In this document: in pieces, positions 1 through 62,631 of the stretch
Numbering within the stretch: position 1 is the stretch's first letter
Layout of the letters: the number at the start of each line of letters is the position of its first letter
Source of the DNA: Candidatus Thorarchaeota archaeon
GTDB lineage: Archaea; Asgardarchaeota; Thorarchaeia; Thorarchaeales; Thorarchaeaceae
Length of the DNA: 62,631 bases
NCBI GenBank assembly: GCA_011364905.1
Contig: RDNZ01000012.1
Location: forward strand, 1-62,631
Direction of reading: 5' to 3'
Notes under the pieces: generated by a model
Database searches by the model: none
What the model was told of the DNA's origin: nothing
Seen by the model: the letters and a program-made list of their open reading frames with translations, nothing else
Position numbers and translations under genes: made by a program

Positions 1-210
1 GACCTGATTGAGAGATGCCGAGTAGTCGAAGTTGACCCACAATTCAGGGAGTTTGAGGTGGATGATCAACTCTTGGAGTATGCTGTAGCAGTAAAAGGAG
101 TACTAGCAACCAATGACCGAGAACTTAGAAACAAGGCAATCGAACGAGGAGTTCCAGTTCTTTTGTTACGAGGCAGGAAACACCTGGAGCTCAAGGGAAC
201 AATTTTTTGA
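1..210 (+). CDS. PIN-domain protein (Fcf1/Utp24/VapC9-like), C-terminal part, truncated by window edge
   Basis: Frame 1 reads ...EVDDQLLEYAVAVKGVLATNDRELRNKAIERGVPVLLLRGRKHLELKGTIF*, with the PIN 'DD...ATND.EL...G+P' motif; usual position upstream of rpoE. Confidence 0.8.
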   Translation, partial: DLIERCRVVEVDPQFREFEVDDQLLEYAVAVKGVLATNDRELRNKAIERGVPVLLLRGRKHLELKGTIF

Positions 211-339
211 GACCGATTCACAACGTTTTTATGTTTTACAAAGCGCATCTGCGCTGAGCCGTCGGGTTAGACCTCGGGATTGTTCTCGAGTCTGATTGTT
301 CTGATAATAATCGTCCTGCTAGGCAAGGAGCGTCAATAG

Positions 340-930
340 TTGTACAGTATAGTGACAGTAAAAGACGTCGTGCGAATTCCACCATCTCAGTTTGGTTCTC
401 CCATGGAAGATGCAGCCATGCTTCATCTAAGGAAGCAACACGAGAACGTCCTCGATCGAGATGTTGGTCTGATGATTGCTGTCATCGGAATTGATGAGAT
501 AGGTCAAGGTCGTCTCATGCCAGGTGATGGTGCGACCTATCATTCCGTGACATATCGTGTACTTGTGTTCAAACCTCTTCGTCACGAACTTGTGGAAGGT
601 AATGTAGTGGAACTCATGGATTTTGGAGCATTCATTCGAATGGGACCGCTTGATGGGCTCTGTCATGTCAGCCAAATTTGTGATGACTTTATCACACAGG
701 ACTCTAAAGGCAACGCCCTTCTGGGTAAGGAAACAGGAAGAACTCTCGCAGAGGGAGACATGGTTAGGGCCAGAGTCACGTCGATAAGCTTCGAGTCTGG
801 AAACAAATCCGGAAAACTTGGTCTCACAATGAGACAACCATTCCTTGGTAAGATTGGACCCGACCGTTCCTGGGTAGAAGAAGATGTGAGAGCTGCTCGC
901 GGAGAGAGCAAGAAAGAGAAGAAGAAATAA
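340..930 (+). CDS. rpo7: DNA-directed RNA polymerase subunit Rpo7 (E')
   Basis: VRIPP..FG, GDGATY, S1 domain FGAFIRMGPLDGLCHVSQI, GLTMRQPFLGK; TTG start after AAGGAG. Confidence 0.96.
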   Translation: MYSIVTVKDVVRIPPSQFGSPMEDAAMLHLRKQHENVLDRDVGLMIAVIGIDEIGQGRLMPGDGATYHSVTYRVLVFKPLRHELVEGNVVELMDFGAFIRMGPLDGLCHVSQICDDFITQDSKGNALLGKETGRTLAEGDMVRARVTSISFESGNKSGKLGLTMRQPFLGKIGPDRSWVEEDVRAARGESKKEKKK

Positions 931-956
931 TCACGGAGGGAACAAAGATAGCAAAA

Positions 957-1160
957 ATGAAAGCATGCAAAGTCTGTCATTTCCTCACATCAGAGAGTAT
1001 GTGTCCCAATTGCAAGAGCACTAATCTCTCAACTTCATACACTGGGATAGTGGTAATCCTTCCAGGGCGAAACAAACGTGAGGATCCTAGACTCAGTTCC
1101 TATGTTGCGTCCCGACTGAATATCGATAAGCCGGGAAAATATGCACTAAAAGTGCGATAA
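957..1160 (+). CDS. spt4: Transcription elongation factor Spt4 (RpoE'')
   Basis: KACKVCH...CPNC zinc ribbon, PGKYALKVR C-terminus, follows rpo7. Confidence 0.95.
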   Translation: MKACKVCHFLTSESMCPNCKSTNLSTSYTGIVVILPGRNKREDPRLSSYVASRLNIDKPGKYALKVR

Positions 1161-1249
1161 TGTTCCTTGTCAGTGGTGAAAGGTTTATTAGACAACCTCA
1201 GGTGGAGTGGCTGGCCCAGCCCCTGGGGCGGTCTGACTTTCGGTAAGTG

Positions 1250-1561
1250 ATGTCAATGAAAATCGAGATTCTAAATGAGCGAGAGAACAAGCCTCTTGCA
1301 AGAAAGGAAGTCGACTTCAGGGTCGATCATACAGGCGCAAGTACTCCAAGTCGAGCGGACATTCGTGCAAAGATAGTTGCGCAGTTTGATGCAGATTCTT
1401 CATCTGTCATCATCAAGAGACTCGACACCAAGTTTGGTGCTGGTATCACTGAGGGAACAGCCAGAATCTACTCAAATCAAGACCAGATGAAACGAATCGA
1501 ACTTGACCACATTATCAAAAGACATGAATCTAAGAAAGAAGAAGAGGGAGGAAAAGAATAG
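1250..1561 (+). CDS. rps24e: 30S ribosomal protein S24e
   Basis: ENKPLARKEV, TPSR, TKFG...G.ARIY motifs; synteny. Confidence 0.95.
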   Translation: MSMKIEILNERENKPLARKEVDFRVDHTGASTPSRADIRAKIVAQFDADSSSVIIKRLDTKFGAGITEGTARIYSNQDQMKRIELDHIIKRHESKKEEEGGKE

Positions 1562-1726
1562 ATGCCCAAAGCGCATGAGCTGTACAAGGTTGACAAATCA
1601 GGAAATATTACTCGCTCCAAGAAGTCTTGCCCACGCTGTGAAAAGGGGACTTTTATGGCTGAACATTTTGATCGGTTCTCTTGTGGTCGGTGCGGATATA
1701 CTGAATTCAAACGCAAAGGCAACTAG
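1562..1726 (+). CDS. rps27ae: 30S ribosomal protein S27ae (not in ORF track)
   Basis: [54 protein letters not shown]; CPRC/CGRC zinc finger; immediately follows rps24e. Confidence 0.95.
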
Positions 1727-1728
1727 TT

Positions 1729-1986
1729 CTACTCACCCACTATTGCCATCACCCATCTCACAAAGATGAGGACTCCAACTATCATTGTAATCAATACATC
1801 TGCAAGAAACACGCCTGGAATTTGAACCTCTATCCACGCTGCAAGAATGAGAGCTATTGGAAAAGTGACTATGAAAGGCAATGTGGCCACTGTCAATGAT
1901 ATCTCCTCACTTGATACCATTATGTTTACCAGTAGGAGAAGCCATATAGCATAGATTCCAACAAGAAGAGCAACTTCTGCTATCAT
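1729..1986 (-). CDS. Small hypothetical membrane protein (~3 TM)
   Basis: 85-aa strongly hydrophobic ORF with GGAG RBS upstream. Confidence 0.65.
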   Translation of the reverse strand: MIAEVALLVGIYAIWLLLLVNIMVSSEEISLTVATLPFIVTFPIALILAAWIEVQIPGVFLADVLITMIVGVLIFVRWVMAIVGE

Positions 1987-2102
1987 GATACTTCTTCTCC
2001 AACTAGGAACTTGATTCGACCGAAGAACAATGTGTGTATCACATCTGTGTCACTGCTTCTCTATTTTATCTCATATTGAGAGTTTTTAGCCAAAATTTTA
2101 TA

Positions 2103-2136
2103 TGTAAAGTTTACTTTACGTAAAGTATACTTTACA
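2103..2136. promoter_or_regulatory. Tandem palindromic operator for the adjacent XRE regulator
   Basis: GTAAAGTTTACTTTAC (2104-2119) abutting GTAAAGTATACTTTAC (2120-2135), directly after the TTTTATA box and before the HTH gene. Confidence 0.8.
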
Positions 2137-2145
2137 TCATAATGG

Positions 2146-2385
2146 GTGAACAGCGTGATTGTGAATAAACTGCGAGACCTTCGCGAAGCCAAAAGAAACG
2201 AGTCAAACAACCCTGAATTGTGGACACAAGAAGGTCTTGCAACACGCCTGGGAGTCACTAGACAGACTATCATTTCAATGGAGAAAGGCACCTACAATCC
2301 AACTCTTTCTCTTGCTTTCAAGCTGGCAAACCTGTTCGGTGTAAGGATTGAGGATATATTTGAGTATAGAGATGAAAAGAAATGA
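2146..2385 (+). CDS. XRE-family HTH transcriptional regulator (COG1476-like)
   Basis: TQEGLATRLGVTRQTIISMEKGTYNPTLSLAFKLANLFGVRIEDIF. Confidence 0.92.
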   Translation: MNSVIVNKLRDLREAKRNESNNPELWTQEGLATRLGVTRQTIISMEKGTYNPTLSLAFKLANLFGVRIEDIFEYRDEKK

Positions 2386-2744
2386 AACGTAGCGTAATGA
2401 CAGTTCTAAGTGCATTAGTAACAGTAGCAAGTGTGTTTGTGATAATCTGGATTCTAGGTCTGAAAACTCTGAGTAGTTATACAGGGGCAATCGGTGGTAT
2501 GGTTGGCGGAGTGCTTGGAGCGACCTACCTGAAACGTTTCCAAGATGAGCGCTTCACACAGATCATGAATCTTGCTGCACGGAATGTCTTTGTCTATCTG
2601 ATAGTCCTTCTCCCAATGAGCAGTGTCGTGTTGCTTCGCGTCGAAACATTCACAGTTCAGATAGTAGCTGGTCTAATCATCTTACCCTGGATATCATCGC
2701 TTGTGATCTACTTCTTGTCACTATTCTATTATTACCGGAGATAG
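2382..2744 (+). CDS. DUF2178-like membrane protein
   Basis: 4 TM segments, DER...I...AAR motif, YYYRR end; overlaps the XRE stop (ATGA). Confidence 0.7.
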   Translation: MKRSVMTVLSALVTVASVFVIIWILGLKTLSSYTGAIGGMVGGVLGATYLKRFQDERFTQIMNLAARNVFVYLIVLLPMSSVVLLRVETFTVQIVAGLIILPWISSLVIYFLSLFYYYRR

Positions 2745-2757
2745 AGGTGAAACTGAA

Positions 2758-3147
2758 TTGAGCGTAAGACTATCAAATAAGACCCTGGTTGTAATGGGGG
2801 TACTCATCATCTTTGGATGGTTCATGGCACAAGTGATTGTCAGCCTCCTCTTTCCAACCTCGACACTACCTTTTTCCATTCCTTCAATCGGGGCGGAGAT
2901 TGTCTTTGTTTCAGTGTTATTAGGCTTCACTCTCTATAATCAGAGGCTCCGTGACGAACGTTCGATACAGATTTCCGACAAATCAGCTCGTAATGGGTTT
3001 GCCTTCGTCCTTTTTGTGGTTCCGATGGCACTCATTGGTCTTTCCGCTACAGATGTTTCATCTGACGCTCTTCTTGCCCTAGTAGTAATATGGATTGGGG
3101 CTGTCTTCTTCGCAGGAATATCTGCTTTCTATTATTACTACAGGTAA
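2758..3147 (+). CDS. DUF2178-like membrane protein (paralog)
   Basis: RDERSIQISDKSARNGF motif, 4 TM segments, YYYYR end; GAGGTGA RBS. Confidence 0.7.
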   Translation: MSVRLSNKTLVVMGVLIIFGWFMAQVIVSLLFPTSTLPFSIPSIGAEIVFVSVLLGFTLYNQRLRDERSIQISDKSARNGFAFVLFVVPMALIGLSATDVSSDALLALVVIWIGAVFFAGISAFYYYYR

Positions 3148-3336
3148 CCAGGTCTAGACTGAAAATGGTAACTGATGGAAATCCTCCTGGCTTTGTTGCA
3201 ACATTTTTGAAAGTTGGTTGGATCACATAGCTGAAGTTGTGATCGATAAGGTCCAATGTTCTACTTTTGATTTTTGAGAATAAGCACAGTTATAATGTGG
3301 ATTTCAACCAGGAATTTCAAGCTAGGAGGGATTAGT

Positions 3337-3759
3337 TTGACCAAAAAACACAAAGATGACCAAGAAGCGACTCCACCCAGACCCAGCAGAGTACTTTTCG
3401 AATTCACTTCTGAGGATGAAGCGTATGTGAATATGATGCTGAAGAAATCAGCCAGACGTACTGTTCAGAAGCACAGAAAGGACGCGCCCTTACCTACAAA
3501 GAAACCCCCTTCCATTGATGACGAGTTGGATGAGATGCTCATAGAGGTTGAAAAGAAGATTGGTATCAAGTCTACAGCCACTGAGCCAATTAAGAACTGC
3601 CGCAAGTGCTATTTCTCCAGGTCATTTCGTGTCATTGGTGTGGATTGGTATTGTCATTGTGCCAATGTTGCAAGATCATCAGGAAAGGCAGGTTGGTCAT
3701 GGGTGCGTTGTGAGTCTAATCTGTCATGTTGGCGAGAACCTGATTATGACAGTCTCTAA
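3337..3759 (+). CDS. Hypothetical protein with C-terminal Cys-rich (putative Zn-binding) domain
   Basis: TTG at 3337 after GGAGGG; CRKC...YCHC...C...C C-terminus. Confidence 0.6.
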   Translation: MTKKHKDDQEATPPRPSRVLFEFTSEDEAYVNMMLKKSARRTVQKHRKDAPLPTKKPPSIDDELDEMLIEVEKKIGIKSTATEPIKNCRKCYFSRSFRVIGVDWYCHCANVARSSGKAGWSWVRCESNLSCWREPDYDSL

Positions 3760-3766
3760 AATGTGA

Positions 3767-3845
3767 TGGTAGCGGGTGGATGATTTGAACATCCGATCTC
3801 AGGGTTATGAGCCCTGCGGGATAGGCCTGGCTTCCCCAACCCGCT
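3767..3845 (-). tRNA. Initiator tRNA-Met(CAT)
   Basis: Reverse complement AGCGGGT-TG-GGGA...TCCC-G-CAGGG CTCATAA CCCTG-AGATC-GGATG TTCAAAT CATCC-ACCCGCT-A-CCA; A1-U72, three consecutive G-C pairs in the anticodon stem, encoded CCA. Confidence 0.96.
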
Positions 3846-3903
3846 AATGCTAAGGAAATTCTGCCTACGCGAGTTTTAAAGTTATTCGTAAGAACCGATG
3901 TAA

Positions 3904-4221
3904 TCAAGAGAATAGTCTTAGGTAATGTGTTGTCTCTACCTCTCTACCATCTTTCAGATAGACGGTGATATAGATTGTGAATTCTCCCCATCCGGCTGAT
4001 GATATAGAAAACTTGTCATTCTCATCATCAGAAGTTCGAATAGGATCGGGAAAAGTATCATGAAGTCGATATTCCACATAATCGACTAGAGCTAATTTTT
4101 CAGGAGATTCACCCATGAACACAGTCCACTTATACCAAGGAGTGTCTCTTTTTCCGAAAGTTCGTACCCCAACCTTCTTAGCAGTATTTCCGAACTTGAA
4201 ATCCAGTTTTTCAGGACTCAT
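3904..4221 (-). CDS. Stand-alone prokaryotic YEATS-domain protein (pYEATS)
   Basis: WTVF...VDYVEYRLHDTFPDPIR...FSISSAGWGEFTIYITVYLKDG...HYLRL; ATG at 4221 overlaps the upstream TGA. Confidence 0.85.
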   Translation of the reverse strand: MSPEKLDFKFGNTAKKVGVRTFGKRDTPWYKWTVFMGESPEKLALVDYVEYRLHDTFPDPIRTSDDENDKFSISSAGWGEFTIYITVYLKDGREVETTHYLRLFS

Positions 4222-4772
4222 ATTCGTCCACCTCCAGGTGTAGGCACAGGGTTTGAAACCTGTGAGAGTGTTTGGGGAATTGAACGTGGAACAAATGTTT
4301 TTGTCCTCCATTTCTGCCCTGTTGTATCAATGACGCAAATTCTAATCTGATCAGTCAATTTTACGAAGTCCGGCAGTGTATGATACCATCCGCCTTCTTC
4401 ATTGTTTGTCGGGGTGAAGATTATTTTCGTTTTCTTTCCAAGGCGTGGTTTTACCCATAGCTCTCCACTATCATCATCAAAGTCCACAATAGCATTCTTT
4501 GGAAACATCATTGTCACATATCGTTCGGCCTGCAGAATCTTCTGTTTAAGTCCCACAGCATCAGGTCTTATGATAGCAAGCACAAAAACGAGAAATATTA
4601 CTATTGCGATTATTAGGAATGGCATCCAGAGTTGTTCTGCACCAATTATCGCTGATTCCGCCAGAACTATAGCCTCTGTAACAAGAATTACTAATGTGAA
4701 TAATCCCAGTGGTGTTTTCACCGAATCTATAATGGAAACAGTGGTTTCTGATTTTTTACTTTCTGGAGTCAG
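4218..4772 (-). CDS. Hypothetical 2-TM membrane protein with C-terminal beta-rich soluble domain
   Basis: Two hydrophobic helices then a soluble domain; frame stays open upstream to a CTG at 4772 preceded by AAGGAGGG (ORF track start 4721). Confidence 0.7.
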   Translation of the reverse strand: MTPESKKSETTVSIIDSVKTPLGLFTLVILVTEAIVLAESAIIGAEQLWMPFLIIAIVIFLVFVLAIIRPDAVGLKQKILQAERYVTMMFPKNAIVDFDDDSGELWVKPRLGKKTKIIFTPTNNEEGGWYHTLPDFVKLTDQIRICVIDTTGQKWRTKTFVPRSIPQTLSQVSNPVPTPGGGRI

Positions 4773-5058
4773 ATATGTCCCTCCTTACGCTTGTAATGGG
4801 ACCTCTGCAATTTCACTATCATCTCTAGTGGGATTGATGTCATAGATAGTTTACAGATAGAAATTGGAAATCCATCTATCGTACAGTGTTCTTCTTCCCA
4901 CACGTTTGCATGAGGTCCCTACCGTCGCAAGAACAAAGACATACTTCTATAAAAAATGTTTCATCTTTTGATTAATTAGCGCAACATCTACTAGAAGAGT
5001 TAACATTTTTTAGGACTATTTATCAGATTCGAGCGAACTGCAAACATAGTGATTTCAC

Positions 5059-5085
5059 GTGGGGCTTTATGTTTCAAAGCCCCAC
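5059..5085. repeat. Perfect 10-bp inverted repeat / hairpin
   Basis: GTGGGGCTTT-ATGTTTC-AAAGCCCCAC. Confidence 0.6.
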
Positions 5086-5193
5086 AGACCCGAGTTCTGA
5101 TTCATTTATCGTAGACTGGATGTAGATATGCAATTTGCTGTAATTGAAAGGAAGTCTACCTACGAGAGTTTCAGAGCCATTCGTAGGTTTTGG

Positions 5194-6384
5194 CTACTTC
5201 ACCTTCCTAGCAAACTCTTTTCCAAATGTGAAGGCTTGTTCTAGTTCTTCTTCATTTGGCACCCATTTCACGGTGAAGGGGTCCATGACGATGTCCATCT
5301 TTCCCTTCTCCATGGACTCTTGGATCTTCTTCACAGCGCCTCCACCCCAGCCATATGATCCGAAAGCCGCACACTTCTTACCGACAGGTTTCAATAATTC
5401 AATGTCAGATAGGACCGAGGCAACATTAGGTAGAACATTGTTGTGCATAGTAGAACTACCAATGAGGACCCCTCTCGCCTCCAGCAAGTCAGCCATGATG
5501 TCGTAACGGTCACTATGCGGAATGAGTCTCAATTCTGGTTTGAGACCCTCACTCTGAACACCTTCAGCCATAGCACGGGCGAGTTTTGTTGTGCTTTGCC
5601 ACATGGTGTCCCATGTGATGATCACTTTATCCTGGAACCTCTCACCCTTTGCCCATTCGAGATATCGAGTGACTATTTGGAGTGGGTCTTTTCGCCAGAT
5701 AAGTCCGTGAGAGGGAGCAATCATCTTAATCGGAAGACCCAACTCAACAACCTCTTCGATTTTCTTCTGAACCATCCTGCTTAATGGCCAGAGAATGTTT
5801 GCATAGTACTTCTCAGCCTCACGCCACAGGACATTTTGATCGACCTCGTCTGCGAAACGCTGTTCAGTAGCGTAGTGTTGTCCGAAGGCGTCATTTGGCA
5901 GCAGAAGTTGCTTTTCCACGTAGTAGGTGAACATTGACTCAGGCCAGTGAAGCATAGGAGCCTCATAGAAACGAAGAGTCTTGCCCCCCAAGTCTATCTC
6001 ATCACCTGTCTTAACAGTCTGGATATCCCAACCGTCATCATAATGCTTCTCCAACTCATTGACTGCCTTCGACGTACAGACCAGTTTTGCATCAGGGACC
6101 ATCTTCAGAATTTCGGGGGTTGCACCAGAATGGTCCATTTCAGTATGGTTCGAGATCATGTAATCGATTTTTGTCGGATCCACCACTTCGGAGATTCGAG
6201 AGAGCATTTCTTCGGTGAACAGACCCATCACAGAATCGACCAATGCAACTCTCTCACTAATTATTAGGTATGCATTGTAAGTTGTACCATGGTGTGTTGT
6301 GTAACTGTATCCATGAAAGTTTCTGATGTTGTAGTCCAACGCACCAACCCAGTAAACATCCTTCATGATTTCAATTGGCTTCAA
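5194..6384 (-). CDS. fprA: Flavodiiron protein (FprA/A-type flavoprotein)
   Basis: GTTYNAYLI, NHTEMDHSG, MLHWPES, NDAFGQH, APSHG, flavodoxin AFGSYGWGGG. Confidence 0.95.
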   Translation of the reverse strand: MKPIEIMKDVYWVGALDYNIRNFHGYSYTTHHGTTYNAYLIISERVALVDSVMGLFTEEMLSRISEVVDPTKIDYMISNHTEMDHSGATPEILKMVPDAKLVCTSKAVNELEKHYDDGWDIQTVKTGDEIDLGGKTLRFYEAPMLHWPESMFTYYVEKQLLLPNDAFGQHYATEQRFADEVDQNVLWREAEKYYANILWPLSRMVQKKIEEVVELGLPIKMIAPSHGLIWRKDPLQIVTRYLEWAKGERFQDKVIITWDTMWQSTTKLARAMAEGVQSEGLKPELRLIPHSDRYDIMADLLEARGVLIGSSTMHNNVLPNVASVLSDIELLKPVGKKCAAFGSYGWGGGAVKKIQESMEKGKMDIVMDPFTVKWVPNEEELEQAFTFGKEFARKVK

Positions 6385-6493
6385 TTAATACTGCCTCAAG
6401 AGTATGTATGTATTCTATTGTTAAAAGGAAAGTAGTTACCAAAAGGGAAGTGGTACCTACTCATGAACTCTAGGAGATGAACAAAAGGTCCAC

Positions 6494-6904
6494 CTATGAT
6501 AATCCATAACTTTTCGAATCAATTGAGCTGTCGACGGTATAGCTCCAGTTAGGAGACTCTGTTTCAAAACTCTGAAGACCTTGGCTCCGGTTCACCCATC
6601 TCCAACAAGTCACTGCACCAACCATCTCGAGTTCATACAGATTTGCCTTAGTAGCGCTGTATCTAACTTCAAGGAGTGTGCCCTCTGGAAGACTATCGAT
6701 ATCGCCTACGTCCAGAGAGATGCGTCCATTACTGTCCTTCTCGCCGCATCGGGAGAGAAAATACCGGGTCTCTCCACCATTCACTGGGTTCTTCACAATC
6801 ACCGCCACATGAGGGCGGGCTACTGGGTCCCACCATCTAGGGATGCCAGGACGCCTGATCACATAGTCACTGAGGGGGGATATCCGACTGGGCGAGTCCA
6901 TCAC
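6494..6904 (-). CDS. Hypothetical protein
   Basis: 136-aa ORF with GGAGAG RBS and upstream TATA; no family recognised. Confidence 0.55.
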   Translation of the reverse strand: MMDSPSRISPLSDYVIRRPGIPRWWDPVARPHVAVIVKNPVNGGETRYFLSRCGEKDSNGRISLDVGDIDSLPEGTLLEVRYSATKANLYELEMVGAVTCWRWVNRSQGLQSFETESPNWSYTVDSSIDSKSYGLS

Positions 6905-7238
6905 AAGTCATTCTCTCCGAGGATAGAGTTGTAGTTTCTCTATATAAGGAGGTGTCGCGCAATACGATACCTCTAGGGTCTCATTCTGATTGACTCTGAG
7001 GCCACTCTAAATTGTTAGTAATACCTAGAACTGGATGTTGCTGCAGTGGAAGGAAAGGGAAGTAAAAAGGGGATTTTTGATACTTAACAAATGGCCACAA
7101 ATGACTAGTTGGCCGAGTGTAAATCCTTCAGCATAACATCTGTCATGTATCGTCTTTACTCATTATTGGGAAACCAATCAGACATTCGAGGTGATTACCT
7201 GCAGCTAGTTTTGTCAAGCAATGATAATCTCTTGTCTG

Positions 7239-7550
7239 TCACGTTTCCTCCTCTAATGGAAAACCAACAACTAGTGGTCTTCCTTCATAGATTGACCGGG
7301 TCACTTTCTCTCTCGCACTGGCCAGCAGACGCCATACAGTACCTCTGCTGATACCCATCGTTTTACCAGCCTGTTCTTGGTATAGTCCCTCCAAGTCTAC
7401 AAGACGAAGAACCTCTACTTCAGCAAAATCGATATGAATTGGATCTTCTAGACCCGAAGGTTCAGGGGTCATCTTTTCCGCTTTGGGTTTGCGGCCTATC
7501 CTAGGCTGAATCGGAAACCTACCACGGCCACCTTTTCTTCGGCGGTGCAT
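7239..7550 (-). CDS. DUF134 (UPF0251) DNA-binding protein
   Basis: EVEVLRLVDLEGLYQEQAGKTMGISRGTVWRLLASAREKV. Confidence 0.92.
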   Translation of the reverse strand: MHRRRKGGRGRFPIQPRIGRKPKAEKMTPEPSGLEDPIHIDFAEVEVLRLVDLEGLYQEQAGKTMGISRGTVWRLLASAREKVTRSIYEGRPLVVGFPLEEET

Positions 7551-7729
7551 ATCAATACCCGAGTAGATAGTGCGGAGGTTTCTTATTACACTTTGTAGCT
7601 AAGCGCAGAAGCGCTTTGGACTGCTAAAACATAGATTTCATTGTTGATTCTGTTTCGAATCGTTGTTCCAGAGTGAAGTGTTTATCACTTAGTGAGGTAA
7701 TAGAATATCCGTCAATGGAGAGCCTTGCC

Positions 7730-8947
7730 ATGGGATTCAGCGTCGGGATTGTTGGTAAACCTTCGAGTGGTAAGACATCATTCACAAATGCGGCATGTAT
7801 GACTGACTTCAAGGTAGGAAGTTATCCATTCACAACCATAGAGGCAAATGTGGGTGTGACACACGTTAGAACCAGATGTGCATGTGCTGATTTTAATGTG
7901 GATGACGATCCTAAAAACTCAATATGCATAGATAGAGTAAGACTCGTGCCCATCAAGCTGATTGACGTTGCTGGACTTGTGCCTGGAGCCCATGAGGGCC
8001 GCGGGATGGGAAACCAGTTCCTTGACGATCTCAGACAAGCAGATGTCCTCATTCATATAGTAGATGCAAGTGGAGGACTAGATTCAGAGGGACAAGAGGT
8101 CGATGCGGGGAGTCATGATCCAGCGGATGATGTGAGATTCCTCGAGGATGAGTTGGTAGAATGGATGCTAGGAATTGTCCAAAAGGATTGGCGAAGGATT
8201 ACTGGTCGAGTCAGGTCTGAGGGCACCAAGCTTGAGGAGTTACTCTTGGAGAAGCTGTCTGGATTGAATATCACAAGAGGACATATTCTCAGGGCAATGA
8301 GAGATTCTGGTCTCAAGGCGGACGCTGCTGACAAATGGACTGATGAGGAAACAAGAAACTTCGTCAGAACACTGCAAAAGATTGCAAAACCAATCATTAT
8401 CGCTGCCAACAAGATTGACCGACCAACTGCCGAGGACAACTTCAAGCGATTGCAGGCTGAGTTTCCTGATTATCTGATAGTACCAGTGAGTGCGCTTACA
8501 GAGAAGGTGCTGAAAGACCTAGAGAGGAAAGGCGTTATCAAGTACATACCAGGTGATGATGATTTTGAGATTCAGGACCAAAGCGGTTTGAAGGAGTCGG
8601 AGATTGACCAGCTGAGAAAGATAAAGGAGCAGATTCTCAAGAAGTATGGGGGATCAGGCGTTCAGAACCTATTGAACAGAGCTGTGTTCGACTATTTACA
8701 CATGATTACCGTATATCCAGTTCACGATGCTAATTCTCTCACTGACAGCGATGGTAATGTGCTTCCTGATGTATATCTTGTTCCTGAAGGCACGACTGCT
8801 AAGGAGTTTGCAGGATATATCCACACAGACTTGATGGACTCTTTCATACATGGGATAGATGCTAGGACAAAGATGAGAATAAGTGACAAACATGTATTGA
8901 AGGATAGAGACGTCATCAAAATCGTGAGCGCCAAGGGCTCAAAGTGA
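7730..8947 (+). CDS. ychF: YchF/OLA1-like translation-associated GTPase/ATPase (archaeal, with TGS domain)
   Basis: GKPSSGKT, YPFTTI, DVAGLVPGAHEGRGMGNQFLDD, NKID, C-terminal TGS (IHTDL..FI). Confidence 0.93.
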   Translation: MGFSVGIVGKPSSGKTSFTNAACMTDFKVGSYPFTTIEANVGVTHVRTRCACADFNVDDDPKNSICIDRVRLVPIKLIDVAGLVPGAHEGRGMGNQFLDDLRQADVLIHIVDASGGLDSEGQEVDAGSHDPADDVRFLEDELVEWMLGIVQKDWRRITGRVRSEGTKLEELLLEKLSGLNITRGHILRAMRDSGLKADAADKWTDEETRNFVRTLQKIAKPIIIAANKIDRPTAEDNFKRLQAEFPDYLIVPVSALTEKVLKDLERKGVIKYIPGDDDFEIQDQSGLKESEIDQLRKIKEQILKKYGGSGVQNLLNRAVFDYLHMITVYPVHDANSLTDSDGNVLPDVYLVPEGTTAKEFAGYIHTDLMDSFIHGIDARTKMRISDKHVLKDRDVIKIVSAKGSK

Positions 8948-9151
8948 TTCGGGACTAGTCGATTGCATCGGAATAACATCTGTTGTTCTCAGTTCTATAT
9001 ATACTCGTCAAATCCTCAGGACTATGCATCAAACTATTGATTCCGAATTGCCTCATAAAGCGCCAAATCCAAGCTATGCAAATGCAGTGCTTACTCTCAG
9101 CCATCGTTCAAATACAGTATTAGAAAGATGAAACGAGCTGAGTGACAAACT

Positions 9152-9574
9152 TTGGAGATTTTCTCAACCCTCGATGATGCAAAAGATGCTGGTAGATTCC
9201 TTGCCAGATGTGGCCACTTCCCCACAATTTACAAACGCCTCGATAATGAATATATTCTTGTTAGCAAGGGGGAGTGGCCCCCAAGAGAGTCTTGGCCATT
9301 TCTGAAGTGGGATGGAGAGGACTGGATTCCCGTGTTAGCTAGACTTGATAGCTTTGAGATGGCCCAGGAGGCTACAGGTTTATTCGTTCTCCTCGGTCAC
9401 AACCCAATAGTTGTGGAGTTTCCGGGAATAACCTTTGATATCTTTTTGAAAGAGTCGGATGTGCCTACAGGAGCATGGATCATCACGAAATCAGATCCTT
9501 ATCATTCAGTGAAGCCAACCAAGCCACCTAGGAAGCATGATGACGAGGAACCTACTGAGATTTCAGTCTATTAG
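9152..9574 (+). CDS. Hypothetical protein with two internal repeats
   Basis: Two similar units STLDDAKDAGRFLARCGHFPTI... and DSFEMAQEATGLFVLLGHNPIV... Confidence 0.6.
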   Translation: MEIFSTLDDAKDAGRFLARCGHFPTIYKRLDNEYILVSKGEWPPRESWPFLKWDGEDWIPVLARLDSFEMAQEATGLFVLLGHNPIVVEFPGITFDIFLKESDVPTGAWIITKSDPYHSVKPTKPPRKHDDEEPTEISVY

Positions 9575-9586
9575 TGTTTCAGAAAC

Positions 9587-10123
9587 TTAGGGAATTCGCT
9601 CTCCTAGGGTCCAGTATTGCCCAGACATTGACAGGTAGGTGAACAAGGATGTTTTCGAGGCATCAAAACGCCCCTTGTCATCGAGCGCTGATTCATCAAT
9701 ATGCACTGCAACGACCTCTGCAACAAAGAGGTCATGTGAGCCCAACGGGATAACCTGCGTGGTTCTGCATTCAATGTTTATTGGACACTCATCAATCATG
9801 GGAGCACTGACCCTTTCAGCTGGTACTGGTGTGAACCCGCACTCAGCAAACTTGTCATGTTCACGGCCTGACTTCGTTCCGGCAAATTTGGTCCCTTCGA
9901 TTTGCTCAGAAGAAGGAATGTTCAACACGAACTCTCCTGCCCCCTTGACAAGATTGTAGCTGTGGCGCTTAGGTCTGATACCAACGACGACTGTGGGAGG
10001 CTCACTGCAAACGTTGGCGACCCAAGAGAGTGTGATGATGTTGGGTCTGTCTTTCCCAGCCACACTCAGGAGCACAACTGGGCATGGTACGATGGCTGTT
10101 CTAGGATTTATCTGTCGTTTCAT
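9587..10123 (-). CDS. Flavin reductase family (flavoredoxin-like) protein
   Basis: PCPVVL, SEPP, GEFVLNIP, GTKSGR..DKF, ECPINIEC, GSHDLF. Confidence 0.92.
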   Translation of the reverse strand: MKRQINPRTAIVPCPVVLLSVAGKDRPNIITLSWVANVCSEPPTVVVGIRPKRHSYNLVKGAGEFVLNIPSSEQIEGTKFAGTKSGREHDKFAECGFTPVPAERVSAPMIDECPINIECRTTQVIPLGSHDLFVAEVVAVHIDESALDDKGRFDASKTSLFTYLSMSGQYWTLGERIP

Positions 10124-10222
10124 ACTAGCATAGGTACTCAACCAAGTTAAGAAAATGCCGGGCCGTTGGATTTAAGTCCAAGTTGGAATCGCAGAACACA
10201 GAAAGCATGGATGGATTCTCCT

Positions 10223-11134
10223 ATGGGACGCGTACTTTTAGCAGATGCAATTGATGAGTCCGCTGTAGCTAGAATCAAGGCAGCAGGACATGAGATTATA
10301 GTGAGAAACAAAGAGGCTGATGGACCGATTGAGGAACAGATCAAGGGATTTGACTGTGTCATCGTTAGGAGCGCTACGAAGATAACAAGAGAGGTCATAG
10401 AGTCTGCAGACAATCTGAGGCTGATTGTAAGGGCCGGTGTTGGTCTCGATAATGTGGATAGGGAGGCGGCCAAGGAAAAGGGAATTGAGGTCAAGAACAC
10501 CCCTGAAGCACCAACCGTTTCTGTGGCCGAATTGGTCATTGCCATGATGCTTGCGCTGGCCAGAAACATCGCCCAGGCTGACAGCTCTATGAAAGATGGG
10601 CGTTGGGAGAAAAAGAAACTAACAGGCACTGAACTCCAAAACAAGAAACTGGGAATTATTGGTTTCGGTAGAATTGGACGCAAAGTGGCCGCAATGGCGA
10701 AGTCGTTTGATATGGACGTCCTATGTTATGATGTGTTGGATATCGATCAAGTTTCTGCAGACCTGGGTGCAAGGCGATGTAGTATTGAAGAACTGATAGC
10801 AAGTGCTGACTATATTACTGTTCACGTACCACTCGTTCCTCAGACAAAAGGTATGATAGGGGAGAAAGAGCTCAAAATAATGAAAAAGACAGCCTATCTA
10901 ATCAATGCCGCACGCGGTGGAATTATAGATGAGAAGGCACTTCTAAGGGCGCTCAACAATGGTGACATTGCGGGTGCTGCTCTGGATGTGTATGAAAACG
11001 AACCGCCCCTCGATTGGGAACTTGTCAAACATCCTCATGTCGTGGCAACTCCACATATTGCTTCCTCTACGGAAGAGGCTCAAGCACGAGTAGGTGAATT
11101 GACAGCGGATAAGGTGATAGCAGGTCTGAAATAG
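10223..11134 (+). CDS. serA: D-2-hydroxyacid dehydrogenase (D-3-phosphoglycerate dehydrogenase-like, no ACT domain)
   Basis: VRSAT, RAGVGLDNVD, GIIGFGRIG, INAARGG, LDVYENEP, TPHIASST.EAQ. Confidence 0.85.
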   Translation: MGRVLLADAIDESAVARIKAAGHEIIVRNKEADGPIEEQIKGFDCVIVRSATKITREVIESADNLRLIVRAGVGLDNVDREAAKEKGIEVKNTPEAPTVSVAELVIAMMLALARNIAQADSSMKDGRWEKKKLTGTELQNKKLGIIGFGRIGRKVAAMAKSFDMDVLCYDVLDIDQVSADLGARRCSIEELIASADYITVHVPLVPQTKGMIGEKELKIMKKTAYLINAARGGIIDEKALLRALNNGDIAGAALDVYENEPPLDWELVKHPHVVATPHIASSTEEAQARVGELTADKVIAGLK

Positions 11135-11187
11135 TCGCCAAGAACCAGAGCGGTATATCTTTAAGCGAATTGCATGGGTGTCGACCT

Positions 11188-11310
11188 GGTTCTGGACTAT
11201 GTTCCAGAAAGATACCATTTCCTTTGTGTTGGCGGATACGTCCGCGCGGGATGTGGCCCATAGAGGCTGAACCACAAACAAAGCGAATATAGTTACAACA
11301 AAGGATGGAA
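11188..11310 (+). promoter_or_regulatory. Candidate structured 5' leader of rpl15e
   Basis: Hairpins TCTGGA/TCCAGA and GCGGA-TACG-TCCGC; long-range helix CCAT..CCTTTGT / ACAAAGGATGG covering the RBS. Confidence 0.5.
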
Positions 11311-11317
11311 ATTCACA

Positions 11318-11902
11318 ATGCCAACGGCATACCAGCACATGAATGAAACTTGGTTAAAGGAGCAGAAGAGGCGTACTGATCTAGTTAAAGGACGGCTTAT
11401 TGTCTGGAGAAAACAGGGCACTATTGTTAAACTGGACCGTCCCTCACGTCTTGGAAGAGCGCGATCTTTGGGATATAAGGCAAAACAAGGTTACATTGTT
11501 GTTCGGATAAAGACAGGTCGTGGTCCACGTGAGAAACCAAGACCAAGAATGGGACGTAAGCCTAGAAGTCTGGGTGTTGTGAAGTATACGCCTCAGAAAT
11601 CTCGACGTTGGATTGCTGAGGAGCGTGTTGGAAGAAAGTACCCTAATCTTAGAGTACTAAATTCGTATTGGGTTGGGTCGGACCACAAATGGGTCTGGCA
11701 TGAGGTCATTCTTGTAGATCCCAATCATCCAGTCATTTACAACGACCCAAATATCAACTGGATATGTGACCCTGCTCAGAAGGGGAGAGAGAATAGAGGA
11801 TTAACATCGGCAGGAAAAAGAAGTAGAGGTCTACGGAAAAAGGGAAGAGGCGCTGAAAAGATGCGACCATCTCTAGGTGCCAAAGGTAATCGTGGGAAGT
11901 AG
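11318..11902 (+). CDS. rpl15e: 50S ribosomal protein L15e
   Basis: RARSLGYKAKQG, AEERVGRKYPNLRVLNSYWVG, EVILVDPNHP, RGLTSAGK. Confidence 0.98.
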   Translation: MPTAYQHMNETWLKEQKRRTDLVKGRLIVWRKQGTIVKLDRPSRLGRARSLGYKAKQGYIVVRIKTGRGPREKPRPRMGRKPRSLGVVKYTPQKSRRWIAEERVGRKYPNLRVLNSYWVGSDHKWVWHEVILVDPNHPVIYNDPNINWICDPAQKGRENRGLTSAGKRSRGLRKKGRGAEKMRPSLGAKGNRGK

Positions 11903-11925
11903 ACAAAACTCCCGGTACTGGGGGT

Positions 11926-12396
11926 TTGATTGTGTCTTCTGTGGTCAAAATCGAAGCTCGGGCATACTGTCGGGCTACAGAGATTTCAGAAAGGGTTATG
12001 TCGGCAATAAAGAGTCTGTATCCTGAAGAGTTTCGCGAACTTGTGGAGTTCGAGTCAACGGAGGTTGAGGGGCATTCGGGTGACAAGATCCAGGTTCTTA
12101 GGTCTGAACTAAGGGACAAAGTGCGTTGCGATGTTACTTTGGACTACATCTTTGGGAAATTGAAAGAAACCGACAGACGATATCTGCGCGACTCGCTGCT
12201 TCAGAGGCTGGATGAGAATTGTGTGCTTTTTGTCAGGATTGATAAGCAAGCAGCTTTTCTGAATGAAGTAGTCCTAGCAAGGGGACATGATGTTATCAGT
12301 GTTCAAGTGCATATCCGACAGTATCCGAGATGCAAGCAGGACGATGTAATAGCCATGTTGGAGAACCGTCTACGTGTAACTGGTGGTGATGACTAG
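11926..12396 (+). CDS. RNA-binding protein DUF54/COG1325 (exosome superoperon)
   Basis: ATE...V..A, EGHSG, LFVRIDKQAAF; canonical position after rpl15e. Confidence 0.85.
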   Translation: MIVSSVVKIEARAYCRATEISERVMSAIKSLYPEEFRELVEFESTEVEGHSGDKIQVLRSELRDKVRCDVTLDYIFGKLKETDRRYLRDSLLQRLDENCVLFVRIDKQAAFLNEVVLARGHDVISVQVHIRQYPRCKQDDVIAMLENRLRVTGGDD

Positions 12397-13088
12397 TGGT
12401 CATTGATCTAGGAGTCTATGTTCCTGATTCAAGTAGTCTAGAGGTATTCATCGAAATGGCGCAAGAACTAGGTTTCACTGGTCTTGCAACCCCTCACACC
12501 GAAAGTGAACCAGAACATCTCTTCGCCAACAGTAGGTTTTCTGTTTTGAAAAGAGCAGACTTGACTGGGAATAATATCAAGTCAGTAAGGAAGAGGGTCG
12601 ACGATGTTAGAAAGCACTCCATGATTGTGTCAGTTGGCCTTGCGTCAGTCGAAACAGCAAATTGGGCCGCTGATGATAAACGGGTGGATCTACTCACTCT
12701 CAATCACTTGCGAGATTATAGACTCCGCGATACAACAGCTCGTCTTGGGGCTGCATCTAACACAGCTCTCGAAATTAAATTCGAACCACTTCTGAATCTA
12801 GCAGGTCTTAACCGCTCGAAAGTAATCAAGATGTACAGGGAATCAATAAGCACTGCAATCAGTTCAGGAATGCAGGTCATTCTTTCTAGTGGCGCCAAAC
12901 ATCCGTTACATATGCGGTCTCCGAGAGCAATGCAATATCTATGTGAGTTACTAGGTATGGAGCCAAAATACGCGGAACATGCAGTCAATCAGGCACCCAT
13001 GGACATTGTTGAGAAGAATCGCAGAAGGTTCCGTTCTGATTACATAAGGGATGGATTGGAAATCATTCAGAGGGGGACTGAGGAGTGA
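12396..13088 (+). CDS. rnp3: RNase P protein subunit Rpp30
   Basis: PHP fold, NWAADDKRVDLL, ILSSGA....MRSP; synteny. Confidence 0.9.
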   Translation: MVIDLGVYVPDSSSLEVFIEMAQELGFTGLATPHTESEPEHLFANSRFSVLKRADLTGNNIKSVRKRVDDVRKHSMIVSVGLASVETANWAADDKRVDLLTLNHLRDYRLRDTTARLGAASNTALEIKFEPLLNLAGLNRSKVIKMYRESISTAISSGMQVILSSGAKHPLHMRSPRAMQYLCELLGMEPKYAEHAVNQAPMDIVEKNRRRFRSDYIRDGLEIIQRGTEE

Positions 13089-13393
13089 AGAGGACGCGTA
13101 GACGTTATCTATCGTTCTATCTTCATTCGGATGGTTCATCCATAGACACAAAACAGCTCGGTACGGCAATTTGGAAGAATTTGTTGTCCATCTATGGTGA
13201 AGTGTGTGCAGCTGACTCCAAGCTGTACCTTGTGCAGTATGATGAAAAGACCGGTGATGGGATTCTTCAGTGTACGCTCTCCTCTCTCGATATGGTGATC
13301 ACTTCGGCTATCCTGATTGGTTCTATTGGAAAGAATCTAGTTTCATTTGAACCCAAGAGAATATCTGGCACCATTAAAGGCATCAAAAAATAG
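13085..13393 (+). CDS. rnp2: RNase P protein subunit Pop5/Rpp14
   Basis: RRRYL, YGE, GILQC, ISGTIK. Confidence 0.9.
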   Translation: MKRTRRRYLSFYLHSDGSSIDTKQLGTAIWKNLLSIYGEVCAADSKLYLVQYDEKTGDGILQCTLSSLDMVITSAILIGSIGKNLVSFEPKRISGTIKGIKK

Positions 13394-13399
13394 TGTGCT

Positions 13400-13816
13400 T
13401 CACGACAGAAGCAAATCTAGTTCTTGAATCTGATTATCCTCTATAATAAAGGCCTTACTTACCCAAGTCCCACTCTCTTTTGACGCAATAAGCCAAGCAA
13501 CAGGATTAAGCTTCATGTTTTCTTGATCCCTCTTTGAGGGATATGGGGGCGCAGGATGTGAATGGAATATGCAAACAAGCTCCTCGCCAAGTGTTTCAGC
13601 CTCAATCAGGTGTTGGTATTGTTCTTCAGGGTCCATCATAAATGAAGTTGTACTGGAGAGAGATTCATTGCCAACAAGTCTAATGTGATTGGCTAGAATT
13701 GATTGATGTTTTACCTGTCCAAAAATGAGCGCTGCTGCCTCCATCGGTAGACTAGACTCAGCATGGTCATGAAGAATGACTAAATCCCTGTATGAGAGAT
13801 GCAGTTTGTACTGCAT
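13400..13816 (-). CDS. JAMM/MPN+ (M67) metallo-isopeptidase
   Basis: PMEAAALIFG and FHSHPAPPYPSKRD (E...HxHx7Sx2D). Confidence 0.9.
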   Translation of the reverse strand: MQYKLHLSYRDLVILHDHAESSLPMEAAALIFGQVKHQSILANHIRLVGNESLSSTTSFMMDPEEQYQHLIEAETLGEELVCIFHSHPAPPYPSKRDQENMKLNPVAWLIASKESGTWVSKAFIIEDNQIQELDLLLS

Positions 13817-13834
13817 CAGAAGGCCTCCAAACGT

Positions 13835-14272
13835 CTAGAAAGCAGATTTGATTTCTTCGAGTACGATGCAGGTTTCAGCATCACCAACACCTGGGATTCT
13901 TCCAAGGCGCGTTTCCAGGAATGATTTGAGCTCTGTGAGGTCATCCACAGTCACCATAATCATCAGACCGCAGGCCCCATCCAAGAAATAGGCCTCATTG
14001 ACCTCTTGAAATTCTCGGAGCTTTTTGGAAATCAACGCAGCCCCTTTCATTGCAGTCTTTACCCGAATGACTGCGCGTATTTTTCGTCCGATTTTCAGAG
14101 GGTCTAATACCACTGTGAATCTCTTGATGTATCCCTCATCGATGAGCCTTTTCACTCGTCGTCTGATGGTAACCTCAGTCCTTCCCACTGTTTCTGCAAT
14201 TTCACTGAAAGACCGCCTGCCATCACTCTGAAGCATGGATACTATCTGAGAATCAATCTTGTCCAGCTGCAT
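13835..14272 (-). CDS. Lrp/AsnC family transcriptional regulator
   Basis: LDKIDSQI...LQSDGRRSFSEIA...RRVKRL..EGYI; C-terminal RAM domain. Confidence 0.93.
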   Translation of the reverse strand: MQLDKIDSQIVSMLQSDGRRSFSEIAETVGRTEVTIRRRVKRLIDEGYIKRFTVVLDPLKIGRKIRAVIRVKTAMKGAALISKKLREFQEVNEAYFLDGACGLMIMVTVDDLTELKSFLETRLGRIPGVGDAETCIVLEEIKSAF

Positions 14273-14403
14273 GGTATTAGCCTCTTATTTTTGGCGCAAT
14301 ACGAACGCGACGAATGTTCGAAATCGTACATATATATTATCTGTTGCGTGTGAACTCGTTAGACACTTGCTTGATGAAGTAATGCATTCTCTCAAGTAGG
14401 GAG

Positions 14404-15222
14404 TTACAGTACACGCAGCTCTTCTTTAATGATTACATCCTCACGAGGCGACATGATGGCATAGAGCTCGATATGATCAACCAATGCTTTTGCATTGCGA
14501 ATCTTTTCCTCGAGGAGTTCCTGAATCTGAAAAATCCCGGACGCATTATTCATCGTCACTTCAATTCGAACTGTTTTGGATTCACCTTTCCGGATTCTAA
14601 CGTTCTCAATGGCACGAGCACTGGTACTGTGGATGTTGACACTTCCAGCCTCAAAGGGAATTCTTGCTCGTCCTTTTGTCATATCCAATGCATCAGCAAT
14701 GCCTACCACGCCAGCTTCAACCGTCATTGGTTTTGATACTCGATCATGACAGTAGATTGCGTGAAGAATATGATTTCTGATGTGAACTTGCTTGTGTCTA
14801 TTATCTGGATAGACCTTGGTTAGAATTCGTTCGATTATCGGTCTAGCGAGGACAACTGAGAACTCGTCATGATTGGTGCGACCAATCACCATACCTATGT
14901 CGTGAAGATAACAACCTAAGGTGACGACGAGTTCTGCATCATGCTCATCCCCTGTTTCCTCTTCAACAATAGTGGGTTGAATCCCCTTTGTCAGTTGTCT
15001 TAAGAGACGAATTCCATTCATTGTTACAATTAATGAGTGTGTGTGGCCATGATCTGAGTATCCCATCCTATCTATGGCCATGCGATTACCGTCCTCAAGC
15101 ATAGTCTGGACTTCAATATCGTTTTCTAGTTCTTCAAATGCAATTTGACAGAGTTTGTTCGTTTTGAATATTCTACGTACTCTGTCCTTAAGCGTACTTC
15201 GTTGCTTTGGGCTCTTCTTCAT
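14404..15222 (-). CDS. HD-domain phosphohydrolase (COG3294-like)
   Basis: SDHGHTH, YLHDIG, IADALDMTKGRARIPF, IHS.S. Confidence 0.88.
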   Translation of the reverse strand: MKKSPKQRSTLKDRVRRIFKTNKLCQIAFEELENDIEVQTMLEDGNRMAIDRMGYSDHGHTHSLIVTMNGIRLLRQLTKGIQPTIVEEETGDEHDAELVVTLGCYLHDIGMVIGRTNHDEFSVVLARPIIERILTKVYPDNRHKQVHIRNHILHAIYCHDRVSKPMTVEAGVVGIADALDMTKGRARIPFEAGSVNIHSTSARAIENVRIRKGESKTVRIEVTMNNASGIFQIQELLEEKIRNAKALVDHIELYAIMSPREDVIIKEELRVL

Positions 15223-15482
15223 TATTCTTTGCCCCTATTTCATTCTCTATTCAATATTCACTGACGCTGTTTCAGTAATAAATGAGATACTGCTAGTAAC
15301 TCTAGTAGGCGTGTTCTAAGCACCCCTCGACCTACTCTGCAACTGATGAGCATTTCAGATTATCTTCTATTATTGAAACACTTGTTCGAAATTCCAATAT
15401 GAACTAATGGAAAACGGCAGGTTCTATATTTTGGCACTACTCTCATTAGGTTGTGTAGCACATTTCCGGTGGGTGCATTGAA

Positions 15483-15923
15483 CTGAGGATTCGTCAGTTT
15501 GAAGAGAGAGATACCGATGCAGTCATCAAGCTAGCCAACGACCACGCATTCTTTGATGGTCCGACTCATGAGGGCGATTTGAAGGTAACTCATGAATTCC
15601 CGCAGGGGTTTCTTGTGGCTGAAGATGGTGATTCAATCATTGGATTCATCTATGGGTACTTCAGGGATGTTCCAACAGAGGTCTTGGCAAACTGGAACGT
15701 ATCCAAAGTCGCAACAATTGAACTTCTCGTAGTCAGTCCAGACTATAGAAACCAAGGAACAGGCACGGCTCTTCTTAAACGATTACTCGAGATATTCAAG
15801 GAGGCTGGAACAGATCTGGTGGGACTGCATTGCCCTGTACAGGCAAATGACGCCAAGCAGCTGTATGAGAGAGTTGGGTTTGAGGTAAGCGCGTACCATA
15901 TGAGAAAAAGGTTGGACAGGTAG
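15483..15923 (+). CDS. GNAT family acetyltransferase
   Basis: V.PDYRNQGTGTALL, LYERVGF; frame extends upstream to CTG-AGG-ATT-CGT (MRIRQF..) after GGTGGGTG. Confidence 0.88.
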   Translation: MRIRQFEERDTDAVIKLANDHAFFDGPTHEGDLKVTHEFPQGFLVAEDGDSIIGFIYGYFRDVPTEVLANWNVSKVATIELLVVSPDYRNQGTGTALLKRLLEIFKEAGTDLVGLHCPVQANDAKQLYERVGFEVSAYHMRKRLDR

Positions 15924-15948
15924 ATAGGTCATCTTGGAGTTTCTTCTT

Positions 15949-16092
15949 CTAAGGGATGAACCTCTTCGTGAGCACTGCCACTTTAAAATCAGTGATGTCT
16001 TTGTTTGTGTAATAGGATAGATTGATTGCGCCAACTGTGTATCCCGATTTACGGTGGAAACATATTGCAGGAACATTAGTCCAATCTTTCAA
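15949..16092 (-). pseudogene. Remnant C-terminus of a GNAT (streptothricin-acetyltransferase-like) gene
   Basis: Reads TNVPAICFHRKSGYTVGAINLSYYTNKDITDFKVAVLTKRFIP*, resembling the N.PA..FY.K.GF...G.D.S.Y C-terminus; no N-terminal half present. Confidence 0.5.
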
Positions 16093-16219
16093 GGCATCTG
16101 AATGATTCTGTTCGTCACACTATGATGTATCTTCAAAATCTCAGCTAAGTCAGAAGCAGTGTATGTATATTGCATTGAACTTAAACCAAATAGATACCAT
16201 ATTGAAAATCAGTGAAAAA

Positions 16220-16354
16220 ATGGTGACTGAAACTTACTGCCCTCTACGAAAAGAACCATGTTTGCAGGCAATATGTCAATGGTGGCTTGATGGAGCAAAA
16301 AGATGCGCAGTTGTACTTATTGCTAAAAGCCAAGATAATTCATTCAAAGTCTAA
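16220..16354 (+). CDS. Small Cys-rich (putative Zn-binding) protein
   Basis: MVTETYCPLRKEPCLQAICQWWLDGAKRCAVVLIAK..., CPx5Cx4CxWWx6C. Confidence 0.55.
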   Translation: MVTETYCPLRKEPCLQAICQWWLDGAKRCAVVLIAKSQDNSFKV

Positions 16355-16754
16355 TTGGATTCGGTCCAATCTTCCTGACCTCATCTGCGAACTTGGTGAC
16401 CTCAGTCGCAAACTTGTCGCCCTCAGCTGCTGACACGAACACCATCTTGACCCGGTCCTCATTCATACCAAGTTGTCCCACTAACTTTCTTGCAAACCTG
16501 ACTCTCCGCTCAGCCCCCAAGTTACCTGTCTTATACGCGCAGTCTCCAGGGTGGCACCCGACGACCAGCACTCCGTCCGCCCCTTCCTGCAATGCTTTGA
16601 GGATGAAATTGATGTCGAGTCTGGCAGTGCACGGCATGCGGATAATCCTCGCAGATGTGTCGTACTGAAGTTTCATGGTACCTGCGAGATCGGCAGCGGC
16701 GTACATACATTGCATACAGCCAAACACGATGATGTTCATATCTTTAGGCGGCAT
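16344..16754 (-). CDS. mvhD: MvhD/FlpD-type [2Fe-2S] hydrogenase delta subunit
   Basis: FGCMQCMYAAADLAG, RMPCTAR, GADGVLVVGCHPGDCAY..GN, VSAAEG. Confidence 0.95.
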   Translation of the reverse strand: MPPKDMNIIVFGCMQCMYAAADLAGTMKLQYDTSARIIRMPCTARLDINFILKALQEGADGVLVVGCHPGDCAYKTGNLGAERRVRFARKLVGQLGMNEDRVKMVFVSAAEGDKFATEVTKFADEVRKIGPNPIRL

Positions 16755-17254
16755 CTAAGAGGCACCACTTGAATCTGCAAACCTGTAAGGGCAATATATT
16801 CTTTGACATTGGGAACAAAAGGTCACTGGAAGTTTTTTTGAATCACTCCCAGTGCATGCAATGCCTTACCTGATCTTCAGATTGTGCACCCACCTAAGCT
16901 TTTAATACCGAATTATGCATAACTATAGTTAAGCCACTCAAGAGGCGCCAGATGACAAAGTCTGGGCATTCTGTGTTGAGCGAGATCACAGACACAACCA
17001 AAAGTGGTCCTGCGACAAACACAACACGGAAGCAGGTTGGCAAATGGTGGAGCCGAGTGTCAAGCTAAAGGTTCGATGAACAAGACACTGTAAAAGCAGC
17101 TCTATCAGGTGAGAAAAATCGGACCATTGTCATATCTGAGACTTGAGTGGCTTTCCTGCGTTTTGGAGATGTAATTTTCTCGCACCTATGAGAAGTAATG
17201 GTCGGAAGTCATTTAGTGTGGATATGTTGCAGATAGAGTTAGGGCGAGATTGAA

Positions 17255-17854
17255 TTGCATGTACCAGACAAGCTGCAACAACAGATTTCATTCCTGATAG
17301 AAGTTGATGCATTAAAGCAGGTTTTTCGGAAAGCTACACTGATCAAAGACCTCAGAGCGGAGAACGATGCAGAACATTCCTGGCATCTCGCAATGATGGT
17401 CATCTTGCTATCGAAATACTCCAATGATACCGAGATAGATGTGCTTCGAACTGTCAAGATGGCATTGATTCATGATATTGTTGAGATTGATGCTGGAGAC
17501 ACTTTTTGCTATAGTCCTCACGACAGGGACCAGAAGACAGCAAAGGAGAAAGAAGCAGCAAACCGGATATTTGGATCGCTTCCGGATGACCAAGCTAGGG
17601 AGTTTAGACTTCTTTGGGAGGAGTTTGAAGAGATGAAGACATCTGAGGCACGCTTCGCAGCAGCTGTCGACCGACTGCAACCGCTACTACTGAGCTTCAA
17701 CACACAAGGACATACTTGGTTGAAGTATAGTGTGACGAGGAGCCAAGTCATTGATCGAAATCAACACATAGAGAAAGGATCCGAAGTGCTTTGGGAGTAC
17801 GCAAAACAGCTTATTGACGAGTCTGTTCAGAGGGGATATCTGCTCGATGGCTGA
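17255..17854 (+). CDS. HD-domain protein (HDDC2/YfbR-like 5'-nucleotidase)
   Basis: ENDAEHSW, LIHDIVEIDAGD, WEEFE..T.EA.FA..VDRLQP. Confidence 0.9.
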   Translation: MHVPDKLQQQISFLIEVDALKQVFRKATLIKDLRAENDAEHSWHLAMMVILLSKYSNDTEIDVLRTVKMALIHDIVEIDAGDTFCYSPHDRDQKTAKEKEAANRIFGSLPDDQAREFRLLWEEFEEMKTSEARFAAAVDRLQPLLLSFNTQGHTWLKYSVTRSQVIDRNQHIEKGSEVLWEYAKQLIDESVQRGYLLDG

Positions 17855-17874
17855 TTTAGGATTCCCTTTTCACA

Positions 17875-18246
17875 TCAGATGAGTTCCTCAGCGTCAGGTT
17901 GCCATTCTGGGTAGACGATACATAAGAACTCAAGGTCAGTTTTACCATTGTTCTCAATCGATTGTACAGCTTTGGGAGGAATGTAAATCGTGTCACCTGC
18001 TCCTACAATCTGGGTCTCATCATCAATATGCATAATCCCTTCTCCCTTGAGAATATAATACACCTCTGAAGCGCTAATGAACCGATGAGGAAGCGATGTC
18101 TTTGTTGGTGGAAGAGCCGCGTGAGCTAGGCTGTATCCAAGATGAAGAGGGGAGGGGTCATGCTTGGGATTGAGTATTTCCCGTACTATTGTGTCATCAA
18201 GTGCAATGATTTTCTTCAATTCATCCAGTCGTTTCACAAGCATCAT
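17875..18246 (-). CDS. Cupin-domain protein
   Basis: PHR....EVYYILKGEG, GDTIYIPP, LEFLCIV.P. Confidence 0.9.
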   Translation of the reverse strand: MMLVKRLDELKKIIALDDTIVREILNPKHDPSPLHLGYSLAHAALPPTKTSLPHRFISASEVYYILKGEGIMHIDDETQIVGAGDTIYIPPKAVQSIENNGKTDLEFLCIVYPEWQPDAEELI

Positions 18247-18374
18247 CTGACCTCCAATTGCAAGCGCCGATGCGATACAACTGCAACGAGTATATACCTA
18301 GGCAAGTATATTCTTGAGCGCTTTGGTTTTTCATTTGCTATATCCCATTTATAGGTGCAAGAGAGTAGTGAGTA

Positions 18375-19577
18375 TCACTTGAGATCAGGAGGACTTTTAC
18401 TATACCACTTTGGAATCTTCTCCATGGCAGGTTCATAGCCACTCAACACATGACGACCAAGAATCAGTCGTTGTACTTCACTTGTACCCTCATAGATTTG
18501 GTATAACTTGGCATCTCTGAAGATTTTTTCAAGTGGATATTGGTCAATGTAGCCATAGCCACCATGGATTTGGAGCGCCTCACTTGCTATTTCCATTGCT
18601 GCATCAGTAGCAAATGCTTTCGCAACGCTTGCTGGAATAGTTGCATCCCCAATATTATCAGCTGTCCAGGCGGCTTTCAAATAAAGAGCTCTTGAGGCTT
18701 CGAGTTTCATATACATTTCTGCCAGTTTAAACTGGATTACTTCAAACTCTCGCAGTTTCTGAGTGAAGACTTCTCGTTTATTGACATAGTCTCTCGCATA
18801 CTCCATAGCTGAACGTGCCAGTCCAGTAGCAAAGGCTGCGATTGCTGGTCGAGTCATCGCAAAAGTCCTCATAGCAATCACAAACCCAGATCCCTCTGCT
18901 CCTAAGAGATTCTCCTCAGGAATCTTGGCATCACGAAGCATCACAGAGGATGTTGTGGAGGCCCTGTGACCCATCTTTTCGATGGGACGACCAGTCTTGA
19001 GTCCAGGGGTGTCAGCATCCACAATGAATGCACAGAGTGCCTTGTGCCTCTTACTTGGGTCAAGGCTGGCGAACACCGTGAAATAATCTGCGTGCGGCGC
19101 ATTTGTAATCCAAAACTTGGATCCATTCAGGACATAGTGGCTCCCTTCTTTCTTAACCCGTGTCTGTATCCCAGCCACATCAGAACCCATGCCGGGTTCT
19201 GAACACGCAAAGCTGACAAACTTGAGATCTTCGGTCAGTGGTCGGAGATACTTCTCTTTCTGCTCATCAGTTCCAGCTATGAGGATAGGTTCAGCACCTA
19301 GTGAGTTCACATAGATGCTCGTGGTCATTCCAGCGCATCCAGCAGCCATCTCTTCTACTGTTATGCACTGTTCAATAGAGCCTAATCCAGGGCCCCCATA
19401 TTCTCTTGGGATGGAGAGGTTCATTAATCCCTCTTCCCAGCACTTTTGGATTATTGGACGTGGAAATTCTCCAGTTTTGTCGTAATAGTGCGCATACGGA
19501 ATCATATACTCTTGCGCAAAATCCCTTGCTTTCTTCTGAAGCTCTTGTTGTTTGTCGGTTAGTCTGAAGTCAACCAT
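18375..19577 (-). CDS. Acyl-CoA dehydrogenase
   Basis: SEPGMGSD, LNGSKFWITN, KMGHR, QIHGGYGY, RDAK..QIYEGT.EVQR. Confidence 0.96.
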   Translation of the reverse strand: MVDFRLTDKQQELQKKARDFAQEYMIPYAHYYDKTGEFPRPIIQKCWEEGLMNLSIPREYGGPGLGSIEQCITVEEMAAGCAGMTTSIYVNSLGAEPILIAGTDEQKEKYLRPLTEDLKFVSFACSEPGMGSDVAGIQTRVKKEGSHYVLNGSKFWITNAPHADYFTVFASLDPSKRHKALCAFIVDADTPGLKTGRPIEKMGHRASTTSSVMLRDAKIPEENLLGAEGSGFVIAMRTFAMTRPAIAAFATGLARSAMEYARDYVNKREVFTQKLREFEVIQFKLAEMYMKLEASRALYLKAAWTADNIGDATIPASVAKAFATDAAMEIASEALQIHGGYGYIDQYPLEKIFRDAKLYQIYEGTSEVQRLILGRHVLSGYEPAMEKIPKWYSKSPPDLK

Positions 19578-19662
19578 AGTGCTCCCTCGATAGTTGTACC
19601 TTCATTTCTTTAAGTAGTATAAGTCAGTTGCTAAATAGCAGCTCATGCATTCAGTAGTGGGC

Positions 19663-21927
19663 CTAGGATGTTGATGTGATGTGTTTCACAACTTCTGGCA
19701 GATTCCACTTCAACTCCAATTCCAGTGCTCCGGACTCTGGTCCAGGACAGCGTCTTACACAAGTCCGACAGGCAACACAGAGCCAAAGGTCTACTTCTAC
19801 GGAACCAAATCCCGGTACTTCATGGTCAAGGATGATGTCCTTTGATGGCTTTACAGCTGCAAGCTGCTTGACAGTCCTATAGAAGAGCGATTTGCTTGAT
19901 GGCAACAGCGAGAGTGCATCATCTGATATCTCAAAGAACTTGGGAATTTCAACTCGCTGTTTTAACTCGATTGCATTCTCCGGGCACGATATTTCACAGG
20001 ACTTGCATCCAAGGCATTTTGACTGATCCCATTCAATGGTGCCAAATCCTAACAGAGGCGCGTAGCCCATCAGAGCTCTATACTCATCAAGGACTGAAGG
20101 AACATCAACATCGGCTAAGTCCGCAAGTGTGATTTTTTGTCTAGTGCTTGGTATTCTTGTACGTGTACGATATGCAAGTAAGACTGCAGATCGTATCTCA
20201 TCCTCTACGTCCACTAATGTGGCTTCATCGACTACAACACCATTCACACGCACGGATGCTAGTTTGTCTCGAGCTTTTGAGAAGACCTCTAACGAGTTGG
20301 TAAGATTCCCAATGTCGGTGGCCTTCAGCTCGTCCAATATTCTGTTAAGCTCCACTCTTGCTTCAGAGAGTTGAAGGACAATGTTACTCACTGTCATTAT
20401 TGCCATTTCAGCATCAGAGAGAGTTCGTGGTACATCATAGAGAACATAACCATGTTCCTCTCCAGCGATGGTGAGAAGTTCATCACGTTTCATTCTGAGC
20501 AGATGTCTAAGAATTCTGTCCTGTGGAATGCTTGTCCGCTCTGCAAGGTCCAATGCAGTCAGAGCCCCAAGCTCTCGAATCAGAACGAGGATTGTGCCTC
20601 TCTCAAGCTCATTTTCCAGATATGTATCCATCATTGTCTGGTAGACTTCGGGGTCCAGTTTTTCTCCATAGACATTAGTCCCAGATACGAGGTTGGGACC
20701 TTTTTCTAGTGTAATCTTGAGACGAAAACGTGCAAAAGCCTCCAATCCAGCAGAAATGAGAAGTCTAAGGTTTTCAGAGTCATCAGATGTTTGAAATGCA
20801 AGAACAGCTTCAGTGGCTTGGTCGACCGTTTCTCTGAGATTGTTAATTGGCTCAGAGAGCGTGGCCTCATCATAGAGTCCCAGGATTTGTAAACGTTCAA
20901 GCAATGTCTGTAGCTTGTTAAGAGACTGGTTCGCAGTTCCGGCGATATCGCCCTCGAGTGACTTGACCATTCCTCGAACCTGTTGTACAATTCGTTTCAA
21001 AACCAGTGTTGAATTCGGCAGTTCCGTGAGAACCTTGGAAAAGACTGGAGCGTCTCCCTCAAGACCCACCATCTCAACCTCTCCTCTCTGGATCATGGTC
21101 AAGAGAGCATTCTGAACTGCCTGCGGAGAAGTTTCCATGAGATTCCCAATCTGTACGACTGTCTTAGAGCCCATTTTTGCAAGTATAAACATGATTACGC
21201 CGCGATAGGCTTCAGTGAGCATGTTTTCGGGGACGAGGGTTTGAAAACGTTCGTCATCAATCCGACCGTCCCTTTTGCCACGTTTGACTTGTGCCGCCGC
21301 TCTCAGTCCTGGACCATACCGGGTCTTTGTCCCGAGTTTTTGAATTTCTTCAAGAGCCACCTCAGGCTCAGCAGATGCGTTTGCTTTGGCTGCATTGAGA
21401 GTTTCAAGTAGAGTGACAAGTTCTGCTCTTGCAGATTCAGCCTCCATCTCAGCAGACTTCTCCAATTCATCCACTGCCGATGCAATCTCAGAAACTAGAC
21501 TAGATATTGTTGAGATCATGGAGCCCATATCGGTCTCAACACTCGTTTCACGACTCTCCTCAGACTTGGTCATTCTGGCAAGGGATTCTGAAAGCAGGCT
21601 ATTCAGTTCTTGCAAAGATTCAGACTCGGTCTTTGACAAGGCGCTCTCAATGTTTGAAATCGATTCTTTGAGAATGCCTCTGTCGTGTATCTCGCTGACC
21701 ATTTTACTCTTATTGACTGCCTCTAAGAACTTATCATAGTAGGAGTCTGGAAATGCAAGGATCGCATCAGTGAAAGGCGCTAGCTCTGTCTTAAGGTTGG
21801 CTAGTTCCTCAGCTACTTTGTTCAGTGGAATTGCGGATTCCTCTTTGAGTCCACCGAGGGCCAGAATCATGTCCAACATGCGTTGTCTCTTTGGAGCGAT
21901 TTCCTTGTCAAGAGTGGGCTGGCTCAT
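19663..21927 (-). CDS. Large helical protein with two wHTH-containing repeats and C-terminal 2x[4Fe-4S] domain (Hdr operon)
   Basis: CLGCKSCEISCP and CVACRTCVRRCP; two E..RG.I..I....G..T... wHTH units; start overlaps the hdrA::mvhD stop. Confidence 0.75.
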   Translation of the reverse strand: MSQPTLDKEIAPKRQRMLDMILALGGLKEESAIPLNKVAEELANLKTELAPFTDAILAFPDSYYDKFLEAVNKSKMVSEIHDRGILKESISNIESALSKTESESLQELNSLLSESLARMTKSEESRETSVETDMGSMISTISSLVSEIASAVDELEKSAEMEAESARAELVTLLETLNAAKANASAEPEVALEEIQKLGTKTRYGPGLRAAAQVKRGKRDGRIDDERFQTLVPENMLTEAYRGVIMFILAKMGSKTVVQIGNLMETSPQAVQNALLTMIQRGEVEMVGLEGDAPVFSKVLTELPNSTLVLKRIVQQVRGMVKSLEGDIAGTANQSLNKLQTLLERLQILGLYDEATLSEPINNLRETVDQATEAVLAFQTSDDSENLRLLISAGLEAFARFRLKITLEKGPNLVSGTNVYGEKLDPEVYQTMMDTYLENELERGTILVLIRELGALTALDLAERTSIPQDRILRHLLRMKRDELLTIAGEEHGYVLYDVPRTLSDAEMAIMTVSNIVLQLSEARVELNRILDELKATDIGNLTNSLEVFSKARDKLASVRVNGVVVDEATLVDVEDEIRSAVLLAYRTRTRIPSTRQKITLADLADVDVPSVLDEYRALMGYAPLLGFGTIEWDQSKCLGCKSCEISCPENAIELKQRVEIPKFFEISDDALSLLPSSKSLFYRTVKQLAAVKPSKDIILDHEVPGFGSVEVDLWLCVACRTCVRRCPGPESGALELELKWNLPEVVKHITSTS

Positions 21928-24089
21928 TCAGTAACCTCCATCCACTTTCCCGCGGTCCCTTTATGGACCGGAGTTGGTCCTAGATTATTTGCACGTTTCA
22001 CCATTTCATTGACCGCGTTCGTGAAGCGGTCAGGCTCCGCACTGAACATCCGGAACATGTCAACTCGGTTGCCATCCCATCCGATTGCATTAAGAATGTC
22101 ACGAGCAACATCAACCTGCACCTGAGCAATCTCGTTTCCTGTTCCTCCTATGTGGCAACGGTCTGTTTCGCAGGATGCAATCATCACAGTACTAGCTCCA
22201 TGTTCGAAAGCCTTGAGAATGTCTATTATGCTGACCCGTCCTGCACAGGGAACCGGAATAAGACGAGTGCTGGCAGGATACTCCATCTTTCTTGTTCCTA
22301 CGATATCAATGGTAGACACTGAACACTCCTCACAGTAGAAACAGAGTGTGATTGGATAGTCAGGGCCGGCGTCCTCAAGAGAAGCAGCAATCTGGTCCCA
22401 CAGTTGGTCGTTTGATAGGAAGTTAAGCTGTGTTGCTCCAGAAGGACATAGGCTCTGGCAGACTCCACATGCATGACAGTTTAGGGTGTCAATTGCAGCT
22501 TTGAAGACTATCTTTTGCTCTTCATCAGCTTCTTCCGTTTCAGTCTGCTCAATCATCAGGGGAACTCCACGAGGACACTGCTGGGCACAGAGGCTGCACC
22601 CGACGCATTCCTCCACATCCAATACAGCGCCACGAGAGGTGGTTTCTATTTTTCCTCCCTGCAACTCGTTGTGTATGATGAGCGTGCCGGCTTGAGCATC
22701 CGTCACAGCTTCAAAAACAAACTGAGGTCGTGTCACTCCGCCCACAGCAACAACACCACGTCTGCGTGTTTCGTTCCTTCTCAACTTGCCATAGAGCTCC
22801 TTCACGTGCCCATCATCTTCAAGGGCATAACCCAAGGTCTCTGAGAGTTCGGAGGTTCCATCAGGGGGGAGGATAGCAGAAGAGAGAACCAGTAGGTCCA
22901 CAGGCGTTTCAAAATACTTGTCAAGAAGAGAGTCATAGATTCGTACACGGGTGTTCCCATCCTGCTTCCAGGTCATGCTGACTCGGCCACGGATATAGTC
23001 AACTCCCTTTTCACGTGATTCTTTGTAGATCATTTCATTTTCAAATGGTACCCTAATGTCCATGTAGACAATGGTGACTTGGGCGTCAGGGTTCCTCTTG
23101 AGAATTTCTAGGGAATTATCAATCGCGAAGGTACAGCATAGTTTGCTGCAGTCTTTCTTGTAGTTCTCATCTCTGCTTCCTACGCATTGGACCATTACTA
23201 CATTATTGACTGGCTTTCCATCAGATGGTCTGACGAGATCACCCTCGGAGAGCATATTTGAAAGCTCAAACTGGGTGAGAACATCAGGATTCTTTCCATA
23301 GAGATACTCTTCCATAGAAATGGGCTTGAATTCCTTGTAACCGGTAGCTAGTACCACGGCTGAAGTTTGCAGGGTCTTTTCCATATCATCTTCTGATGAA
23401 TAGTGAACCGTGAAGTCCCCCATCTCTCCCGTGATGAATTTGACCTTCGTCTTCATCATTGTCACTATATTCTTATCATTCTGGAGTGCCTCAAGTCGAC
23501 CACTGAGAATCTCTTTCCCTGATTTACCTGTGGGAGCTACTACTGGGAGACTCTTGACATGGCCTCCAAGTTCCTCAGAGATTTCTAGCAGGGAGACATC
23601 GTAGCCAAGATTGGAGAGACTGAGCGCTGACTCGATTCCTGCAATACCGCCTCCAATCACGGTGACGTGGGTGGCAATTTCTTTTTGCTCTAGAGTACGT
23701 TTTGACGACTTCGCGGACCTGGCTAGCGTGCCTCGAATCATGTCCAGAGACTTTTTGCTAGCTTCAGTCATATCATTATGTACCCATGCGGAGTGTTCTC
23801 TGATATTCGTATACTGAATCTGAGAGCTGTCAACGCCTTTTGAAGCCAGATACTGGTCTATTCGTGGCTGGATTTTCTGGTTAGTACATGCTGCAATCAC
23901 GAGATGCCCATCACTAGCTTTGAGAAGCTCTGAGATCTTCTCCAGTCCGTCATCCTGGCAAACGGAGTCATGGACTGTAGCTGAAGAAGTCAGATTCAGG
24001 CTCTTGACCTGGGTATCCAGGAAGTCATAATCTAACTGAAGTTGTTTGCCACAGGTACAGACGAGCACTGCTGATTTTTTGTCATCCAT
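21924..24089 (-). CDS. HdrA-like flavoprotein fused to ferredoxin and MvhD domains (QmoB-like architecture)
   Basis: CTCG, NIREH, GGGIAG, QCVGSRD..CSKLCC, two CxxCxxCxxxCP, C-terminal FYCEEC...PCAGR...SCETDRCH MvhD. Confidence 0.9.
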   Translation of the reverse strand: MDDKKSAVLVCTCGKQLQLDYDFLDTQVKSLNLTSSATVHDSVCQDDGLEKISELLKASDGHLVIAACTNQKIQPRIDQYLASKGVDSSQIQYTNIREHSAWVHNDMTEASKKSLDMIRGTLARSAKSSKRTLEQKEIATHVTVIGGGIAGIESALSLSNLGYDVSLLEISEELGGHVKSLPVVAPTGKSGKEILSGRLEALQNDKNIVTMMKTKVKFITGEMGDFTVHYSSEDDMEKTLQTSAVVLATGYKEFKPISMEEYLYGKNPDVLTQFELSNMLSEGDLVRPSDGKPVNNVVMVQCVGSRDENYKKDCSKLCCTFAIDNSLEILKRNPDAQVTIVYMDIRVPFENEMIYKESREKGVDYIRGRVSMTWKQDGNTRVRIYDSLLDKYFETPVDLLVLSSAILPPDGTSELSETLGYALEDDGHVKELYGKLRRNETRRRGVVAVGGVTRPQFVFEAVTDAQAGTLIIHNELQGGKIETTSRGAVLDVEECVGCSLCAQQCPRGVPLMIEQTETEEADEEQKIVFKAAIDTLNCHACGVCQSLCPSGATQLNFLSNDQLWDQIAASLEDAGPDYPITLCFYCEECSVSTIDIVGTRKMEYPASTRLIPVPCAGRVSIIDILKAFEHGASTVMIASCETDRCHIGGTGNEIAQVQVDVARDILNAIGWDGNRVDMFRMFSAEPDRFTNAVNEMVKRANNLGPTPVHKGTAGKWMEVTE

Positions 24090-24098
24090 CTATCAGTT

Positions 24099-25358
24099 TC
24101 ACTTCCTGCTTTGGAGTATCTTAGACACAACAGCACGGGCCTGGGTCACACTCTCAGGCACTTCAGCAGGACCCAAGGCGGTGCCACATGCATAGATGTG
24201 ATCACCTATCACGACCTCGTCTTCTGAAGCTGGATCTGCGGCTGCCACAAATCCACTTGCAGACTTTATTCCAAGTGTTTCAATGAGTTTGTCCATCCCT
24301 TCTGGCGGTTCAAGCGCTGAGGACAGCACAAAGAGGTCCACCGTGAACTTGAGATATTTATTGAGTAGAGAGTCATAGACTGTAATGTCTAGGGTATCAT
24401 CTTCACGAGGCTGAACAAGCGAAACTCTACCTCGAAGAAACTCCACTCCTGACTCTCGGGACCGACGATAGTAACGCTCGTACCTCTCATATGTGCGTAT
24501 ATCCATGTAGACAACGCTGACCCGAACATCATCTCGTTCTTGTGTTAGAATACTGGCGTGTTTAAGAGCAAAGATACAACATATCTTGGAACAGTAGGGA
24601 TAGTAGTTCTCATCCCTACTTCCCACGCACTGCACCATCATCACTCGTTTTGCAGGCTTTCCATCAGACGGGCGTACAAGAACTCCACCTGAGTCACTAT
24701 TTGGATCGATTATTTTTGCCAGTTCAAGCTGGGTTATGATGTTAGGATATTTCCCATACTTGTACTCATCCACATTGATTGGCTGTAATTCATGATAACC
24801 GGTTGCAATGATTATATCCGAAACCTGTATTGTTTCTTCAACGGGTTGCGCGTTCAGGTTGATTGCCTTTGTCGGACACTCCTCCTCAGCCTGCTTTGCA
24901 CCATCGTCAGTCTTTTCAGGGTTGAAAACAACAGCTTGTGGCTGGCACTGTGGTGACAATAAATGAAAAGCCTTTGATTTCTCCAAGCAGAGCCCGCACA
25001 TTGTACACTTCCTTGGGTGAATGTATTCTGGACCTTTCGTGAGCTTCACTTTGAACTGCCCAGGGGCCCCTGAGATCTCATCTATTTCGCTGTTCATCTT
25101 CAGCGTTATGTTAGGTTGATCAATAAGCGCACTTCTATAGAAACACTTACGGATTCCTGGACGCCATCGGTTTCCTTCAAAACAGTAGAAGCAATCGTCA
25201 GTTGGGAATGCCTTGTAAAGGTCGAGGGCATTGCCTCCTACAGTTTCTTTGCGTTCAACGAGAATTGCTTTGATTCCCGAGTCTGCAAGCTCAACAGCAG
25301 CTGTCATGCCTGCTACGCCGGCTCCAATGACAAGGACCGGATTGGACATGTCTTTCAC
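24099..25358 (-). CDS. hdrA: Short HdrA-like flavoprotein (QmoA-sized)
   Basis: IGAGVAG, KAFPTDDC, QCVGSRD...CSKICC, YMDIR. Confidence 0.88.
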   Translation of the reverse strand: MKDMSNPVLVIGAGVAGMTAAVELADSGIKAILVERKETVGGNALDLYKAFPTDDCFYCFEGNRWRPGIRKCFYRSALIDQPNITLKMNSEIDEISGAPGQFKVKLTKGPEYIHPRKCTMCGLCLEKSKAFHLLSPQCQPQAVVFNPEKTDDGAKQAEEECPTKAINLNAQPVEETIQVSDIIIATGYHELQPINVDEYKYGKYPNIITQLELAKIIDPNSDSGGVLVRPSDGKPAKRVMMVQCVGSRDENYYPYCSKICCIFALKHASILTQERDDVRVSVVYMDIRTYERYERYYRRSRESGVEFLRGRVSLVQPREDDTLDITVYDSLLNKYLKFTVDLFVLSSALEPPEGMDKLIETLGIKSASGFVAAADPASEDEVVIGDHIYACGTALGPAEVPESVTQARAVVSKILQSRK

Positions 25359-25359
25359 C

Positions 25360-26226
25360 TCACCCGCTCAGATGATCAAGGATTGGGGCGGCAGGTACCC
25401 TGTTCATGCTTAGACCTACTTCCTCCTCATCCATTCCTATGGCCAAACCAAGAATTTGAGGATAAAGAAGAACAGGGAGGTTGTACTCCTCGCCATAGGA
25501 TTCCTTTAGACCAAGTTGCTGTAAATCCAATTGGTTTCCGCATGCAGGACAAACTACAGTAACAAATTCAGCACCATTTTCCTTCATAGATTTCAATTTA
25601 TCACGTGCCAACCGGATTCCGAGATTCTCATCCACTGGTAGAACTGTGGCACCGCAACATTGTTTCCATATGGGATATTCAATAACCTTTGCTCCAGTAG
25701 CTTCAATCAATTCATTGAGATACTCCCGCTTGAACTCGGTTACATCAGCTGGACGGAGAAGATGGCAACCATAGTGGATTGCGATTCCTACACCATCTAG
25801 AGGCTTTGTCACCTTTTTCTGTATCTCCGTGATACCGATATCCGTATACAGTGCTTCAACAAAATGACGTGGTGTGATTGTGCCCTTAAACTCCAGTCCT
25901 TCCTTCTTCAGGATTGTATTGACCTGTTTCCTATGATTAGCATCATGCTTTAGAAAATGATAAACATCCTTGAGTGACCCAAAACACCCATTGCAGGGTG
26001 TGACAATATCATGCCCGTTTTTCTCAGCAATTGCCAAGGTCCGTGCGTTTACCGTGAGCCACGCCATGTAATCAATAGAACGTAGGTTGGGACTGCCGCA
26101 ACAGCCGACACCCTCCATGTATTCTAGTTGTATATCAAAGGCCTCTGCAACTTTGATCATGGCTGCTTCATAGTTGGGGTAGTTTGCAGGCACACTGCAA
26201 CCCATGTATAGGTTGTATACAGGCAT
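25360..26226 (-). CDS. hdrB: Heterodisulfide reductase subunit B
   Basis: Two CCG domains: GC..CCG..CNGC and HYGCH..CCG..CPAC. Confidence 0.93.
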   Translation of the reverse strand: MPVYNLYMGCSVPANYPNYEAAMIKVAEAFDIQLEYMEGVGCCGSPNLRSIDYMAWLTVNARTLAIAEKNGHDIVTPCNGCFGSLKDVYHFLKHDANHRKQVNTILKKEGLEFKGTITPRHFVEALYTDIGITEIQKKVTKPLDGVGIAIHYGCHLLRPADVTEFKREYLNELIEATGAKVIEYPIWKQCCGATVLPVDENLGIRLARDKLKSMKENGAEFVTVVCPACGNQLDLQQLGLKESYGEEYNLPVLLYPQILGLAIGMDEEEVGLSMNRVPAAPILDHLSG

Positions 26227-26227
26227 C

Positions 26228-26785
26228 TCACTCACCACTGTCCACTATTTTGTTGGTTCGGGTTTCCTTGAGGATGTTCTTCAAAGCATCAACGGATAGA
26301 CCAGGCACCTCTGGCTCAAGTCCCATGTCCTCACGCTCCCAGTCTGCGGTCACTGTGTAGAGTTGACCCTTCTCTAGGAGCTCCTTCGCCAGACCAATGA
26401 TATTAGCAGGAATCTTACCTTCCTCAGCTGCTAGGTTCTTACAGTCAAAGAAAATGTCAGTAACCCGTACTTTCTGAGGACAACGTTCTTGACATTGAAA
26501 ACATGTCAAACAAAGCCAGATTTCGTCAGAGGAGAGGACCTCATCACGCATTCCTAGAAGTATCATTCGGATTAGCTGGTGTGGTTTATACTTCCAGATA
26601 TTCGCAATGGGGCATGCTGCTGTACATGTCGAGCAGGCAAAACAAGCAGACAGCTCCTCGCCATTTGGCATACTATGAATCTCTTCCCGAAACTTGACAT
26701 CAAGTTTGGACATTTCAATAGGTTCGGTCAAAGTGACTGGAGGACCAGCCGGTTCTTTTGTTTCAGCCATGGGTGCGCACCGCAT
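26228..26785 (-). CDS. hdrC: Heterodisulfide reductase subunit C
   Basis: CFACSTCTAACP and WLCLTCFQCQERCP. Confidence 0.93.
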   Translation of the reverse strand: MRCAPMAETKEPAGPPVTLTEPIEMSKLDVKFREEIHSMPNGEELSACFACSTCTAACPIANIWKYKPHQLIRMILLGMRDEVLSSDEIWLCLTCFQCQERCPQKVRVTDIFFDCKNLAAEEGKIPANIIGLAKELLEKGQLYTVTADWEREDMGLEPEVPGLSVDALKNILKETRTNKIVDSGE

Positions 26786-26866
26786 GAGAGTTTAAGCTAT
26801 GTCGCCAGTTGGCAGACCCATTCTTTTGCCTATATTAAAAGTTTGCAGAGACGGCTAATATTCGAA

Positions 26867-27079
26867 TCACTGCTTTGGAAGCCCTTTCTTATAGATTAAG
26901 TAGAGGATAAGAATCGAACAAAACACGATTATTGACACATAGACGGTGGGCGTTAGAATACTGAATCCCCAGGTGTATCCTTCTGCTATCCTCAGCTCCC
27001 ATATTACTCCTCCTGCGGTAGCAAGTAAAATGCATACTAGACCAACTAGATAGAATTGCCATTTCTGATGTAATGACAT
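26867..27079 (-). CDS. Small 2-TM membrane protein
   Basis: 70 aa, two hydrophobic segments, basic C-terminus. Confidence 0.55.
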   Translation of the reverse strand: MSLHQKWQFYLVGLVCILLATAGGVIWELRIAEGYTWGFSILTPTVYVSIIVFCSILILYLIYKKGLPKQ

Positions 27080-27119
27080 GGATTTACCAATATTCTAGGG
27101 GTTCTTAGTACTTTCTATA

Positions 27120-27407
27120 CTACTCACTTCGAATCAGATTCAATAATCTTTCAACTCTGATTCTTAGTTGTTCATACGAATCCAAAGATGCGTGCCGGGT
27201 TTCAGTGCTTGCTCTGATAATGTACGCTTTGAGGTCTTCTGTGTTCCCCTTCATGTTTGTTAGAATCGCGCTACCTTCATTCAACAGTTTCAGAGTATTA
27301 GTCAGCGAAACTTGGAATTTGTCATGCTCTCGGGTTAGCTTTTGTTGGCTTTGGTCTATAAACTCAATAAGTGACCTTACCTCAATGATCAGGTCCTCTT
27401 TCTTCAT
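27120..27407 (-). CDS. Hypothetical helical protein downstream of gins15
   Basis: 95 aa, amphipathic helical pattern; starts 2 nt after the gins stop. Confidence 0.65.
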   Translation of the reverse strand: MKKEDLIIEVRSLIEFIDQSQQKLTREHDKFQVSLTNTLKLLNEGSAILTNMKGNTEDLKAYIIRASTETRHASLDSYEQLRIRVERLLNLIRSE

Positions 27408-27409
27408 TC

Positions 27410-28039
27410 CTAGAGGCCCTCCTCAACAACGATACGGACAACTGTACCGTCGCGCAGCCAAGCTCTTGCATTAGCTGCAGGGATCATCGCAATATCCTCC
27501 TTCTTGAATGGTCCATAGGTTTTCTCATCAAGGCCTAGGAAAGCGGCAGAAATTGGACGAAGAAATCGTACGGTCACATACTCAATCATATCGGAAGCAG
27601 GTTGAGTTTCAGATTCATCGTCACTAATCCGCTCTATTGGTTTTGCACCAGCCAATGACTCTTTGACAAATTCCATATGACCATCAAGCGCTCTTTGTGC
27701 CCTGTTGTACAACTCCTCCTCTGCAAGGGTCATATCACCTCTAGGTCGATGCCCTGCGAGGATTGCTTTCAGGATTTTTTGTCTGCGAAGAACCAGCAAG
27801 TCCTCTATCATGAACTCAAGGTTGAGAGCTTCCTGTGTTAGCATATCAGCTTGAATCCGTTTGTCTGCATCTACAGATGCTAGAGATAAACGTACACTAG
27901 AAAGATAGGCAATCATTTTACTAAGACGTAGATCACCTAGGTCTTGGAGTCCTTCATTCCTGACTTCATTCTCCCAGGTCGTTTTAATGTCGTCATATCC
28001 CAAATCACTCAATGATAGCAACTCCTTTACATAGCGCAA
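27410..28039 (-). CDS. gins15: GINS subunit (Gins15/Gins51 type)
   Basis: W.NE.....LQ.L, R..KI, MTLAEEELY, C-terminal B domain VRFL...FLG.D.KTYGPFKKEDIA.IP.ANA; follows priS. Confidence 0.88.
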   Translation of the reverse strand: MRYVKELLSLSDLGYDDIKTTWENEVRNEGLQDLGDLRLSKMIAYLSSVRLSLASVDADKRIQADMLTQEALNLEFMIEDLLVLRRQKILKAILAGHRPRGDMTLAEEELYNRAQRALDGHMEFVKESLAGAKPIERISDDESETQPASDMIEYVTVRFLRPISAAFLGLDEKTYGPFKKEDIAMIPAANARAWLRDGTVVRIVVEEGL

Positions 28040-29393
28040 ATGTAGCAGCTGCCGTTGGTAGCTCTACAGACTCACCATGATATGGACCATAGGTTTCATC
28101 ACCTATTCTAAAACGTGGAACTCCAGGGGATCTAGCAAGAAACTTCACCTTCATCTGTCCATCATCAAATGCTATAGCATCGTGAAAGGGATCGAAACTG
28201 TCAAGACCATCTCTTGTCAATTTGCTCACAAGAAAGCCAGTCTTGCCATTTAGGCTCCCGATTAAGCGGATGACCCTATGAATGTCATGAGTAACAGGTC
28301 GGTCAATCTCTCCGCCGTAGAACTCCGCGGCTTTCTCTCCGATTTCCTGCCAAGATTTTGGTCCTATACCTTTCACTTCCTTTGCAAGAACAGGTGGGTT
28401 TCTACGCAATCCATCTACAGCTGCCGCCTTACTCTTTCTGAGTAGTTCGACCCACCTCTCAGTCCCGTCATAGGAGTCGATATTTTGCACAAACTCGATA
28501 ATAGCGTCAGCCAACTTACCAGGCCATCCTGGGGAGGACCGGTCTGATATCCTGTTCACACCACCTTGAGAAACTATTATTTTTTCAGTATTAAGACCAA
28601 GTCCCATTATATAATGCACAATCTGAATACGTCCATTTGAATCGAGGGAGTAGACCTTTGGATCGCGGACCCGTACGTGATATCCTCTGTGACCACTATA
28701 GTTGATTTGAACGAATTCTGGGTCAAATCCAAAATCATTAGTGATAAAGTCATCATAGAGCTTTACAGTGTGTTTCTTCGCCTCATCCAGACATTTCTCG
28801 CATACCCACTTTCTTGTGCTGAAACTCGTACCTCCGCAGTCCGGACAGGTTTCTGGTGGAATACCAGTCCCCGTTTTATGGCAACTATCATTGTTGCAGC
28901 GCCAAGCATCGTGATCGTTTGCACAGGGTAAATCGAGGTGGTCTGCATCGATATCGAAGACAAGCTCCGCACCAAACCACTCTTTCTCACTCATATTTCT
29001 GGCAACAGGAACTCTGTAAAAGGCAGCCGAATGATAGACACTATGAGGAGCAACCGAAGCCAGGTCTCGTACAAGTTCATCTTTATTGAGATAGCCTACA
29101 TGTCTTCTCCAAGTGGTAGCCTGAACATCACTAGATCCGCACTTTGGGCATGCTTTAACAGGTGAGAAGGATGTCCCTGATTGCCCGCATCCTACTATTG
29201 TGGCACGCCCAGACTCGTCGCGGACCTTTCTCTTAGGACAAAACCAGTTGTATTCCCAGCTTTGTATTCCAAACTCCCGGTTATGTACATTTTCTGGAAC
29301 ATCAATGGAGTCAGGATTTGTTTTGTAGTATTCATGGAACATAAATCGAAGTTTCAAAACAGTGCTTGTGAAACCTTGATTCTTGTTGGACAT
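28005..29393 (-). CDS. priS: DNA primase small (catalytic) subunit with Zn-ribbon insertions
   Basis: REFG, ELVFDIDAD, YSGHRGYH, ID..VT.D.HR.IRL.GSLNGKTG. Confidence 0.95.
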   Translation of the reverse strand: MSNKNQGFTSTVLKLRFMFHEYYKTNPDSIDVPENVHNREFGIQSWEYNWFCPKRKVRDESGRATIVGCGQSGTSFSPVKACPKCGSSDVQATTWRRHVGYLNKDELVRDLASVAPHSVYHSAAFYRVPVARNMSEKEWFGAELVFDIDADHLDLPCANDHDAWRCNNDSCHKTGTGIPPETCPDCGGTSFSTRKWVCEKCLDEAKKHTVKLYDDFITNDFGFDPEFVQINYSGHRGYHVRVRDPKVYSLDSNGRIQIVHYIMGLGLNTEKIIVSQGGVNRISDRSSPGWPGKLADAIIEFVQNIDSYDGTERWVELLRKSKAAAVDGLRRNPPVLAKEVKGIGPKSWQEIGEKAAEFYGGEIDRPVTHDIHRVIRLIGSLNGKTGFLVSKLTRDGLDSFDPFHDAIAFDDGQMKVKFLARSPGVPRFRIGDETYGPYHGESVELPTAAATFALCKGVAIIE

Positions 29394-29444
29394 ACATTAA
29401 AACTCCATCAATCGGCACCGATAAAGTCGGAACCTTTGGTCCCT

Positions 29445-30200
29445 CTATCTACGTTCTACACGTGGTGCAAGAACGAAGCTAATGCTTCCAGCTTCTGCTA
29501 TTGGAAATTCCAACATCATGGGCTTACTGGAAGTGAATTGAAGCATCAAGCTGTCACTTGAAATCGCTTTTGAAATCTCCGACAGATAATTCAGAGCGTA
29601 CATTGCTACCGATTTGCCTGACACTTTTAACTGGAAAAGTGCCGGTGCATCACCTTTGGTGGTCAAAGCAACACTCGCTTCACCGGTATCACCTTCACCA
29701 GCGAATATGAGCTGTTCACCCTCTGCAGTGATTTTCACATGACTAGAAACAACTCCAATGTCCTTGATGGCCTGTTTGAAGGTGTCAGCCAACAATTCAG
29801 CCTTCACATCAAATTCAATACCGGGTTTCTTTGTTTGATCATCCGGTGGAGTAAGGCGTTGGAGTTTGAATACTCTGTTTGCTTGTCCAACCATTTTTAT
29901 CTCAAAACGGTTCTCAGACTCATCAAGATTAAACTCAAGATGCTCATCGCCCGTCATTCTTTTACTCACTTTAACGAGCTCATCAATACCCAAGCAAATA
30001 TCATGTTCGCCCTTGCAAGAGTACTCTTGAAAGATTCCAGAAGGCAAGACTAAATCAACCATTGCGGCCTTTGATGAGTCGAGTTGGCGAAGTGATATTC
30101 CAGATTCTGACACACGAAAATGTGCTTCTGTCAGTAGAGTTGCTAACGCATCAACAATCTGCTTCCATGTTTTTGTACTGTCGAGAGTTGCGTGAAACAT
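29445..30200 (-). CDS. pcn: PCNA sliding clamp (paralog 2)
   Basis: MF.A.L, LDSSK.AMVDL, Y.L.YL, P....F, FVLAPR. Confidence 0.93.
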   Translation of the reverse strand: MFHATLDSTKTWKQIVDALATLLTEAHFRVSESGISLRQLDSSKAAMVDLVLPSGIFQEYSCKGEHDICLGIDELVKVSKRMTGDEHLEFNLDESENRFEIKMVGQANRVFKLQRLTPPDDQTKKPGIEFDVKAELLADTFKQAIKDIGVVSSHVKITAEGEQLIFAGEGDTGEASVALTTKGDAPALFQLKVSGKSVAMYALNYLSEISKAISSDSLMLQFTSSKPMMLEFPIAEAGSISFVLAPRVERR

Positions 30201-30386
30201 GCTGTTATCTCCAGCTTTCCTTTGGTTACGAACTGACCTTAATAGACCCAGATGATGAACATCATCCGAGTGGTCAAGTATCGTTCATTATCTTTGGACT
30301 AGATTCTCAGAATGGATTCTGCATTTAAAATGTACTTCTCGGTGGTTTTGGTCTTTGCTTTATAGGTAGAACACACAAGATTATAG

Positions 30387-31139
30387 CTACCTTCTTTCTA
30401 TACGAGGGGCCAATAGGAACTTTATCAATCCACTTTCTGCTATAGGAAACTCAAGCATCACTGGTTTGTTCTCTGTCATTCGGAGAGTCAAACTATCACT
30501 TGAGATTGCCTTGGCGATTTCAGTAAGATAGCTGAGCGCGTACATCGAAGTGCCACTCTGTTTCACCTCTAATTCATGAAGAAGAGAGTCTTCTCCAAGC
30601 GTCAGTGAAACTTGGGCCTCACCGGCATCCCCCATTCCTCCAAAGGACAATGAGTCCTGTGTTGCTGTAATCTTCATGTGATTGGAAACAACACCAATGT
30701 CCTTGACCACTTGTTTGAAAGTATCAGAGAACATTTCAGCTCTTATTTCAAATGAGGACCTTATCTTCTGAGTCTTCTCTTCAGGTGGAGTAAGCAGCTG
30801 AATCTTGAATGTCCGTTCAGCCTGGCTAATCATTCTGATTTCAAAGCGGTTCTGAGTTTCGTCAAGGTTGAATTCTAGTTTGTCATCTCCAGCCATTCTT
30901 TTGCTCACTTTTGTCAGCTCATCCAATCCTAGACTCAGATTGTGTTCGCCCTTGCAGTGATACTCTTGAAATATACTTGAGGGAAGATAAAGATCAATCA
31001 TAGCAGCTCTTGATGAGTCATACTGGATCAATGAAAACCCATCATCTTTGATTAGAAAATGTGCTTCTGTCAATAGGGTTGCAACAGCATCAACAATTTG
31101 CTTCCACGCCTTGCTGCTATTAAGAGTCGCACGAAACAT
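30387..31139 (-). CDS. pcn: PCNA sliding clamp (paralog 1)
   Basis: Same motifs as the neighbouring paralog; FLLAPRIERR end. Confidence 0.93.
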   Translation of the reverse strand: MFRATLNSSKAWKQIVDAVATLLTEAHFLIKDDGFSLIQYDSSRAAMIDLYLPSSIFQEYHCKGEHNLSLGLDELTKVSKRMAGDDKLEFNLDETQNRFEIRMISQAERTFKIQLLTPPEEKTQKIRSSFEIRAEMFSDTFKQVVKDIGVVSNHMKITATQDSLSFGGMGDAGEAQVSLTLGEDSLLHELEVKQSGTSMYALSYLTEIAKAISSDSLTLRMTENKPVMLEFPIAESGLIKFLLAPRIERR

Positions 31140-31151
31140 CCTGCCTCGCCT

Positions 31152-31523
31152 TCATCCACTCATCGCTCTAGTCACTTTTCCCTCCATCTCTCGGACTTCC
31201 CTATAGAGTGCAACATCCAGCTTGTCGATGTCGTGAGCAAGTGATGCGTTGAATCTCAGCTCTTTTCCGCTCTCAGTTGTTTTTTCTGTAACCTCGCCAA
31301 TGAAGAGGTATCTCTTGCTCAATTCAAGAGAACCTTCGAAACTAACCTGGATTTTCCCTGCGTTCTTTACATCATCGTATATGTCTTGTACTACAGCTAG
31401 TCCGGGACTGACATCTACAACGATGCCCATAATTCGTACAGGGTCAGTTATGTCTGAGGACAGATCCCGAATAATAGTGAGTTTAGATGGCTTGCGTCGG
31501 GGGAAACTCTTCTCTTCGGTCAA
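31152..31523 (-). CDS. Small OB-fold protein, RPA3/RPA14-like
   Basis: TTG start after GGAG; RRKPS...I.DL....VRIMGIVV...IGEV...A....D.LD..LY. Confidence 0.7.
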   Translation of the reverse strand: MTEEKSFPRRKPSKLTIIRDLSSDITDPVRIMGIVVDVSPGLAVVQDIYDDVKNAGKIQVSFEGSLELSKRYLFIGEVTEKTTESGKELRFNASLAHDIDKLDVALYREVREMEGKVTRAMSG

Positions 31524-31645
31524 CTTTGTTACTCCATATAGTCTGCTAGAGCGATAGAACGATAGTTCAATTACGATGCAAGACTCGGGGGCTATAAACT
31601 TGTCAGTTTTGTTTCTGAGTGTATTCCATTCAGTTATATGTTGGG

Positions 31646-31969
31646 TCAATAATGTCTCCAAGTGTGTTTACACACTGTGCATCTATAGAATTCTGTGGCG
31701 CCTTCATCGCCTCTTCTTGTTTGGAGCGTCCAATAATAGGCCTCCGTATTTCCACATTTTGGACATGTTTCCTTTGTCACAGGCATGGGAATGGAGTCAT
31801 CCTCCACCACGACTATTTTGTCACGTGGAGTCTTTTCGATGTTTTGGGAGACTGTTAGTTGTCCTTCCAAATTCTTAGTGTGTCCACAACTACGGCATTT
31901 CAAGACTCTAGTACCATCATCTTCTGTTGTAGGCACCATCATTGCACCACATTTTTCACAAAATTCCAT
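31646..31969 (-). CDS. tfs: Transcription factor S (TFS/RpoM)
   Basis: FCEKCG..CRSCG; CPKCG...QTRRGDEG.T.FY.C..C. Confidence 0.96.
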   Translation of the reverse strand: MEFCEKCGAMMVPTTEDDGTRVLKCRSCGHTKNLEGQLTVSQNIEKTPRDKIVVVEDDSIPMPVTKETCPKCGNTEAYYWTLQTRRGDEGATEFYRCTVCKHTWRHY

Positions 31970-32038
31970 GAAGGATTCACTTCTCTGCTGCAGCGTTTAG
32001 ATTTCAATTAAGCATTACGACAACGTACATTTCGGGGC

Positions 32039-32449
32039 TCATGGTAGTGATTCAATATATTGTTCAAGGAAATTTTGAAAGGATAGAGCAGCAATTTCAC
32101 CTTCTCTCTTTCGGCTAGTTTTGGAGTCAATTCGCAATGTTGGTACAAGACTGTCAACTATTTCTTGGATTGTGACCAAACCTTTCATCCACAAGTAGGC
32201 AACGATAGCTTCGTATGAATCAGCTGCTCTTCCAGAGTCTGTTCTTCGGGAGATATATCTGTAAACTTCTGTAGAGCGTATGGCTCGTGCAAGCACACTG
32301 TCCCGGACCTTATCACCGGTAGCATGACCAAGAACTTGAGATTTAGCAAGTGAGTAACAGAGGTTGACTATACCATCTCCAACTTTTGCTAGACCTTTGT
32401 CATTCACGATTTCCTCAACAGACCTATGTTGGACAAAGGTATCCCACAT
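32039..32449 (-). CDS. Archaeal ribonuclease III-like (mini-III) protein
   Basis: DKGLAKVGD..VN..YSLA, ADSYEAIVAY.W. Confidence 0.82.
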   Translation of the reverse strand: MWDTFVQHRSVEEIVNDKGLAKVGDGIVNLCYSLAKSQVLGHATGDKVRDSVLARAIRSTEVYRYISRRTDSGRAADSYEAIVAYLWMKGLVTIQEIVDSLVPTLRIDSKTSRKREGEIAALSFQNFLEQYIESLP

Positions 32450-32473
32450 ATGAGGATCGCCACTTTTTTGAGA

Positions 32474-32764
32474 TTAGTCAACACTGTGGTCTGACACTGC
32501 TTGTGTGAATTTCTTGCGAAACTCTTCAGTTCTAGCAAGCATCTTCTCAAGAGCCTCTCTTAGGACAACGTTTGCTTGGCGCCTCTTTGTCCTTAGCGTC
32601 AGAACTGGGCTAGCGAGTAATGGGTGTTCTATATTATATCCAGCGAATTCTACAGCAGGCTCTTCAAGGAGCGTTTTGCGAAGCAGATTTGGGAATGAAT
32701 GACCCTCTCCGCCGATCTCAAATTTAACTTCGAATTTGGTATGTTCAATAGTTCTTGGTTTCAT
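32474..32764 (-). CDS. rpo11: RNA polymerase subunit Rpo11 (L)
   Basis: GEGHSFPNLLR..L....VEFAGY.IEHPL. Confidence 0.95.
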   Translation of the reverse strand: MKPRTIEHTKFEVKFEIGGEGHSFPNLLRKTLLEEPAVEFAGYNIEHPLLASPVLTLRTKRRQANVVLREALEKMLARTEEFRKKFTQAVSDHSVD

Positions 32765-32766
32765 TT

Positions 32767-33516
32767 CTAACGCCTCCTAGTGTTTCTTTGCCGACTTCCA
32801 CCTCTTCTATCGCGTCTGTCGCCTCCTCTTCCACGAGGACCATCAAAGCGTCTGCCACCACGATCTCTGCGATTATCGTGGCCATACGGTCGACGATCAT
32901 AGGAACGCCTACGTGGTGCCAAATCAGGTCTTGCCTCAAGACCAAACCTTACTCCATAATCATTCGCGACTTCACGAGTTTCTCGGTTCTCGCAACGAAG
33001 ACAGAACATATTGTTATGAGTAGTAAGAGTCAAGGCATTCCCGCACTTCACGCATTCTGCAAACACAACACCAAGCTCTGGACCAACAAGAGTAAGTTGG
33101 ACGGGAATCTCATGTGTATTAAGAGCTGCAGCACGGACAATATCATTTTGCTTGAGCACATCCTGCATACTCTTGACATATCTTCTGGTTACATTGCTTA
33201 TGTGGATTTCACCAATGAGACCACTGTGATAGTCCACATCATTGATCCTGACAATCTTAATCTCTGCCCGTTGATCGAAAACAATTGTAGCCTCCCCTAA
33301 TACAATATCACCCTTTACAGGTAGGGCAAGTTTCATTCCGCCACTGGGGCTGATAATTCTGATACTCCGTTCCTTGAGATTCATATCAACCTTACCAGGA
33401 GCTGCGGCATAGACAATACCATCCTTTTCATAGGTTCCAAGGCTTGGCATCAACTCCTCAATGACACAGAGCTGATCTCCTGGTACAACAATATCGCCGC
33501 TTTTTACATCTGCCAT
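32767..33516 (-). CDS. csl4: Exosome RNA-binding subunit Csl4 with RGG-rich tail
   Basis: VVPGDQL..IEE, S1 domain, LGVV.A.C..C...C..C...E.R. Confidence 0.93.
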   Translation of the reverse strand: MADVKSGDIVVPGDQLCVIEELMPSLGTYEKDGIVYAAAPGKVDMNLKERSIRIISPSGGMKLALPVKGDIVLGEATIVFDQRAEIKIVRINDVDYHSGLIGEIHISNVTRRYVKSMQDVLKQNDIVRAAALNTHEIPVQLTLVGPELGVVFAECVKCGNALTLTTHNNMFCLRCENRETREVANDYGVRFGLEARPDLAPRRRSYDRRPYGHDNRRDRGGRRFDGPRGRGGDRRDRRGGSRQRNTRRR

Positions 33517-33521
33517 TCTTC

Positions 33522-34154
33522 TCACGCTCTTACACATATGCGATACAGATCTACATCCACCAAATGCTTTGTTTTCTTGTGATGGTCAAACAGTCGACCA
33601 ATTGGAAACTGAAATGTTTCAAGTTGTGTCACTGTAGCACCTAGACTCTCTATCTCTTTGCTCAGGAAAACCCTGTTCTTTTCACTTGAGAGGTGCATGC
33701 TGTATATCACATCAGCAATAGAGATAGCTGTTTTCAGGAATCTCAGGTCGGCACCCCGGTTTTTCACTCCGAACGGGGGATTACTTACTACTGTATCTAT
33801 CGGACAACATAGCTGTAAGGAGGGAACATCCCCCAGAACCCAGTCTACGATGTCATCTATTCCGAGCATTCGTGAGTTCATTTGAGACGCCTTTAAGGCT
33901 TTGCTTTGCACATCAATTCCAATTACCCTTCTTGCACCGAGTAATGCGGCTCCAATTGCCAGTACGCCATTGCCACAACCTAAGTCGCATACAGTTCTAT
34001 TGGCTATGTCCTTGTGTTCCATCTCCGCGGCATAGAGGACAGAGGCAGCAATTGGAGCAGGAGTTGGGTACTGCTCAAGAGGCATACTGTATTCTTCTAA
34101 TTTCTGCAACGATTCAAGTGTGATTTCAAGATCTCTTAGGCGCAAGAACTCCAC
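33522..34154 (-). CDS. METTL5-family N6-adenine methyltransferase
   Basis: LEQYPTP, DLGCGNG, NPPFG, ADLRFL, YSMH. Confidence 0.92.
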   Translation of the reverse strand: MEFLRLRDLEITLESLQKLEEYSMPLEQYPTPAPIAASVLYAAEMEHKDIANRTVCDLGCGNGVLAIGAALLGARRVIGIDVQSKALKASQMNSRMLGIDDIVDWVLGDVPSLQLCCPIDTVVSNPPFGVKNRGADLRFLKTAISIADVIYSMHLSSEKNRVFLSKEIESLGATVTQLETFQFPIGRLFDHHKKTKHLVDVDLYRICVRA

Positions 34155-34269
34155 TCATTTGATGTTTTACTGACCACAGGACAAAAGCATAGGTTGATGA
34201 ATTCTGTTATTAATACATGGTGCAGCCCTGGGTAATACCTACTCTTATCAGCTCCATGGGCTCCATAGG

Positions 34270-34292
34270 CTCCAGTCGAAATCCACTGGAAC
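34270..34292. promoter_or_regulatory. Overlapping inverted mini-ORB-like Orc1/Cdc6 sites upstream of cdc6
   Basis: CTCCAGTCGAAAT on + and GTTCCAGTGGAT on - resemble the TTCCAGTGGAAA ORB core. Confidence 0.5.
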
Positions 34293-34371
34293 TTGCCTCA
34301 AGTTCTTATGGAAGTATTTATGACCCGGTTAGTACTGTTCAGGTTAGATTCGGATTGGAGTAGAGGATGAA

Positions 34372-35619
34372 ATGGAGAAACCGCTCGATAAATTATTTGA
34401 CAAATTCTTGCAAGGTCAGGCTATTTTTAGAGACAGAACAGCTCTCAGGCCCACTTACGTGCCAGATAGCCTACCATACAGAGATGACCAGATGAGTAGG
34501 ATTGGATCAATCCTGGGGCCAGCACTAAGAGGCGCTCCGCCCTCCAACATTCTGTGCTATGGAAAGACAGGCACAGGAAAAACTGTGGTGGCTCGATACG
34601 TGCTTGATATGCTTGTGAAAAAAGCAAAAGAGAGTGGAATAGTAGCACCCTTGACAGCCTTTGTCAATTGCAGAATTGTTGGAACAAATTACAGAGTTTT
34701 GAAGCGTTTGTGTGACCAAATTGACGCAACCATGCCTGATGGATCGGAGGTTCCCTTCACAGGACTTCCCACGGATGAGATTCGAGATGTCTTGAAGAGT
34801 AAACTTGATGCAAGTTCTAATATTCTAACAGTCGTACTTGACGAGGTTGATAGCTTACTGAAACGTGACGCAGGACAGGGCAACGATATTCTCTATGGAC
34901 TGACCCGTATGAATGGAGAGTTGGAAAACAGTAGAATTTCGATTATAGGGATTAGTAACGACTTGAAATTCAAGGAGATGCTTGATCCGAGGGTCCTGTC
35001 AACACTTGGAGAAGAGGAGGTAATCTTCTCTCCATATAATGCAGTAGAACTGAAGGGCATTTTGAAGCAAAGAGTTGAACTAGCATTCAACAAAAACGCT
35101 GTAGGTGATGAAGGTGTCATTAATCTCGTTGGAGCATTGGCTGCTCAAGAACATGGAGATGCACGTAGGGCACTTGACTTACTGAGGACCGCAGGGGAAC
35201 TAGCAGAGAGAAGGGGTGAGAGTGTTGTTACTCAAGAACATGTCCGCGAAGCACAGAAGGTTATTGAGCGTGATACAATAACTGAAACAGTCAAGACTCT
35301 TCCAATGCAGTCGAAGGCTGTCCTATTTGCAGTCTATGTGTTGGCTATTAAGGGCCAACGAGACATCTTCACAGGGGAGTGTTACAACATCTACTCAGAG
35401 ATAGCAAAAGCACTCTCTTTAGACACATTGACGCAACGGCGTGTTTCTGATTTGATATCAGAGTTGGACATGCTGGGTCTGATCAACACTACAGTGATAT
35501 CAAAGGGTCGTTATGGAAGAACGAAGAAAATCAAGCTGGCAGTCAGTAAGAAACAGATAGGTGTCATTCTGGACGATGACACTCGTCTCAACAAGGTGGC
35601 ACAACAAATTCTTGAGTGA
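34372..35619 (+). CDS. cdc6: Orc1/Cdc6 replication initiator
   Basis: YGKTGTGKT, VLDEVD, LDPRV.S, PYNA.EL, GDARRALDLLR, wHTH SKGRYGRT. Confidence 0.97.
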   Translation: MEKPLDKLFDKFLQGQAIFRDRTALRPTYVPDSLPYRDDQMSRIGSILGPALRGAPPSNILCYGKTGTGKTVVARYVLDMLVKKAKESGIVAPLTAFVNCRIVGTNYRVLKRLCDQIDATMPDGSEVPFTGLPTDEIRDVLKSKLDASSNILTVVLDEVDSLLKRDAGQGNDILYGLTRMNGELENSRISIIGISNDLKFKEMLDPRVLSTLGEEEVIFSPYNAVELKGILKQRVELAFNKNAVGDEGVINLVGALAAQEHGDARRALDLLRTAGELAERRGESVVTQEHVREAQKVIERDTITETVKTLPMQSKAVLFAVYVLAIKGQRDIFTGECYNIYSEIAKALSLDTLTQRRVSDLISELDMLGLINTTVISKGRYGRTKKIKLAVSKKQIGVILDDDTRLNKVAQQILE

Positions 35620-35637
35620 AACCGCTAGACGCACGCA

Positions 35638-37257
35638 CTATGGGGAGAGGTCGTAAAAGAATCTCACATCAGGCACTCCAGTCCTGAGGTTCATAAGTGT
35701 GACTATTCCAGGAGTTGGCACTACTCCTTGTTTTCGCATAAAATCAGTCTGTGATTGAAATGTGCCAGAGTTTATGATTTGGACACCACGATAATTGTCA
35801 ACAGCATTGTGATGAGCATGACCAAAGTGTACCACATCAGGAGGCGTGTCAATCACCATCCAGTCTCTATGGAGCGGGGCAAGTTCCGTCTTTCCTCCAT
35901 ATGTGGGTACAAGGTGCCGTTTCTTGAGTAGTTCTTTCATTGATATTGCAGGTTCGGTGTACGAAGCCCCAGGAATGCTAGTCACTAGATCATCCATGCT
36001 GTCGCCATGTGTCATTAGGACATTGACGCCTTCAACTACGACTTGGCTTGGATCACCGAGCATGGTTATACGGTCTCCAAGATCGTAGAGTGCCTTTGCA
36101 AACTCCTTTGAGATGGGGGGTTTGGGTAGAGCCTGTCTGTCTGCATCATGGTTGCCAGGAATACAGAAGATTTTGATTTGTTTGGGAAGTTTGCTCAGCT
36201 TCGTGGCAAAGAGCGCATATTGGTCATAGATGCTTTCTATTTCCAAGTCATCTCTCTGTGTGGGATAAACGCTGATTCCATCCACCATGTCACCAGCAAT
36301 GAAGAGATAACGAATTCGTTTCACGAGCGCTTTGTCTTCCTCGTCCACGCCTCTCCCATTGGTCCAATCGATAAACTTGTCAAACTCGTCTTCAAGGAAC
36401 TCCTTGCTACCACAGTGAATATCGGAGATGAACATGGCATAAACATCTCGCTTCGCTCTGCCTACTTCCCGGGCTGTTGGAATGTCAGGGAATATCACAT
36501 CATCTGCAATCATTCTGGCATTTTCATCAACAAATCCTGAGATACAGGTGACTTCGTCAAGAAGTAAGGAGTTTGCCTTCTCGAAGAGCTGGTGTCCCTT
36601 GAGTCCTTCTTTTGTTGCTGGGATTATACAGATTATCGAGTCTTCTTCGTCCTCCAGATCAATAATTACATTCCGTGACTGAGAGATGCTCTTGTTTTTG
36701 ATGATGCCAAGAACAGTTTGAGTCGTACGTTGCGTTGAACGCATACCTTCTCGGACCATTGCCTTTCTTTGTTTTGCAGAGCCTTTTCGGAGCTTAGCAA
36801 GGTGAGGGGATACTGCATTTTGTGTGTCAATTCTACTCATGTATATTCGTTTGATTCGATTGAACCTATCCTTGAACAGCGCTAGGAAATCTTCTACGGT
36901 ACCTTCGGACCCCACCTGTTCAGAATCAGGGCTTTTCTCGATGCGAAACATCCATCCGACTTCATCATCAACAAGAAGCGGTGGAGCGATAGAATCATCG
37001 GGAGTCATCGTAGGCTCATTAATGGTGGCTTCAGACTCCTCTTGAGCGGGATTAGTATCCACTCTTTCGATAAGTGATTCAATATATGGGCGAGAGAGAA
37101 CTGGCGGATGCTTTGTGTCTGCATTGGGTATAAGAATGGACTTGACTGTTTCAATCGGAGTTTCCAGAAGTAGAATGTATTCCAGTGCTTCAGGCGCCAC
37201 TTGGAGACCTGACTCAATCAACAACTTCAGTACATTGCGTCGAATTGAGGATGTCAA
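35638..37257 (-). CDS. polB: DNA polymerase D small (exonuclease) subunit DP1
   Basis: ISDIHCGS, AGD.VDG...YP.Q, PGNHD, HG.S.DD, RHL.P.YG, GH.H, NSGTFQ.QT.F. Confidence 0.95.
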   Translation of the reverse strand: MTSSIRRNVLKLLIESGLQVAPEALEYILLLETPIETVKSILIPNADTKHPPVLSRPYIESLIERVDTNPAQEESEATINEPTMTPDDSIAPPLLVDDEVGWMFRIEKSPDSEQVGSEGTVEDFLALFKDRFNRIKRIYMSRIDTQNAVSPHLAKLRKGSAKQRKAMVREGMRSTQRTTQTVLGIIKNKSISQSRNVIIDLEDEEDSIICIIPATKEGLKGHQLFEKANSLLLDEVTCISGFVDENARMIADDVIFPDIPTAREVGRAKRDVYAMFISDIHCGSKEFLEDEFDKFIDWTNGRGVDEEDKALVKRIRYLFIAGDMVDGISVYPTQRDDLEIESIYDQYALFATKLSKLPKQIKIFCIPGNHDADRQALPKPPISKEFAKALYDLGDRITMLGDPSQVVVEGVNVLMTHGDSMDDLVTSIPGASYTEPAISMKELLKKRHLVPTYGGKTELAPLHRDWMVIDTPPDVVHFGHAHHNAVDNYRGVQIINSGTFQSQTDFMRKQGVVPTPGIVTLMNLRTGVPDVRFFYDLSP

Positions 37258-37405
37258 GAGGTCACCGGCTATGGATTTACAATCTTCTCGTTTTAAACAT
37301 CATCCATAAGGAGCTATATCAATCTTGAAAATGACCCGCGGGAAATGTAATAAGTCGCCTGCCTAGATTTCAATTGGCGCCACGCTTTGCCAGGTGAGAT
37401 GAAAA

Positions 37406-38383
37406 ATGGTCAATATCAGGAGACTCCAACAGACAGGAGGAAAAAGCGGAAGTTCATTTCTGATTATACTACCGAAAGATTGGGTAGTAAGACAAAAACT
37501 GAGCAAAGGAGATCCTGTGGTTGTCGCAGAACGCGAAGATGGCTGCTTGATCATTGACCCGCGTCTACCAAAAGCTGGCGAGCGAAAAACAACCACTGCA
37601 CAAATGGAACAAAATTTGCGTTGGGAAATAACAAGCAGGTATCTGCTAGGCTTTGATGAGATTCACATCGTCAGCAAGGAACCTATCACAAACGAGCAGA
37701 GAGAAGACCTCATGCGTATAATCAAGCGATTTGTGGCATTGGAAGTGACAGAGGAGGATGATTATCAGATAGTGCTTCGATGTCTTATCGACCCTGCAAC
37801 ATTGCCTGTGAACACTGCCATGCGTAGAATGCATCTTATTACTTCAAGAATGATACATGACTCAATGGCAGCCTATTTCACTGGTGCCAAGGAAATGGCC
37901 AATGAAGTGGTACAGAGGGATGAGGAGATTGACCGTCTTTTCTTCTTGATTGTCCGTGAAATACGTTCTGCCATCCAGTACCCAAGAATGAGCGAACTGA
38001 TGAATATTACACCTGTTGAAGCACTTGACTTCCGTCTTGCAGCTCAGTATATTGAGAGAATAGCAGACTTGGCTGTTGATATTGCAAGGAAAGTTGATGT
38101 TCCTATCGACACCTCTTTGAAGAAGAAGATTGAACCTATAGTAGAGAAAGTGACCAACATGTTCACAGATGCTTTCAACAACCTTTTCAAGTTCAATTCA
38201 AAAAAGGTAAGATCAGTAATTGAAGCCGAGAGAGATTTGATATCTGAGACAGGAAAACTCAGGCAACACATCGTTGCAACTCCAAACGGGCAGCCACAGA
38301 CTCAGGTCCTAGTCGTGGACAGTCTGCTGCGAATGGGTGAGGCTGCGAAAGACATTGTGGACCTGGCACTGCCACAAAGCTAG
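37406..38383 (+). CDS. phoU: AbrB-PhoU phosphate uptake regulator
   Basis: RRLQQTGG...S..I.LPKDWV AbrB domain; RDEEIDRLFFL, IERIAD PhoU domains. Confidence 0.9.
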   Translation: MVNIRRLQQTGGKSGSSFLIILPKDWVVRQKLSKGDPVVVAEREDGCLIIDPRLPKAGERKTTTAQMEQNLRWEITSRYLLGFDEIHIVSKEPITNEQREDLMRIIKRFVALEVTEEDDYQIVLRCLIDPATLPVNTAMRRMHLITSRMIHDSMAAYFTGAKEMANEVVQRDEEIDRLFFLIVREIRSAIQYPRMSELMNITPVEALDFRLAAQYIERIADLAVDIARKVDVPIDTSLKKKIEPIVEKVTNMFTDAFNNLFKFNSKKVRSVIEAERDLISETGKLRQHIVATPNGQPQTQVLVVDSLLRMGEAAKDIVDLALPQS

Positions 38384-38387
38384 AGGA

Positions 38388-39776
38388 ATGAATATGACTG
38401 AGAAATTGTTTGGCACATCAGGTATTCGAGGATCTATTATTGAATTGACAACTCCTGACCTAGCACTGGGACTAGGTCGAGCACTTGGCTCATTTCTTGA
38501 TGGAAAAGGTATAGTGGGAGTCGGTACAGATGCTCGAACTTCGCGTGAGATGCTGAAAAACGCTTTTATTAGCGGTCTGATTTCGACGGGAATCAATGCC
38601 CACGACTTGGGGATTACACCAATGCCGACCGTGGCATACTATAGTACTGTCGAAGGGATTTCTTCTTCAGTCATTATAACAGCCAGTCATAACCCGCCAA
38701 CTGACAATGGATTCAAATTCTTTTCATCAGGCCGAGAATTCATCAGGGATCAAGAGGTGTTCTTAGAAGACTCAGTGCACAAGAAGGAATACCATGTTGC
38801 TTCTTGGGACAAGATTGGAAAAATCTCGGTGGAGAACATCAAAGGAAACTACTTGGCAAAAGCAAAGAAGTTCCTTTTGAGTAGAGGTGGAGTAAGCACT
38901 GGTACGAAAGTCTTGGTCGACTTGGCAAATGGGGCTGCCACAGAGTACACACCAGAGCTTCTTGAGGCTCTCGGGTTTGCAGTGACAACCATGAACTCCC
39001 ATCAGGATGGTCATTTTCCGGGTAGACTTCCTGAGCCATCACCCAGAAACCTGGGTGATGCAATGAAAATGGCTGCAGAGTCAGATTTTGCGGTGACAAT
39101 GTGTCATGACGGCGACGGTGATAGATTGGCGGTGATTGATGAAGAGGGAGAGTTTGTTGATCAGAACCGTGTTATAGCAGTCTTTGCTAGAGATGAGGTT
39201 GAGAGAAACGGAGGAGGAATTGTTCTTACATCAATTGACACCTCTAGTGTGATTGATGAGATTGTCAAGTCAGTAGGAGGATCTGTGGTCAGAATGCCTC
39301 TAGGCTCTCTTCAAGAGTTTCTAGAGACTGAAGACGGAAAGAACGTGATATTTGCCTCAGAACCCTGGAAACCAATATTCACCAAGTATGGTTGCTGGAT
39401 GGATGGAATCACAGGTGCAGGTCGTTTTGCACAACTTGTGGATGAGCTTGGTGATGGCAGTTGCATGAAGCTGATGGAAACAGTTCCCAAATACCCAATT
39501 CTGAGAGACTTTGTTCCATGTCCAGACAAAATAAAGAAACTATTCCTACCGCGAGTAAAGGAGTTGCTTGTTCCTGAGATTAGTGGCGTGGAAAAGGTTC
39601 TCGAGGTGGACGGTGTTCGAGTTGATTACAAGGATGGTTCCTATGTTCTGATTAGAGTGTCTGGGACTGAACCAAAAGCGAGACTCTATGTTGGAGCAAA
39701 ATCACAACAGACACTGGACAAGATTACTAAGATTGCTAAGCGGATAATGGAGCAGGTTCTCGAAGAACTCCAGTGA
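38388..39776 (+). CDS. Phosphohexomutase (PMM/PGM/GlmM family)
   Basis: FGTSGIRG, ITASHNP, DGDGDR, RVSGTEPK.R. Confidence 0.93.
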   Translation: MNMTEKLFGTSGIRGSIIELTTPDLALGLGRALGSFLDGKGIVGVGTDARTSREMLKNAFISGLISTGINAHDLGITPMPTVAYYSTVEGISSSVIITASHNPPTDNGFKFFSSGREFIRDQEVFLEDSVHKKEYHVASWDKIGKISVENIKGNYLAKAKKFLLSRGGVSTGTKVLVDLANGAATEYTPELLEALGFAVTTMNSHQDGHFPGRLPEPSPRNLGDAMKMAAESDFAVTMCHDGDGDRLAVIDEEGEFVDQNRVIAVFARDEVERNGGGIVLTSIDTSSVIDEIVKSVGGSVVRMPLGSLQEFLETEDGKNVIFASEPWKPIFTKYGCWMDGITGAGRFAQLVDELGDGSCMKLMETVPKYPILRDFVPCPDKIKKLFLPRVKELLVPEISGVEKVLEVDGVRVDYKDGSYVLIRVSGTEPKARLYVGAKSQQTLDKITKIAKRIMEQVLEELQ

Positions 39777-39823
39777 CGGTAAGATTAAATCCAATAGCCT
39801 CAGTCTGACAAAATGTAGTGCAA

Positions 39824-39926
39824 GCCGGGGTATCCAAGCGGCTACGGAGGCGGTCTCGAAATATCTGCTTTAACGAGGAAACCGCTGTCTCTGGACTCAT
39901 GGGTTCGAGTCCCATCCCCGGCGCCA
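39824..39926 (+). tRNA. tRNA-Ser(CGA) with a 19-nt intron at canonical 37/38 (39861-39879)
   Basis: GCCGGGG/CCCCGGC acceptor stem, GCGGT CT CGA A [intron] A ACCGC, long variable arm, ATGGG TTCGAGT CCCAT, G73, CCA; BHB central helix CTCG/CGAG. Confidence 0.95.
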
Positions 39927-40070
39927 TTTCTTCTTTCATGGAACGACTAAGGAAATCCCGGTTCATGTGGCTTCAGAATGTTCAAGATTCACTCTTGCTG
40001 TCAACTTAGTCCAATCATTGAAATAGAACCAGCTTCTTCTCCTGTAAGAACCAAAGGAGTGAGATGCAAG

Positions 40071-40694
40071 ATGAACTCTGATGACCGATTTGACCTATGG
40101 GAGAGGAGTATTAGGCTGGTAAACGAGGGAAAAATGGCTGAGGCTGAAAAGGTCATTCAGAAGCTTATTGAGATCGATCCTGAGAATTCGGCACATTGGA
40201 TTTCGCTTGGTAGATGTCAGCTGGCTCTGAACAAACTCTCTGATGCAGAGGTTTCAGCGCAGAGGGCACTTGAATTGAGTGACAAGGAGGCATGGGCCTG
40301 GAACCTCTATGGCTGTGTTCTCAAGGCTAAGAGTGCGTTCATCGAAGCAGAGCCATATTTTCGGAAGGCACTGGAACTCAACCCGAAGGATTTCACCTCA
40401 TGGAGTGGACTGAGTACGACTCTAATGGGTCAGCAAAGGGATAAGGAGGCAGAGGAAGCAGCGCTTAAGAGTATCGAGCTGAATCCCAACTTCTTTGAAG
40501 GATGGATGGTCCTGGGAATGACCCTCTTAAGAAATGGACAAGCTGAGGAATCAGAGAAGGCTTTCCGAAAAGTGACTGAGATGGCACCTCGAATGCCAGA
40601 AGCTTGGGATCTTCTAGGAATCGCATTGAAAGCCCAAGGGAAACATGATGACGCTGCAGCAGCCAAGAGTCATGCAAGCACATTACGATCATAG
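40071..40694 (+). CDS. TPR-repeat protein
   Basis: Repeated W..LG......A.....A.EL.P 34-aa units. Confidence 0.9.
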   Translation: MNSDDRFDLWERSIRLVNEGKMAEAEKVIQKLIEIDPENSAHWISLGRCQLALNKLSDAEVSAQRALELSDKEAWAWNLYGCVLKAKSAFIEAEPYFRKALELNPKDFTSWSGLSTTLMGQQRDKEAEEAALKSIELNPNFFEGWMVLGMTLLRNGQAEESEKAFRKVTEMAPRMPEAWDLLGIALKAQGKHDDAAAAKSHASTLRS

Positions 40695-40711
40695 AGAGTT
40701 TTGTCTGCAGG

Positions 40712-41053
40712 TCAGAATGTGATGATTGAGAATCCTGCCTCAGCGAATTTCAGAAGATTGCTGTGACCTTTTAGTTCACCCTTTAGTGGGACTCCAAGTT
40801 TTTCTGCAGCCTCTGTGGCCTTGAATGTAGCAGTGCACGCTTTGCACGCATGGTCAATGATACCAAATTCCATTGCTTTGTCAAAGACTGGGAGTTTGAT
40901 TGAACCATCTGCTATTCCAATCAGTAGCTTTGGAGAAGCACACTCTAGAACAGTAGTGACTTCGTGTCCATTTTCATGGAAGTTGATTGCGTTCAAAAGC
41001 AGGTGATAAAGCTGCATCTTGTTTTCATCAGTTGCTAGAAACATATACTTCAT
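40712..41053 (-). CDS. DsrE/DsrF-like protein
   Basis: H.LLNA, ACKAC, GH..L......GF.IITF. Confidence 0.75.
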   Translation of the reverse strand: MKYMFLATDENKMQLYHLLLNAINFHENGHEVTTVLECASPKLLIGIADGSIKLPVFDKAMEFGIIDHACKACTATFKATEAAEKLGVPLKGELKGHSNLLKFAEAGFSIITF

Positions 41054-41165
41054 GATAATCCCGGCAAAACACGAAAACAACCAGATAATGAGGTTTGTTG
41101 AAGAGTTATTGTTTAGAAAGATTTGATAAAGTTGGAGATCTTAATTGAAGCAGGAGGAGTGGCTC

Positions 41166-41354
41166 ATGGAACAACCAAAATTTTGTTCTTTGATGAAAAC
41201 ACTGATTGCAATGGAAGTTGTGCTTTTTCTTTTAGGAGGCACGCTCATCACTAATTTGCATCCATTATGGATGCGGAGAGCTGTAATCGTAGTTGGATGT
41301 ACTCTTTTGGTCACTGTAGTAGCATGGATAGTCATCTGCAAAAGAAGAACGTAA
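41166..41354 (+). CDS. Small 2-TM hypothetical protein
   Basis: ATG after GGAGGAG; two hydrophobic segments. Confidence 0.45.
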   Translation: MEQPKFCSLMKTLIAMEVVLFLLGGTLITNLHPLWMRRAVIVVGCTLLVTVVAWIVICKRRT

Positions 41355-41369
41355 GAATCGAGCATTGAA

Positions 41370-41413
41370 AATGGTGCGGAGGGCGAGATTCGAACTCGCG
41401 AACTTCTACAAGA
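41370..41413 (-). repeat. Direct repeat of the tRNA-Leu 3' end (att-like site)
   Basis: AATGGTGCGGAGGGCGAGATTCGAACTCGCGAACTTCTACAAGA identical to 41822-41865. Confidence 0.92.
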
Positions 41414-41425
41414 ATTCTCTCGTAA

Positions 41426-41776
41426 TTATCTTCGATTCACAAAACAAGCCATCATGATTGCTAATGCAAGTCCGATTAACACTGAAGATTGGATACAGGG
41501 GAGGAAATTTTCGCAGCCAACAGCTAGTCCAAAAGGCATTCGTTCCAGACTGTAACACCAGTTGACTAGGCGAACATATTCGATCATAACTACTGATGAA
41601 CCAACAATCAACGATACTAAAATGATAATCAACTGATAATCCAAATTCCCTCTTCGTTTTACAAGCATCCCAAGTGGTAAACCAACAAGAATCATAGTAC
41701 CTAGTATCAAGAAACTGTAGTCTAAAATTGGAGCTGGAACATATGTCACTACGGTACACTCCCCTGTTTTCTGCAT
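41426..41776 (-). CDS. Hypothetical membrane protein inside the tRNA-Leu mini-island
   Basis: ~3 hydrophobic segments; the only substantial ORF between the att repeats. Confidence 0.55.
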   Translation of the reverse strand: MQKTGECTVVTYVPAPILDYSFLILGTMILVGLPLGMLVKRRGNLDYQLIIILVSLIVGSSVVMIEYVRLVNWCYSLERMPFGLAVGCENFLPCIQSSVLIGLALAIMMACFVNRR

Positions 41777-41823
41777 ATGGCGACCAAAGGTCCATAAGCT
41801 TTTTGCAAATCATAGAAAAAGAA

Positions 41824-41911
41824 TGGTGCGGAGGGCGAGATTCGAACTCGCGAACTTCTACAAGATTGGGACCTAAACCCAACGCCTTTGACCTGGCTTG
41901 GCAACCTCCGC
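41824..41911 (-). tRNA. tRNA-Leu(TAG)
   Basis: Reverse complement GCGGAGG TTGCCAAGCCAGGTCAAAGGCG TTGGG TT TAG GT CCCAA, variable arm, GCGAG TTCGAAT CTCGC CCTCCGC A CCA. Confidence 0.96.
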
Positions 41912-41961
41912 ATAAGTGAAACAGGATGGTCAACCGACCAGTTTTAACCGTTTTGTATCTT

Positions 41962-42099
41962 TCAGTCCTCTACGGTTTCCCAAGTGTGGTTGCAACGTGG
42001 ACAACGCCATTTCTTTCTGTACTTGCCGGCTCCAAACATCTCCTTTCTGACCAGAGCGACCTCATTGAATCCGCATTTTATGCAAGTTTTTTCGTCCAT
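41962..42099 (-). CDS. Zinc-ribbon microprotein (45 aa, not in ORF track)
   Basis: MDEKTCIKCGFNEVALVRKEMFGAGKYRKKWRCPRCNHTWETVED*. Confidence 0.7.
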   Translation of the reverse strand: MDEKTCIKCGFNEVALVRKEMFGAGKYRKKWRCPRCNHTWETVED

Positions 42100-42273
42100 G
42101 TGATGCATCTCACAACTGAGGAAACACGAATGTCATATCTAGTTTTGCCATCTGTATCGGGACACGTCACAATGTTTTTATTAGACTCATTAGTTGTCGG
42201 CGCGTTTCTGTAGGCAACAGCCCCGGAGCAATCCATGATTTTCTGGATTTTCCAGCATGAGTGTGATATTCAG

Positions 42274-42927
42274 ATGTCCTCAAAAAGTAGACAAACAGCG
42301 GCAAGGACCAGAGATAAGTGGCGAGAGAAGATCTGGTACCAGATTCTTGCACCGGACTATTTCGAAAACAAGGATATCGGTAGAACTCCTGCAGGTAGTC
42401 CTGAGCAACTGGTTGGAAGGACCGTTCAGCCCACACTCTACGACATAACAGGGGACTTTGATAGGATTCACGTCAAACTGCGATTCAAGATAGTGGAAGT
42501 TGCAGGGCAACAGGCGAAGACTGTGTTCTATGGGCACGAGTGGAGTTCAGACTATCTTAGAGGATTAGTACGAAGAGGCACATCTAGGATTGACTGGATT
42601 GGCCCCATCCTGACCAAAGACGACTATCTAATGCGTATTTCAGTCATTGTCTTCACAACCACTCGGGCAAAGACAAGCCAAGAACATGCAGTCAGAAAGG
42701 CAATTGAGAAGGTCATTCGTGCTCACGCAAAGAAGCATGTTTTCGACGAGCTTGTCACTAAAGTCGTTCTTGGTGATCTTGCGGCAGAGGTTCGCGAAGA
42801 CGTGAGAAAGATAATCCCAATTCGTGAGTCCGAAATCAGAAAGAGCAAGGTACTCAAGGGACCGGAAGAGGTCAAAGTCAGAAGGGCTAGACTACGAAGA
42901 GGCACTACTGCTGAGAAGGAAAAGTGA
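42274..42927 (+). CDS. rps3ae: 30S ribosomal protein S3Ae
   Basis: DKWREK.WY.I.AP, GR.V..TL.D.TGD, DYLR.LVRR.TSRID, EIRK. Confidence 0.97.
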   Translation: MSSKSRQTAARTRDKWREKIWYQILAPDYFENKDIGRTPAGSPEQLVGRTVQPTLYDITGDFDRIHVKLRFKIVEVAGQQAKTVFYGHEWSSDYLRGLVRRGTSRIDWIGPILTKDDYLMRISVIVFTTTRAKTSQEHAVRKAIEKVIRAHAKKHVFDELVTKVVLGDLAAEVREDVRKIIPIRESEIRKSKVLKGPEEVKVRRARLRRGTTAEKEK

Positions 42928-42943
42928 GAGTGACCTTTCGCTA

Positions 42944-43297
42944 CTATTTGTCAATGCCTTCAAGCTTGTGAAGCGCCTGTAGTAGCAGTACCATTAGGTT
43001 AGCAAGCTTAGTGAGAGCTTCGGTGTCTGTTTCTCTATCGACTACCTCGTTGAGAGCTTTCAATTTGTTGATCAGGGTCTCCCGTAGCTCTGGAATCAGT
43101 GTCTTCACAGCTTGAGCTTCCACTTCCTCATCGGATTGGGCGTATACTATTCGTCTATCACACTTAGCACAATAGATGTCATCTTTCACCTTCAACAATG
43201 GAGACCCACACTGAGGGCAAGCATCGGCAAGCATTGTGGCTCCTTGTCGCAGAAGCTGTGCCATTCTTTTTACAGACGCATCATCTTTGTCACTCAT
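42944..43297 (-). CDS. UPF0148 / Sjogren-scleroderma autoantigen 1 zinc-finger protein
   Basis: MAQLLRQGATMLADACPQCGSPL....YCAKC. Confidence 0.9.
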   Translation of the reverse strand: MSDKDDASVKRMAQLLRQGATMLADACPQCGSPLLKVKDDIYCAKCDRRIVYAQSDEEVEAQAVKTLIPELRETLINKLKALNEVVDRETDTEALTKLANLMVLLLQALHKLEGIDK

Positions 43298-43487
43298 AGT
43301 CCTCACTCAGAAACAAGAAGTTGTTAGGATATAAGAGAATCTGCATTACTGTAGAGGCTGTCTGAGGGTGAGAGAGATACTCGTGAACTCGGTAGGTCTG
43401 ATGAAAACGTTGATATGGTTAATTCGGTGAAAGGCACTCGTTGTTCGCACTCCGTTTGTGCGTAAAGACCATTCAGAGGTGAGTCCT

Positions 43488-43751
43488 TTGGACCCCGAAA
43501 CACAGAAGAGCATAGACCAGTCTAAACACCTCCTAAAACAAATTTCGGAGGATTCTTCAGTTCCCAGGAATATAAGGCGCGCAGCCAATGAGGCAATCAC
43601 TGTTCTTGAGAACGAAATTGACTCTCCAGCCGTGAGAGCGCAGAATGCGATATCAATCTTGGATGAGCCAAGCCAGGACCCGAACTGCCCAAACCATGCT
43701 CGGACTAAGATTTGGCACGTATCCAGCTTGCTAGAGCCAATTCGTGACTAG
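43488..43751 (+). CDS. UPF0147 family protein
   Basis: I.ED.SVPRNIRRAA, A.S.LD....DPN.P.HART.IW. Confidence 0.9.
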   Translation: MDPETQKSIDQSKHLLKQISEDSSVPRNIRRAANEAITVLENEIDSPAVRAQNAISILDEPSQDPNCPNHARTKIWHVSSLLEPIRD

Positions 43752-43843
43752 CTCTGTTTGGTACGTAGTGGTGATTCAACAAAATCAGCCAGACCGTGAC
43801 AAAACAGCGTGATGGCACCCATTTCCCGGGTCAGTGTTTGCCC

Positions 43844-45313
43844 ATGATTAAGGCGAGGATAAGAGGAATCTATTCACAGTCATTGACGCAGATATTGCTG
43901 CAAAATCACTTTGATATTGTGCAGCCTACGCCAGAGGTGGCAAGAAGGTTCGGGCTTCCTTATCGCAGCGATATTCCAGATGTCGATATATGGGATAGAA
44001 GTGACCTTCAAGGAATAGTGGCAATTGCATATGAATCCGTGTTGACTCGCTTAACCGACGTTTTACGTCGGAGATTGGGAGGTGTCATAACCAGAACCCC
44101 AAGGGTCGCTAAGAGCTCAGTATACAAGGGAATTGTTCTAGGAAAGGATGACCGGACCGGACAGACGAAGGTAGACTTAGGCGCAATCTCAGGGCTACTT
44201 CCTGATAGAGGACTCAAGAAAGGGCAGCCGATAATGGTCCAAATACGAGCTCACGATTATGGACGAAAAGCGCCAGTTCTCTCCTCAAGTATTACAATTC
44301 CTGGACAAGCCGCTGTTCTTCTTCCTGAACCCGTAATACGTCTCAGTACAAAGATTAAGGATCAGGAGTCCCGGAGGAACCTATTGTCTCTTGGGCGTAA
44401 GATTCGTGAGCACACAGAGAATTGGGGAGTGCTATGGAGAACAGCAGCAGAGAAACTCACCGAAGAAGAGCTGCGTAATGAGGTGGATGACCTTCTGGAT
44501 ACGGCACAACAGGTTTTCAAAAAATTCAATGATCTCGATGAAGCTGGTGTTCTTTTTGAAGGAACCAGTAATGCGGACATCGAGTTTCCTTTGGAAGTAA
44601 AAGACGCACTTGACAAGACTCGGGCAAAAATCAAACCAACATTGAAACACCACCACTTCTACAAAAGCGCTGGATATGCGTCACTTGTTGATTTGGCAGA
44701 GATGATTATCGAAGACCGTCCTGAGGAGCGGAGCTATATTACCTCAAAACTTGAAAAGGTTGTATCACGGGACTTGCCTCGAGTTGATGATTCGGTCAAC
44801 ATTGAACATGTAAAATTGGACGGTAGAAATATCGTACTTTCTAGAGGAAGGATTATTGAAACAACTTCCAAGGGATTCGTAATCAGAAGACAGTTCAGAC
44901 ACACAAATCGTAAACTAAAGATGAATCAAGACAGCTATGAGGGTGTTGATGTGGTAAGTAGTGAGGGGGACTATGCATTGACTCAGGTAATCCCTGGTGC
45001 GCTTTCGCTGGTGACAGATTATTTCTCGCGTGATGGACATATCAAAGGCACATACGTCAACATTAACACAGGGGTCGAGGTCTACCCAAGCAACGGAAAC
45101 AGTCCAGGGAGAGTCCGGTATATTGACCTGGAGATTGATGTGGTGAAAGCACCAATCACGGAAGAGCCTCGTATAATAGATCAACATCTTCTGAAAAGAG
45201 CAGTCCAGCGAGGCTTCATTACTCAGGAGATGGCTGATGAGTCGCGTTTGAAAGCCCAGACGATCTTTGATGAATTGGCGATGTCGACGGAAACCGGTTC
45301 TGAAGCAACTTGA
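43844..45313 (+). CDS. fau-1: FAU-1 RNA-binding endoribonuclease (DUF402)
   Basis: RIRGIYS..LT, WG.LWRT.A, HH..K, Y.NINT.VE, Y.DLEIDVVK. Confidence 0.88.
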   Translation: MIKARIRGIYSQSLTQILLQNHFDIVQPTPEVARRFGLPYRSDIPDVDIWDRSDLQGIVAIAYESVLTRLTDVLRRRLGGVITRTPRVAKSSVYKGIVLGKDDRTGQTKVDLGAISGLLPDRGLKKGQPIMVQIRAHDYGRKAPVLSSSITIPGQAAVLLPEPVIRLSTKIKDQESRRNLLSLGRKIREHTENWGVLWRTAAEKLTEEELRNEVDDLLDTAQQVFKKFNDLDEAGVLFEGTSNADIEFPLEVKDALDKTRAKIKPTLKHHHFYKSAGYASLVDLAEMIIEDRPEERSYITSKLEKVVSRDLPRVDDSVNIEHVKLDGRNIVLSRGRIIETTSKGFVIRRQFRHTNRKLKMNQDSYEGVDVVSSEGDYALTQVIPGALSLVTDYFSRDGHIKGTYVNINTGVEVYPSNGNSPGRVRYIDLEIDVVKAPITEEPRIIDQHLLKRAVQRGFITQEMADESRLKAQTIFDELAMSTETGSEAT

Positions 45314-45322
45314 TTTTCTGGT

Positions 45323-45562
45323 TTAATCAGTGGATACTGATGTTCTCAACGATAAGTCTATGGCGCTCATTATATCCTCAAGCGTTGCAGCAAGACTTTC
45401 CAAGCTACGTGTAGATTGTATTGTGATATCTAGCCTATGATCTTCAAGTGAGCATTCAATGCAGAGACCTTCTGGTAATGGAGAGTTATCTGGAGATATT
45501 GCAGAGAGTGTCCGTCTTGCTTCTTCATCAGAGCTGAAGTGAAGCTGAATTCGTACGATCAC
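45323..45562 (-). CDS. pcc1: KEOPS subunit Pcc1
   Basis: A......I.PDN, SL.ATL.D; synteny after the DHH-fold gene. Confidence 0.85.
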   Translation of the reverse strand: MIVRIQLHFSSDEEARRTLSAISPDNSPLPEGLCIECSLEDHRLDITIQSTRSLESLAATLEDIMSAIDLSLRTSVSTD

Positions 45563-46908
45563 GAGAGAATCTCCTTCTCTGTTGCTGAACCTAATGAATC
45601 GAGGACATCTGCTTGCGATTCTTTCGGGAGTTTCCTGAACAAAAGCGACTTTGTTGATGTCAGTATTGGATCTAGACCTTGATTTCGTAGGGTTTGAAGA
45701 GCAGCCTTTGTGTCTATGTTTTCATCTGTCCAAATTGCGATAGTTGATTCATCACTATTAATCAGAAGGGGACGTTCTTGATTGGCAATACCACTCTGGA
45801 GTATGACACGACCTACATCGGTCAATATTTCACTCTGGACTCCTGCAACTTCAATTGAGGTGCTTGTTTCAGTGGAAATGCCCTTGAGTTTTGTTTGTAG
45901 TCGTTCTATTGTTGAGATGACATCTTTGTGATGGCTCAGGTATATGTCTATTACATTCCGTAGGGCTCTTCCCCTGTCCCCAATCCAAATGCTCATTGCA
46001 GCTCCTTGTTCTTGTCGAGCCCATGAGGTTTCTGCAATGGCCTCCAGCCCTGACAGATATCGGAGCGGACTGTTTTCGGCTTCCAACAATAGAATATAGT
46101 CAGTCCCCATAATCTGAGCTATTATGCTTGGTCCAAATTCAGCAAGTAACCTAGATGTTAGATGTTGCGTCAGACTTTGAGCTTCCTTGTTACTCAGTTC
46201 ACTCATTGGACTATGAAGCTTAGTGACTGGAATTTCAGCTTCGTTGAGTAAAGAGTCACAGGCTTTTTGGTTTCCACTTAAACCAAGGATGAAAGGACGT
46301 GTGTTGTAGTGGAATAATTCATCAAGAGGCAGAAACCCAAAGCCGAATAGTCTGACTCCCTTGCGTTCTTCAATTAGCTTCTTTTCTTTGGCTTTCTTGA
46401 CAATCTCATCATCAACCTTCTGAGTAAGCTTAGCTGGTTCGGTACTAAGTAGGATAGCTCCAGCAGCTATCTGTAAGTCATAGTCATTGGCGCTAAGTAG
46501 TTGTTCTGAAAACAGATAACCAGCAGCAGATACTGTTTCCGTTGTTCCACATGTCAATGATTCTACCTGTTCAGATTGAGAAGCTCCACCCAAGAAGATT
46601 GGATAGCTCTTCCCTTTACGGATTCTTTTCTTTCCTAGGGTATCAATTCCAACAAAAATCAAATTAGCAGATTCATGCAATGAACGAAGTTCAATCACTC
46701 TATCCAAGCTTATTATAGGATGTTCAAATGATACATGGAATTTCCCTCCAGATTTCATAATTCCTCTACATAGTAGAGCTGTGGCTAGCGTTGATCTTGT
46801 ATCAGGAGAAGAAACTAAGACTGTTTGGTTGTCATTCTTAAAACCAATCTCTGCACACTGATTTTTCAGTGACTTGAGAGATATAGAACCATGTCTTTTT
46901 TTACTCAT
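45559..46908 (-). CDS. RecJ/DHH-fold GAN (Cdc45-like) protein with degenerate catalytic motifs
   Basis: RLFG...PL......PFI.GLSGN..AC..LL.EA.I insertion typical of GAN; position between rps15 and pcc1; DxD and DHH motifs missing. Confidence 0.7.
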   Translation of the reverse strand: MSKKRHGSISLKSLKNQCAEIGFKNDNQTVLVSSPDTRSTLATALLCRGIMKSGGKFHVSFEHPIISLDRVIELRSLHESANLIFVGIDTLGKKRIRKGKSYPIFLGGASQSEQVESLTCGTTETVSAAGYLFSEQLLSANDYDLQIAAGAILLSTEPAKLTQKVDDEIVKKAKEKKLIEERKGVRLFGFGFLPLDELFHYNTRPFILGLSGNQKACDSLLNEAEIPVTKLHSPMSELSNKEAQSLTQHLTSRLLAEFGPSIIAQIMGTDYILLLEAENSPLRYLSGLEAIAETSWARQEQGAAMSIWIGDRGRALRNVIDIYLSHHKDVISTIERLQTKLKGISTETSTSIEVAGVQSEILTDVGRVILQSGIANQERPLLINSDESTIAIWTDENIDTKAALQTLRNQGLDPILTSTKSLLFRKLPKESQADVLDSLGSATEKEILS

Positions 46909-46941
46909 TTCACGAAAACGGGTTTGTCGTGCATGATAAAA

Positions 46942-47403
46942 CTATCTCAAAAGTACGGCAGCTTGGTCGGGACTATATTTCCAGTCAGCTGGGAGTATCT
47001 TCTTCTTCCGATAGTACTTTGAGAGTCTATGGATTTTGCTTTCAGCTAGCTGAAGCCCTCGTTTGGATACAAAATCCGTCTTGTTTTCTTCCAAGTGCCT
47101 TCGGATTGTCGCGGCCTTTGCGATCATGTTCCGGAGGTCCTCTGGAACACTTCGCTCAAGATCATTTTCACGAAGAATGTCCATGACACGTTTACCAGTA
47201 ATCATTCGAACTAGAGGTACGCCATATTGATCCCTGAGGATTTTGCCTATCATTGAAGGAGTGTTTCCAGCCTTGGCAAGTTCAATGACTTTTGTTTCCA
47301 CCCACTGAGCATCTTTTTCCTTCTCCATCCACTCAGGGATTGTCAATGTGGAGGGCCGCTTACTGCTCGATTGGCCCCTTCGTCTTGTGTGCATTCTAGC
47401 CAT
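46942..47403 (-). CDS. rps15: 30S ribosomal protein S15 (uS15/S13e)
   Basis: MARMHTRRRGQSSS.RP, IG.ILRDQYGVP, PEDL..., ESKIHRL.KYY. Confidence 0.98.
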   Translation of the reverse strand: MARMHTRRRGQSSSKRPSTLTIPEWMEKEKDAQWVETKVIELAKAGNTPSMIGKILRDQYGVPLVRMITGKRVMDILRENDLERSVPEDLRNMIAKAATIRRHLEENKTDFVSKRGLQLAESKIHRLSKYYRKKKILPADWKYSPDQAAVLLR

Positions 47404-47526
47404 TGGAACTACCTCTAAGTCCGTAGGTACCCTCAAAAACCGGGTCTGCCACATGGCCCAAAGCTGTGGATATAAAGATTACCTTGTGACGAGTGATTCT
47501 GGTTCACAATGTTGTGCGTGAGTGAA

Positions 47527-48168
47527 TCAATGGTATCTTCCCCGCTCTCGGATTTCTTTCATTCTTGACAATATTGGTTCTGCCGAGCTTCCTAGAACAC
47601 CAATATAGCCTTCAAGCGTTGCTTCCAACATCTTCTCCTGAACCTCCCAATGGGTGGTTTCCAATGCTCTATGAATCAGATGTAAATCCACACCTTTCAT
47701 CTCTACAGTTGCGTTTGATTCTGAGAGACCGAAATCAACAATCCACAGTCGGGAGTTGTTGCTTACAATGACATTACTGGTTGTTGGATCGCCATGGACA
47801 ATATTTCCTTCATGTAGTAGGGCGATTAGTTTCCCGAAATCACGACTAAGAGAAAGGAGGACTGATTGAGATGCTTTTTCTGCCAACTCCTTCAATTGAA
47901 TACCTGGTATGAAATCCATTAGGATTGTGTATTTATTTAGGTCGACGAAATATACAGCCGGCGTAGGAACTCCGAGCGCTCTTGCCGCTGTTAGCATTTT
48001 GCACTCTCTACTGGTCCGTGATTTTCTGAGTTGCATGTCTATGTCTGGAAGAAGGTACGGTTTACTCTGACGCCATTTTAGAACATAAGGGTCTCCCCAC
48101 TGGTCCATCTTGTAGATAACAGACTCAGCACCTTTGGCTAGTACTTGTTTCAATATGCCTATCTCCAT
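47527..48168 (-). CDS. bud32: KEOPS kinase Bud32
   Basis: KGAES, VHGDPTTSN, VDFGL, VDLHL, IRERGRY. Confidence 0.95.
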   Translation of the reverse strand: MEIGILKQVLAKGAESVIYKMDQWGDPYVLKWRQSKPYLLPDIDMQLRKSRTSRECKMLTAARALGVPTPAVYFVDLNKYTILMDFIPGIQLKELAEKASQSVLLSLSRDFGKLIALLHEGNIVHGDPTTSNVIVSNNSRLWIVDFGLSESNATVEMKGVDLHLIHRALETTHWEVQEKMLEATLEGYIGVLGSSAEPILSRMKEIRERGRYH

Positions 48169-49145
48169 AGTATATCTTGGTCATCAGTACGCCATTTGGG
48201 CAGTACATGAGAGTCCTCCACCTTAATTCTACGACCTGATTTATACTGAAGAATCCCATTCCAAGCAATCATTGCACCTTGGTCTCCAGCCAGTGATGGA
48301 GAAACACGGTGAAACGTTGCCTCATGTCTTTTAGCAACACCTGACAGTATCTCAGTAAGACGGTTATTACGGGCCACGCCGCCTGTCAAAAGGAGCTCGT
48401 TCTTCTTGGTATGCGCGATTGCTCGTTCAGCAATCTCTGCTAACATTCCGAATGATGTTTCTTGTACACTATAACATATGTCCGAGATTGAAACGCCTTC
48501 TGAGTGCAACTTTTTTGCAGCAGTCAACATACCTGAATAGCTTAAGTCCATTCCTTTCACGGAGTAGGGAAGGTCGTAGAAGTTACTACCTTTCTTTGCT
48601 TCCCTTTCAACAATAGGACCTCCGGGAAAGGGCATCCCTAACTCCCGAGCAAGCACATCTAGCATGTTTCCGATTGCTATATCCAGCGTTTCGCCAAATG
48701 TTCTAAATCGACCTCCTGCAAAAGCAATAACCTGTGTGTTTCCACCGGAAACGTAGACAGTCACTGGGTCGTTAAATCTAGATTCAAGGCAACCAATTTC
48801 AATATGGGCAACGCAGTGATTGACATCAACGAGTGGGACAGCTAGTTTGAGAGAGAGAGTTCTAGCAATCGTTGCTGTAGTCCTCAAACATGGTCCTAGA
48901 CCAGGGCCTCGTGAGAAAGCAACGAGATTAATGTCCTTAAAATGTATACCAGCTTTCTGGACAGAGTCCTTGATTAACCCAGGACCTAGTTCCGAATGAT
49001 GGCGACTGGCTTCCCGCGGATGAATTCCACCTTGAGCTGGTTTTAGCATATCCCACTCATTTGAAAGAACCTTTCCCTCACTAGTCACAATTCCAGCCCC
49101 AAATGAGTGGGCAGTTCCTTCAATGCCTAGACAGTATAATGTCAT
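48159..49145 (-). CDS. kae1: KEOPS t6A transferase Kae1
   Basis: GIEGTAH, GGIHP, GPGLGPCL, NHCVAHIEIG, VSGGNTQ, GETLDIA.GN. Confidence 0.97.
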   Translation of the reverse strand: MTLYCLGIEGTAHSFGAGIVTSEGKVLSNEWDMLKPAQGGIHPREASRHHSELGPGLIKDSVQKAGIHFKDINLVAFSRGPGLGPCLRTTATIARTLSLKLAVPLVDVNHCVAHIEIGCLESRFNDPVTVYVSGGNTQVIAFAGGRFRTFGETLDIAIGNMLDVLARELGMPFPGGPIVEREAKKGSNFYDLPYSVKGMDLSYSGMLTAAKKLHSEGVSISDICYSVQETSFGMLAEIAERAIAHTKKNELLLTGGVARNNRLTEILSGVAKRHEATFHRVSPSLAGDQGAMIAWNGILQYKSGRRIKVEDSHVLPKWRTDDQDILWR

Positions 49146-49288
49146 TTTTGCTTACCTGGAACGAGATATTCTAGACAAATGTTGTATGTCATCGCAAGTT
49201 GACTCTTACGCTTGGACCATGTTGGAAATCATCATCTAGCAAAGGCTTTATAATGCACTCATAGAGGCTCTCATCAGAGGTGTCCTGA

Positions 49289-49516
49289 GTGCCTGAGAAA
49301 ATGCCAATAAAAGCCTTAGAACAACAACTCAACGATATTGTTTCGATTAAATTGAAAGACCAGAGGATCTTCCGAGGGCGCCTAACAAGATGCGACATGT
49401 ATATGAATCTCACACTTGCAGATGCAGAAGAACTTGAAGAGGATCAGATTAGCGCCAAGTATGGGCAGGTGTTGATAAGAGGCAATAATATTCTTTGGAT
49501 TCAGATTCCTGAGTGA
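49289..49516 (+). CDS. Sm/Lsm protein (SmAP)
   Basis: G.L...D.YMNL.L..AEE (Sm1), G.VLIRGNNI (Sm2). Confidence 0.93.
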   Translation: MPEKMPIKALEQQLNDIVSIKLKDQRIFRGRLTRCDMYMNLTLADAEELEEDQISAKYGQVLIRGNNILWIQIPE

Positions 49517-49533
49517 ATTCAGGTAATGAGTTT

Positions 49534-51555
49534 TCATCGCTCAATCTCGCGGCGATATCGTTCGACTAGCTCTATCAGATGCTCCTCTCCTTTTTGTCTA
49601 GCCTGTTCACGTACAGTCTTGATAAAAGTCTGGAGCTGTTGATTGAACTTGCTACGGCTGATGAAGGCAAATTCATCAACTCGTTGGAGCTCCACCTCTT
49701 TGGCATCAATCACTGGAATAAGGGCTTTAATCAGCTCTTCTTGTGAGAGATGAGAGAGTGGTGTGTCCACAACAACAGCCCGAATCTCACGCTCAATCAA
49801 TAGACCGGCTGTCTGTGGACCTCCCCCTGACGCGTCCTCGAATAAAACAACATCACCACTCTTTAGACCTACCTTTCTAACGAATTCATCGATGCTTTCT
49901 CGTGTGAAGTGAGGGATCACTTTGACTGCGAGCATATCTCCACGTATCTCTAGACGTTTTACTCCTTTTAGACGTTCAAGACGGTTACCTAGAGTTTCCA
50001 CTTGCTTCTTGAGTGAGGTTGACTCTCTCTTTGTTTTTTTCAGCGTTGATTTAGCCTTCACTAATTCGCGGTCTCGTTTGATTTTCCAGTAGTTCTCACG
50101 ACTTACAATCTCAAGGCTGTCTGAAAGTTCACTCTCTCTGAATTTCAGATATTCAACAAACCGTTTCAGATCATCAATCCTTTCTGCAAGTACTTTATTT
50201 TCAGATTCTAGATGCTCCGTTTTTGACCGTAAAGCATCAAATCGTTCCTGTGTCAATGTTTCCTCTTCGACCCTTGGTTGTTCTGGAACACTCTCAACAG
50301 GTTCTAGTTCTTCACTTTCTATGATGGACAGAGCTTCATTGATTGAAGACCCCTTTATGACCAAAGCTTTGAGATGGTTACGGTCTAAGGTCAATTGTTC
50401 ATCGTGAACCATTCTGTCAATCTGCTCAAGTTTAGGAAGCATGTTTCTATAGGCATAAACCGCTGCAGTAAGTGCATCGCGCTCATGGGCATTCCGAATC
50501 TTCATATCAGTTCCGTATTCTCGCGACAACTCCTGTTTATTAGCAACTGAAATTGGTCTTTTAGGGGTGAAAACTGCTGCATTAACAGTACTAGCTATCT
50601 TTTCGATAAGATGAGGAGCCTGCGGTACATCCGATGCCACGATTACAGGAATCCCTTCTTCATATACCTCCCTAATGATGTCTGCTCTTGTAAGACCCTT
50701 TTTGCTTCTCAAAACACGGATTTTCCCATTTAATGTCAGAAGACAATATGCAGCAGTAGTTCCAGGGTCAATACCTAGTATGAAGTATTTGGGTTTCAAA
50801 TCTGATACGGTAGAGCGAGGTTCAAGGGAAAGGAACTCCACTCTTTTTCGAACGGGAGAGATGATTATGTTGAAATCTCCGCCTCGCTTTGCTTCAACAA
50901 GACTACGAACAGCTGGTAAAGGTGCATATGTGACGAGACGAGCGCTTGCATATCCAAAATCAGATGTACGAACATCAAGGTCATAATCGATTTCAGCAGC
51001 CTTCAGTTGTGACTCAATATGGCGGGTCATCTGCTGTATCTGTGAGTGAACTCTACGACGGTACCTATTCGCGCTCTGCCCTCCTCTTCCGGGTTTGCGG
51101 CCTCGAGTCACTTTGATTTCAGTCTGCTCACCAAAGCATTCTAGAGAATAACCAACCCCTCTGGCTGCTAACTGAGCAGCAAGACGAGCAGATTCCAGTG
51201 GAGAAGGCTTGCCCCGAGAGATTAGACCATGGCGCTTCGCCAAGATCTTGAGGGGTGTTTGATGAGGAGGAACTCCTGTTACCTGTACAATTCTAGTTTC
51301 TGTGGGAATTCTGTTTACAAGATGAAATAGCGACTTTGTGTCGGGAACAATTTCGAAAACATTGTCTGTGCACAACCATTTAGGCGCAACTTCACGAACT
51401 AACTTCAGTAATGCTCCTCTAGATATTTCGGGATATTCATTCAGAACTGTTTCATCTCTAGTAATTACACAAGCAAATTTCGGAGCTCTTTTCGAACTTG
51501 CACTATGTGAAGGAAGTATATCGAATCCTATGATGAACACATCATCGTCGCCCAT
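49534..51555 (-). CDS. DUF460-domain protein (COG2433)
   Basis: GFDI, DNVFE, GG.S.NRY.R, GIDPGTT, H.RDALAA-like motif, C-terminal coiled coil. Confidence 0.88.
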   Translation of the reverse strand: MGDDDVFIIGFDILPSHSASSKRAPKFACVITRDETVLNEYPEISRGALLKLVREVAPKWLCTDNVFEIVPDTKSLFHLVNRIPTETRIVQVTGVPPHQTPLKILAKRHGLISRGKPSPLESARLAAQLAARGVGYSLECFGEQTEIKVTRGRKPGRGGQSANRYRRRVHSQIQQMTRHIESQLKAAEIDYDLDVRTSDFGYASARLVTYAPLPAVRSLVEAKRGGDFNIIISPVRKRVEFLSLEPRSTVSDLKPKYFILGIDPGTTAAYCLLTLNGKIRVLRSKKGLTRADIIREVYEEGIPVIVASDVPQAPHLIEKIASTVNAAVFTPKRPISVANKQELSREYGTDMKIRNAHERDALTAAVYAYRNMLPKLEQIDRMVHDEQLTLDRNHLKALVIKGSSINEALSIIESEELEPVESVPEQPRVEEETLTQERFDALRSKTEHLESENKVLAERIDDLKRFVEYLKFRESELSDSLEIVSRENYWKIKRDRELVKAKSTLKKTKRESTSLKKQVETLGNRLERLKGVKRLEIRGDMLAVKVIPHFTRESIDEFVRKVGLKSGDVVLFEDASGGGPQTAGLLIEREIRAVVVDTPLSHLSQEELIKALIPVIDAKEVELQRVDEFAFISRSKFNQQLQTFIKTVREQARQKGEEHLIELVERYRREIER

Positions 51556-51708
51556 TGGGCTCAGCACTCAGTCTTATGACAAAAAAAGAGGTATTGAACC
51601 TATTTGTTGGTTCATTCTTGTACAATAGAGAGACCAGACCATCCTCAAACAACAAGTATAATAAAGTCCTGCTTGAGCAACAGCCAACACTCATTCGAGG
51701 TGTATCAA

Positions 51709-51990
51709 CTGTCCGAAACACTTGAAATTAACAACGACGATGCAATTTTGCGAATTGGACGAGCTCTTTCATCTGGGACTAGGCTAAAAGTCTTGAAGAT
51801 TCTACTTCAAGGAGAGAAAGACGTGACACGAGTAGCTAGACACCTCGGTGGAACCGAAGCCAATGCTAGTGCTCAGATTAAAATCTTAAAGGATGCTGAT
51901 TTACTGGATTGTAGATACGAACCCGGTCAGCACGGTCTCAAGAAAATCTCATGGACCAAGGTTAAACGCATTATCATAGACTTGGAATAG
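51709..51990 (+). CDS. ArsR-family HTH regulator
   Basis: ALSSGTRLKVL..L....DV...A..L....AN.S.QI..L.DA.L, G.HG.KK; probable CTG start after GAGGTG. Confidence 0.85.
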   Translation: MSETLEINNDDAILRIGRALSSGTRLKVLKILLQGEKDVTRVARHLGGTEANASAQIKILKDADLLDCRYEPGQHGLKKISWTKVKRIIIDLE

Positions 51991-52040
51991 ACCTCTTAGT
52001 CGATCAACATCAGAAAGCGTTCAGTCCATTGGAAGACAGT

Positions 52041-52607
52041 TTAAACAGCCAAGTGAGCTTTCCATCGACGAATTCTTTTCAGAATGTTATCACGTTCATC
52101 TGGGCGAATTGTTTTCTTTCCACGTGCTTTTAGAAAGTTGAGAACAATATCCATGTCTCTGGCGACCTTTCCTTTTTGGGACTCGACATCGTCATCATCG
52201 ATTAGGTATTCTCGTGCAGCTTGTAAATATTCATAGATTATTTCTGCAGGTGCCTCTCCAGTACGAAGCTCGTGCGCTATTGGATCAAGGACTCTATTCA
52301 CCTTTGCATTAGCACCATTATCTGAGTCATCAGGTATCTCCATTACAGCTGGTTCTTCATCATTTTTCCCAAGAGAGGATAATTCACCATCTTCATCCGC
52401 ATGTGTGGATACAGTACCAATTTTGTCTGAATTGGGTGTTCTAACCTCGGAGAACAAAGGAAGAATTGATGGAGATGCATCGGTTGCCATATCAGAAACA
52501 AGATTCAAGCGGCTACGTAGTTCACGAAGCTGATCAAAAAGCTCCACAAGGTTTGATTGCATAGCTTCTATTAGTTGTCGTATATCATTGAGATCTTCTT
52601 CAGACAA
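52041..52607 (-). CDS. Hypothetical protein (N-terminal coiled coil, acidic linker, helical C-domain)
   Basis: 188-aa ORF downstream of herA on the same strand. Confidence 0.65.
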   Translation of the reverse strand: MSEEDLNDIRQLIEAMQSNLVELFDQLRELRSRLNLVSDMATDASPSILPLFSEVRTPNSDKIGTVSTHADEDGELSSLGKNDEEPAVMEIPDDSDNGANAKVNRVLDPIAHELRTGEAPAEIIYEYLQAAREYLIDDDDVESQKGKVARDMDIVLNFLKARGKKTIRPDERDNILKRIRRWKAHLAV

Positions 52608-52688
52608 TGGCTAATGACCCCTGTTTGTTTCTTGTCTTATCCAAGTGGAACTTCTTTTTTGGTCTTATCAGGATTGTGGGGAGATACA

Positions 52689-54203
52689 TCATTTATCGTT
52701 CTTTTTTACGGCTTCTGACAAGCTCTTGATAACACCGGTTGGTTCAAACTTCCTTGGACGAATTTTAACGAAGGTAGGAACTGAAACAGTTTCACCGACA
52801 AATAATGCCTCTCCAATTTCAAGGGTAGTTATCGCATCAAGAGACGGACGGTCAATTCCTTCGCTTGATTTACCAATATGATCCAAGTCGTATGGGTTAG
52901 TGCACCTAAAGATAGCTTGGTTGCTACACTGACTTAGGACTGTAGTAGATAGTTTCACAGGCCTCTGAGAAATCAGACAGAGAAGAGCATAGAATTTTCT
53001 TCCTTCTCGTGCAATTGTTTCAATGCGGCTCTTTGGAAGCGCGAGCTCATGCCTACTCTCAGGACAGAACTGATGAGCTTCCTCAAGGACCAATAAAAAT
53101 GGCGGAATTGCTTCACGTCTCCTAAGATAGAGAAGCTCATTGGCGAGATAAGAAACAATGATTTGTTTCTTCTTGAGACTGATAAAATCACTCAGATCAA
53201 TCATGGTGATTTTTCCTGGTCTTACTACAGTTTTGATATTTGGTACAGCTTCCTTTCCAAAAAGTCCAGTTTCATCGAGATTGATTAGCCACCCAGATAG
53301 AGCTTCACGCGTATTCTTGCTGATTTTTTCATCATTTTGTACGAAGTCAACGATGCTTGCTAATGTGTATCCTTCTTTCATTGAGTTCTTCATTTCAGAC
53401 AAGACTCGTCGTAAATCTCGGATCTGAATCGAACTCATGTCTGAAACAAGAGCACCGATAGCTTCGGCTGAGAGCATCTGGGCAGGAATCTGGAAATGTG
53501 ATCCTCGGATGTGTTCTATTTCGATTTGTCCTTTGGGTAATCCAAGTGATTCAGGAGTAATATCTTTCAGATAGGTATATTCTCCGTGAACATCTATAAC
53601 AACAGCAGAGAGACGACCTCTTTCTTTTGATCGCGAGAGCAGCTCCTCCAGTAGAACTGATACAAAGTATGATTTTCCAGCTCCACTCATAGCAAGAATC
53701 GCAAGATGCTTAGATAGAAGACGATCAAGCGATGGAGCAAACTCAAGATTTTGATATGCCAATTGTCCTAAATGAAGACCTTTCTCTAAATCTAACTTAA
53801 GGAAGGAGGCAAGAATATCCTCATCTACTTTTCTGACAACTGCTCCAGGAGAGACTGCAAAATATGGTCTGACTGTGCGACCATTACTCCAGAGCCCCAG
53901 TACTCTTGCTTTGGCTATTGTATACTGCCAACGATCGGTAGGAAATATCGAACGCAGAGGCTCACCTCGTGACTGGTACTCGCGAACAGCTTCTGCATGC
54001 TGGTAGTAGCGGTTCGTACGCACAAAATCTTGAACTCTGGCAATCACCGTACCAGCATCAGTGACAACAGATACAAACTCGCCACGACGAGCAATGATTT
54101 CTCGGGGACCACCCTCAAGAACAAATGAGAATTCCATAACATTGGGACCTAAGTCAGTTGAAACAACTGTTCCAAGTCGTGTAGACACTGAGTATTCAGA
54201 CAT
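52689..54203 (-). CDS. herA: HerA-family ATPase
   Basis: N-terminal HAS barrel, HLAILAMSGAGKS, IDVHGEY, LEEAHQF, AREGRKF, SQRP. Confidence 0.9.
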   Translation of the reverse strand: MSEYSVSTRLGTVVSTDLGPNVMEFSFVLEGGPREIIARRGEFVSVVTDAGTVIARVQDFVRTNRYYQHAEAVREYQSRGEPLRSIFPTDRWQYTIAKARVLGLWSNGRTVRPYFAVSPGAVVRKVDEDILASFLKLDLEKGLHLGQLAYQNLEFAPSLDRLLSKHLAILAMSGAGKSYFVSVLLEELLSRSKERGRLSAVVIDVHGEYTYLKDITPESLGLPKGQIEIEHIRGSHFQIPAQMLSAEAIGALVSDMSSIQIRDLRRVLSEMKNSMKEGYTLASIVDFVQNDEKISKNTREALSGWLINLDETGLFGKEAVPNIKTVVRPGKITMIDLSDFISLKKKQIIVSYLANELLYLRRREAIPPFLLVLEEAHQFCPESRHELALPKSRIETIAREGRKFYALLCLISQRPVKLSTTVLSQCSNQAIFRCTNPYDLDHIGKSSEGIDRPSLDAITTLEIGEALFVGETVSVPTFVKIRPRKFEPTGVIKSLSEAVKKNDK

Positions 54204-54206
54204 AGA

Positions 54207-55367
54207 TTAGCCTCCAAAGGGATTTCTTGAGCGCCTTTTTTCAAGTGTCAGATAGGTGAGTCCAGAAAGCGCCATGAGCCTGTCAATGATTAGTCGCGCT
54301 TCGTTGGTGGTTATCTTTGCTCTTGCATCTGCTTCGAGTATTGGAGTAGGGATACCATATTCAGGATGTTGTGAGGATAATGGAAGGATTGCAGAAAGGG
54401 CCTTGTCTAATTTCTCTGTGTTCTGATCATTGTTATCTGATAAAAATTCAATTCTTATGGGCAGGTCATCTCTTGCAGTCTTGAGGTATGTGACCCAAAT
54501 CGATGATGCCCACTCAGACAAATCATCACCTGATGCGTTCGCGTTTAGAAGAAGTTCTGAGGAGTAGCGGAATGCAAAAGACCGCTCTCCTTCTTCAAGA
54601 AATGTATCAAGAAGGTCGCAGTCGCGAGATATTTTTAGCAACCACCGATAGTCTACTCCTTGCATCATTTCAAAGATTTCTGGTTTGCGAACAACATGCG
54701 GGAGTATATCACCCATAATTGAAGCTACTCGAGTCGACCTACTATCTTTGACTATGCCAACAAGTTTTGACCCCTTCTTTCGGGCCTTATTGTAGAGTTG
54801 TTTGTAGAGAGACAGGACTTCTTGAAACTTTTCGTAAACGATAGACCCTGTTTGAGGACGGTCTCGAGGATGATAGAATAGAGAACCGTCAAGTAGAATC
54901 AGATCAGAATGATATTCTTCAAGTACCGCCAGAGCCACCCTAAGTTCAGCAGCGATTCGCTCAAGTGAAGCAAGCTGGTCTAGCTCTATGCTGGACAGTG
55001 TGAGCATTAGCGGACTAATCTTTGGCTCCGGAAAAGCGTCAGGATAGAAATCAACAATTGGACCATCCTCTGGACCAAATTGAAATACGACTGCTACTCC
55101 TCTTGTTAGGATCAGGTCCATAGACCTGAAACGTTTTCTGACCAAACCTCCGTCTATACCGGCGATTTTCAGACCAGACAAATTTGTGGGCTCTATTTTT
55201 GTGTAGAATTCTTTGCCAATGACATTTGAGGCGACTGCAGGAAACCTACTCAAGTCTATTTTGTTTCTGAGATTTTTGAGAACTCCGCCAAACCGTTCTC
55301 GGGTCCCTTCGATGTGCTCGATTTCCTCTACCAGTTTTGATAACATTTTGTCAAGGTTTCTTTCCAC
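54207..55367 (-). CDS. nurA: NurA-family nuclease
   Basis: AGIDGG, LLDGSL, GIVKDS, YG.P....EAD..A. Confidence 0.88.
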   Translation of the reverse strand: MERNLDKMLSKLVEEIEHIEGTRERFGGVLKNLRNKIDLSRFPAVASNVIGKEFYTKIEPTNLSGLKIAGIDGGLVRKRFRSMDLILTRGVAVVFQFGPEDGPIVDFYPDAFPEPKISPLMLTLSSIELDQLASLERIAAELRVALAVLEEYHSDLILLDGSLFYHPRDRPQTGSIVYEKFQEVLSLYKQLYNKARKKGSKLVGIVKDSRSTRVASIMGDILPHVVRKPEIFEMMQGVDYRWLLKISRDCDLLDTFLEEGERSFAFRYSSELLLNANASGDDLSEWASSIWVTYLKTARDDLPIRIEFLSDNNDQNTEKLDKALSAILPLSSQHPEYGIPTPILEADARAKITTNEARLIIDRLMALSGLTYLTLEKRRSRNPFGG

Positions 55368-57049
55368 TACTTCTTCACTCTCATCTTATTGTATTCCAAT
55401 GCAGCTCTTATTAGCCCCAAGTAGAGTGGATGAGGATTATCAGGTCGAGACTTGAATTCAGGGTGATATTGCACTCCAATCCAAAATGGATGATCAGTGA
55501 GTTCAACAGCATTAATTATTCGTCCAGTTGAGTCCACAGCTGAAACCTTCAGACCTTTTTCATCCATCTTTTTCAAGTACCTGCCAATTAGGTGGTACCT
55601 GTGACGAAATCTCTCATGAGCCATATCGGTACCGTAGAGATCATGTAGTTTTGTTCCTTTTATGATTCTTACATCGTGGCCTCCAAGACGCATCGTGCCA
55701 CCCTTATCTTCTGTAAGCTTCTGTTCATCCATAAGGTCTACAACAGGATAAAGACTATCAACATCTACTTCTGTTGTGTGGGCTCCTTTCCAATTCATAA
55801 CATTCCTAGCGAATGCCACAGTAGAGAGCTGGGCACCATAACAGATTCCAAGAAGCGGTATCTTGGACTTCAATGCTATTGAAGCAGCACAAATCATTCC
55901 TTCCACTCCACGTTCCCCGAACCCCGGCGTCAAAAGAATACCATCTACATCAGACAGATCCTCTTTAAGACACTCGTCTGTGTTTCGTTCTTCTGTTTCA
56001 ATCCACCGTATCTCAATCCTAGCATTGTATGCTGCGGCTGCATCTGTCAGTGCCTGATTGATGCTTTTGTAAGAGTCTCCAAGTGTGGTGTACTTGCCAG
56101 GCATTGCGATGACTATTGTTTCGTTTGCAGTTTCAAAGGATTCCACCATTTTAGACCAAGACTCAGTATTTGGTGTTCTTGATTCCAATCCAAACTGCTC
56201 AACAAGTATGTCCCCGAGACCTTCCTCTTCAAAGGAGAGTGGAAGTTGGTATATCACAGGAATGTCCGGGTTCGAAATGACTCTTTCATTTGGAATGTTA
56301 CAGAATAAAGCAATCTTCTCCTTGGCCGATTCTGGAAGCCTGCTCTCGGCTCTACAGATTGTGACATCAGGTTGAAGACCTAGACTTTGGAGGGTTCTAA
56401 CGCTGTGTTGAGTCGGTTTAGTCTTGAACTCACCTACGGATTTAATGTAAGGTACAAGAGTGACATGAACAACGGCAGTACGGGCCCGACCAAGCTCGCG
56501 AACAATTTGTCGTACAGCCTCAAGAAATGGCATTGCTTCAATATCGCCAACCGTACCTCCAATCTCCACGAGTAGAATGTCTGGAATAGGATCTTTTTCG
56601 ACTACATCCCATATCCTCTGTTTGATTCTGTCTGTTATGTGTGGAATGATTTGAACAGTTCTTCCGAGGAAACCTCCTTTTCGCTCTTCAAGAATAACTG
56701 AGAGGTAAATCTGTCCTGAGGTTATGTTTTGTGATGGATGAACATCCATTCCTGTAAATCGTTCATAGGTCCCAAAATCCAAGTCAATTTCAGAAATTGT
56801 AAATTCAAATCCATCAACTGGTCGAAATGTCCATGTTTGATCTGTTACAAACACTTCCCCATGTTCAATTGGGTTCAAAGTTCCAGGGTCGATGTTCAAA
56901 TACGGGTCAATCTTAATAATTCGAACAGAAAAACCACGAAATTGAAATAATTTAGCAATAGAGGCTGTAGTAACGCCTTTGCCAATGCCGGAAAGAACAC
57001 CACCTGTTACGAACACAAACTTCGGCTTTTCTTGCATAGAATCCAACAT
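55367..57049 (-). CDS. pyrG: CTP synthase
   Basis: TGGVLSGIGKG, KIDPY.N.DPGT..P.EHGEVFV, KTKPTQHSV, GICYGAQ, QYHPEF. Confidence 0.98.
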   Translation of the reverse strand: MLDSMQEKPKFVFVTGGVLSGIGKGVTTASIAKLFQFRGFSVRIIKIDPYLNIDPGTLNPIEHGEVFVTDQTWTFRPVDGFEFTISEIDLDFGTYERFTGMDVHPSQNITSGQIYLSVILEERKGGFLGRTVQIIPHITDRIKQRIWDVVEKDPIPDILLVEIGGTVGDIEAMPFLEAVRQIVRELGRARTAVVHVTLVPYIKSVGEFKTKPTQHSVRTLQSLGLQPDVTICRAESRLPESAKEKIALFCNIPNERVISNPDIPVIYQLPLSFEEEGLGDILVEQFGLESRTPNTESWSKMVESFETANETIVIAMPGKYTTLGDSYKSINQALTDAAAAYNARIEIRWIETEERNTDECLKEDLSDVDGILLTPGFGERGVEGMICAASIALKSKIPLLGICYGAQLSTVAFARNVMNWKGAHTTEVDVDSLYPVVDLMDEQKLTEDKGGTMRLGGHDVRIIKGTKLHDLYGTDMAHERFRHRYHLIGRYLKKMDEKGLKVSAVDSTGRIINAVELTDHPFWIGVQYHPEFKSRPDNPHPLYLGLIRAALEYNKMRVKK

Positions 57050-57171
57050 CAGCGACCTCAGAAATAGTTTTGGGAAGTTCTTCACCGTCCAGGTTTGAAA
57101 TCACGCCTGTCTTTGTGGAGAGTCGTATAAATGATTTGTTCAGCATTTCTTGAATTTCTGTCACAGAACCA

Positions 57172-57750
57172 TTACACTGGTTGAACAAGTAAACCTGCAC
57201 GCATGGCAGACTGAAAGAGATATTGGAATGCTTCCATGACATTGTGACCCTCCCTTGCGACACTTCTGAAGACAGGCACCGACATAGGAATCTTCAGATG
57301 CAATCTTAGACGCTCCTCGTCTACTGCATTCAAAAGGTCCTGTTTATTGAGACAAACGATTAGTGGAAGAGGTCGCTCTTCTTCTTCAATCATCGACATC
57401 AATTCATTCCAGCTCGCCAAATTCTCATCAAGAAGATGCTCCTGAGAATCTGCTACAAAGATCACTCCGTCAGCTCCAACCAAGACAACTTCTCTGGTTG
57501 ATCTATAGAAATCCTGGCCCGTTGCAGACCAAATATGCGCTTTGATTGTCCAGCTATTACTCAATGAGAAAGGAATCGTGCCAAAATCGCAAAACATTGT
57601 TCTTCCAACGGTATTCTCTATCGATGTAAGCTTCTCGACATAATCTAGTGATGAGAACAACCATCGAATCGAAGTTGTTTTTCCACTCATTGCAGGTCCG
57701 AAGAAGACTATTTTGAGTCCCACTGTACGATTGCCATAGTCGATTATCAC
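57172..57750 (-). CDS. MglA-type small GTPase
   Basis: KIVFFGPAMSGKTT, RTMFCDF (MglA RTLFFDF), SATGQDFY, GADGVIFVADS, NKQD, SVA.EG.NV. Confidence 0.88.
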   Translation of the reverse strand: MIIDYGNRTVGLKIVFFGPAMSGKTTSIRWLFSSLDYVEKLTSIENTVGRTMFCDFGTIPFSLSNSWTIKAHIWSATGQDFYRSTREVVLVGADGVIFVADSQEHLLDENLASWNELMSMIEEEERPLPLIVCLNKQDLLNAVDEERLRLHLKIPMSVPVFRSVAREGHNVMEAFQYLFQSAMRAGLLVQPV

Positions 57751-57765
57751 ATTTCTAACCCCCAG

Positions 57766-58686
57766 TCAAGCCCCCCACATACTGTCTACCCATGCGCCAA
57801 GTCCAGACAACGCTCCGCTTTTCACACAATCAGAAAAGTCTTCATGCCATTCCGCCCTGATGAATTGAATCAGGTCAGGTAGTTCTCCTCCATCCCAACC
57901 GATGGCCTCATAGAGGTTTCTTTCTGTAAGAGTAGTAGACGCACCAAGTTCCCTTGCTAAACGAATTCTTGACAGTAGGGTGACGGCTCTTCGTGCTGCA
58001 TGAACATAGTTGTTTATCTCCTCCTCGAAAACATCTTGAGTTAGTTTTTCGGACTCATCATCCAGTTTAAGAACTGCGCCAAGTATATGTTCGGACATAT
58101 CAAGACCTCGAAGTGACTTCGTGAGAAGTCGTCTGATTCTCTCTAGAGACTGTTTCTTTCTGATCAGAATTTTATTCACGATTTTCTTCTCGACATCAAG
58201 ACTGTTATCTGAAGATTTCACAAGTGAGAAAGTTATAGATGATGGAGAGCTTACTCTTAATATTCCGCAGTTGCCTGAATTTCTGAGGATGCAAGAAGTC
58301 GCATCCTGAAGTGTCTTTTCAGTGACTTGTATTCCTAATACAGTGGAACCTAATGGTACGGCAAGAATCCAGCCTGCAAAGTGCGAAATTCGATCCATTG
58401 CAAGTCGAAGGTTCCCCGAAAGACCACAGACAATGGTCCTATTTACCTCATAGTTGTGCTTCTCCTCCTCCCAGACAGCCACTATCTCTGGCTCTGATGT
58501 GAAATCGCGCCAGAAAATTAGCTTGTGTCGATGAGGACAAAGAGTGGTCAAACTCTCTGCTATATCATCTACCAGTTCAATGTCCTCACCTGCAACGATT
58601 ACTGGCATCCGTTCCAGTAGTGTGTTCAATAGAGATGGAAATTGGTCACCCATCAGCTCGATTAGATTCATGATTGAGTATGTCAT
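57766..58686 (-). CDS. Hypothetical protein with DENN-like core
   Basis: FPSLLNTLLERMPVIVAGEDIELVDDIAESLTTLCPHR resembles the cDENN helix-strand-helix core; helical C-terminus. Confidence 0.5.
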   Translation of the reverse strand: MTYSIMNLIELMGDQFPSLLNTLLERMPVIVAGEDIELVDDIAESLTTLCPHRHKLIFWRDFTSEPEIVAVWEEEKHNYEVNRTIVCGLSGNLRLAMDRISHFAGWILAVPLGSTVLGIQVTEKTLQDATSCILRNSGNCGILRVSSPSSITFSLVKSSDNSLDVEKKIVNKILIRKKQSLERIRRLLTKSLRGLDMSEHILGAVLKLDDESEKLTQDVFEEEINNYVHAARRAVTLLSRIRLARELGASTTLTERNLYEAIGWDGGELPDLIQFIRAEWHEDFSDCVKSGALSGLGAWVDSMWGA

Positions 58687-59663
58687 GGTTCTCTCCTCGT
58701 CAACATTAAACTACCATCGGAAGCTCCAGATAGGAGGAGTTCCTTCAAATCATCTGGAACTGCGGGTTTCATCGAAGATGCCACTGCCAATATGCGTCTT
58801 ATCTCCTCAATATAGTGCTTTAACAGGAGCCTCATTAGGCCAAGTTTCTGACTCTCTTTGTCCACCCACAGACTGAATACGCCATTTGGAACGGCATAGA
58901 TGAAATGGCGTGTGTCTTCTGTTTCACATAGCACTGTTTGCAGTGAGCTATTCCGTAATGTTCGAACAACGCGTTCTGAAGCATCATGGAGCGCAAAGGA
59001 CATCGCAGCTAGTCTGTCGTTCGTAAACCCTTCAAGTGAAACTCGAACTCCACCGCTTAATGAGAGAAAGACTGTCCCAATTTTGGGAATGCAGTCATGA
59101 ACCTGACGCAGCAAGGCCCGGAGACTGAGCGCCTGTGATCTGTCAAGTGAGATCATAGAACGAGATATGCCATAATTCGTGTCACGACCCTCAGCAACTG
59201 CAAACCCTTGTAATACCTTTTGGGTTTCATCGAAACTATAGGATCTGAGTGGCGGAAGCCTTCCATCTACATGTTGTCTGAGAAGAAATGAAAGCCTAGA
59301 GAGATTGTCTTTCATCTCGATAAACAGTGCTGCAAGATTCACTCTGGGAGCGGTAGTCACTGTTAAGAAATAATCCGGGTCATTTGGCAATGAAGCAAGG
59401 AAAACCTTGAAAGTATCAGATTCCATCAACAGATAGTTGAAGTTGCCATGTATGAGTTTTGCAACACCAAAGATTGCACAAGTTGAGGAAGCAACAGCAA
59501 AGACTTCATTCTTACTGAACCATACCCCTGCGCTTGCAACAGGCAGCCCGTCTTTCTGGATTAAGACAACATTCTCAACACCAGTGATAGCTTTGATGCT
59601 CTGTAGGGTTTCAGTCAGTTCGTCGCTCAAGTCCTCAGCTCCGGACAGAAGAATTGGGTTCAA
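58683..59663 (-). CDS. Tandem (two-domain) roadblock/LAMTOR-like protein
   Basis: GV..VVLI.KDGLPVAS...A......NLA unit, then FLSLSGG.....LAAMS.AL...KLGL unit. Confidence 0.8.
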   Translation of the reverse strand: MNPILLSGAEDLSDELTETLQSIKAITGVENVVLIQKDGLPVASAGVWFSKNEVFAVASSTCAIFGVAKLIHGNFNYLLMESDTFKVFLASLPNDPDYFLTVTTAPRVNLAALFIEMKDNLSRLSFLLRQHVDGRLPPLRSYSFDETQKVLQGFAVAEGRDTNYGISRSMISLDRSQALSLRALLRQVHDCIPKIGTVFLSLSGGVRVSLEGFTNDRLAAMSFALHDASERVVRTLRNSSLQTVLCETEDTRHFIYAVPNGVFSLWVDKESQKLGLMRLLLKHYIEEIRRILAVASSMKPAVPDDLKELLLSGASDGSLMLTRREP

Positions 59664-59764
59664 TTAAGAATCCATATCGTTACTATATAATCACCACACA
59701 GAAATGGAGTCTCATGTTTTATTGTAGGTCTAAGTTGCAGTTGAAAGAAAAAGAGTGGAAGCTG

Positions 59765-61063
59765 CTACATATGTATAAGCGCAGTATCAGGGACCTCTTG
59801 GAAGACTTCGCGTGCAGCCTTGCCTACTTTTATCCGGTTTTTATCGAATGTGTATACTCTAATTACATCGAGATATGTTTTCATCATTTCCGCAATGTTG
59901 GAGTACTCTGAGAGATTACGCGGCACTCTTTTCCCATCTATGACCTCGAAAATTCCTATTTCCATAGGATCAAGTTGATGCGGATTATACGGTACTGACG
60001 GCAATGTTGGGACGTCTACAATCACTTCATCATGATTGACCCCAGCTATGGAGGCAATTTCTTCTTCGATGCTCTGGCGAACCTTTCTTTTGGTGAGAAC
60101 CTTGGACACAAATCGATCCTGAGTATGAAGAACCTTCTCAAAGGCTGATTTGTAAAGAACACGTGAGTCAAGAAGATCGACCATTTTTGCTGCTTCTTTG
60201 GCATCTTCCGATTCCGATGCATCTATGCGTCTAATTCTGGATATGAGAGACATATCATCTAATTCTAGAAACTGCTCAGGGGATGAGAAACTTGTGAGTT
60301 CAAGTACTTTGTCTGAAGCACCAATAAGCTTGACTAGCATAACTTCAACGCTACGAACCGTTTTGTGATAGTAAACATTGAGAAACATCTCATATCTGGC
60401 AACAAGGAATGACTCCAATGCGCCTCTCGCAGCTATGTCAAACTGCATATGGTAGTCCTCTGAAATCTCAATGCTGTCAATTAGCCGATGAATATCAACC
60501 AACCCATAGTTAACTCCGCAATAGAATGAGTCGCGAATCAGGTAGTCCATCTTGTCTGCATCGATTTGTCCTGCAACTATTCCAGCTATAATTGTATCTT
60601 TCTTTGTTTTCTGACGCCCTCGAACTAGATCAGCAATTCGTTTCTTCGAGATTCCATCATCTTCTAGTAGATCACCTATCTCACTTTCGAGAATTATCCA
60701 TTCTGTTACATCTTCGTGGTTCATTCCCCGCTTTTCTATGAGTACTTCCTCAAAGACATGGCTAAAGGGCCCATGACCAATATCATGAAGGAGTCCAGCA
60801 ATTCTTACTTCCTGAAGCTTCTTGTCTCCAAGGCCCATCTGACTCAAGAGCCTTCTGCCACTAAGTCCGGCAAGATACATTGCTCCCATGCAATGAGAGA
60901 ACCGTGTGTGTTCTGCTGTAGGGTAGACAAAATGCCCACCTGAGAGCTGTTTGATTCTTCGTAAACGCTGGTATGGCAATGAATTAATGATTTTTGCCTC
61001 GATTTCGGTAAGACCTATGAAACCATGGACTGGGTCGTTTATTTCCATAGCAAACTCCATCAT
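59765..61063 (-). CDS. HD-domain dNTP triphosphohydrolase (SAMHD1-like)
   Basis: DPVHG.I, QRLRRIKQL, HTRFSH, LLHDIGHGPFSH, D.DKMDYL.RD, VYYHK. Confidence 0.92.
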   Translation of the reverse strand: MMEFAMEINDPVHGFIGLTEIEAKIINSLPYQRLRRIKQLSGGHFVYPTAEHTRFSHCMGAMYLAGLSGRRLLSQMGLGDKKLQEVRIAGLLHDIGHGPFSHVFEEVLIEKRGMNHEDVTEWIILESEIGDLLEDDGISKKRIADLVRGRQKTKKDTIIAGIVAGQIDADKMDYLIRDSFYCGVNYGLVDIHRLIDSIEISEDYHMQFDIAARGALESFLVARYEMFLNVYYHKTVRSVEVMLVKLIGASDKVLELTSFSSPEQFLELDDMSLISRIRRIDASESEDAKEAAKMVDLLDSRVLYKSAFEKVLHTQDRFVSKVLTKRKVRQSIEEEIASIAGVNHDEVIVDVPTLPSVPYNPHQLDPMEIGIFEVIDGKRVPRNLSEYSNIAEMMKTYLDVIRVYTFDKNRIKVGKAAREVFQEVPDTALIHM

Positions 61064-61085
61064 CTTTCACCATTCTAGATAAGAA

Positions 61086-61829
61086 CTACATCTGAGGATT
61101 AAAGGATCGAATTTCTCGTACTAATTCTTCCGCAGAATCTATTTCTGATATACATAAAGGTAGATGTATACTGTCAGCTATTTTTACAGCTAGAGGGTCA
61201 AGCTCTTTTACTCCTTGAAGTATCACTACAGCTGGCTTCACAGCAACGGACGTACCTATTTGACTTGCTTTTATTGCTACCATTGGTGAGCGACCTGTAG
61301 TGACATTTGTGAGGATAGCTCCACGTTGGGTCGTTCCGCCATAGAGACGAAGAAGTTGTTGTGGAGTCAAACTCACAATAGCCTTGATACTATCAAGAAC
61401 AGTATAGCCATAGATGTCTCTTTCAAGTAGATTCCGGTGAGTTAATACTTTACAGTTAAGATGGTCTACAAGCAGTCGTGAGGGAATTGGGACTCCGAAC
61501 TCGCGGCTGTCAAGAATTGCATCAGAAGAGATCTCAGGCGTGATTAGTTTTTCCAGAGCCATAGCCACTCTTCCTCCATCAGATGCATCCATCTCAATCA
61601 GTCCCTCTACAAATCGCTTGATGGTTTCTACTCGTGGAGATTTTCGTCTGCCACTCTCATAGTCACTTATGACTGATGGAGAAACATTGAGGTGCTTGGC
61701 GAGATTCTTTTGCGAGATATGAAATCTCTCACGCCATCTTCGCATTACAGCGCCGGGATCATTCTCTGCGAGGCAAATCTCACCAGCCATTGCTTCCGCA
61801 AGCCTCTGGAGTGCCTCACTATTATCCAT
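61086..61829 (-). CDS. Archaeal HTH regulator (COG1709-like, XRE + DRTGG-like)
   Basis: AGEI, RRWRE.F..SQ, SVISDYESGRRKSP, GYTV.DS..AI, V.TGRSPMVAI. Confidence 0.9.
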   Translation of the reverse strand: MDNSEALQRLAEAMAGEICLAENDPGAVMRRWRERFHISQKNLAKHLNVSPSVISDYESGRRKSPRVETIKRFVEGLIEMDASDGGRVAMALEKLITPEISSDAILDSREFGVPIPSRLLVDHLNCKVLTHRNLLERDIYGYTVLDSIKAIVSLTPQQLLRLYGGTTQRGAILTNVTTGRSPMVAIKASQIGTSVAVKPAVVILQGVKELDPLAVKIADSIHLPLCISEIDSAEELVREIRSFNPQM

Positions 61830-61974
61830 AACCAGTTTGCCGTTTAGAATCGCTATAAGAGTTGTGTAGAGTCCCATTGACAGCAATTAATGACTTGAAG
61901 GAACATCTTTGAAATGTTGGTTTGTACCGAAGAACTCAAAGAGGGTTTGTGACCAATTCGTTTCGGTACTGGAG

Positions 61975-62631
61975 ATGTTGTTCGCATTTGTGGTCGGTAC
62001 TGCGGGGTCAGGTAAGTCCCTGCTTACTGCCTCGTTGGAGAAATGGTTGGTCGGTTCGGATTTAAGTGTCACAGTTGTGAACTTGGACCCTGGCGTTGAT
62101 TCGCCCCCCTATACAAGTGATGTTGACATCAGAGAGTATGTGGACTATGGAGAAGTCATGAGTTCGTTTGGATTGGGTCCAAATGGAGCTCTTGTTGCTT
62201 CCTTGGATATGGCAGTTGAGAGTGCGTATGATATTAGAGATGAGATTATTGATACTGAACGGGACTATGTTCTCGTAGATTGCCCGGGGCAGATGGAGCT
62301 TTTTGCATACCGAAGTTCTGGACCTTTGATGGTGTCTAATCTGAGGGGGAATGACCCTGCATTATCTCTGTACTTACTTGATTCTAACATTGCTCGCACA
62401 GCTGTAGGCTATCTCGCATCAACTCTTTTGGGAATCTCAATCAATATTCAATTTAGTATTCCACAACTAAATGTTCTGAGCAAAACTGATATTCTAGCCG
62501 AGCAGGAGGTAGAAGAGATTGTGGACTGGGGTTCTGAGTTGTATCTACTTGAAGAGGCCCTCGAGTCCTCAGCCAAGGGCCTACGAAGAGAGTATTCACG
62601 TTCGATAATAGAGATGCTTGGCTCTCTGGGC
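61975..62631 (+). CDS. GPN-loop GTPase, truncated by window end (not in ORF track)
   Basis: MLFAFVVGTAGSGKS, VNLDPG, DVDIR, LGPNGAL, DCPGQMELF, SKTD. Confidence 0.95.
   Translation, partial: MLFAFVVGTAGSGKSLLTASLEKWLVGSDLSVTVVNLDPGVDSPPYTSDVDIREYVDYGEVMSSFGLGPNGALVASLDMAVESAYDIRDEIIDTERDYVLVDCPGQMELFAYRSSGPLMVSNLRGNDPALSLYLLDSNIARTAVGYLASTLLGISINIQFSIPQLNVLSKTDILAEQEVEEIVDWGSELYLLEEALESSAKGLRREYSRSIIEMLGSLG

Follow-up and report, generated by a model that had tools for sequence, protein, structure and literature searches.

The two genes described here, located in a 62,631-nucleotide stretch of DNA from a Candidatus Thorarchaeota archaeon (hereafter, the window), encode the split form of a “2TM hairpin, β-sandwich, pYEATS” protein, in which 2TM denotes two transmembrane (TM) helices. 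Both lie on a self-contained cassette that moves horizontally and brings its own promoter and leader (Table 1). The pair is most likely one membrane-bound sensor unit of the conflict or defense kind and not a histone reader. What a first-pass annotation of the window had read directly from the letters was borne out, namely a 105-residue YEATS protein with LHDTF and GWGEF motifs, an upstream 2TM protein whose stop codon overlaps the YEATS start codon, and a position in an AT-richer stretch alongside a tRNA-iMet. Its functional proposals are taken up below with the evidence that bears on them.

Table 1. Coordinates of the features of the YEATS cassette and its flanks in the window
Feature	Positions	Strand	Details and basis
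Stand-alone pYEATS/YEATS protein (P0001)	3904–4221	−	105 aa; Pfam, structure match, model, family alignment
Partner protein, two predicted TM helices and cytoplasmic β-sandwich	4218–4772	−	184 aa from CTG 4772 (likely start); 167 aa from GTG 4721
Putative partner ribosome-binding and start region	4770–4785	−	AGGAGGG (4785–4779), six bases, CTG (4772–4770); nucleotide comparison of six lineages
ATGA stop/start overlap	4218–4221	−	YEATS ATG 4221–4219 on partner TGA 4220–4218
Inserted cassette (leader, partner, YEATS)	3894–5165	−	1,272 bp; empty sites in relatives, GC
Boundary repeat, intact copy (CCTACGCGAGTTTTAAAGTTATTCGTAAGA)	3864–3893		Just upstream of tRNA-iMet; contains the TATA-like box of the tRNA
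Boundary repeat, degenerate second copy	5159–5188		23/30 identical; adjoins 3' end of flavodiiron gene
tRNA-Met (CAT), taken as initiator type; anchor of the variable site	3767–3845	−	ARAGORN; Rfam tRNA, 57.4 bits
Cassette leader	4773–4960	−	BRE/TATA-like box and 5' UTR of roughly 150 nt

The motifs LHDTF and GWGEF occupy residues 53–57 and 77–81 of the YEATS protein. An alternative ATG at 4311 would yield a 135-aa ORF overlapping the partner gene by 90 nt; this start was ruled out and the one at 4221 preferred because close homologues measure 102–106 aa. The Shine–Dalgarno sequence of the YEATS gene (GGAGGTG, 4235–4229) lies within the partner gene, where the same bases encode the C-terminal Gly-Gly-Gly of the partner, and the 4-nt overlap between the genes recurs in L018, L020, L021, L041, and L042. 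The two genes are translationally coupled. For the partner, the list of open reading frames had placed the start at GTG 4721, which comparison with relatives makes less likely than the non-canonical CTG at 4772. The arrangement TAGGAGGG-N6-CTG is conserved in the window and in L001, L003, and L011, whereas in L022 and L023 ATG stands at the homologous place; in-frame stops occur just upstream in the window (TAA, 4787–4785) and in L003. Because of this conservation and these stops, CTG 4772 is likely the true start.

The YEATS protein matches Pfam family PF20305 (pYEATS) with 77.8 bits (cut-off, 26.9) over profile positions 1–72 of 73, and family PF03366 (YEATS) with 57.5 bits (cut-off, 22), the prokaryotic model thereby outscoring the eukaryotic one by 20 bits. 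The crystal structure of Yaf9 (3FK3) was recovered as a sequence match with an E-value of 3.9e-12. A Foldseek search with the AlphaFold model (pLDDT 91.9) gave 101 PDB matches at E ≤ 1e-3, the top 30 of which are all YEATS domains; the top matches have a probability of 1.0 and a TM score of about 0.7, the best being Yaf9 and GAS41 (PDB 3FK3, 6AXJ, and 5XTZ). Taken together, the profiles, the match to solved structures, and the structural search show that the protein has the Ig-like YEATS β-sandwich fold, as the first-pass annotation had supposed.

The pocket residues of the window YEATS are H54, T56, F57, G77-W78-G79, E80, and F81. An alignment with 23 relatives (A7) shows no variation at H54, G79, and F81 and almost none at F57, G77, and W78. 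In Yaf9, residues T69, Y70, W89, G90, and E91 sandwich and hydrogen-bond acetyl-lysine (PMC5758897); these align with T56, F57, W78, G79, and E80, respectively. Judged from this alignment, the complete putative acyl-amide-binding sandwich of Yaf9 is kept in the window protein, in line with the earlier claim of a conserved pocket. The protein is cytosolic. In common with PF20305 it has the LHxxF and GWGxF motifs, and it also keeps the N-terminal F-x-F-x-N strand of short stand-alone members; it differs in being stand-alone and split from a 2TM/β-sandwich partner that has no family entry, and in its place on a repeat-bounded cassette in an Asgard archaeon. Compared with Yaf9 and GAS41, it is only about 28 to 32% identical, its aromatic residues before the first conserved Trp lie one position off the eukaryotic F/H, and it is a bare 105-aa domain without the C-terminal coiled-coil or complex-docking part, linked to a membrane protein and accessory and mobile in its genome.

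The partner is probably located in the membrane with its N and C termini both cytoplasmic. Ahead of the two predicted TM helices lies a short cytoplasmic N-terminal motif containing SIIDSVKTPLGLFTL; the helices form a hairpin with an invariant Pro-Leu-Gly-Phe-Phe-Thr-Leu motif and a conserved, buried Glu in TM1; the TM1 region, including this Glu, is the best-conserved part of the partner across distant members. The cytoplasmic part is modeled as an Ig/FN3-like β-sandwich, for which fold searches returned generic Ig/FN3-like matches only (Z about 6). A weak resemblance to the layout of Kir channels (2TM plus Ig domain) was dismissed because the loop between the helices has six residues and there is no pore helix. 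The partner belongs to no catalogued family: it matched none of the Pfam, PADLOC, NCBIfam, and PHROGs models, and the ESM Atlas likewise yielded nothing.

Co-occurrence of the two genes in other genomes, on which the first-pass annotation had staked its proposal, was found in every related locus examined. In a sample drawn from word-based searches, and limited on that account, a YEATS gene lies directly downstream of the partner homologue in 11 of 11 distinct lineages, comprising Asgard archaea and one bacterial-looking lineage. With an HMM of the partner, homologues were located immediately ahead of YEATS in L001, L003, L008, L011, L018, L020–L023, and L026. Two partner homologues found independently, P0164 and P0166, each overlap a downstream YEATS gene by 4 nt. 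Fused 2TM–β–YEATS proteins also exist, P0147 matching the whole partner model (41.5 bits) and P0049 scoring 24.7 bits, with weaker matches in P0095, P0100, P0125, and others. Since YEATS adjoins every partner homologue found and the fusions join the same parts in one chain, the partner and YEATS are a single unit. Among the Asgard YEATS matches over the cut-off (n = 10), seven have the partner, one has another 2TM protein upstream, and one is itself fused to a TM segment. YEATS genes were found in at least six families of Asgard archaea, and a membrane element almost always adjoins them or forms part of the same protein. Our literature search found no paper describing the split pairing of YEATS with a 2TM/β-sandwich protein and, within the papers searchable, no experiment on a prokaryotic YEATS domain.

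The boundaries of the cassette were revealed by empty-site alignments, which uncovered a flanking repeat of about 30 nt that a generic repeat search had overlooked. The site is empty in the sister genomes G345, G341, and G359, and most genomes of the genus have a single perfect copy of the repeat. The insert has a GC content of 0.399, compared with a window mean of 0.446 (SD 0.018); it is the most AT-rich part of the window, a GC content this low being reached by only 0.2% of equally long segments. In L001, four copies of the repeat enclose three cassettes, and other cargo occupies the same site in L034, L039, and L040. Downstream in L003 and L011 lie 129-aa membrane genes that are not homologous to window 2758–3147 and represent another variable unit of the same site. 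The tRNA-Met lies 58 nt downstream of the YEATS stop. Hallmarks of archaeal initiator tRNAs are an A1:U72 pair and an anticodon stem closed by three G:C pairs; the tRNA of the window has these pairs, by which we take it to be of the initiator type. The site resembles tRNA-anchored gene-cassette arrays (integron-like, with tycheposon-type accretion), in which units are bounded by copies of anchor-flank sequence: its content varies among sister genomes, empty sites exist, and the neighboring genes scanned include no integrase-like gene or recombinase. It differs in that the repeated sequence is the promoter-proximal 5' flank of tRNA-iMet, rather than a tRNA 3' end, and in that one of the units is an operon of two genes preceded by a leader of its own.

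This leader carries a BRE/TATA-like box, TTTTTATA, at about 4955–4948. In the predicted fold (z-score −3.9), a long-range stem forms between GGGACC and GGTCC, and a pyrimidine stretch pairs with the Shine–Dalgarno sequence; three pairs show compensatory change among four sequences. The leader is about 90% identical to that of L001, and conserved blocks reach L003 and L011. Rfam models found the tRNA only and no family for the leader. A 44-aa ORF within it (4769–4903) was ruled out as a gene by two 1-nt indels in L001. The weak CTG start and the leader that masks the Shine–Dalgarno sequence would keep the membrane subunit scarce.

Such restraint ahead of a membrane gene, in a two-gene, translationally coupled cassette of an integron-like array, could also be expected of a toxin–antitoxin-like addiction pair that stabilizes the cassette, the 2TM protein being a holin-like toxin and YEATS a neutralizing binder. 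We consider this quite unlikely. Stable fusions of both halves in many organisms are unusual for a toxin and its antitoxin, a strictly conserved ligand pocket would be needless for a mere plug, and the membrane protein comes first in the gene order.

Of 400 genomes of the phylum, 12 have a YEATS match; of the 28 in the genus, only that of the window does. A weak Pfam match in the same-genus genome G350 is not a YEATS relative of the window protein. Given these counts, the empty sites, the AT-rich insert between repeats, and the three cassettes of L001, the pair is accessory and mobile.

This distribution bears on the proposal that YEATS here is a eukaryote-like reader of lysine acylation on chromatin proteins, Asgard histones among them, a role raised by the first-pass annotation and by Henneman et al. 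(2018; PMC6136690) for a Heimdallarchaeote YEATS. The proposal gains from Yaf9 and GAS41 being the best solved relatives, with identical T/W/G/E pocket residues, and from the host being an Asgard archaeon with a eukaryote-type actin (442 bits). Nonetheless, we regard it as very unlikely. The gene has a membrane protein as its obligate neighbor or fusion partner and is present in few genomes, the score of the pYEATS model exceeds that of the eukaryotic model, bacterial relatives are nearer (58% identity, 108 bits) than Yaf9 (50 bits), and the C-terminal complex-docking region is missing. Furthermore, the sole histone detected in the genome, which is 81% complete, has 76 aa with an N-terminal stretch of eight residues and no lysine-rich tail. 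The YEATS protein HeimC3_47440 of Heimdallarchaeota LC_3, proposed as a histone-tail reader with a homologue reported only in Bathyarchaeota (PMC6136690), is likewise an Asgard YEATS protein whose pocket is conserved; in contrast to the account given there, YEATS genes show the broader Asgard distribution and the membrane association given above.

The most likely function, which we put forward tentatively and by analogy, is that of a ligand sensor coupled to a membrane effector in an abortive-infection or conflict-type module. It is placed first because of the domains to which pYEATS is joined in bacterial relatives, namely TIR, TIR-STAND-TPR, patatin, and a metallopeptidase; FGE-sulfatase is a further fusion partner. 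One bacterial pYEATS locus has a SLATT_1 gene beside it, and pYEATS has been counted among the ligand-binding sensors of conflict systems (bioRxiv 10.64898/2026.10.19.760177). In the proposed mechanism, the YEATS subunit would dock on the cytoplasmic β-sandwich of the partner and sense acyl-lysine on a protein or a similar acyl or acetamido compound. Ligand binding would alter how the conserved TM hairpin oligomerizes, and the hairpin would then perturb the membrane, and the archaeon may have gained the pair as an accessory gene. Mobility, patchy distribution, the effector-type fusion partners of bacterial pYEATS, the membrane element beside most Asgard YEATS genes, and the tight expression control suggested by the CTG start and leader fold all point in this direction. 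Of the sensor-and-effector proposal made in the first-pass annotation, the coupling and co-occurrence of the genes stood, whereas its antiviral part draws on mobility, patchiness, and the pYEATS fusion partners. The defense-island association for which it had suggested a survey was not found. Asgard pairs have housekeeping neighborhoods (LeuRS, Dak2, ParA-like, APH kinase, and nitroreductase genes), and the window pair lies between a flavodiiron protein and the tRNA. PADLOC-DB 2.0 had no family at E ≤ 10 for either protein, and the phage genomes and IMG/VR contigs searched had no match to the gene; a plasmid search returned one distant cyanobacterial pYEATS. These neighborhoods and the lack of a catalogued family for the partner speak against a conflict role, as does the chance that the hairpin serves merely as an anchor.

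Two known types of system resemble this arrangement. In L012–L015 (Verrucomicrobiae, Nitrosomonas, Gallionella, and Burkholderiales), a “TIR plus β-rich domain” gene is paired with a “pYEATS plus TIR (or TIR-STAND-TPR)” gene. As in the window, the upstream protein has an N-terminal effector module and a C-terminal β-rich domain, the genes overlap by 4 nt, and the downstream gene begins with pYEATS. The effector module, however, is TIR-like there (TIR_2, 44 bits in L013) and a 2TM hairpin here, and Pfam finds no TIR in either window protein. Homology between the β-domain of the partner and the C-terminal domain of these TIR-type proteins is only suggestive and was not established: BLASTP found nothing, and hhalign gave an E-value of 0.4, then 0.01, with a probability of 4%. 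The second type comprises 2TM cell-killing effectors such as SLATT (CBASS; type VII Thoeris ThsH; bioRxiv 10.64898/2025.12.03.692087), in which a small membrane module of two helices is likewise coupled to a ligand-sensing part in the cytoplasm. In contrast to SLATT systems, the sensor of the window pair is a separate YEATS protein and there is no nucleotide-signal synthase; no SLATT profile of Pfam matched the partner at E ≤ 10.

A rival reading is a non-lethal role, in which the hairpin would anchor YEATS at the membrane and the pair would act as a sensor or adaptor for an envelope acetamido or acyl-amide ligand (such as acylated lipid head groups, N-acetyl-sugar carriers, or acylated membrane proteins), recruiting or regulating something else as part of accessory physiology and not immunity. 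We consider this somewhat unlikely, though a serious contender. In the closest non-Asgard, bacterial-type relatives, PG_binding_1 is fused to YEATS next to the same partner, which hints at an envelope-related ligand and counts against the conflict reading; the housekeeping neighborhoods, the absence of a defense-model match, and a partner β-sandwich that could be a generic Ig/FN3-like interaction domain fit as well. On the other hand, the distribution is extremely patchy and cassette-borne, TM1 with its buried Glu is conserved beyond the needs of an anchor, and the other fusion partners of the family are effector enzymes. A bolder form of the sensor–effector proposal would make the pair an immune module, shared by Asgard archaea and bacteria, that disrupts the membrane when gated by its ligand, an acyl-lysine or acetamido mark appearing upon virus infection; the mobile, membrane-linked sensor would also be the prokaryotic stock from which eukaryotic chromatin readers of the Yaf9/GAS41 type were recruited; we hold this to be improbable.

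In eukaryotic chromatin, YEATS domains are central readers of acyl-lysine. One YEATS protein of an Asgard archaeon has been cited as a hint that archaea read histone marks (PMC6136690). In the Thor-type and several other Asgard lineages, however, YEATS is part of a module of the bacterial pYEATS kind that is accessory, moves horizontally, and is tethered to the membrane, which calls for caution before it is ranked among the signature proteins of chromatin. The cassette also extends the unexplained, integrase-less cassette arrays of this genome by an example with two genes and a regulatory leader of its own. The pair itself defines a compact 2TM, β-sandwich, and YEATS unit, found split or fused, and this small unit could reveal the acyl-amide signal that prokaryotic YEATS domains sense.

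In the translation of its gene, the YEATS protein contains both motifs for which the first-pass annotation had singled it out, LHDTF and GWGEF, and the lengths of its close homologues (102–106 residues) fix its start. Its ATG shares the four nucleotides ATGA with the TGA of the upstream ORF, an overlap already described at that stage, and is preceded by GGAGGTG. The YEATS fold then proposed is borne out by Pfam profiles (pYEATS, 77.8 bits; YEATS, 57.5 bits), by a phmmer search against PDB sequences, in which Yaf9 ranked first (E = 3.9e-12) and GAS41 next, and by a structure search with a model built from 23 relatives (pLDDT 91.9), whose best PDB matches were YEATS domains throughout (probability 1.0, TM about 0.7). 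In Yaf9, the acetyl group lies between Y70 and W89 and is hydrogen-bonded by the W89 amide, G90, and T69, with selectivity tuned by E91 (PMC5758897). The window residues aligned to this pocket, F57, W78, G79, T56, and E80, are invariant or near-invariant in the family alignment, so the binding pocket appears intact by alignment.

Comparison with a library of 1.8 billion representatives gave 1,465 matches, and the closest bacterial pYEATS proteins reached up to 58% identity and 108 bits, versus 50 bits for Yaf9. Judged by these sequence scores, the window protein is nearer to bacterial pYEATS than to Yaf9, and the YEATS half of the pair is a plain pYEATS member. Many of the top matches have two YEATS domains in tandem and an N terminus that resembles a signal peptide.

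Coordinates of the window features and loci in which the partner precedes a YEATS gene
Feature	Position or locus	Strand	Remarks
Tandem paralogous small membrane proteins	2382-2744; 2758-3147	+; +	120 and 129 aa, 31% identical
Putative ORF	3274-3759	+	161 aa; ends 8 nt before tRNA gene
tRNA-Met (CAT)	3767-3845		58 nt downstream of YEATS gene
Intact repeat copy	3864-3893
Insert	3894-5165		1,272 bp
YEATS gene	3904-4221	-	105 aa; LHDTF residues 53-57, GWGEF residues 77-81
Partner gene	4218-4772	-	read from CTG 4772
Cassette leader	4773-4960	-	TATA-like box, long-range stem, predicted Shine-Dalgarno-masking helix, before CTG-initiated gene
Degenerate repeat copy	5159-5188		23/30 identical
Partner upstream of YEATS, group 1	L001, L003, L011		close relatives; partner HMM
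Partner upstream of YEATS, group 2	L022, L023		another genus of the family; partner HMM
Partner upstream of YEATS, group 3	L018, L020/L021, L026		three other Asgard families; partner HMM
Partner upstream of YEATS, group 4	L008 contig		partner HMM

The ORF listing starts the partner at GTG 4721 (167 residues), a start displaced by several observations: the region upstream remains in frame and conserved; TAGGAGGG-N6-CTG is common to four lineages (the window, L001, L003, and L011), with ATG at the exact position of the window's CTG in L022 and L023; and in-frame stops lie just before the CTG in the window (TAA 4787-4785) and in L003, at different codons. On these grounds, the partner is read as probably starting at CTG 4772 (184 residues), which coincides with the gene end initially annotated. 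In near relatives, the C-terminal Gly-Gly-Gly of the partner is the YEATS Shine-Dalgarno sequence translated in frame.

The partner model (pLDDT 76 overall, 80–90 in the β-sandwich domain) has helices at 4–26 and 33–51, in line with the two transmembrane segments noted earlier, and a β-sandwich at about 68–150 (numbering from the GTG start). Because the hairpin carries basic residues on both outer flanks and its six-residue loop is acidic, both ends are probably cytoplasmic, which would place the β-sandwich and YEATS in the same compartment. Structure searches gave generic Ig/FN3-like matches only (Z about 6), and there was no family match in Pfam, PADLOC, NCBIfam, or PHROGs, nor anything in Atlas. 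The region best kept across distant members is a juxtamembrane/TM1 motif, ..V-K/R-T/S-P-L-G-F-F-T-L.., together with a Glu in TM1; G-G-W..L-P and W..P-F are also conserved in the β-domain.

Within a sample of the partner family drawn from word-indexed searches and a single phylum scan, the partner HMM identified a homologue directly upstream of a YEATS gene in four groups (see the table). The L008 contig carries genes for PilZ, prepilin, and MFS proteins and is bacterial in appearance; its YEATS protein has an extra PG_binding_1 domain. For two independently found partner homologues, YEATS comes next in each, with a 4-nt overlap. In several of the top 150 YEATS relatives, proteins of 290–310 residues, a single chain combines the 2TM segment, the same β-domain, and YEATS; against the whole partner model, P0147 scored 41.5 bits and P0049 24.7 bits, with weaker matches for P0095, P0100, P0125, P0121, and others. 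The expected co-occurrence in other genomes thus takes the form of adjacency in all partner-bearing loci found and fusion elsewhere, which is strong evidence, at the level of sequence, that the two window proteins physically work together. A toxin-antitoxin pair is improbable, as natural fusions of both halves and the conserved YEATS pocket speak against it.

At L022 (454-963) and L023 (2081-2521), the neighbours of the pair are unannotated genes and one small gene of the PLD-like (HKD nuclease) type, possibly a small neighbourhood of accessory or defence genes. Other Asgard YEATS subtypes occur at L024 (778-1398 with 1417-1761) and L025 (1468-2052): in one, WTWGMF replaces GWGEF and the gene sits behind a different 2TM protein; in another, a transmembrane segment is fused straight to YEATS (194 residues).

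The pair lies in an AT-richer stretch beside a tRNA, as first described: the insert has a GC content of 0.399 (window mean, 0.446), a value that just 0.2% of windows of that size reach or fall below. We take the tRNA to be the initiator from its A1:U72 pair and GGG/CCC anticodon stem. G345, G341, and G359 are sister genomes in which the tRNA-iMet flank (window up to 3893) runs directly into the flavodiiron 3' flank (window from 5166). The insert lies between an intact and a degenerate repeat copy, and the repeat sequence takes in the tRNA's TATA-like box. At L001, four copies (3898, 5036, 6331, and 7080) bound three units: a PALP enzyme gene, a partner-YEATS pair preceded by the same leader as in the window, and a gene for a 158-residue protein. 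Other sister genomes carry different genes again at this site. The pair is accessory and mobile. In other Asgard families it occurs in unrelated contexts; it was absent from the phage genomes and IMG/VR contigs searched, and the plasmid search returned one plasmid only, with a distant pYEATS.

The flavodiiron–tRNA-iMet interval is a variable hotspot in the genus, empty in some sister genomes and with other cargo in others (a PALP enzyme, a 222–236-aa protein, a 129–138-aa membrane protein), its units bounded by 20–30-nt copies of the tRNA promoter-proximal flank. No recombinase was seen near it. The orthologous tRNA-iMet is longer in relatives (a 100-nt ARAGORN "tRNA-???" in L001, 7184-7283; an insertion in G341, L036 junction region), which suggests an intron absent from the window copy. 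The tandem membrane proteins share an RxxDER..QI motif and end in YYY(Y)R, with weak Pfam hints only (CyanoTRADDas_TM, DUF6442); the 161-aa putative ORF has a Cys-rich C-terminal part (CRKC...CHC) and no Pfam family.

The cassette carries its own upstream region, made up of a conserved box, GAAACA-TTTTTATAG, and a leader of roughly 150 nt, conserved in blocks out to L003 and L011, whose YEATS proteins are 62–70% identical. The leader folds better than shuffles (z = −3.9) and matched no Rfam family. Its consensus structure, which at four sequences is suggestive only, includes a long-range stem (GGGACC/GGTCC) that shows a compensatory change, and a pyrimidine run paired with the Shine-Dalgarno sequence. 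The leader is a possible cis-regulatory RNA. In combination, leader and CTG start suggest that the membrane subunit is made in small, controlled amounts.

The host (3.08 Mb, 81% complete, one YEATS gene) is an archaeon by Rpb7 and L15e and encodes an actin of eukaryote type (442 bits). A pYEATS match occurs in 12 of 400 phylum genomes (10 over the cut-off), in 4 of 85 genomes of the family, and within the genus in the host genome only, the sole other genus-level match being weak and spurious. One Heimdallarchaeote YEATS has been read as a possible histone-mark reader (Henneman et al. 2018, PMC6136690). For the present pair, the suggested reading of acylated chromatin proteins is weakened to the point of being very improbable by the membrane link, the patchy distribution, the higher score of the prokaryotic model (77.8 versus 57.5 bits), and a histone without a tail.

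The searchable literature yielded no description of the partner family, of its obligate pairing or fusion with YEATS, or of the cassette setting. The likeliest function is suggested by bacterial pYEATS domains, which are joined to TIR, TIR-STAND-TPR, patatin, metallopeptidase, FGE-sulfatase, and TPR; a SLATT_1 gene neighbours pYEATS at one bacterial locus. Fusions to patatin phospholipase, FGE-sulfatase, an M10/astacin-type metallopeptidase (with tandem YEATS), and TPR arrays are found among P0142, P0144, P0046, and P0064. In the bacterial pairs L012–L015, the upstream gene encodes a TIR-like domain and a β-rich C-terminal domain and shares 4 nt with the pYEATS gene, an overlap also present in the window, where the 2TM hairpin occupies the place of TIR. 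pYEATS has also been listed as a ligand-binding sensor of conflict systems (2026 preprint, bioRxiv 10.64898/2026.10.19.760177).

PG_binding_1 fusions, housekeeping neighbourhoods, and the lack of a match to any defence model would instead suit the main rival, a protein that is anchored in the membrane and binds an envelope-related acetamido or acyl ligand without killing the cell; we consider this reading rather unlikely. The latter two points also count against the antiviral part of the original proposal, in which the sensor and membrane effector are favoured by the effector-type fusions. Taken with the conflict-sensor listing and the layout of L012–L015, these fusions lead us to favour, tentatively, a conflict or defence role in which YEATS would be the sensor half, coupled to a membrane effector that may be an oligomer of the 2TM hairpin.
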